A stretch of DNA of 32,000 bases from Erysipelotrichaceae bacterium. GTDB taxonomy: Bacteria; Bacillota_I; Bacilli_A; Erysipelotrichales; Erysipelotrichaceae. Shown here piece by piece: positions 1-32,000 of the stretch. The notes beneath the pieces were generated by a model, which saw only the letters and a program-made list of their open reading frames with translations, was not told the DNA's origin and did no database searches. The position numbers and the translations under genes were made by a program. Numbering within the stretch: the stretch's first letter is position 1; each line of letters begins with the position of its first letter. The stretch covers positions 630,001-662,000 of the forward strand of contig OY760660.1 of NCBI GenBank assembly GCA_963663995.1, read 5' to 3'.

Positions 1-198
1 GATGTGCGTGTTCGCTATGAGTTCATGGTCGATGGATTAGTCCAAAACAATGCACGACTTTTAAACATGAACATTGGTGATGCAGCGCATCATATCCATT
101 GTACATATAGTTTAGATGGTGAACCTTTTGCGATAATGTGCAACTTTGTTCCCAATGAATTTTTACATTTTGAATTTACCTTAGGACAAAAATCATGA
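1..198 (+). CDS. GntR/HutC-family regulator, C-terminal (UTRA-like) fragment; 5' end lies outside the window
   Basis: Frame 1 is open from base 1. The tail ...ARLLNMNIGDAAHHIHCTYSLDGEPFAIMCNFVPNEFLHFEF resembles the end of a UTRA effector domain. Its stop overlaps the next GntR start (ATGA, 195-198). Confidence 0.45.
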   Translation, partial: DVRVRYEFMVDGLVQNNARLLNMNIGDAAHHIHCTYSLDGEPFAIMCNFVPNEFLHFEFTLGQKS

Positions 199-905
199 AT
201 ATAAATTTAGATCGACGCTCAAAAGTCAGTGTTTCCACTCAAATTGAAATCGCCATAAGAAAAATGATCTATAATCATAGTTTTTCAAATGGCGAAACAC
301 TTCCATCAATTGAAGATTTTGCGAAAGAATTGGCTGTCAACGAAAAAGATATCTTAAATGCTTATCGTAAACTTAAGGCTGAGCGCATAATCAAACAAGA
401 AGGTGAAGATTACATCGTTCAAAAAAGCTTTGTCCCTACCTATATGTTTGATCAAGTGATTTCTTTATTTGATTTAATTAAGGAAATTAACTTAGAACCT
501 AGTATTGAAACGATTTCCGTTGAAATCATCACAACTCCAAAATCACTTCAAGATTATGTATTGGATAATAAAGTTATCCGAACTAAACGTTTGTATAAAG
601 GTAATAATCGTCCCCTATTCTATTTAGACATTTATCTTAATAGCAAATTTGAATCCATTATTGATAGTTTAAAAAACAATGAACCTTATTATGATCAACT
701 CTATAAATTGACTAAACTTGATCATTCTACACGAACCTATGAAGCCATGAATGCTTCAAAAGATATTGCTGGAAAGTTAAACATTCCCGACAATTCACCG
801 ATTGTTTACTCAAAAATCATGAGTTATGACTTTGATAATCATTGGTTTGAAATCATTGAATCTTATAACCTAGTTGAAGTACAACACTTTGTCTATGAAT
901 CATAA
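195..905 (+). CDS. GntR-family transcriptional regulator, HutC subfamily (winged HTH + UTRA domain)
   Basis: 236 aa. The N-terminal pattern LPSIEDFAKELAVNEKDILNAYRKLKAERII is a GntR wHTH. The C-terminal 150 aa have a UTRA-like layout. Confidence 0.8.
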   Translation: MNINLDRRSKVSVSTQIEIAIRKMIYNHSFSNGETLPSIEDFAKELAVNEKDILNAYRKLKAERIIKQEGEDYIVQKSFVPTYMFDQVISLFDLIKEINLEPSIETISVEIITTPKSLQDYVLDNKVIRTKRLYKGNNRPLFYLDIYLNSKFESIIDSLKNNEPYYDQLYKLTKLDHSTRTYEAMNASKDIAGKLNIPDNSPIVYSKIMSYDFDNHWFEIIESYNLVEVQHFVYES

Positions 906-929
906 AACAGGAACGCTTCCTGTTTTTTT
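906..929 (+). terminator. Rho-independent terminator after the GntR gene
   Basis: AACAGGAA-cgc-TTCCTGTT stem (906-924) followed by a T7 run. Confidence 0.7.
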
Positions 930-993
930 ATTCGATTATTTAAATTACATAAAAAGACAAAAATACTATCAAATCATAAATCCAATTAAACAT

Positions 994-1021
994 AAGAAAA
1001 GGTCCATTTGAGTGGACCTTT
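994..1021 (-). terminator. Rho-independent terminator after rplT
   Basis: On the minus strand, AAAGGTCCA-ctcaaa-TGGACCTTT followed by TTTTCTT, directly downstream of the rplT stop. Confidence 0.6.
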
Positions 1022-1027
1022 AATGAA

Positions 1028-1396
1028 TTATTTAGCTGCTTTCGCTAAAGCTTTTTTAGCGGATGTTACAACTGAAGCAAAACCTTTTTCGTCATGGATA
1101 GCCATTTCTGATAACATTTTACGGTTAACATTAATGTTTGCTAATTTCATACCGTGCATTAATTGTGAATAACTGATTTCGTTCATACGAGCTGCAGCGT
1201 TAATACGTGCAATCCATAGACGTCTCATGTCGCGTTTTACTTGGCGACGATCACGATAAGCATAAGCAAGTGACTTCATCACTTGTTCATGAGCCGTACG
1301 ATATAATAAGTGTTTAGAACCAAAATAACCTTTGGCTAATTTTAGTACCTTTTTGCGACGAGCGCGGGTTGTAAATGAATTTTTAACTCTTGGCAT
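1028..1396 (-). CDS. rplT: 50S ribosomal protein L20
   Basis: 122 aa. [26 protein letters not shown]...YAYRDRRQ is the canonical L20 sequence. Operon order is infC-rpmI-rplT. Confidence 0.97.
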
Positions 1397-1408
1397 TGTT
1401 AAGACCTC

Positions 1409-1603
1409 CTAATTATGAAGCATCAATTTGATGCGTTTGTAATCACTGGCACTTACCAATGTAGATTTACGTAGGTTACGTTTTTGTTTGTGGCTCTTGT
1501 TGGCCGCAAAGTGGGATACATAAGCATGACCGCGTTTTAATTTACCACTACCGGTTTTTTTAACACGTTTAGCCAATGCTTTTTTAGTTTTCATTTTAGG
1601 CAT
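1409..1603 (-). CDS. rpmI: 50S ribosomal protein L35
   Basis: 64 aa. [24 protein letters not shown] is the canonical L35 sequence. The gene lies between infC and rplT. Confidence 0.97.
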
Positions 1604-1616
1604 ATTCGCTCTCCTC

Positions 1617-2141
1617 TTATTTTTTCTTTAAAGGGGTCAAAACCAAAGACATGGTACGACCTTCCATGACGGGCGCTTTATCTTCACTCGCAATATCTTT
1701 AACGGCTGTGACAAAATCATTCATGACTTTTTTACCAACTTCAATGCGGGTCATCATACGACCTTTAAAGCGCATATCTAGTTTAACTTTATTTCCTTCT
1801 TCTAAGAATTCACGAGCTTTCTTTAACTTGACTTCGAAGTCATGTTTATCGATAACTGGTGATAAACGAAGTGGTTTAAGTTCTTGTTGGTGTTGATGTT
1901 TTTTAGCTTCTTTTGCTTTCTTTTGATTTTCGAACTTAAAGCGTCCATAATCCAAAATCTTGCAGACTGGTGGGTTTCCTTGTGGGGCTACACAGAAGAG
2001 ATCTAATTCTTGATCGAATGCAGCAGTTAGCGCATCACGACGAGACATGACTCCTAATTGTTCTCCCTCAGGACCAATGACTAATACTTCTTTAAAGCGA
2101 ATGTTTTCGTTGACGAGTTCGTCAGACTTACGTTTTGTTAT
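1617..2141 (-). CDS. infC: Translation initiation factor IF-3; start reassigned to a non-canonical ATA codon
   Basis: The sequence (I)[29 protein letters not shown]... aligns from residue 1 with Bacillus IF-3 (ISKDQLVNEGIRAREV...). GGAGG (2151-2155) lies 9 nt upstream of ATA (2139-2141). The ORF-track ATG at 2195 lies inside a terminator hairpin. Confidence 0.9.
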
Positions 2142-2290
2142 AAGGCGTTTCCTCCGTTTCGCAAAAAAGCGGATATCTTGTAGATACCCGCTCATGTAAA
2201 ATCATCTTAAATAGATAACATTGACATTGACCCATGATCGTTAGACACATCGGGTGAGAAACGGGTGTTTCTACTTTCCAATTGATTGCC
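2142..2290 (-). promoter_or_regulatory. infC-operon 5' leader; candidate ribosomal-protein-L20 leader (transcription attenuation)
   Basis: About 150 nt lie between the promoter and the infC start. They contain local hairpins (GAAAC-accc-GTTTC; ACCCgATG...CATGGGT) and end in the terminator above. In Bacillus this operon is controlled by an L20-binding leader. The covariance model was not run. Confidence 0.5.
2162..2192 (-). terminator. Leader terminator (attenuator) immediately upstream of the infC SD
   Basis: On the minus strand, AGCGGGTATC-tacaa-GATATCCGCT followed by TTTTTT, located 8 nt before GGAGG. Confidence 0.7.
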
Positions 2291-2295
2291 TAGTT

Positions 2296-2324
2296 AATAT
2301 ATCACTGCCATCCTTTAATGTCAA
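2296..2324 (-). promoter_or_regulatory. Sigma-A-type promoter of the infC operon
   Basis: On the minus strand, TTGACA (2324-2319), a 17-nt spacer, then TATATT (2301-2296). Confidence 0.65.
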
Positions 2325-2333
2325 CTAATGATA

Positions 2334-2627
2334 CTAGTCTTTTTTACGTCGTTTTCGTGAGAGCGTTAACCCACCAAAACCACTGATAATCGCCATATAA
2401 AAACCAAGGTCATAAAACCATCCTGTATTGATACTTTCATAGACGCGAATGTTTTTATCAAAAAGTCCGAGAATCAAAGAAATTGGCGCAATCCATCCAT
2501 GCCATATGCCCCATAAGAAACCAGCTGGACGCGATAGTGTATATGTTCCATCCCCAGGTACACAAGCAGTTAAGACTAAGAATGATAATAAGATTAATAA
2601 GATTATTTTAAACATCGTCTTTTTCAT
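2334..2627 (-). CDS. Small membrane lipoprotein, unknown function
   Basis: 97 aa. It has a signal peptide with lipobox LVLTAC, two further hydrophobic segments and a basic C-terminal tail (RKRRKKD). Confidence 0.6.
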   Translation of the reverse strand: MKKTMFKIILLILLSFLVLTACVPGDGTYTLSRPAGFLWGIWHGWIAPISLILGLFDKNIRVYESINTGWFYDLGFYMAIISGFGGLTLSRKRRKKD

Positions 2628-2695
2628 AACCCTATTATACCTTTTGTCTTTAACAATTGTTAGTCAGATAATTTGCATCTCTATTAGCATGAATA

Positions 2696-2704
2696 TGCTA
2701 TAAT
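2696..2704 (+). promoter_or_regulatory. Extended -10 element (TGcTATAAT) upstream of proS
   Basis: TGCTATAAT lies 27 nt upstream of the proS ATG. No good -35 at 17 nt (TTGCAT sits 20 nt away). SD AGAGGA lies before the ATG. Confidence 0.35.
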
Positions 2705-2731
2705 TTGACAAGTAAATTAGAGGATTAACGT

Positions 2732-5946
<3,215 letters not shown>

Positions 5947-5971
5947 AGCGGAAATGATTTTCCGCTTTTTT
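5947..5971 (+). terminator. Rho-independent terminator after the GH1 gene
   Basis: AGCGGAAA-tgat-TTTCCGCT followed by TTTTTT. It sits between convergent genes. Confidence 0.75.
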
Positions 5972-5972
5972 A

Positions 5973-6254
5973 TTAAATATCGATTAATTTGATTTCTATC
6001 TTTTTATTTAAGCCTGTCGCAAAACGAGCAAGCGTCTCAATGCTTGGAGAATGTTTTCTATTTTCAAATCGAGAAATATTCGATTTAGGAATACCAATTT
6101 TTATAGCTAATTGATCTTGTGTTAGATGATTTTTTACTCTTAAATCTATGAGTGCTTGGATGATTTGATATTCTGCTTCTAGTGCATCATATTCTTTTTT
6201 TATATCCGGATTACTCAATAATTCTTCTTTTAATTTTGTAAAAGTATTATCCAT
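5973..6254 (-). CDS. XRE-family HTH antitoxin (HigA-like)
   Basis: 93 aa. LTQDQLAIKIGIPKSNISRFENRKHSPSIETLARFATGL is an XRE HTH. It overlaps the upstream toxin gene by 8 nt. Confidence 0.8.
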   Translation of the reverse strand: MDNTFTKLKEELLSNPDIKKEYDALEAEYQIIQALIDLRVKNHLTQDQLAIKIGIPKSNISRFENRKHSPSIETLARFATGLNKKIEIKLIDI

Positions 6255-6606
6255 TTTGTCTATCCTCCCAATCTTTTTGATATTTAAGTGCTAACAGAAT
6301 TTCAGCTCTTAGCGTTTTTTGTACTTTCTTTATAAAACTGTTTAGTAATATTATTTGTTTCTTACGCGTAAAAAAATCAAATATCCTAGAAATATTTGTA
6401 CTTTGTTTAGTTCTAAGTTCAAAGATATTAGATTTAGAATATTTTATTTTATTTGAATAGGAATAATCAATATCTTTACCATATTTTTCCAATAATTCTA
6501 AATCTCTCAAAACTTTCGTTTGTAGTTTCAAATCATTAATATTTAAAATAAATTCCTTTATTGGACAATATCCACTTCTTCTTGCATAAAAAACGATTTC
6601 AAACAT
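6247..6606 (-). CDS. Type II toxin, RelE/ParE superfamily (HigB / Gp49-like)
   Basis: 119 aa with blocks LLEKYG, FELRT, NISRIFDFF and IILLNSFIKK..KT. The toxin-first gene order is typical of HigBA. It is a paralogue of 14884-15255. Confidence 0.75.
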   Translation of the reverse strand: MFEIVFYARRSGYCPIKEFILNINDLKLQTKVLRDLELLEKYGKDIDYSYSNKIKYSKSNIFELRTKQSTNISRIFDFFTRKKQIILLNSFIKKVQKTLRAEILLALKYQKDWEDRQNG

Positions 6607-6621
6607 TCACCCTTCTAAATA

Positions 6622-6637
6622 TTATCATATTTGATAA
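6622..6637. promoter_or_regulatory. Palindrome TTATCA-tatt-TGATAA upstream of the toxin SD; candidate antitoxin operator
   Basis: A perfect 6-bp inverted repeat lies about 15 nt upstream of the toxin start codon (6606). Confidence 0.3.
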
Positions 6638-6709
6638 CTTGCTTAAACATTTTCTAAGGTGTTAAGAAAAATCATCTAATATTTATTACGATTGGTGATG
6701 GTATTATCC

Positions 6710-6737
6710 TAAAAAAAGGCTCTCAATTGAGAACCTT
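6710..6737 (-). terminator. Rho-independent terminator after the ABC exporter operon
   Basis: On the minus strand, AAGGTTCTCAATTGAGAGCCTT followed by TTTTTTT, directly downstream of the stop at 6744. Confidence 0.7.
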
Positions 6738-6743
6738 AGTTAT

Positions 6744-8636
6744 TTATGCTAATTGAGTTTTTAAATTAAGATCTTCAGTTTCTTCTGGTTCAAATTGTGA
6801 ATTGTAGAGTTTAGCATAGAAACCATTCGCTTCAAGAAGTTCTTCATGATTTCCTTTTTCGACAATATCACCATGATCCATTACTAAGATTAAATCAGCA
6901 TTCTTAATCGTTGATAAACGGTGGGCAATAATAAAGCTTGTACGCCCTTCCATGAGTACATCCATCGCTTTTTGAATATGGACTTCTGTACGTGTATCAA
7001 CTGATGATGTTGCTTCATCTAAGATAAGAACTTTTGGATCAGCAAGAATGGCTCTTGCGATGGTTAATAATTGTTTTTGACCTTGAGAGATATTTGATGT
7101 GTCTTCATTTAAGACCATGTCATATCCTTCAGGTAACGTTTGAACAAAGTGATCAACTTGTGCCATCTTAGCTGCATTGTATACTTCATCATCACTTGCA
7201 CTTAAGCGTCCATAACGAATATTTTCACGAATGTTGCCATTGTATAACCAAGTGTCTTGTAAAACCATTCCAAAGACATGTCTGAGATCATTACGTCTAA
7301 AGTTACGCAAATCATGTCCATCGACTAAGATTTGACCTTCTAAGACATCATAGAAGCGCATTAGAAGTTTAACCATTGTCGTTTTACCAGCACCTGTTGG
7401 CCCAACAATCGCAATTTTTTGACCTTTTTTAACATCTGCTTTGAAATCTTTAATAATGACTTGTTCAGGATTGTAACCAAATTTAACATGGTCGAATGAT
7501 ACTTGTCCTTGAATATTTTCAGCACTTGGATATTCTACTGGATCTGCAACCATTTCTTCTTCCTCTAAGAGTTTGAAGATTTTTTCAGTTGCAGCAAGGG
7601 TTGATTGAAGCATCGATGATTGTGATGCCATTTGCGCAATTGGTTGAGTAAAGTTACGCATGTATTGAATAAAGGATTGGATATTACCAATGGTAATAGT
7701 ACCCATTGATGCATAATAACCACCCATAATACTAATTGCGACATAACCTAAGTTACCAATACTATTCATTAACGGCATCATTAAGCCTGAGAAGAATTGA
7801 GATTTCCAAGCTGAATCATAAAGGTCATCATTGGCTTTATTGAAGATTTCTACAGCTTGTTTTTCACCATTAAAAGATTTAACTAAAATGTGATTACCAA
7901 ACATTTCTTCAACTTGTCCATTAACAACTCCAAGTCCTGCTTGTTGAGCTTTAAAGTATTTTTGTGAGAACTTAAAGATTAGACCAATAATTCCCATGGA
8001 TACTGGTAGAACTAAGAGTCCAACCACTGACATTTGCCAATTAATCGAAAACATCATAATTAGAATACCCACAACCGACACAACTGAAGTAATCAATTGT
8101 GATAAACCTTGTTGAAGTGAGTTGTTAATCGCATCAACGTCATTGGTAAAGTGTGATAAGACTTCCCCGTAGGTATGTGTATCAAAGTATTTGAGTGGCA
8201 AACGATCCACTTTTTCATGAATTCTTTTACGTAAGTTGAAGGTAACATCATTGGCCACACGGGTCATGATGAATCCTTGGATATAAGATAGAATTGCACT
8301 GAGGACATATAGACCAACTAAGAAGATAATAATGTTTCCAATACCTTCAAAATCAATCGATCCACTATTGGTAATCTTAGCCATAATTCCTTCAACTAAG
8401 ATGGTTGTGGCATTCCCTAAAATCTTAGGACCAATAATCGTAAAGACAGTAGAAGCTATCGCGAAGATAACGACTAAAAATATTCTGAAACGATAGGGGT
8501 TAAGTAAAGACCCTAACTTTTTAATACTATCTTTAGTATCTTGTGGTTTTTCACCACTTCCACCCCCCATCGGGCCATGGCCCATAGGACCACCCATACG
8601 ACGAGGTTGTTTTTTTAGTGCTTCATTTTGACTCAT
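6744..8636 (-). CDS. ABC exporter half-transporter (TMD-NBD), the consensus-ATPase subunit of a heterodimer
   Basis: 630 aa with 6 TM plus an NBD. Walker A is GPTGAGKTT, Walker B is LILDEAT and the H-loop is IIAHR. The signature is non-canonical (ISQGQ). It has a Gly/Pro-rich N-terminal tail. Confidence 0.9.
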   Translation of the reverse strand: MSQNEALKKQPRRMGGPMGHGPMGGGSGEKPQDTKDSIKKLGSLLNPYRFRIFLVVIFAIASTVFTIIGPKILGNATTILVEGIMAKITNSGSIDFEGIGNIIIFLVGLYVLSAILSYIQGFIMTRVANDVTFNLRKRIHEKVDRLPLKYFDTHTYGEVLSHFTNDVDAINNSLQQGLSQLITSVVSVVGILIMMFSINWQMSVVGLLVLPVSMGIIGLIFKFSQKYFKAQQAGLGVVNGQVEEMFGNHILVKSFNGEKQAVEIFNKANDDLYDSAWKSQFFSGLMMPLMNSIGNLGYVAISIMGGYYASMGTITIGNIQSFIQYMRNFTQPIAQMASQSSMLQSTLAATEKIFKLLEEEEMVADPVEYPSAENIQGQVSFDHVKFGYNPEQVIIKDFKADVKKGQKIAIVGPTGAGKTTMVKLLMRFYDVLEGQILVDGHDLRNFRRNDLRHVFGMVLQDTWLYNGNIRENIRYGRLSASDDEVYNAAKMAQVDHFVQTLPEGYDMVLNEDTSNISQGQKQLLTIARAILADPKVLILDEATSSVDTRTEVHIQKAMDVLMEGRTSFIIAHRLSTIKNADLILVMDHGDIVEKGNHEELLEANGFYAKLYNSQFEPEETEDLNLKTQLA

Positions 8637-10828
8637 AAGGCTAACTCCTTAGCTGATAGTTGTGATGATGCAATTTCATAATAAGTCTCACAAGATTTGA
8701 GTAATTCTTTGTGGGTACCAATGCCAACCATTTTTCCTTCTTCAAGGACAATGATTTGGTCAGCATCCATAATCGTGTTAACCCGTTGTGCGACAATTAA
8801 AATCGTTGTATCTTTTAAGTTTTTCTTTAATGCAGATCGTAATTTTTGGTCTGTTTTAAAGTCTAAAGCAGAGAATGAATCATCAAAGATGAGGACTGGT
8901 GATTGTTTAACTAAAGCACGGGCAATCGATAAACGTTGTTTTTGTCCACCAGAAACATTCGCTCCTGCTTGGGCAATATGGGTTTCATAACCTTCTTCTT
9001 TTTCTGAGATAAAGTCGATTGCTTGAGCAATTTCACTGGCATGTACGACTTCATCTTGATCTGCTTCTGGCTTACCATATTTAAGGTTGTAGTTAATGCT
9101 TCCAGAAAGTAACATACCTTTTTGAGGGATATAAGCAATTTCCGCATGAACATCATGTTGTGTTGCTTCACGAACATCAACACCAGACACTTTAATTGAG
9201 CCTTCACTGACATCATAGAATCTTGGTATCAAGTTAATTAAAGTACTCTTACCACTACCAGTTGATCCAATAATCGCGGTCGTTTTTCCAGGTTCAGCAA
9301 CAAAGCTGATATCTTTAATAACATATTCTTTAGCATTTTTATATTTGAAACTGACTTTATCAAATTCAACAAATCCACGCTTCGTTTCATCAAATGCTTT
9401 AGCATTTTGTGGATCTTTAATCGAGTTATCCATTTCTAAGACATCAGCAATACGATTTGCTGAAACTTGAGCACGTGGGAAGATAATGAAAATCATAGAG
9501 ATCATTAAGAATGACATAATAATTTGCATTGCATATTGCATGAACGCCATCATATCGCCAATTTGTAAAGTACCTAAATCAATTTGATGTGCACCAAACC
9601 ATACAATCGCAACAATCGTTAAGTTCATAATAACCATCATAACTGGCATCATGGTGACCATAACACGTGCGACAAAGAGTAAGACATCAGCAAGATCTTT
9701 ATTAGCTTTTTCAAAACGTTCATCTTCGAAATCTTGGTTTGCAAATGCTCGAACGACCATCAATCCACTTAAGTTTTCACGGGCAACCAAATTTAATTTA
9801 TCTATTAATGTTTGCGTTAATTTAAACTTCGGTACAGCAACCATAAAGACAGCGATAATCACAACAATGAGTGCTGCAACGGCACTCGCAATAATCCACG
9901 CCATACTTAAATCTGTACGGGTAATCATAAAGACTCCACCAACCGCCATAATTGGGGCATAGAAGAAAATACGTGTTCCCATCGCCACAAAACGTTGAAT
10001 TTGGGTGATATCATTGGTAGATCGTGTAATCAGGGATGAAGAAGAGAAATGATCAAATTCTTCATTCGAAAATGTTTCAACTTTTTCAAATAATGCTTTA
10101 CGCATTGCTTGAGCAACCCCTGCCCCCATTCGAGAACCAAAATAACCAACTAAAATAACTGCTAGTGCACCTATTAATGAGAACAGAATCATGATTCCGC
10201 CTGTTTGCAGAATATAATTCATTTGGATTTGATCTAAATCAGCCCCTAGTTCTGTTAAAAAGCCTTTGGCAAGAACAACACCTGTTTGTGCTTTTAACAT
10301 ATCACTAACATCTGCTGCACTTTCTTGATAAGGTGCCAACATTTCAGCAGGCATCATCGCTATTTGATTTGAGAATGCATAGAGTTGAGTCACATCAATG
10401 TTTTCCATACTCATCGATGATGAACCACTATTTCCTTGTGATTGGGCAAAATTAATCAGTGTCCATACAGATTCACCAATAGCTTTATCTAAAGCAAGAA
10501 CGGTTGTTTCATCAGTATTTACTAACACATAAACAGTGTTTGGTGCATCTGGATAAGAAGCATCACTGTAGTTTGTTTCTAAAGTATATCCTTCTTCTAA
10601 TAATGTTTTGTTTTCATCTGAACTTAAAGCATAGACAAAGTTATAAGCCTCTTCACTCATAACATCGATTGCGGCATGTTCAATCCCACCTTGTTGGATG
10701 CCAACAGAAACGATATCTGACATATAATTTGGTAAATTTAAGTCAGAAAACGCTTGTACAAACAAGAGTGATAAAACCATAATCATTGAAAATATAAAGG
10801 GTTTAAAAAATGATTTTAATCTTAACAT
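8633..10828 (-). CDS. ABC exporter half-transporter (TMD-NBD), the degenerate-site subunit, with a large extracytoplasmic insert
   Basis: 731 aa. Walker A is GSTGSGKST and the signature VSGGQ is canonical. Walker B is LIFDDS (Asp replaces the catalytic Glu) and the H-loop is IVAQR (Gln replaces His). About 170 non-hydrophobic residues lie between TM1 and TM2. It overlaps the downstream gene by 4 nt. Confidence 0.9.
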   Translation of the reverse strand: MLRLKSFFKPFIFSMIMVLSLLFVQAFSDLNLPNYMSDIVSVGIQQGGIEHAAIDVMSEEAYNFVYALSSDENKTLLEEGYTLETNYSDASYPDAPNTVYVLVNTDETTVLALDKAIGESVWTLINFAQSQGNSGSSSMSMENIDVTQLYAFSNQIAMMPAEMLAPYQESAADVSDMLKAQTGVVLAKGFLTELGADLDQIQMNYILQTGGIMILFSLIGALAVILVGYFGSRMGAGVAQAMRKALFEKVETFSNEEFDHFSSSSLITRSTNDITQIQRFVAMGTRIFFYAPIMAVGGVFMITRTDLSMAWIIASAVAALIVVIIAVFMVAVPKFKLTQTLIDKLNLVARENLSGLMVVRAFANQDFEDERFEKANKDLADVLLFVARVMVTMMPVMMVIMNLTIVAIVWFGAHQIDLGTLQIGDMMAFMQYAMQIIMSFLMISMIFIIFPRAQVSANRIADVLEMDNSIKDPQNAKAFDETKRGFVEFDKVSFKYKNAKEYVIKDISFVAEPGKTTAIIGSTGSGKSTLINLIPRFYDVSEGSIKVSGVDVREATQHDVHAEIAYIPQKGMLLSGSINYNLKYGKPEADQDEVVHASEIAQAIDFISEKEEGYETHIAQAGANVSGGQKQRLSIARALVKQSPVLIFDDSFSALDFKTDQKLRSALKKNLKDTTILIVAQRVNTIMDADQIIVLEEGKMVGIGTHKELLKSCETYYEIASSQLSAKELAL

Positions 10829-10832
10829 AAGT

Positions 10833-11285
10833 TTAACTTTCTAAGTCTTTGTTAGACATTTTTTCAGCATATTCTAGTACTTTATCCATAATAGGAAGCA
10901 TAATCTTTGTATCTTCTTCACCGATGTAGTCAATCATACCTTCGATAAAATCAGATGCTTCTTTATAAGCAATGCGTAATTGTTCTTTACCTTTATCAGT
11001 TAAACTGACCCAGGTTACACGACGATCATTTTCGTCACTCTCACGTTTAACAAATCCTACTTTGACAAGTTTTTCAACCATCTGTGAACTTGCCGCATTA
11101 GTAACATCCATTTTTTGAGCTAATTGAGACGTAGTAAAAGCTTGACCAGGATTGATCTCATGCATCGTAATCAGTAAAAATATGAACTTCTTTTTACCAT
11201 CATGTGTTTTCCGCATTACTCTTTGTAATTGCGAAAACTTTTCCATAAATAGATGAACTTGTTTTCTTTTTTCTACTTGCATCAT
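10833..11285 (-). CDS. MarR-family transcriptional regulator
   Basis: 150 aa. The wHTH is TTSQLAQKMDVTNAASSQMVEKLVKVGFVKRESDENDRRVTWVSLTDKG. It lies 4 nt upstream of the ABC genes. Confidence 0.88.
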   Translation of the reverse strand: MMQVEKRKQVHLFMEKFSQLQRVMRKTHDGKKKFIFLLITMHEINPGQAFTTSQLAQKMDVTNAASSQMVEKLVKVGFVKRESDENDRRVTWVSLTDKGKEQLRIAYKEASDFIEGMIDYIGEEDTKIMLPIMDKVLEYAEKMSNKDLES

Positions 11286-11303
11286 AAAGTATAAGCTCCT
11301 TAA

Positions 11304-11322
11304 TAGTTAAGTACCTTAACTA
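11304..11322. promoter_or_regulatory. Perfect palindrome TAGTTAAG-nnn-CTTAACTA; candidate MarR operator
   Basis: An 8-bp inverted repeat with a 3-nt spacer abuts the -10 hexamer and lies just upstream of the marR SD (AAGGAG). Confidence 0.5.
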
Positions 11323-11349
11323 ATATACACCCTAAATAAAAAAATGCAA
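11322..11349 (-). promoter_or_regulatory. Sigma-A-type promoter of the marR-ABC operon
   Basis: On the minus strand, TTGCAT (11349-11344), a 16-nt spacer, then TATATT (11327-11322). Confidence 0.55.
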
Positions 11350-11457
11350 ATACATATGCAACTTCTATTTATAAATATCTTTATGGACTCTAATTTAAAC
11401 GTCTGATTTTACAATTTTCACGATCTTTATTTTTAAATACGAATTTAAAGTAATTTT

Positions 11458-11482
11458 TAAAAAAAATGCACTTTCGTGCATC
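11458..11482 (-). terminator. Rho-independent terminator after the ferritin gene (A-run/T-run on both sides, possibly bidirectional)
   Basis: ATGCAC-tttc-GTGCAT is flanked by A8 upstream and T6 downstream on the plus strand. On the minus strand the stem is followed by T8. Confidence 0.7.
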
Positions 11483-11491
11483 TTTTTTGAA

Positions 11492-11971
11492 CTATCGTTG
11501 AGCGAGTGAATCATCCATGCGCATAATACCAATTGGTGTAGGTACTTTTTCTAAGCGAGTGATGATGTCATTAAGTGTACTTTCTTCTTCAACTTGTTCA
11601 TCTACAAACCAACCAAAGAGTCTAACTAAGGCATAGTGTTGTGATGCCATTGAGGAAGCAAAGAGTTTACCAATTCTTTCAGTGACAATTTTTTCATGTG
11701 CTAAAGCTTGTTTAAATAAATCAATGTAGTCAGCGACTGCTAGTTTATCTAAAGCAATTGGCTTTAATTCAACTTTTTCATCGAGTTCTTGTAGAAAGTG
11801 AATGAGTTTCATTCCATGTTCTAATTCTTCTGATGCTTGTTTTTCCATCCAATGTGATGCCCCAGGGTAACCTTCTTCTTGTGCCCAAGTAGCCATTGCT
11901 AGATAGAGATAACCAGATTCAAATTCGAAATTAATTTGATCAAGTACTAAATCGTGTAATTCTTTTTTCAT
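11492..11971 (-). CDS. Ferritin (non-haem bacterial ferritin)
   Basis: 159 aa. INFEFESGYLYLAMATW...ASEELEHGMKLIHFL is a ferritin di-iron (ferroxidase) ligand pattern. Confidence 0.9.
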   Translation of the reverse strand: MKKELHDLVLDQINFEFESGYLYLAMATWAQEEGYPGASHWMEKQASEELEHGMKLIHFLQELDEKVELKPIALDKLAVADYIDLFKQALAHEKIVTERIGKLFASSMASQHYALVRLFGWFVDEQVEEESTLNDIITRLEKVPTPIGIMRMDDSLAQR

Positions 11972-11999
11972 TATTTTAATTCTCCTTATCGATACTTAA

Positions 12000-12008
12000 A
12001 TTATACCA
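12000..12008 (-). promoter_or_regulatory. Extended -10 element (TGgTATAAT) upstream of the ferritin gene
   Basis: On the minus strand, TGGTATAAT lies about 28 nt upstream of the ATG, followed by SD AAGGAG. Confidence 0.4.
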
Positions 12009-12039
12009 ATAATTCAAAACTAAACACTCTCAATGCTCT

Positions 12040-12459
12040 TTATTTTTGCCTTAAAATATCTATAAAAGGCTGATTATGGTTAATATCGTTAAAAACTTTT
12101 CCATCGAGGGCAGCCATTGGTCCTAGTGAACACATGCCCATGCAGCCAACATAATGCACTTCAAAGTCGTTATTTTCAGCAATGATATCTTGTGTATTTT
12201 GATTTATTTTCATTAAACAAGATTGACCTTGGCATAAATGTAGATGGTGACTAGCATGTTCAACAATTTCTAAACTTCTAGTAATTCGTACCCAATGTTC
12301 AATATCTTTAAGCGGAATATTATAGTCATTAAAAAGATGATAAACATCCATATCACTTAAGACCCCTGCTTGTACTTGAATGTCTAAGAGTAATCGCTTT
12401 AAAGTGATCTCATTATTTTGGTATTTCGTAACTAAACGTTTAAGTGCTTCTTTTTCCAT
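12040..12459 (-). CDS. Thioredoxin-like [2Fe-2S] ferredoxin (NuoE/HndA-like), paralogue 2
   Basis: 139 aa. It has the Cys pattern C-x4-C (CQGQSC) ... C-x3-C (CMGMC) followed by SLGP, plus an N-terminal helical region as in NuoE-type proteins. Confidence 0.7.
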   Translation of the reverse strand: MEKEALKRLVTKYQNNEITLKRLLLDIQVQAGVLSDMDVYHLFNDYNIPLKDIEHWVRITRSLEIVEHASHHLHLCQGQSCLMKINQNTQDIIAENNDFEVHYVGCMGMCSLGPMAALDGKVFNDINHNQPFIDILRQK

Positions 12460-12461
12460 AT

Positions 12462-12881
12462 TTATTTCTTCTGTTTAACAGCCATTTTAAACCCAAAGTT
12501 CGTATTTATGTCGATATATGCTTCGCCATTCACAAAAGCGATTGGGGCAGATGAGCACATCCCACAACAAGGTACTTTATGAACATCAAAACCTTCTAGT
12601 TCATCAATGTAGTTCATAATGGCTTCTGTTCGTTTAAATTCACAAACATTTCCAGTACAAAGATGGATGACATTTTTATTAGCTTCTTTAATGTCTAAAT
12701 CATTATTTTCTTTAACACAGTTTTCAATTTCCTTTAAGGGAATATCAAAATGCTTTAAAAGAATAAAGACTTCTTTTTCACTTAAGCCATTGTCATTTTG
12801 TATGTTTAATAATAAATCGTATAAACTTATTTCTTTTTCTTGATAACTTAATACAAGTCGTCTAAGTGTTTCTGTTTCCAT
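12462..12881 (-). CDS. Thioredoxin-like [2Fe-2S] ferredoxin (NuoE/HndA-like), paralogue 1
   Basis: It has C-x4-C (CTGNVC) ... C-x3-C (CCGMC) followed by SSAP. The start was moved to ATG 12881 (METETLRRLV...), which aligns with MEKEALKRLV of the paralogue. The ORF-track GTG at 12914 would add 11 unaligned residues. Confidence 0.7.
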   Translation of the reverse strand: METETLRRLVLSYQEKEISLYDLLLNIQNDNGLSEKEVFILLKHFDIPLKEIENCVKENNDLDIKEANKNVIHLCTGNVCEFKRTEAIMNYIDELEGFDVHKVPCCGMCSSAPIAFVNGEAYIDINTNFGFKMAVKQKK

Positions 12882-13579
12882 ATTCTTATACCCTTTTCTA
12901 CAAAGACTACCCACAAAATCATCCAGATACTTAAGGAAAATAATTCTGCAATCTCAAAGTTAACTTTTGCGCCATACAACAAATAACCTAATCCTGGTTG
13001 TACTTGACCAAGTATTTCTGCCATTACCCCTACTTTAAATCCTAAACTTAAGGAAAGGATTAAAGCTTCAAAGATAAAAGGTAATAGATTAGGGATATAA
13101 ACTTTAAGTAATGTTTCTAAGAAGCTTTCAGGATATATTTCCATCACTTCTAATTGATCGAGATTGAGATTATCTAAGCCACTAATCATTTGTGAGTAGG
13201 ATGCTGGAAAAACAATCAACATCGCAATCACTGAAACGGAGATTTCACGGGATAACCAAATTAATATTAATAAAATATAGGTAATATTGGGTAGTGTTTT
13301 GACTAACGTTAAAAATGGATTAATTAAAACACGGTACCAATTAAAACGCTGTGCCATTAATGCTGAAAAGAAAGCAAAGACTAAAGCAAATGAACTCCCA
13401 ATGACAACACGAGCAATACTCGTAAAAAAAGCTAGGTAAAAATTTGGATCGATTGCTTCAGATATAAAATAAGACATGACAGTAAAAAGATCTGGTAGGA
13501 TGATCGGTTTATTCACCACTAAAACCAGAACTTCATAAGCCATTAGATAAAGAATCCAAACTAAACTCTTCTTCAACAT
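12848..13579 (-). CDS. ABC importer permease, NitT/TauT (SsuC/TauC-like) family; no cognate ATPase or binding protein in the window
   Basis: 243 aa with about 6 TM. It has a binding-protein-dependent transport signature region (SYSQMISGLDNLNLDQLEVMEIY) and an N-terminal PIILPDL motif. Confidence 0.8.
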   Translation of the reverse strand: MLKKSLVWILYLMAYEVLVLVVNKPIILPDLFTVMSYFISEAIDPNFYLAFFTSIARVVIGSSFALVFAFFSALMAQRFNWYRVLINPFLTLVKTLPNITYILLILIWLSREISVSVIAMLIVFPASYSQMISGLDNLNLDQLEVMEIYPESFLETLLKVYIPNLLPFIFEALILSLSLGFKVGVMAEILGQVQPGLGYLLYGAKVNFEIAELFSLSIWMILWVVFVEKGIRIWKQKHLDDLY

Positions 13580-13595
13580 GTCTAAAGTATAGCAT

Positions 13596-14087
13596 TCATC
13601 GAGTAAATATCACGACATAGTTATAGCCTAATTTTTGTGCACAGTTAGGACATGAAGTGAAGTAAACAAATTGTTCCTTGATACTTAAACCTTTCATCGC
13701 CCACTCTTTTTTAATGCTTTGTTTCCATTTTGGGATATTCTTATATTCTCCTTCAAAAACATAAGCTCTAAAAACGCCTTTGATTCGATGATGTTTATAC
13801 ATTCTATTTTGGCTTTTGACATGCATAAAATGTGTCGATGAAAACATCGATGCGTTTTGCGTTAAAACTAAATATTTGGATTCTTGATGTTTGATGATCG
13901 TTTTAACTTCTTTTATTACTTTGTGTAATCGATATGGAACATGAAAAATGAGACTTGATTTTATTCTGACAAAATTTAGATTTGAGAAGTCAAATAATTT
14001 TCTATCCCAATGGGATGGATTTATCTTAGTACAACAATTATCTTCGTCTTCAATTAAATAATCTGGAATATGATACATGATAGTCAT
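13596..14087 (-). CDS. Cys-rich protein of unknown function (N-terminal CC, C-terminal CPxC), paralogue B
   Basis: 163 aa with CCTKINPSHWDRKLFDF and SCPNCAQKLGYNYVVIFTR. SD AGAGGGGGA lies upstream. It is a paralogue of 14190-14696. Confidence 0.7.
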   Translation of the reverse strand: MTIMYHIPDYLIEDEDNCCTKINPSHWDRKLFDFSNLNFVRIKSSLIFHVPYRLHKVIKEVKTIIKHQESKYLVLTQNASMFSSTHFMHVKSQNRMYKHHRIKGVFRAYVFEGEYKNIPKWKQSIKKEWAMKGLSIKEQFVYFTSCPNCAQKLGYNYVVIFTR

Positions 14088-14189
14088 AAAGATATCCCCC
14101 TCTTTTGAAGAAGGATACCATAGTTTTAGATATGAATGGGCTATAGATAAATACTTATTTTATATGTAGTTATAGTTTTTAGATTTCAA

Positions 14190-14696
14190 TTATCGAGTAA
14201 ATATTACGATATAGTTGTGTCCATAAGTTTTGGCACATTTTGGACAGGTCGTATAGAAAACAAACTGTTCTTGTATCGATTTGCCTTTAATCTGGTAATC
14301 TTCACTGATCTCTTTAAACCACTTAGGTATTTCATTAAAATTCCCTTCAAAAACACGTGCATTAAATATTCCTTTCACTTTTTCTAAAGGCATACTGGTC
14401 ATATGATTATCAACCATAAAATAATGAACTGATGAAAAAGCCGATAAGTCTTTACTTAAAATAAGGTATTGATGATCTGGTTGAGCGTGTTCAGTGTCGA
14501 TCTTAGTTTGAACACTTGTCATAACTTTACCTAAGTCTATAGGCATGTGCATAAAACTTTTTGAGAACGCCTTAACAAAAGATAAATCAGAAAAATCAAA
14601 ATTTTTGCGATCCCATCGCTCAGGATAGAACTTTGGACAACAACCAGTGACCATATCAGCATCACTATAACTAGGTATCGTTTTTAATACACTCAT
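14190..14696 (-). CDS. Cys-rich protein of unknown function (N-terminal CC, C-terminal CPxC), paralogue A
   Basis: 168 aa with CCPKFYPERWDRKNFDF and TCPKCAKTYGHNYIVIFTR. It aligns along its full length with paralogue B. Confidence 0.7.
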   Translation of the reverse strand: MSVLKTIPSYSDADMVTGCCPKFYPERWDRKNFDFSDLSFVKAFSKSFMHMPIDLGKVMTSVQTKIDTEHAQPDHQYLILSKDLSAFSSVHYFMVDNHMTSMPLEKVKGIFNARVFEGNFNEIPKWFKEISEDYQIKGKSIQEQFVFYTTCPKCAKTYGHNYIVIFTR

Positions 14697-14777
14697 CTGA
14701 TTTACCTCTTTTTAATTATTATAGCTGTTAATTAAAAAAGAAATAGGAATTATATAAATAAGATTCGTATTATTAAC

Positions 14778-14870
14778 AAGGTTCTTATTCAAATAAATGG
14801 AATAAAAACATTAAAGTTCTTGATTATATGGTTTATATCCCATATTATTAGTAAGTAATAAAGAACTTTA
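14778..14870. promoter_or_regulatory. Repeated AA(A/G)GTTCTT motif (two direct copies, one inverted) in the promoter region of the second toxin-antitoxin pair
   Basis: The copies are AAGGTTCTT (14778-14786), TAAAGTTCTT (14812-14821) and its exact reverse complement AAGAACTTTA (14861-14870). The last lies just before SD GAAGAGG. Confidence 0.4.
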
Positions 14871-14883
14871 GAAGAGGTAAAAA

Positions 14884-15255
14884 ATGAACTTCAAAGTTGT
14901 TTATTATGTTAAATCTAATGGTGATGTTCCAGTATTAAATTTTCTAGATCGTTTAGATATTAAAATGACTGTTGTAGTCATGAGAAATATAATACTACTA
15001 GAAAAAAATGGACATCAATTAAAAATGCCCTATAGTAAATCACTTCGAAAAGGACTATTTGAACTAAGAACTCAATCAAACGGTAATATAACAAGGATTA
15101 TTTATTTCTTCTACCATCATAAAACCATCATCTTAACTAACGGTTTTGTGAAGAAAACAAATAAAACACCTCCAAAAGAAATACGCATCGCAAAAGCATT
15201 TCAAAAAGAGTTTATAAAAAGAATGAGGAACGAGAATGAAAACAGTAAACTTTAG
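14884..15255 (+). CDS. Type II toxin, RelE/ParE superfamily (HigB / Gp49-like), second copy
   Basis: 123 aa with blocks LLEKNG, FELRT, NITRIIYFF and IILTNGFVKKTNKT shared with 6247-6606. Confidence 0.75.
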   Translation: MNFKVVYYVKSNGDVPVLNFLDRLDIKMTVVVMRNIILLEKNGHQLKMPYSKSLRKGLFELRTQSNGNITRIIYFFYHHKTIILTNGFVKKTNKTPPKEIRIAKAFQKEFIKRMRNENENSKL

Positions 15256-15520
15256 AGATGATCTTCATCAAAGACTAAAAAACAAAGAGTTTAAAGAAGC
15301 TTTTGATAATCTGGAACAAGAGTACACGATCATTCAAGCAATTTTAGATGCACGTCTATCCAAAAATTTAACTCAAAAACAGTTAGCAGAACTAACTGGA
15401 ATTGATCAAGCGGATATTAGTAAACTTGAAAGAGGTATGACAAATCCATCAATTAAACTATTAAACAAACTAGCTGATGGATTAAATATGAAACTTAAAA
15501 TTACATTTATACCAAAATAA
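15236..15520 (+). CDS. XRE-family HTH antitoxin (HigA-like), second copy
   Basis: 94 aa. LTQKQLAELTGIDQADISKLERGMTNPSIKLLNKLADGL is an XRE HTH. It overlaps the toxin gene by 20 nt. Confidence 0.8.
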   Translation: MKTVNFRDDLHQRLKNKEFKEAFDNLEQEYTIIQAILDARLSKNLTQKQLAELTGIDQADISKLERGMTNPSIKLLNKLADGLNMKLKITFIPK

Positions 15521-15525
15521 TTGGA

Positions 15526-16845
15526 TTATTTTAAATGTTCAAATCTTTCTTTCATGGTTGGATTATTCTTCGTTAATTTCTTAACCGTTAAATCCTCAGC
15601 TTTATCATTAGCTAAGCGTAAGTTATTTTCAGATGACATCAAAGCTTCTTTTGTTTTTTGAAGTTGAGCAATTGTTTTATCAATCCCTGCAATGGCTTCA
15701 TTAAAACGACGACTTGCCAGTTCATAATTTTTCGCAAAACCTGTTTTGAAGTTATTCAAATCCTCTTCAAAATGGGTGATATCGATATTTTGTGTTTTCA
15801 TTAAAGCTACTTCTTGTTTATATTCAAGCGATTTTAAAGCTGCATTTCTAAGTAGTGTAATCATTGGTATAAAGAACTGTGGACGAATAACGTAGAGTTT
15901 TTCATACTCGTAGGATTCATCTACGATTCCTGTATTAAAATACTCATTCTCAGCTTCTAGTAAAGTCACAAGGACGGCATACTCACAGTTCTTTTCTTTT
16001 CTGTCTTTATCTAACTCTTTATAGTAGTCTTTGTTTTTCTTTTTAGTTGCGGTGGTATCGCCTTCATTTTTCATCTCAAACATGATCGAGATAATCTCTG
16101 TCCCGTGTTCATCAAATTCGCGATAGATATAATCGCCTTTACTACCACTACTCGCATCATTGTCTTTGCCAAATTGTGCATTTCTAAACGCTGTCATACG
16201 TAGTTTATTAAATTCAATCTCACAATGTTGTTCTAAGGTTTCACCTAAGAGTTTTACATTTTGTTTAGCTTTTAGATCTTTATAGAAAGCAATGGTTTCA
16301 TCTTTTTGTTTAAGTTCAACTAAATGATTCTCTTTAATTGATTTTTGATTTAGTTCATTCTCTTTCTTAATCATTTCCAATGAACTGGTTAATTCAAAAG
16401 TCTTCTTATCAATGCTATTTTTAAGTTCTACTAATTCTTTATCTTTTTCTGCTAAAGACTGCATCAACTTTGCTTGCGCATCTTTTTCTAAACTTTCAGT
16501 TTTATACATTAACTCAGCAATTCTTTTTTCTTGCGCGACAATTCTTTCTTTAAGCTCAGTTTCAGCTTTGTTGATCGCTAAAGATTTATCACTTTCTGAA
16601 GAATCTAGCTTTGCCTTTAACTCTAAGATTTGTGTATCTTTTTGTGAGAGTTCTTTTTCTAAGATATTCTTTGTCTTTTCTTTAGCCAGTTCGATTTCTG
16701 AAGCTTGTTGGATTTTCGCATCTTCTAGTTTTTGATGAAGTTCCTCATTAAACGTTCTGTTTCTAATTTGAGACACAATATCTAAATAAGCTGTTTCATC
16801 AACTTTAAATTCTTTATGACAATGTGGACACTTTATTTCGTACAT
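15526..16845 (-). CDS. DUF2130-type protein: N-terminal CxxC knuckle, long coiled coil, and a C-terminal domain with a D...E-x-K motif (RmuC-like architecture)
   Basis: 439 aa. The [20 protein letters not shown] start is typical of DUF2130. Residues 40-190 are Glu/Lys-rich heptad-like sequence. GDYIYREF...[11 protein letters not shown] is a D/ExK signature. SD AAGGGG overlaps the addA stop. Confidence 0.7.
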
Positions 16846-16851
16846 AAATCA

Positions 16852-19800
16852 CTACCCCTTTATCTCTATAAATTTCTTTAAGTGTAAACTATATAAATAC
16901 CCTTTTACTTTTTTATCAGGATATTGTCTTTGTAGTACAGTCATATAGTTCTCGATTTGTTCATGATAGAGTTCAATAAATGTTAGCTCTTCATCGATTC
17001 CATCCGTTTTATAGTCGATGCAATAGACCGACTTTTCACAGACTGCTATACAATCCATATAACCATGCATCACAATATTATCTAATAAGGCATGGAAAGC
17101 ATATTCATGCTTGATTTCCCCTTTTAACATCGCTTGATAGATATCTGATTGATAATACGTCATAAAAGCTTCTTGATCACTTTCACTTAAGTCAGCTTTA
17201 TATTCAAGCAATAATGGCTTTGTCCAATCTGTGAGTGGTAAATCTTCAAAAAGTTTATGGATTTCAGTTCCATGAACCGTTCCTTTATTTTGATTAAAGT
17301 TTAAATGAACTTCACTCATTTGTGGATGGGTTGAACTTGGTGTTTTAAATTCAATGGATGATCGTTCTTTAACACTATATTCAAAGTTTTTCTTTTCTTT
17401 AATTTTCTTTTGATTAAATACATAAGATTGATCAATAATCTCATGGACATATTCAACTTTAACTTTGCCTAAAGAAGCATGTACAGCAGCTTGAATAAGA
17501 TAAGTACTTCCCCATCCATCCAAGATTACACTGTCTTCTAGAGGAATATTAAATTTAGGTGTTTGATCTATGATAATGAGTTTATCAACAGCACGTGTTA
17601 GGGCAACATAGATTAAACGAACTTGTTCTAAGATATCATCTCGTCTTGTTTTCATTTCTAAAGCAAGTCTGACTGGATTTTTACGGGTTCCAAGTTTTGG
17701 AAACTGTATCGTTTTTAACATAAAGCCAAGTTCACTATCAGCTAAAAGGGCTGCATCATTATCTTTTACACTTGCACTAAGTCGTGACCAATATAAAACC
17801 ACTGGAAATTCTAAACCTTTAGATTGATGTATGGTCATGACTCTTACCACATCATCTTCTGTCGTAAAAGGAATGGCTTCTGTACTTTCAGTATCTTCAA
17901 CTGATGTAATTTGTGAGACAAACTCAGATAAAGACATCGCTTGATCACGATAAAGTAGAGCTTTTTCAAAAAGTAAGTCTAAGTTAGCTCGTGCTTGTAA
18001 ATCACAGAAATCATCATAGTATTGGTTATAAGCAAAGATAGACTTAATCACTGTTAATAAATCCGATGATCTAACTTGATTGATAAAGAACATCAGTTCT
18101 TGGTATTTTTCAGGATACAGTTCTTTTAAAACTTGAACATAAAAACGATTTCCTTTGACTAATGCCATTTGTGCTAAATCTCTATCACTGAGTTCAATAA
18201 ACTGTGATAAACATAATCCGACAAAATTCAAATCATCATATGGATTTAAGATAGCTTTGATCATCAATAATACATCTTGAACAGCTGGCGCATTAAAGAA
18301 ACCCGTCTTAGCACTGATATGATGTGGGATATTCGCTTTTTCAAACAAATCCTGTAGATATTCTTTTTCAGCATTTGATCTAACTAAGACAACATAATCA
18401 CGATAGTTATTAAAAGATGTTTCTTCTCTCATCTTTTCAATCGTATTCACCATATGAATAACATGTAACTTTGCATTAGGATCAACTTGTTTTGAAGCTG
18501 AACTATCTTCTGTATCAATCACTTCATCACTATCATCAAAGGATTCTTCACTATCCTCTTGTTTGGCGAGGAAGTGAATCTCAATAGCTTCTCCCCCTGC
18601 TTGTTTATCAGTTCCAATTTTTACGGTATCAGATGCATGAAAGAAAGATCCTAAGTTAGGAAAATCCATTAACTGTTTAAAGATTTCATTATTAAAGACA
18701 ACAATTGATTCTTTAGATCGATAGTTTTCATCTAAGAATAAAACCTGATTATTATCATCACTATTACGCATTAAACCTTGCATCAGTTGTGGCTGAGCAT
18801 TTCTAAAGCGATAGATACTTTGTTTAACATCGCCTACTCTAAAGACATTTGATCCAGAACTAATCAGTTCAACAATTTGATTTTGAACTTCATTGGTATC
18901 TTGAAATTCATCCACCATAATTTCTTTGATCTTCTCTTTAAAAACATAATTGATTTTAAATTGTTCATTCTTTAAGATTTCAATGGCTAAGTGTTCCATA
19001 TCATCAAAATCAATCGCTAAAGCTTCTGATTTAAGCGTTTTATAGAATTCCATGCTGAGTTGTGTTAAATCAATTAAAGTCTTTAAGCGACTCTTTAACA
19101 GGCTCATATCACTAAACCAATCTGATTCTTCAAAGTTTAATTCAGTCAGTCGATTATAAGCTTTTTTATATGCATCCCATTGATGACCTATGACTTCATA
19201 ATTACTTGTTTGTGGCGGACCTTTAAACTCACAAACAATCGCCATTTTCGCGATACACTTTTGATATTTCTCATAGTTAAAATCTATAGTTAAATGTTCA
19301 AGTTCATGGATAAAGCTTTGACGACACTCTTCTTGAGCTAAAAACTTAAGACGATTAGCACTATCCCCTTTAGCTCTTTTCCCTGATTCGATAAAATCAA
19401 TATAATCTTGATTATGAACTGTTTTCAATATCGCTTTTTGACGATAGATAAAATTATCGATATACCATTTATACATTAAGTCAAAATAAGTTTTATGTTG
19501 TCCATTTAAATCAGCATAGGATGTGATATCTCCACAATCTAAACTCATTTTTATCCAAGCATCTTGATCTTCTAATGTGTTGAGTTTATTTTTAAGTTTC
19601 TCAACAGCCTCTTTTAAATTAAAGTTTGAACTTAAACCTAAATCAAAATGCCAAGCCAGTTCTTTCATACCACTTTCATCACTTAAAATCATTTGTTTAT
19701 AAGCCAATGAAAAAGCTTTATCCCACAAACGTTTTTTGGAGGGTTCATCTAAAACATTTTTAACTTGATTGGGATCAATCCCACTTACATAAGAATAGTT

Positions 19801-20139
19801 TTCAATAATCTTTAAACAAAAAGCATGAATTGTTGTGATATAGGCAGAAGGTAATAAAGATAATTGTCTTGTTAAATGTGCTTTAAGTTCACCTTCTTCC
19901 AACTGTGATAGTCTCGTATTTAAATTTTCAGCTAAGCGTTTACGCATTTCACTAGCCGCAAGCTCAGTAAACGTAATCGCCACCACTTCATCCAGTGATA
20001 TACGATCGATTTCTAAGCGTTTCATTAAACGTCCAATTAAAACAGCTGTTTTACCTGCACCAGCCGATGCACTCACTAAAACATTGGTATTTAGAGCTTG
20101 TATTGCGGCCGCTTGTTTTGGACTCCAGGTAAAACTCAT
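16852..20139 (-). CDS. addA: ATP-dependent helicase/nuclease subunit A (AddA/RexA)
   Basis: 1095 aa, UvrD-like SF1. Walker A is ASAGAGKTAVL, with the MVDEFQDTN and YRS motifs. The C-terminal RecB-type nuclease motif is GYMDCI...CIDYKTD. It overlaps addB by 4 nt. Confidence 0.9.
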   Translation of the reverse strand: MSFTWSPKQAAAIQALNTNVLVSASAGAGKTAVLIGRLMKRLEIDRISLDEVVAITFTELAASEMRKRLAENLNTRLSQLEEGELKAHLTRQLSLLPSAYITTIHAFCLKIIENYSYVSGIDPNQVKNVLDEPSKKRLWDKAFSLAYKQMILSDESGMKELAWHFDLGLSSNFNLKEAVEKLKNKLNTLEDQDAWIKMSLDCGDITSYADLNGQHKTYFDLMYKWYIDNFIYRQKAILKTVHNQDYIDFIESGKRAKGDSANRLKFLAQEECRQSFIHELEHLTIDFNYEKYQKCIAKMAIVCEFKGPPQTSNYEVIGHQWDAYKKAYNRLTELNFEESDWFSDMSLLKSRLKTLIDLTQLSMEFYKTLKSEALAIDFDDMEHLAIEILKNEQFKINYVFKEKIKEIMVDEFQDTNEVQNQIVELISSGSNVFRVGDVKQSIYRFRNAQPQLMQGLMRNSDDNNQVLFLDENYRSKESIVVFNNEIFKQLMDFPNLGSFFHASDTVKIGTDKQAGGEAIEIHFLAKQEDSEESFDDSDEVIDTEDSSASKQVDPNAKLHVIHMVNTIEKMREETSFNNYRDYVVLVRSNAEKEYLQDLFEKANIPHHISAKTGFFNAPAVQDVLLMIKAILNPYDDLNFVGLCLSQFIELSDRDLAQMALVKGNRFYVQVLKELYPEKYQELMFFINQVRSSDLLTVIKSIFAYNQYYDDFCDLQARANLDLLFEKALLYRDQAMSLSEFVSQITSVEDTESTEAIPFTTEDDVVRVMTIHQSKGLEFPVVLYWSRLSASVKDNDAALLADSELGFMLKTIQFPKLGTRKNPVRLALEMKTRRDDILEQVRLIYVALTRAVDKLIIIDQTPKFNIPLEDSVILDGWGSTYLIQAAVHASLGKVKVEYVHEIIDQSYVFNQKKIKEKKNFEYSVKERSSIEFKTPSSTHPQMSEVHLNFNQNKGTVHGTEIHKLFEDLPLTDWTKPLLLEYKADLSESDQEAFMTYYQSDIYQAMLKGEIKHEYAFHALLDNIVMHGYMDCIAVCEKSVYCIDYKTDGIDEELTFIELYHEQIENYMTVLQRQYPDKKVKGYLYSLHLKKFIEIKG

Positions 20140-22718
20140 ACAAGCTCCTTCCTAATTTTAGAATCTTTTTTAGATATTCGTTTTAGTTTTATCTCATCCC
20201 CACTAAATTGACAGAAATGTTGATAATCACAATACTGACAGGAATGATCTATATTTTGTTTATGGATATCACCACGAGAAAGATCTTCATATAGTTTGGT
20301 ATAGATTTCTTTAAGCTGTTCTATGACTTTGTGCTCATCAAAAGCATCTAATGTATAAACCACTTCTTGTTTTATTTTGAGTTGATTAATGTGTAAAGCA
20401 TCATCATCAAATGCACTTTCAGCATTAAAGATGATTCCTTTTAATTGACGTTTATTTTGACGTTCAGTTTCTTCATTAAATCCTTCTTTGGTGTTCAAAT
20501 CAATACGAACTGGTTTTTGACTAAAGTATCCGGCAAAGACCGCCTTTTTATCTTCTTTTAAATAAGCCCATAAATAAGTCGCTAGTTGAAGTTGTAAACC
20601 AGCCATGAAATGTTTCTCACTAAAACTTTTAGCCGATGATTTATAATCAATTACACTAAACATGTTTCCACTTTCATCAATGCGATCAATCTTTCCTTTT
20701 AGATGTAAAGTCTGATCATTATTTAATATAAAATCATCTTTAAATTCATGTTCTAAATGAGTAGGTGAAAAACCTTTGTGTTTTTCCCAATCTGCTAAAA
20801 ACTCTAAAGATAACTTCAGTGTTTCAACAAGTTTAAATTCAATTAGTTTTAATTCTTCTTTTAAATATGGATATAAGCCTTTTGCAGCTTCAATGTAAGG
20901 TTTAATTTGATCACTGAGTTCAGCATCCCCCATCAGTGCATAGTCTTTACCTTTTTCTTTAATCGCATGCTCAAGTAAAGCATGACTAATATTTCCTAAT
21001 AAAGCTGAATCAAGTTCATAACTTGGTTTTTCATATAAAGATAAACCTCTTTGTAGGAAATATTTATAAGGACAATGAGTATAAGTTTCAAAAGAAGTGA
21101 TACTTCCCCTTAAACCATTCTTCATCAACAATGATTGACTTAAATCTCCATCAAGTTGTCTTTTACTCTCTTCATAATCGGTTTCATTTTCAACAAGTAT
21201 CCATGATTCTTTTTTGACATCTTTTAAAGTTTTTTCAAGTTCAAAAGGCATCTTTTGTGCTTTTCCATCATAAGAGCCAATGGAATAAGAATAGATGATT
21301 TCATCGGCAATATTTTGACTATGTTCAAGTGTACTCATGTGATAGTCATATCTTTTACTTAAATCATAGGCTTTAATTTTCTTTGAGTAATCTAAATCAA
21401 ATAAACCACTTGGATTATCAATTTGTGGATAGTTTTTCTGTGTACAACCTAGCCATATTTGACGTTTTAGTCCAGGTATTAAAGCATGCTTTAAATCAGT
21501 AAGAATTAAACCAGACTTCGATTTTTCTTTTAAACTGAGTTTATCTAAAGCATAAAGTAATAAATCAAACTTACTTTCACTTTGATCAATATTTTCTAAA
21601 TGTGATTCTTCAATGAATTCTTTAATAACATACATTGAAGCAACTTGTTCATCATTTTCAGGATTGATGAGTTTTGTGTAAACTTCAAAACACTGTGAAA
21701 CAAAATCAATGATTTCATGACTCTCATGTGTTAAATCACTTATCATCCATCTCAGTTCACTTAAAGCTTCTTCTGCGTGTTCTTCTAATACTTCGAAGTC
21801 AGTTTGTCTGACTAATGTCTTTAATAAATCATTACTAAAAGCTGAAGGAATATGGTGTAAACTCTCTTTTAAATCATCCAATGATGGTTTAAAAACTTCA
21901 CAGTATTTAATCAGTTCTAATTTATATTTAGTAAGTAAACAATCATTATGAAGAATTTGAATAAAGTTCTCTAAACTAGGACAACCTTTAAACTCAACAA
22001 TACATTTAAATAATCGAAGTGCTGGGTGTTTAAGTCCACCCCCTACTTTTTGATACTCAACCCCATATTGATTTAAAAAGACTTCAGCTTGATCCATCAT
22101 TGCTGTATCTAAACAAACAAGTGATTGATCAGCATAATCTAAATTGTCACTAACAATATATTGAATGGCTGCTTGTATTTCAGAGCGAGGATTAGAAGCA
22201 TATCTTAATCCTCTTTTAAGATCTTTCTCTTCTATTTTTATTTGTTTTAATCCATTAGATTTATTCAATCTTTCTTGAATAGGATAATCATAAAAATGTT
22301 CCAGCACTTCAATTTTGGACAAATCAGATTTCTCAAACTCTATCCATTGTCTAAACTGTGCTTTAAAGATGGGTAATACTGTATCAATGACTAAAAATAA
22401 ATCTTTCTCTTTATCACTCTCACAAGGCAAATCCCCTTGATTCCATCCTTCATCCGCCATCAGCTGAATAAATGAAACAACTTGATCAACCGTAATCGGA
22501 AACTTTAGTACATCTTTTAGTACTCGAATACGATTATCACGACTCAATTGTTCTAAAGCAAAAGCACATTTATACCAATTCTCTTCTCGACGATTTTCAC
22601 TTAATGTATTTAGATACACTGAAAGTGATACAAAGTCTGTATCACCGATAATGGATTGATGCTTGAGACAATCAAGAACATATTTTTGTTTAGATTGAGT
22701 TGGGAGTATGGTTTTCAT
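20136..22718 (-). CDS. addB: ATP-dependent helicase/nuclease subunit B (AddB/RexB), Walker-A-less type
   Basis: 860 aa. It has the Fe-S staple cysteines (HCPYKYF ... CQYCDYQHFC) and the nuclease motif VIDYKSS. No GK[ST] motif occurs anywhere in the protein. Confidence 0.85.
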   Translation of the reverse strand: MKTILPTQSKQKYVLDCLKHQSIIGDTDFVSLSVYLNTLSENRREENWYKCAFALEQLSRDNRIRVLKDVLKFPITVDQVVSFIQLMADEGWNQGDLPCESDKEKDLFLVIDTVLPIFKAQFRQWIEFEKSDLSKIEVLEHFYDYPIQERLNKSNGLKQIKIEEKDLKRGLRYASNPRSEIQAAIQYIVSDNLDYADQSLVCLDTAMMDQAEVFLNQYGVEYQKVGGGLKHPALRLFKCIVEFKGCPSLENFIQILHNDCLLTKYKLELIKYCEVFKPSLDDLKESLHHIPSAFSNDLLKTLVRQTDFEVLEEHAEEALSELRWMISDLTHESHEIIDFVSQCFEVYTKLINPENDEQVASMYVIKEFIEESHLENIDQSESKFDLLLYALDKLSLKEKSKSGLILTDLKHALIPGLKRQIWLGCTQKNYPQIDNPSGLFDLDYSKKIKAYDLSKRYDYHMSTLEHSQNIADEIIYSYSIGSYDGKAQKMPFELEKTLKDVKKESWILVENETDYEESKRQLDGDLSQSLLMKNGLRGSITSFETYTHCPYKYFLQRGLSLYEKPSYELDSALLGNISHALLEHAIKEKGKDYALMGDAELSDQIKPYIEAAKGLYPYLKEELKLIEFKLVETLKLSLEFLADWEKHKGFSPTHLEHEFKDDFILNNDQTLHLKGKIDRIDESGNMFSVIDYKSSAKSFSEKHFMAGLQLQLATYLWAYLKEDKKAVFAGYFSQKPVRIDLNTKEGFNEETERQNKRQLKGIIFNAESAFDDDALHINQLKIKQEVVYTLDAFDEHKVIEQLKEIYTKLYEDLSRGDIHKQNIDHSCQYCDYQHFCQFSGDEIKLKRISKKDSKIRKELV

Positions 22719-22741
22719 AAAAATTAAAATTTTAAATATTG

Positions 22742-23536
22742 TTATTCGAGCTTTTCACCACAATAAGGACAATATTTTTTTTGTTTATTTTCAATATCAT
22801 GAACTTTTATTGATTCAACAAACCCTGCAGAAATTATACCAGTTGGAACAGCTACTAATCCAATTCCTAATATAGAAATTATTCCTGCCATAAATTTGCC
22901 ACCAATTGTAATAGGATATATATCTCCATATCCAACAGTGGTAAAAGTCGCGACGGCCCACCATAATCCCGATAATGCGTTATTGAAACTTTCAGGTTGC
23001 GATGAATTTTCAAGATTATACATTATTACAGATGAGATTATCATAAGTAACATAACAACAAAAAATGATGATAATAATTCAAATTTTTTCTTTTTAAAAA
23101 CATCAATAATATTCATCATTGAATCTGAATATCTATTAAATTTTAATATCCTTAATAGTCGTACTAATCTTAAAGTTCTTAATGCTCTTAAGTCTATTGT
23201 AATTATTAAAGGTATGTAGAAAGGTAATATAGCTAATAAATCTACAATTGCCATAAAACTAAAAATGTATTTTAATCTTGCCTTTATTGGTGTTAATTGG
23301 TTGAATTGAAACGTTGAAGTCCAAACTCTCAACAAGTATTCTATTGTAAAAACTACAATCGAAAAAAACTCGATTTTGCTTGATATTATTTCATAAAAAC
23401 TAGATAAATTAAATGTATCTAATATGACTAAACAAATATTTATTATTATTAAACCAATTATTGTCCAATCAAATAAATTGCTATAAACACCATTTTCGTC
23501 ATCTTCTCGAATTAAATTGTAAATTTTTTCTTTCAT
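22742..23536 (-). CDS. Voltage-sensor-containing 6-TM potassium channel (Kv/KvAP-like)
   Basis: 264 aa. The S4 is RALRTLRLVRLLRILK (basic residue every third position) and the selectivity filter is TTVGYGD. It has a short C-terminal tail ending in CPYCGEKLE. Confidence 0.88.
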   Translation of the reverse strand: MKEKIYNLIREDDENGVYSNLFDWTIIGLIIINICLVILDTFNLSSFYEIISSKIEFFSIVVFTIEYLLRVWTSTFQFNQLTPIKARLKYIFSFMAIVDLLAILPFYIPLIITIDLRALRTLRLVRLLRILKFNRYSDSMMNIIDVFKKKKFELLSSFFVVMLLMIISSVIMYNLENSSQPESFNNALSGLWWAVATFTTVGYGDIYPITIGGKFMAGIISILGIGLVAVPTGIISAGFVESIKVHDIENKQKKYCPYCGEKLE

Positions 23537-23545
23537 CGGTCCCTA

Positions 23546-25420
23546 TTATCCAATTTTCTCCATTCTTTGTAATCTTAAGAATTTTGAAATATCTTTATCA
23601 ACACAATATACAAAACAGCCTTTCATTCCTCGTGTCATTAATGTTCTATATGTGTTCTTTATAATCTCATCAGCTATTTTGTATGCTTCATCGGGATTGT
23701 TTTTTGCTAAACCTTTAATTCCAAATAACGATTTATCAGTAGATGCTCTTTTTTCAAAATTAGTAACAATCTTTCCGTCTCGATAAACCATATCTTCACC
23801 AATAATTACACCAACATATTCAAACTCCAAACCTTGAGTTGTATGTATACAACCAATTTCTGAAACTGAAGAATCAGAAATAGCATATATTTCGCTGTTA
23901 AGATTCCATTTCATTTTGAAATTATCTTTCTCTATCTTAATATCAAAATCATTAGGATTTTTTCTTGATATCCAATCCCAACAGTATCCTGCAACCATAC
24001 GGGATTTATTATTTGTATTTAGTTTCTCAATTTCTTCTCTCATTTTTGAAACATCATCAAATATTCTAAAATCATAATCAAAATCAAAGTTATAGTTTGC
24101 TGTTTCTCTAATTTGAAGAACATTATCTATCCAATTAAGATAACCATCTGAACCATTACATCTGAATTGTGAGGCCAATTCATTTTCAAAGACTTCTGCA
24201 TTGAGATATTTTGACCATTTTTTAATTTCTTCTGAACTACCAATATCACTTATATGTATTTTTTGTTGGTGATCTATAAAGAAAATCGAAAACAAACTTG
24301 CATTGATGATTTCTTTAATTTGGTTCTCCCCTAAATTTGCAAATAAACCAGATTTTTCGTTTAAACGATGTGCTTCATCTACTATTAAAGCATTATAAAA
24401 GTTTGTAGAACTTTCAGTAAAACTACCTGAACCTGTGAAAAGATAACTAATGTCTTTAGACTTTCTACCATGTTTTTTTAAATAGTATTGATAAACCTGT
24501 CTTGGTGCTGAATTTTTTGTTACATAGCGTGTATGAAGTTCATCTTTGATAGTTAAGTTAGCTAGTAAATTAATAGCTACAACAGACTTTCCAGTTCCAG
24601 GACCACCTTCTACTATCATGACTCTTTTTTTATGATCTTTGTTACATTTTCGAGCTAAAGCTAAAGCTTGTTCATAAACAACTTTCTGTTCATCGACCAT
24701 AATAAATTCTTCATTACCATCAATCATGGATGCTAGTGAATCTTGAAGAGATTTTGATGGTTTTATCTTACCTGTTTCTATTAATTTTATTGTTTCATGA
24801 TTATCAGGAGATTTAATGATTGAATCTATATAGTGGCTTAATCTAAGGACATCACGTTTAGTAAATATGGGTGCCTTTTTTATATAGTCATCATAAACTG
24901 GATGAAATACTCCATCGTTATCAACTTTTTCATAATTGTGCATAAATACGCATGAACTTAAATCAATAGGAATTTGATAAATGTTCTCATTAAAATCAGT
25001 TAATAAACTTTGATAAGTCCATGATTGATAAGAAGGATGAGTTACGATTCTATCATTTCCACCAACAAACGTTTTCACTAGTCCATCTGAAGAAGGTAAT
25101 GCTTGTACATTAGACCATTGTTTAAGTTCAATAATGATGGCTTTGTTTTCATTATTTTCACCAAAACCACTAATTATAAAATCAATTCTTTTAGAAGTAT
25201 TTGGTATTGTATATTCAATAGATATTGATGTGTTATCATCCAATTTTGTTTCTGATAACATCATACGCATAAAAGCAAAAGAGTTTTGAAATGCACTCTT
25301 TTGCGATTGGTTTACACCAGATCTTAATTTTTCTACTAGCAGTTTTTCGACGATATCTGCTATCTCACCACCCAATACAGAATCCATAAAGTTAGATTTT
25401 GTATCTGTATATATAATCAT
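23546..25420 (-). CDS. DUF2075-family protein (Nhi-like): N-terminal PD-(D/E)xK-type nuclease motif plus SF1-like P-loop ATPase
   Basis: 624 aa with RIDFIISG...AIIIELKQW (D...E-x-K), Walker A GGPGTGKS and Walker B IVDEAH. The C-terminal block is IHTTQGLEFEYVGVIIG. Confidence 0.75.
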   Translation of the reverse strand: MIIYTDTKSNFMDSVLGGEIADIVEKLLVEKLRSGVNQSQKSAFQNSFAFMRMMLSETKLDDNTSISIEYTIPNTSKRIDFIISGFGENNENKAIIIELKQWSNVQALPSSDGLVKTFVGGNDRIVTHPSYQSWTYQSLLTDFNENIYQIPIDLSSCVFMHNYEKVDNDGVFHPVYDDYIKKAPIFTKRDVLRLSHYIDSIIKSPDNHETIKLIETGKIKPSKSLQDSLASMIDGNEEFIMVDEQKVVYEQALALARKCNKDHKKRVMIVEGGPGTGKSVVAINLLANLTIKDELHTRYVTKNSAPRQVYQYYLKKHGRKSKDISYLFTGSGSFTESSTNFYNALIVDEAHRLNEKSGLFANLGENQIKEIINASLFSIFFIDHQQKIHISDIGSSEEIKKWSKYLNAEVFENELASQFRCNGSDGYLNWIDNVLQIRETANYNFDFDYDFRIFDDVSKMREEIEKLNTNNKSRMVAGYCWDWISRKNPNDFDIKIEKDNFKMKWNLNSEIYAISDSSVSEIGCIHTTQGLEFEYVGVIIGEDMVYRDGKIVTNFEKRASTDKSLFGIKGLAKNNPDEAYKIADEIIKNTYRTLMTRGMKGCFVYCVDKDISKFLRLQRMEKIG

Positions 25421-25429
25421 AGTACCCCC

Positions 25430-25744
25430 CTACAATTTATTATATTTTTTACTACTTCCCTTAGATTTATCGATTGGATATTTAATATTATTTTTTTCCA
25501 ATTTATTTAAAACTATTGCTTCTAAATCAACATTAAGTTTATCTGATAACAAAATACAATAATTGACAATATCTGCAAGTTCATCAATAACTTCATCTTT
25601 ATTAAAATCAGAGCCCCATTGAAAACACTCCAATAATTCTGCTGATTCAATCGAAATAGATTTAGCTAAATTTTCTGGAGTGTGAAATTGATCCCAATCT
25701 CTATCTTTTGTAAATTGTACAATTTTATCTTTTGCTAATTTCAT
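25430..25744 (-). CDS. MazG-like nucleotide pyrophosphohydrolase (DCTPP1-like all-alpha NTP-PPase)
   Basis: 104 aa with RDWDQFHTPENLAKSISIESAELLECFQW (E-x-x-E-x-x-E), DELADIVNY (E-x-x-D) and ..NNIKYP. Confidence 0.8.
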   Translation of the reverse strand: MKLAKDKIVQFTKDRDWDQFHTPENLAKSISIESAELLECFQWGSDFNKDEVIDELADIVNYCILLSDKLNVDLEAIVLNKLEKNNIKYPIDKSKGSSKKYNKL

Positions 25745-25750
25745 ATAAAA

Positions 25751-25759
25751 ATTATAGCA
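25751..25759 (-). promoter_or_regulatory. Extended -10 element (TGcTATAAT) only 6 nt upstream of the MazG-like ATG; candidate leaderless promoter
   Basis: The minus strand reads TGCTATAAT-TTTTAT-ATG. There is no SD between the hexamer and the start codon. Confidence 0.45.
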
Positions 25760-25858
25760 TTTTGTATTAGTAATCTTATATTACATGTCATTTATAGGAT
25801 TATTTAACAAATAATATTTACTAATTTAATTTAATTTAGCTATTAAGATTATCTAAAA

Positions 25859-25887
25859 GTGACAAAATTCTAGTTTAATACTATGAT
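25859..25887 (+). promoter_or_regulatory. Sigma-A-type promoter of the 1015-aa helicase gene
   Basis: GTGACA (25859-25864), a 17-nt spacer, then TATGAT (25882-25887). SD GGGGG lies 4 nt before ATG 25923. Confidence 0.5.
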
Positions 25888-25922
25888 GAAATAGTCAAAA
25901 CATCAGTGTTCATGGGGGTTAT

Positions 25923-28900
25923 ATGTACATCTGGTCTATAGAAGTATCTCGTTCAATACATGAGGGGAAATGGATTGCGATAAAATACAAAAATGAAAAT
26001 CAAGAGGAAACAAGTTTTTGGTGTGTAATAAAAGACATAAACCCAAAGAAAAAACTTCTGACTGTTGATGTATATAATTCTTCCAAGACTCCAAATTTTA
26101 ACAGAGATTTCCATATCTATTTTGATCGAATTACTCAAGCGAATGTCATCGAAGGATCTTTCAGTAAAATTCAATCAAAATTAATTGATAAAATAAATAG
26201 TAATATTGAAGATTATCTATTTTTAGAATATGCTCGATTTGAAGATAAACTACTTAATTACTATAACGAGTGTTACCTTCAAGACAACGATCCTAGTCAA
26301 ACCCAATATACTGTTGTTGAAGGTATAGATATTGAGAATTTTGATAATACTAATCAATTACAATTGACAGATGAACAATTCGAAGACTTTATAAAAACAT
26401 TAAATAATCAACTAAATATAAAACGAAAAAATAATTCTATATATGAAAAAGTCATTTTTAATTATTTATCTGTTTTTAATAAAACCAAAGGAATAATACC
26501 AATTTGTTATTACGATATATTAATAGATATCGAGCATAAAAGAATGGTTAAATCAGATACTTTGGAATTTAGTCCCAAAACAATTGTTTTTGGCAAAACA
26601 AACACCGTTTATTTGAATAACTACATGGAAGTTGATTATGATTTTTTCAAAGAAAATTTTTTGAATTACGAAACTGAATTTACTAATGCAATACAGGAAA
26701 ATCTATCATATAGTGAAAGACTTGACCAACGTCCATATTTCATGAAAATGGTATTGCGCTATAACATTTCTGTTAAAGCTGAAATTGATTATATTGCGCA
26801 TAATTTGGAATCTAATGATTTATCATTATCACTACAATCATTGTTTGGTAAAAAAATAGAAACCAAAAAAGGTCAAAAAAGATCTATTTTGGTGGATAGC
26901 AAACATATTAATGCAAATCAATTAAGAGCTGTATATAATGCAATTAATGAAAACTTATTATATGTTCAAGGACCGCCAGGAACTGGTAAAACTGTGTCTA
27001 TTACTAACATGGTGCATTCTAGTTTTTATAATGGAAATTCAACTTTAATCGCATCAAACAATAATGAAGCTATCGATAACATTTTTAAACGTATAGATAA
27101 ACTAAAAGTTGATGGTGTTCAAATACCTTATCCTTATTTAAGGTTAGGTAATGATCATTATCTTATTGAAGCAATTGCGAAAATCGAAAGAAGATATCAA
27201 TATTTCAAAGAAAGACCAACATCAGTTGTTGATAAGAATGAATTGTATACGCTACGTTTAAAAATCAAAGAAAATTTAGGAAATGTCAGCAAAATATTAA
27301 GTGAATATGAAGAGAAACTGGAATTAGAGGAAAATTTAAATACTCTATTAGAATTAAAGAAGCTTATCGACAAAGACGATCAAATTGATTTAGCTACTAA
27401 AATGGCAAACATCATTGATATTGATGCACAAATTCAAGATTATTCCCAAAAAATTAAGATAAAAAATGTAGATGAAAGTAGTATATCTAATTTTGTTTTT
27501 GATGAAGATGTTAATAAAAAATTTATTCAACTATTGTCGTTAACATATGGAGAAAGATTATTGTTAAGTAAAAATCGAACGCTAATAGATATCTTTAAAA
27601 TTGAATCTCAAAAAGAGAGATTAAAGGAATTTAAAAATTTCATCAAAACTGAAGATGGTTTTAGAATATTAATTGATTGTTTTCCAATAATTGGTTCTTC
27701 AAATATATCTACATTAAAAATCGGTACTGAAAATAGTCGTTTTGACTTATTAATAATGGAAGAAGCTTCTCAATGTAGTATTGTGCCATCTTTGATTCCA
27801 ATGAATCGTTCAAAAAGAGCCTGCTTTGTCGGTGATCCACAACAATTACAGCCTGTTGTGACAATATCTGAAGAAAAAAATAAACTATTAATGAAACTCT
27901 ACAACATCATGGATGTATATAGTTATAAAAATAATTCAATTATGAATGTTCTCTTAAGTGTTGATTCAAAATCTAAATTTATTTTTTTAAAAAAACACTA
28001 TCGATGTGCCAAAAAAATTATTGATTTTTCAAATAAAAAATATTATTCCAACCAACTTGAAATTGAAACTCAAGAAAAAGAATTAGAACCACTGAAATTA
28101 ATTAATATCCAAAATTCACATTCAGCTCTCAGAAACACTTCAATATCAGAAGCTAATGAAATTATTAATGAAATTAGAAGAACTCCTAAGGACATGCAAG
28201 TTGCAATCATTACGCCTTTTAAGAATCAACAACAATTGATACAACAAGTTTTAGATACCGAAAAAATCGAAAATATAAAAGTTAGTACAATACATGGTTT
28301 TCAAGGTCAAGAAAGTGACAAGATTATCTTTAGTCCTGCTATCACCTCTAATACAACTCAAGGCGCATTTGATTGGGCAAAAAATAATAAAGAATTAATA
28401 AATGTTACTTCAACGCGTCCAAGAGATCATATTTTAGTAATTGCTGATGTTGCAGAAGTTATGCGTTTATCAAATAGCGAAATGAATGATTTACAAGAAT
28501 TTTTACATTATATAAACAACAATGGTGATTATGATATTATTTCTGAAGACTATATTGGAAATGAAACTAAAGTAATAGGCTACAAAACATTCAATACTGA
28601 GTCTGAATCAGAGTTTATTAGAACGATCGCTCAACTAAAATCTACAAACCAAAAGTTCAAATATATTCCTAAAACTCGTATAGGAGATATCTTAGAATTA
28701 ATGAATCTTAAAAATGAGGATTATGATTTATTCAAATATGCTATAAAATCACATTTTGATTTTGTCCTACTTGATTCTTATGGTAGACCCATGTTGGTTG
28801 TAGAAATTTGTGGTTATGAACATCTTACTGATGAAATTACTATGGCAAACGACTTAAAGAAAGTAAAAATTTGTGTTCAACACAATTTGAAAATATTACC

Positions 28901-28970
28901 GATATTTAATCAAGATGTTAGAAGATATAACGAAATTAAAAGAGCGTTATTGTCTACTTTAAGTGCCTAA
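25923..28970 (+). CDS. SF1 (Upf1/DNA2-like, AAA_11/AAA_12-type) helicase with an uncharacterised N-terminal region (WYL-like start) and a C-terminal DUF2726/Vsr-like endonuclease-fold domain
   Basis: 1015 aa. Motifs are I VQGPPGTGKT, II LLIMEEASQ, III VGDPQQLQPV, IV HYRC, V TIHGFQGQESD and VI VTSTRPRD. A coiled-coil-like insert lies between motifs I and II. The C-terminus is HFDFVLLDSYGRPMLVVEICGYEH. Confidence 0.8.
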   Translation: MYIWSIEVSRSIHEGKWIAIKYKNENQEETSFWCVIKDINPKKKLLTVDVYNSSKTPNFNRDFHIYFDRITQANVIEGSFSKIQSKLIDKINSNIEDYLFLEYARFEDKLLNYYNECYLQDNDPSQTQYTVVEGIDIENFDNTNQLQLTDEQFEDFIKTLNNQLNIKRKNNSIYEKVIFNYLSVFNKTKGIIPICYYDILIDIEHKRMVKSDTLEFSPKTIVFGKTNTVYLNNYMEVDYDFFKENFLNYETEFTNAIQENLSYSERLDQRPYFMKMVLRYNISVKAEIDYIAHNLESNDLSLSLQSLFGKKIETKKGQKRSILVDSKHINANQLRAVYNAINENLLYVQGPPGTGKTVSITNMVHSSFYNGNSTLIASNNNEAIDNIFKRIDKLKVDGVQIPYPYLRLGNDHYLIEAIAKIERRYQYFKERPTSVVDKNELYTLRLKIKENLGNVSKILSEYEEKLELEENLNTLLELKKLIDKDDQIDLATKMANIIDIDAQIQDYSQKIKIKNVDESSISNFVFDEDVNKKFIQLLSLTYGERLLLSKNRTLIDIFKIESQKERLKEFKNFIKTEDGFRILIDCFPIIGSSNISTLKIGTENSRFDLLIMEEASQCSIVPSLIPMNRSKRACFVGDPQQLQPVVTISEEKNKLLMKLYNIMDVYSYKNNSIMNVLLSVDSKSKFIFLKKHYRCAKKIIDFSNKKYYSNQLEIETQEKELEPLKLINIQNSHSALRNTSISEANEIINEIRRTPKDMQVAIITPFKNQQQLIQQVLDTEKIENIKVSTIHGFQGQESDKIIFSPAITSNTTQGAFDWAKNNKELINVTSTRPRDHILVIADVAEVMRLSNSEMNDLQEFLHYINNNGDYDIISEDYIGNETKVIGYKTFNTESESEFIRTIAQLKSTNQKFKYIPKTRIGDILELMNLKNEDYDLFKYAIKSHFDFVLLDSYGRPMLVVEICGYEHLTDEITMANDLKKVKICVQHNLKILPIFNQDVRRYNEIKRALLSTLSA

Positions 28971-29475
28971 TATATTCTTGAATTTCAAACTCTTCAAATT
29001 CAGCATTACTTTTCACATACAAAGGATGATGAGGATGTCCGTATTTAGTTAACATTCCTCTTTTTACCCATGTACAATTTTTTAATTCAGGTAAATTAAC
29101 AATTTGAATTAATAATTCTTTTAGATATCGACGTTTTTCTATTAAAGTTCCCCAGGCACACCAAATTGTTAAATGTTTAAAATTAATGAATTCTGAAATT
29201 GTTTTTATATTTGTTTCTATTAAATCCTTTTTTGCATGTTTATGTAATAATCTTGGATCAGTAGATCTTTGAGGATAAAGATTCAACATCACATACCCAT
29301 CAAAATTATTAATCATTGAAACAAACATCAAAGTTGCCATTGTTTGGTCATATTCATCTGATGTTGCAGTACTTGGATTTATACCAATGCATATTAATGG
29401 ATTATTACCATTATCACCTAAAATAAAACGTGCTCTATTATTTTCACTTGTCTTGTATACGTTTTTAGTTTTCAT
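28954..29475 (-). CDS. DUF1643-family protein
   Basis: 173 aa with blocks ICIGINPSTA, DQT, MLNLYPQRSTDPRLL, CAWG and YGHPHHPLY, which match my recollection of DUF1643. It overlaps the helicase 3' end by 17 nt in convergent orientation. Confidence 0.75.
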   Translation of the reverse strand: MKTKNVYKTSENNRARFILGDNGNNPLICIGINPSTATSDEYDQTMATLMFVSMINNFDGYVMLNLYPQRSTDPRLLHKHAKKDLIETNIKTISEFINFKHLTIWCAWGTLIEKRRYLKELLIQIVNLPELKNCTWVKRGMLTKYGHPHHPLYVKSNAEFEEFEIQEYIRHLK

Positions 29476-29498
29476 TAATATATTTTAACTCATTTTTA

Positions 29499-29523
29499 AA
29501 ACAAAAAATCGCTTTCGCGATTT
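29499..29523 (-). terminator. Weak rho-independent terminator after the PTS EIIA gene
   Basis: On the minus strand, AAATCGC-gaaa-GCGATTT is followed by TTTGTTTT. The stem is only 7 bp and partly shares the T-run. Confidence 0.45.
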
Positions 29524-30000
29524 CTATATTTCCATTAAATATTCAGATGACTGAATGATTTTGTTTTCAGGTCTGTTGATTGTTTTTCCTAAATGTGATG
29601 TAAAGATACATACAATCGATGGATCATATCCAGCTTCTTTAACCTTTTGTATGTCTACTTCAATCAATTTTTGATTTTGTTTAATGGATTGTTTTGCTTT
29701 TACAAATGATTTGAAATGTTTACCATTTAATTCAACAGTATCAATCCCGATGTGAAGTAGGACTTCTAAGCCATCTTCTCTTTTAAGTCCAATTGCATGT
29801 TTGGTTGGAAAGACAAATAAGACCTCACCTGTAAAGGGTGCGACTACTGTATTTTCTGATGGGTTTATCACAATTGATGGTCCCATCGTCTCTTGAGCCA
29901 TGATTGGATCAACTAAAGATGTTACATCTACAATTTGTCCTGATGCAAAAGATGTAAGTGTGTTTGTAAATGCTTCTTTTTTGTTTAGAAAATTAAACAT
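29524..30000 (-). CDS. PTS EIIA component, glucose family
   Basis: 158 aa. FPTKHAIGLKREDGLEVLLHIGIDTVELNGKHF is the two-His EIIA-Glc signature. Confidence 0.9.
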   Translation of the reverse strand: MFNFLNKKEAFTNTLTSFASGQIVDVTSLVDPIMAQETMGPSIVINPSENTVVAPFTGEVLFVFPTKHAIGLKREDGLEVLLHIGIDTVELNGKHFKSFVKAKQSIKQNQKLIEVDIQKVKEAGYDPSIVCIFTSHLGKTINRPENKIIQSSEYLMEI

Positions 30001-30016
30001 AATACTCCTTATAAGT

Positions 30017-30037
30017 AGAGCGGCTTGTGGCCGCTCT
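30017..30037 (-). other. GC-rich intercistronic hairpin between EIIBC and EIIA, with no U-tract on the coding strand
   Basis: AGAGCGGC-5 nt-GCCGCTCT is a perfect 8-bp stem. On the minus strand it is followed by ACTTATAAGGAGTATT-ATG. Confidence 0.5.
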
Positions 30038-30051
30038 TTAATACTTTTCTA

Positions 30052-31401
30052 TTATACAGTTTCTACGTCGTCGAATCCAAGGACCCAAGTGACTACAAAG
30101 GCGACAACCATCGCAATAATCATGGTTGCGATAGCCATATACATATTCCCTAATGATCCATCAGGTGCAATGAATGTAGGTAGTGCAAACCAACCTGGTG
30201 ATACAATACCGTATTGTTTTAAACCAACAAGTCCTGCAAATAAACCACCTACAGCTCCACCTGCTACTGCACCAATGAAAGGTTTCTTAAATGGGAGTAA
30301 GATCCCGAAGATTGAAGGTTCTGTAATTCCTAAGATACCCGTTAAACCAACAGATGATGCTAAAGCTTTTGTATTAGCGACTTTTGATTTAACAAAAACA
30401 GCTAAAGCTGCAGCACCCACCGCAACGTTTGCTGCGAGCATTCCAGGAAGGACAAATGCATCATACCCAAAATCAGCAAATGAAGCGATAACTGGTGGGA
30501 ATAAAGCTTGGTTCATACCAGTCATAACTAAGAACGGTGTGAAGGCACCCATAAGTGAAACAGATAACCAACCTAAATAAGTATTTACCCAAACTAAGAA
30601 AGCAGCTAACCATTGACCCGCAATAACGCCAATTGGACCTAATGCGATAAGTGTGAATGGTACCATGACAATCATCACAACAAGTGGTCTTAAGAAAAAT
30701 TTAACCGCTTTTGGTGTATACATGTCTACGTATTTATCAACGAAGTACATCACCACAACCCCAAAGATAATAGGCAATACAGATGAACTATAGTTTTGTG
30801 CAGCAATACCAATTCCAAAGAAGTTGAGTTCCATGCCATTGATAGGTGCTGATAATAAGACAGCTGCTAAGAAAGCCCCCATGAATGGGTTTAAACCAAT
30901 TTTACGAGCTGCTGAGAAACCGACAAACATAGGTAAGAATGCAAAACCAGCTGTATTAATTGAACTTAAAATTGTATAGGCACCGGATGTAGCATCCATG
31001 CCTAAGAAAGTTGTCCCAATCGTTAGAACAGCATTAATTAAACCTGCTGCTACAAGGATTGGTAATAATGGAACGAAAGTTCCGGATACGAAATCGATGA
31101 TTGTTCCCCAAAGATTTTTTGAACCATCGTCATTTACTTTTCCACCTTTTGTAAAGTTTCCAAGTTTAACAAATGCTTGATATAAATTAGGAACATCGGT
31201 GCCAATAACACATTGGATTTCATTTCCTCTTTCAACAAGACCCATAACACCTGTTACTTTTTTGACTGCCTCAAGATCTGCTTTACTTAAATCATTTAAA
31301 GTTAAACGTAAACGTGTTGCACAGAAGTTAACTCCTGTGACATTTGATTCCCCACCGACTTTTTCTAAAATTGCTTTAGAAGTTTCTGTATAGTTACTCA
31401 T
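30052..31401 (-). CDS. PTS EIIBC component, beta-glucoside-type
   Basis: 449 aa. The N-terminal EIIB has the phospho-Cys motif NFCATRLRL, followed by a polytopic EIIC. It is flanked by GH1 and EIIA-Glc genes. Confidence 0.88.
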   Translation of the reverse strand: MSNYTETSKAILEKVGGESNVTGVNFCATRLRLTLNDLSKADLEAVKKVTGVMGLVERGNEIQCVIGTDVPNLYQAFVKLGNFTKGGKVNDDGSKNLWGTIIDFVSGTFVPLLPILVAAGLINAVLTIGTTFLGMDATSGAYTILSSINTAGFAFLPMFVGFSAARKIGLNPFMGAFLAAVLLSAPINGMELNFFGIGIAAQNYSSSVLPIIFGVVVMYFVDKYVDMYTPKAVKFFLRPLVVMIVMVPFTLIALGPIGVIAGQWLAAFLVWVNTYLGWLSVSLMGAFTPFLVMTGMNQALFPPVIASFADFGYDAFVLPGMLAANVAVGAAALAVFVKSKVANTKALASSVGLTGILGITEPSIFGILLPFKKPFIGAVAGGAVGGLFAGLVGLKQYGIVSPGWFALPTFIAPDGSLGNMYMAIATMIIAMVVAFVVTWVLGFDDVETV

Positions 31402-32000
31402 TATTCATTTCCTTTCCCCAATCTTGTCCATTGGATTTAATGAGTTTTGAATACCAGTGATAGGATGCTTTTTTAACTCTTCTCAAGTCTCTAACATCTT
31501 CATCTGTTGTATTAACAAAGACTAAGCCATAGCGTTTTGCCATTCCGTTACCTGTTGATAAGATATCGGTAAATGACCATAAATTATACCCAAAGACTTC
31601 ACAACCATCTTCGATTGCAAGTCCGATTTGATAGATTTGATCACGTAAGAAGTCAATACGTCCTTGATCATTTACTTCACCGTTTTCATCTAAATCTTCA
31701 TGTGCACCAAAACCATTTTCTGTAATAATCATTGGTAAATGATAATGGTCCCATACATAACGAAGCATATAACGCATTGCGACTGGATCAATTTCCCAAT
31801 CCCAATCAGTTGTTTCGACATATGGATTACTATCAAGTGCATATAAACCTGGATAGTTAGGATAAATAAATTCACCTTTATTACCAGATTTATTCAATGC
31901 TAAACCAACTACATCACTATCATGTGGGGCATGTTTCGCGACATTGGAGCGATAACAATTTAGCGCAAAGAAATCGATTTTTGCTTGTTTAATCAGTTCC
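31394..32000 (-). CDS. 6-phospho-beta-glucosidase, GH1; C-terminal part, 5' end outside the window
   Basis: It has ITENGFG (nucleophile Glu) and KRYGLVFV. The frame stays open to base 32000 (...IDFFALNCYRSNVAK...), so the ORF-track TTG start at 31897 is an artefact. It overlaps the PTS gene by 8 nt. Confidence 0.9.
   Translation of the reverse strand, partial: ELIKQAKIDFFALNCYRSNVAKHAPHDSDVVGLALNKSGNKGEFIYPNYPGLYALDSNPYVETTDWDWEIDPVAMRYMLRYVWDHYHLPMIITENGFGAHEDLDENGEVNDQGRIDFLRDQIYQIGLAIEDGCEVFGYNLWSFTDILSTGNGMAKRYGLVFVNTTDEDVRDLRRVKKASYHWYSKLIKSNGQDWGKEMNNE

What the first reader, a model, noticed from the sequence alone, without database searches (positions are those of the whole stretch)
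22742..25744. Translationally coupled MazG-like pyrophosphohydrolase / DUF2075 (Nhi-like) nuclease-ATPase / voltage-sensor K+ channel operon: candidate multi-gene anti-phage module
Seen in the sequence:
- Three minus-strand genes are separated by only 9 nt each (25421-25429 and 23537-23545).
- At both junctions the upstream stop is followed directly by a Shine-Dalgarno (TAG-GGGGGG-TACT-ATG and TAA-TAGGGACCG-ATG), which suggests obligate co-expression.
- Gene 1 (104 aa) carries the all-alpha MazG metal motifs E-x-x-E-x-x-E (IESAELLE) and E-x-x-D (DELAD).
- Gene 2 (624 aa) carries an N-terminal D...E-x-K signature (RIDFIISG...IIIELKQW), Walker A GGPGTGKS, Walker B IVDEAH and the DUF2075-typical HTTQGLEFEYVGVIIG block.
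- Gene 3 (264 aa) is a 6-TM channel with an Arg/Lys-every-third S4 and a TTVGYGD filter.

Established knowledge: DUF2075-type nuclease-helicases include, as I recall, the staphylococcal anti-phage enzyme Nhi. Nucleotide-pool depletion is a known defence strategy. DCTPP1-like MazG enzymes hydrolyse canonical and modified dNTPs.

Inference: to my knowledge, a unit combining a dNTP pyrophosphohydrolase, a nuclease-ATPase and an ion channel has not been described. The MazG-like enzyme might starve or sanitise phage (modified) nucleotide pools, and the channel might act as an abortive-infection effector. The channel could equally be an unrelated passenger.
Basis: partly seen in the sequence, partly recalled or inferred. 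Interest (0 to 1): 0.8.

Follow-up and report, generated by a model that had tools for sequence, protein, structure and literature searches.

The report
MazG–DUF2075 defence-candidate pair, plus unrelated channel
Two of the three genes (a small dNTP-cleaving enzyme and a nuclease-helicase) form a widespread mobile pair that is a plausible but still unproven anti-phage system, while the potassium-channel gene is a separately acquired passenger.

Summary
All three ORFs, their 9-nt junctions and their motifs are real. Only the first two genes form a unit. The MazG-like (DCTPP1-type) pyrophosphohydrolase sits on the same strand near homologues of the 624-aa DUF2075 protein in 47 of 65 informative genome loci from many bacterial and archaeal phyla. 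The reciprocal count is 40 of 58 MazG-centred metagenome loci. Gene order varies, start/stop overlaps are frequent, and flanks are rich in restriction and abortive-infection genes. The channel occurs in none of 160 such loci. It is also missing from the syntenic locus of the nearest relatives, which have PTS–DUF1643–MazG–DUF2075–addB. Its family is often prophage cargo.

The pair is not unreported. Millman et al. 2022 (Table S2) list it as candidate "Pyrophosphatase": SG192, no defence observed; SG193, cloning failed. The window's proteins are 45% and 50% identical to SG192.

New here:
- 16 of 80 homologues carry a C-terminal LexA-like S24 self-cleaving domain.
- Some cassettes hold a variable third gene (3-TM protein, HEPN_AbiU2, GIY-YIG) between the two.

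Verdict: a real, conserved two-gene candidate defence cassette in an insertion hotspot. The three-gene system is not supported.

The parts
25430..25744 (-). MazG-like all-alpha NTP pyrophosphohydrolase (104 aa), DCTPP1/RS21-C6 type; first gene of the cassette
   Evidence: Pfam PF12643 E=4e-19. PDB DCTPP1/RS21-C6 E=3e-16 and 4qgp pyrophosphatase E=6e-16. Metal-binding E33, E36, E39, E55, D58 and the K88-Y-P motif are kept in >=93% of 56 cassette partners. 45% identical to the Millman SG192 pyrophosphatase.
25751..25759 (-). TGcTATAAT extended -10-like element, 6 nt upstream of the MazG ATG; possible promoter giving a leaderless or near-leaderless mRNA (inferred)
   Evidence: Read directly. The same sequence is kept in the sister contig L081, where homology to the window starts only 24 nt upstream of the ATG. 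Not tested further.
25421..25429 (-). 9-nt MazG/DUF2075 junction with a G-rich Shine-Dalgarno-like run (GGGGGTACT)
   Evidence: In relatives the two genes are separated by 8-28 nt or overlap by 4 nt (ATGA) in 11 of 80 loci.
23546..25420 (-). 624-aa nuclease-like + SF1 helicase protein (DUF2075 / SLFN-g3 helicase); second gene of the cassette
   Evidence: PF09848 E=7e-102. Only weak, partial PADLOC hits: PDC-S41 2e-17 and Nhi 1e-11. More than 8000 homologues of about 620 aa. AF2 model pLDDT 79.8; best Foldseek matches are SLFN11, RecD2, Upf1 and Dda. 50% identical to Millman SG192 DUF2075 over the 399 aa available.
24716..25420 (-). N-terminal domain (residues 1-235) with E69...D80...E98-x-K100, a putative PD-(D/E)xK nuclease
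   Evidence: These residues are invariant in 22 homologues. The AF2 domain model (pLDDT 86.5) has alpha-beta-beta-beta-alpha-beta order around the motif. Sub-threshold Pfam hits go to REase-type families MTES_1575, NERD, DUF2726 and DUF7149, E 0.04-0.1. hhalign to the N-terminus of the validated Nhi-like protein gives E=0.0075 with the motifs in register. Foldseek against PDB is not significant.
23597..24628 (-). Helicase/ATPase core (residues 265-608): Walker A GGPGTGKS (24584-24607) and Walker B/DEAH (24368-24385)
23537..23545 (-). 9-nt DUF2075/channel junction (TAGGGACCG)
   Evidence: In sister contigs, homology to the window is lost about 50 nt before the DUF2075 stop and resumes at the addB start.
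22742..23536 (-). 6-TM Kv-like K+ channel (264 aa). Not part of the conserved cassette; a strain-specific insertion between DUF2075 and addB
   Evidence: PF00520 1e-33 and PF07885 1e-15. Absent from L081-L086 at the same locus and from all 160 cassette loci. Homologues lie in prophage lysogeny modules and in unrelated chromosomal contexts.
25923..28970 (+). Neighbouring 1015-aa SF1 helicase with a C-terminal DUF2726 nuclease-like domain (Mokosh-like). A separate, second insertion in the same hotspot
   Evidence: AAA_11 4e-27, AAA_12 1e-20, DUF2726 6e-7. PADLOC MkoC 3e-48 and MkoA 2.5e-39, both partial. In sister contigs 158 nt replace window 25769-28971.

Best explanation
The locus is an insertion hotspot between addB and a PTS/DUF1643 block. 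It holds three independently acquired accessory units.

The core of the finding is a mobile two-gene cassette:
- a DCTPP1-like dNTP pyrophosphohydrolase (MazG-like);
- a translationally coupled nuclease-helicase with a putative PD-(D/E)xK domain and a Schlafen-type SF1 helicase.

Shown:
- The two genes are linked across bacterial and archaeal phyla and are co-inherited.
- Both keep their catalytic residues.
- They sit among restriction, Abi and other defence genes.

Inferred:
- The cassette is an anti-phage or anti-MGE system of the Nhi type. The helicase-nuclease engages and degrades invading or replicating foreign DNA.
- The pyrophosphohydrolase acts on the nucleotide pool. It may remove (modified) dNTPs needed by the invader. 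Alternatively it may keep non-canonical nucleotides out of host DNA so that the nuclease spares self.
- In about one fifth of homologues a C-terminal LexA-like S24 domain suggests activation by RecA-ssDNA filaments.
- In the window's short form the trigger is unknown.

The K+ channel is a separately acquired cargo gene of a family often carried by prophages. The Mokosh-like helicase is another separate insert.
For: Linkage of the two genes:
- MazG-like lies on the same strand in 55/80 genome loci. That is 47/65 loci with both flanks available, 35 upstream and 13 downstream, with 11 ATGA overlaps.
- Reciprocally, 40/58 informative MazG-centred metagenome loci carry a DUF2075 gene.
- Pairwise identities of the two proteins correlate: r=0.50, Mantel 0/2000.
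- Catalytic residues are conserved in both proteins.

Mobility:
- The cassette is 92.6% identical in DNA to sister contigs, whereas flanking core genes are 65-82% identical.
- Homologues of about 50% identity occur in Firmicutes, Proteobacteria, Bacteroidota, Verrucomicrobia, Saccharibacteria and methanogens.
- The pair is also present in a record deposited as Microcystis phage Mwe-JY31.

Defence context:
- Close homologues sit next to GmrSD, NERD-HRDC, Macro, AbiH and AAA_15/OLD-like genes.
- Across 134 flanking proteins the commonest families are DUF3427 type IV REase, ResIII, HNH, PLD, AbiE, Fic and methylases.
- Millman et al. independently shortlisted the pair as a defence candidate.
- DefensePredictor lists MazG as a predicted but unvalidated defence domain.

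Architecture matches Nhi and Nhi-like. S24 fusions carry an AAG site, a GxSM motif and GK.

Channel is independent:
- It is absent from L081-L086 at the same locus and from 160 cassette loci.
- Homologues lie beside prophage integrases.
- 245 IMG/VR contigs encode a relative, and none of the 80 fetched carries MazG or DUF2075.
Against: - The only experimental test on record was negative: SG192 from Bacillus firmus LK28 in the Millman screen, 'observed defense: x'. SG193 could not be cloned.
- About a quarter of DUF2075 homologues have no MazG within 6 kb. About a third of this MazG clade has no DUF2075 nearby. The partnership is therefore frequent but not obligate.
- PADLOC models match only weakly and partially.
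- The nuclease fold was not confirmed by Foldseek.
- Defence-island enrichment was judged from family lists without a background control.
- The role assigned to MazG is inference only.
Confidence: 0.6

Rival explanations
1. One reading: a three-gene defence operon in which the Kv-like channel is the abortive-infection effector of the MazG/DUF2075 pair.
For: - A 9-nt junction with a weak SD, and no terminator between the genes.
- Related cassettes do recruit extra genes. Unrelated third genes sit between MazG and DUF2075: a 3-TM protein family in L096-098, L100 and L120; a 2-TM protein in L129; HEPN_AbiU2 in L080 and L119; GIY-YIG in L138.
- The channel family is itself mobile.
Against: - No channel is found in 160 cassette loci or in 4 contexts of the closest homologues.
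- The nearest relatives have the identical locus without it.
- The channel is equally tightly packed against addB, at 23 nt.
- No MazG or DUF2075 lies beside 80 viral-contig channel homologues or in 5 other channel contexts.
- Only 1 of 28 tightly linked neighbours of the cassette is a multi-TM protein.
Confidence: 0.07
2. The cassette is not immunity. It is an accessory DNA-damage or replication-stress module: nucleotide-pool sanitation by MazG plus processing of damaged or stalled DNA by the helicase-nuclease, under SOS-like control.
For: - LexA/UmuD-type S24 domains are fused to 16/80 homologues.
- MutT-like NUDIX genes lie within 3.2 kb in 7/80 loci.
- A Y-family polymerase lies about 1.6 kb upstream of MazG in L104.
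- The eukaryotic relative SLFN11 responds to replication stress (stated in PMC6765204).
- The phage-defence test of SG192 was negative.
Against: - Distribution is patchy and horizontally transferred.
- Immediate neighbours are mostly restriction, Abi or TA genes, not repair genes.
- HEPN_AbiU2 and membrane-protein inserts are typical of conflict systems.
Confidence: 0.2
3. A toxin-antitoxin-like addiction pair: the nuclease-helicase is toxic and MazG counteracts it, which stabilises the island. Any phage effect would be secondary.
For: - Tight coupling with variable gene order.
- One homologous construct could not be cloned (SG193).
- A toxic Nhi homologue is reported in 10.1101/776245.
Against: - 17/65 DUF2075 genes stand alone without MazG.
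- MazG keeps a full catalytic site rather than looking like a binding-only antitoxin.
- No toxicity data exist for this family.
Confidence: 0.08

Closest known systems
Millman et al. 2022 candidate system 'Pyrophosphatase' (constructs SG192, Bacillus firmus LK28; SG193, B. thuringiensis Lr3/2), Table S2 of bioRxiv 10.1101/2022.05.11.491447
   Same: The same two genes in the same order. The window's MazG is 45% identical to the SG192 pyrophosphatase (E=1e-27). The window's DUF2075 protein is 50% identical over the 399 residues printed (E=1e-142). SG193 is a distant version at 24% identity.
   Different: The window has an extra channel gene downstream and a different host lineage. SG192 showed no defence in that screen and SG193 was not cloned, so function is unproven. 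The system is not named or discussed in that paper's main text.
Nhi (S. epidermidis SERP2475; Bari et al., bioRxiv 10.1101/776245) and 'Nhi-like' (SG141, B. cereus FSL H8-0482; Millman et al. 2022)
   Same: N-terminal E..D..ExK nuclease-type domain followed by a DUF2075 SF1 helicase of about 610-625 aa. hhalign puts the N-terminal motifs in register with Nhi-like, E=0.0075.
   Different: No full-length sequence homology. The PADLOC Nhi model covers only the helicase part (E=1e-11, 42 bits). BLASTP against Nhi-like matches only the P-loop (E=0.012). Nhi and Nhi-like act as single genes, whereas this family usually has a dedicated MazG partner.
DCTPP1 / RS21-C6 (all-alpha dCTP pyrophosphatase 1; PDB 2a3q, 6sqw, 7mu5, 2oie)
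   Same: Same fold family (PF12643), with the ExxExxE and ExxD metal sites and the C-terminal KYP motif.
   Different: A bacterial, 104-aa minimal form encoded with a helicase-nuclease. Its substrate preference is unknown.
Schlafen group III helicase domain (human SLFN11 and SLFN14; PDB 7zel, 9nyy)
   Same: Pfam family PF09848. The best Foldseek match of the full model is SLFN11, E=2e-10.
   Different: No Schlafen RNase N-domain; a PD-(D/E)xK-like N-domain takes its place. TM-scores are low (0.34) and there is no PDB hit by sequence.
Prokaryotic 6-TM voltage-gated-type K+ channels (Ion_trans PF00520; NCBIfam K_channel_Meth, MVP-like)
   Same: S1-S6 topology, S4 Arg/Lys ladder and TTVGYGD filter.
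   Different: Below the NCBIfam cutoff (46 vs 300 bits). It has a conserved C-terminal (Y/F)CPYCG tail, and the family is frequently prophage-borne.

Membership tests
MazG-like all-alpha NTP pyrophosphohydrolase (PF12643; DCTPP1 type) | Profile match above the curated cutoff | tested here: met
   69 bits against a cutoff of 27, E=4e-19. PDB DCTPP1 E=3e-16.
MazG-like all-alpha NTP pyrophosphohydrolase (PF12643; DCTPP1 type) | Metal-binding ExxE(xxE) and ExxD acidic residues | tested here: met
   E33, E36, E39, E55 and D58 are present and conserved in >=93% of 56 partners.
MazG-like all-alpha NTP pyrophosphohydrolase (PF12643; DCTPP1 type) | dNTP pyrophosphohydrolase activity and substrate preference | not testable with these tools
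   Needs enzyme assays.
DUF2075 / SLFN-g3 helicase (PF09848) | Full-length profile match with intact Walker A and Walker B | tested here: met
   342 bits covering 1-354/354 of the profile. GGPGTGKS and DEAH are invariant. SF1 helicase fold matches.
Nhi (Bari et al.) | Sequence homology over the whole protein to SERP2475-type Nhi | tested here: not met
   The PADLOC Nhi model scores 42 bits and covers only residues 237-566, profile positions 179-441 of 470.
Nhi (Bari et al.) | N-terminal PD-(D/E)xK nuclease domain | tested here: inconclusive
   Invariant E69/D80/E98xK100 and matching topology. Pfam hits are weak and Foldseek is not significant.
Nhi (Bari et al.) | Single-gene anti-phage activity | not testable with these tools
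   Needs an experiment. The one related construct tested (SG192, two genes) showed none.
Millman 'Nhi-like' (SG141) | Sequence homology to the validated B. cereus protein | tested here: not met
   BLASTP matches the P-loop only, E=0.012. The N-terminal hhalign gives E=0.0075 at probability 5%.
Millman candidate 'Pyrophosphatase' (SG192/SG193) | Adjacent same-strand pyrophosphatase and DUF2075 genes, both homologous to the SG192 proteins | tested here: met
   45% and 50% identity, E=1e-27 and 1e-142. Same gene order.
   0/80 genome loci and 0/80 metagenome loci. Absent from the syntenic sister locus. 0/80 viral channel loci carry MazG or DUF2075.
Voltage-gated-type K+ channel (PF00520 + PF07885) | Six TM segments, a positively charged S4 and a TVGYG filter | tested here: met
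Mokosh type II (MkoC), for the neighbouring gene 25923-28970 | Helicase plus C-terminal PLD nuclease, with a full-length MkoC profile match | tested here: not met
   The MkoC match covers only the helicase part (436-862 against 495-964 of 1136). The C-terminus is DUF2726, not PLD.

The most novel reading that the evidence does not exclude
The MazG/DUF2075 pair is a modular immune platform. A Schlafen-type helicase-nuclease and a dNTP pyrophosphohydrolase would sense foreign or damaged DNA; S24-fused forms would be released by RecA filaments. They would control exchangeable third-position effectors: 3-TM proteins, HEPN_AbiU2, GIY-YIG and, in this strain, a Kv-like K+ channel acting as a membrane-depolarising abortive-infection effector. 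A weaker version is that this prophage-borne Kv channel family is by itself a phage-exclusion gene.
Probability: 0.1. Interest if true: 0.8.

Novelty: new variant of a known kind. Interest (0 to 1): 0.42.

Why it matters
If the cassette is a working immune system, it would be the first case in which a house-cleaning-type dNTP pyrophosphohydrolase is a dedicated partner of a nuclease-helicase. That would link nucleotide-pool editing to DNA targeting. It would also give a bacterial model for Schlafen-type helicases. As of the 2026 DefensePredictor paper, MazG domains in defence remain unvalidated.

The family is very large, with more than 8000 homologues, and crosses the bacteria/archaea boundary. 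A function would therefore annotate many genomes.

Three results give concrete experimental handles that the single negative test in the literature did not explore:
- the S24 fusions;
- the optional third genes;
- the exact sister locus that lacks the channel.

For the scan itself, the useful result is the correction: the eye-catching three-gene operon is a two-gene cassette plus a passenger.

Tried and rejected
- Literature search for DUF2075+MazG and Nhi-like+MazG found nothing in main texts. The link was found only in a supplementary table.
- A PDB sequence search with the DUF2075 profile gave no hit.
- Foldseek of the isolated N-terminal domain gave no significant match. PD-(D/E)xK enzymes (EcoO109I, Cap4, EndoMS, MspJI) appear only at E 0.2-1.8.
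- The search for MazG-DUF2075 fusion proteins among 1.84 billion representatives found none in the best 150. One MazG+SNF2 fragment (P0296) may be a gene-calling artefact.
- NUDIX as a replacement for MazG was rejected. NUDIX neighbours mostly co-occur with MazG.
- The divergent C-terminal tail of the window's DUF2075 is not evidence of recombination with a DUF2075-channel donor, because the tail is hypervariable across the family.
- Source-organism lookup returned no names.
- The middle genes have no significant PADLOC matches; only weak hits for L138 and L118.
- Multi-TM proteins are not enriched among tightly linked neighbours of the cassette in the genome set, at 1/28.


Full report
**Observation**

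The three minus-strand ORFs are exactly where stated: 25430-25744 (104 aa), 23546-25420 (624 aa) and 22742-23536 (264 aa). Both junctions are 9 nt. The first is TAG-GGGGGTACT-ATG and the second is TAA-TAGGGACCG-ATG.

- Pfam assigns PF12643 MazG-like (E=4e-19), PF09848 SLFN-g3_helicase/DUF2075 (E=7e-102) and PF00520/PF07885 ion channel (E=1e-33 and 1e-15).
- Tight packing is not special to the trio. The channel stop is 23 nt from the addB start.
- No minus-strand terminator-like site lies between MazG and addA.
- G+C falls to 0.25-0.30 across about 22.5-29.5 kb, against 0.31-0.40 outside.

**The two-gene cassette**

The 624-aa protein belongs to a very large family of about 620-aa proteins. They remain more than 50% identical across Firmicutes, and about 45-50% identical in Proteobacteria, Bacteroidota, Verrucomicrobia, Saccharibacteria and methanogenic archaea.

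In 80 species-representative genome loci:
- A MazG-like gene lies on the same strand in 55 loci.
- Among the 65 loci with at least 450 bp on both sides, 48 have one and 47 of these are within 600 nt.
- A family HMM found no further MazG genes in the rest.
- The MazG gene is upstream in 35 loci and downstream in 13. Gene order does not track DUF2075 similarity.
- The two genes overlap by 4 nt in 11 loci.

The reciprocal test used 80 metagenome loci chosen by similarity to the window's MazG. A same-strand DUF2075 gene was present in 40 of 58 informative loci. Pairwise identities of the two proteins correlate (r=0.50; Mantel 0/2000). Shared host phylogeny could contribute to that correlation.

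The partner keeps the DCTPP1-type catalytic residues in at least 93% of 56 sequences. Its closest solved relatives are DCTPP1/RS21-C6.

**What the 624-aa protein looks like**

- The AF2 model (pLDDT 79.8) matches SF1 helicases best: SLFN11, RecD2, Upf1 and Dda.
- No PDB sequence relative exists.
- The N-terminal 235 residues carry invariant E69, D80 and E98-x-K100 on consecutive predicted strands.
- They give only sub-threshold Pfam hits, all to restriction-endonuclease-type families.
- They align in register with the N-terminus of the validated Nhi-like protein, at E=0.0075 and low probability.
- Foldseek of the isolated domain was not significant.

The nuclease assignment is therefore likely but not proven. 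PADLOC's Nhi and PDC-S41 models match only part of the protein.

**Prior knowledge**

No paper in the library mentions DUF2075 together with MazG in its text. Table S2 of Millman et al. 2022 (bioRxiv 10.1101/2022.05.11.491447) does list a candidate system called "Pyrophosphatase".

- SG192 (Bacillus firmus LK28) has a 98-aa pyrophosphatase and a 643-aa DUF2075 protein. The "observed defense" column reads "x".
- SG193 (B. thuringiensis) is marked "cloning failed".
- The window's proteins are 45% and 50% identical to the SG192 pair and 24% identical to SG193.
- The window's protein is not a sequence relative of that paper's validated single-gene "Nhi-like" protein.
- The 2026 DefensePredictor paper still describes MazG as a predicted defence domain that has not been validated.

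**The channel**

Contigs encoding a 95%-identical DUF2075 protein (P0001) come from a sister lineage and share the locus: PTS EIIBC, EIIA, DUF1643, MazG, DUF2075, addB.

- DNA identity is 92.6% across the cassette but 65-82% in the flanking genes.
- The alignment drops out between window positions 23595 and 22720, which is the channel. There the sister contigs have about 150 nt.
- It drops out again between 25768 and 28972, which is the Mokosh-like helicase. There the sister contigs have 158 nt.
- Other close homologues (65-69% identical) also have the 104-aa MazG and an 8-9-nt junction. They are followed by GmrSD, NERD-HRDC and Macro genes, by AbiH genes, or by an AAA_15/OLD-like gene. None is followed by a channel.
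- No channel occurs in any of the 160 cassette loci.

The channel belongs to a large, well-conserved family of small Kv-like channels of gut Firmicutes. Members are about 60-65% identical and share a conserved C-terminal (Y/F)CPYCG tail.

- Its members sit in unrelated places.
- In three different prophages the gene lies between the repressor/ImmA module and the integrase. In another case it lies at a prophage end.
- In other contigs it is chromosomal, next to an Endonuclease_NS_2 surface protein or next to MsrAB.
- 245 IMG/VR contigs encode a relative. A tyrosine integrase lies within 5 kb in 25 of the 80 fetched, and none carries MazG or DUF2075.

The channel is best read as independent mobile cargo that landed in the same hotspot.

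**New features of the cassette family**

- Sixteen of 80 homologues, mostly Gram-negative, are about 800 aa long. They end in a Peptidase_S24 domain (E 1e-7 to 6e-11) with a conserved AA-G site, a GxSM serine motif and GK. These are the LexA/UmuD self-cleavage elements, which points to RecA-filament-dependent control.
- In 11 of 40 metagenome cassettes and about 4 genome cassettes, an extra gene sits between MazG and DUF2075. It comes from unrelated families:
  - a 3-TM protein family of 259-279 aa, seen in three lineages of 36-64% identity;
  - a 2-TM protein;
  - HEPN_AbiU2;
  - GIY-YIG;
  - small zinc-ribbon proteins.
- None of these extra genes has a significant PADLOC match.
- This modularity is typical of conflict systems. 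It keeps a small probability alive that the window's channel is a strain-specific add-on. Against that, it sits in a different position and is a singleton.

**Mechanism**

Shown:
- The two genes are linked and co-inherited.
- Both keep their catalytic residues.
- The cassette is mobile.
- Its neighbourhoods are rich in defence genes.

Inferred:
- The cassette is an Nhi-type DNA-targeting system.
- Its pyrophosphohydrolase edits the dNTP pool. It may starve an invader that uses modified nucleotides, or it may protect host DNA from the nuclease.
- Some variants are gated by RecA-dependent self-cleavage.

Rival readings are a replication-stress or pool-sanitation module, and a toxin-antitoxin-like addiction pair. 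They are not excluded, and the single negative experiment weighs against a simple defence role.

**Verdict**

- The two-gene cassette is a real but already shortlisted and unvalidated candidate.
- The three-gene system is not supported.

Noticed in passing
L007, L020, L023, L030, L032, L037, L043, L044, L045, L047, L050, L052, L056, L061, L062, L065 (C-terminal ~180 aa of the DUF2075 homologue, e.g. L023:7801-8391): 16 of 80 DUF2075 homologues carry a C-terminal LexA/UmuD-type Peptidase_S24 domain. It has a conserved AA-G putative cleavage site, a GxSM serine motif and GK. This suggests RecA-filament-triggered self-cleavage. Most still pair with MazG.
   Followed up: partly
L096:1995-2789, L097:4306-5100, L098:4306-5100, L100:4324-5163, L120:4306-5085, L129:330-986, L080:5394-5969, L119:4317-4898, L138:463-960, L011:4520-5017: Some cassettes have a third gene inserted between MazG and DUF2075, taken from unrelated families. 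These include a 3-TM protein family with a soluble C-terminal domain, a 2-TM protein, HEPN_AbiU2, GIY-YIG and unknowns. Only the GIY-YIG gene (L138) gives even a weak PADLOC hit.
   Followed up: partly
window 25923-28970 (+): A 1015-aa protein with an unassigned N-terminal 300 aa, an SF1 helicase (AAA_11/AAA_12) and a C-terminal DUF2726 nuclease-like domain. PADLOC MkoC and MkoA hits are partial, so it is a Mokosh-like helicase with a different nuclease. It is absent from the sister contigs, which makes it a second insertion in the hotspot. Its 3' end overlaps the convergent DUF1643 gene by 17 nt.
   Followed up: partly
L178-L180 (5001-5822), L093, L185-L264: Close homologues of the Kv-like channel are recurrent prophage cargo. 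In three prophage variants the gene lies between the repressor/ImmA module and the integrase. 245 IMG/VR contigs encode a relative, and 25 of the 80 fetched have an integrase within 5 kb. A role in lysogenic conversion or phage exclusion is possible but untested.
   Followed up: partly
window 22745-22780 (channel residues 253-264): The channel family ends in a conserved (Y/F)CPYCG motif: a single CxxC per subunit, which could form an inter-subunit metal site in a tetramer. This stretch is the only part of the channel that touches a PADLOC model (PDC-M14A, E=0.0075).
   Followed up: no
window 25751-25759 (-): TGcTATAAT extended -10-like element 6 nt upstream of the MazG ATG, with no Shine-Dalgarno. 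It is conserved in sister contig L081, where it marks the edge of homology. The MazG mRNA may be leaderless.
   Followed up: no
window 23595-25768 vs L081-L086: The cassette is 92.6% identical in DNA to the sister contigs, whereas the flanking addB, DUF1643 and PTS genes are 65-82% identical. This suggests recent exchange of the cassette between the two lineages at the same locus.
   Followed up: no
L006, L017, L022, L025, L034, L042, L051: A MutT-like NUDIX gene of about 130 aa lies within 3.2 kb of the DUF2075 gene in 7 of 80 loci, mostly together with MazG. It is a second nucleotide-pool enzyme in the neighbourhood.
   Followed up: partly
L094 (PP438423.1, Microcystis phage Mwe-JY31) 3657-5863: A 22-kb record deposited as a phage genome carries the MazG-like gene and a 49%-identical DUF2075 gene as an adjacent pair, both annotated as hypothetical.
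   Followed up: partly
L101, L103, L104, L106 (4326-4988): In some loci the same MazG clade is followed at 4 nt by a conserved protein of about 220 aa instead of DUF2075; that protein has no Pfam match in L104. In L104 an AraC regulator lies directly upstream and a Y-family polymerase gene about 1.6 kb upstream.
   Followed up: partly
P0296: A 489-aa predicted protein joins a truncated MazG-like domain to an SNF2/ResIII helicase fragment. It could be a real fusion or a frameshift or gene-calling artefact.
   Followed up: partly
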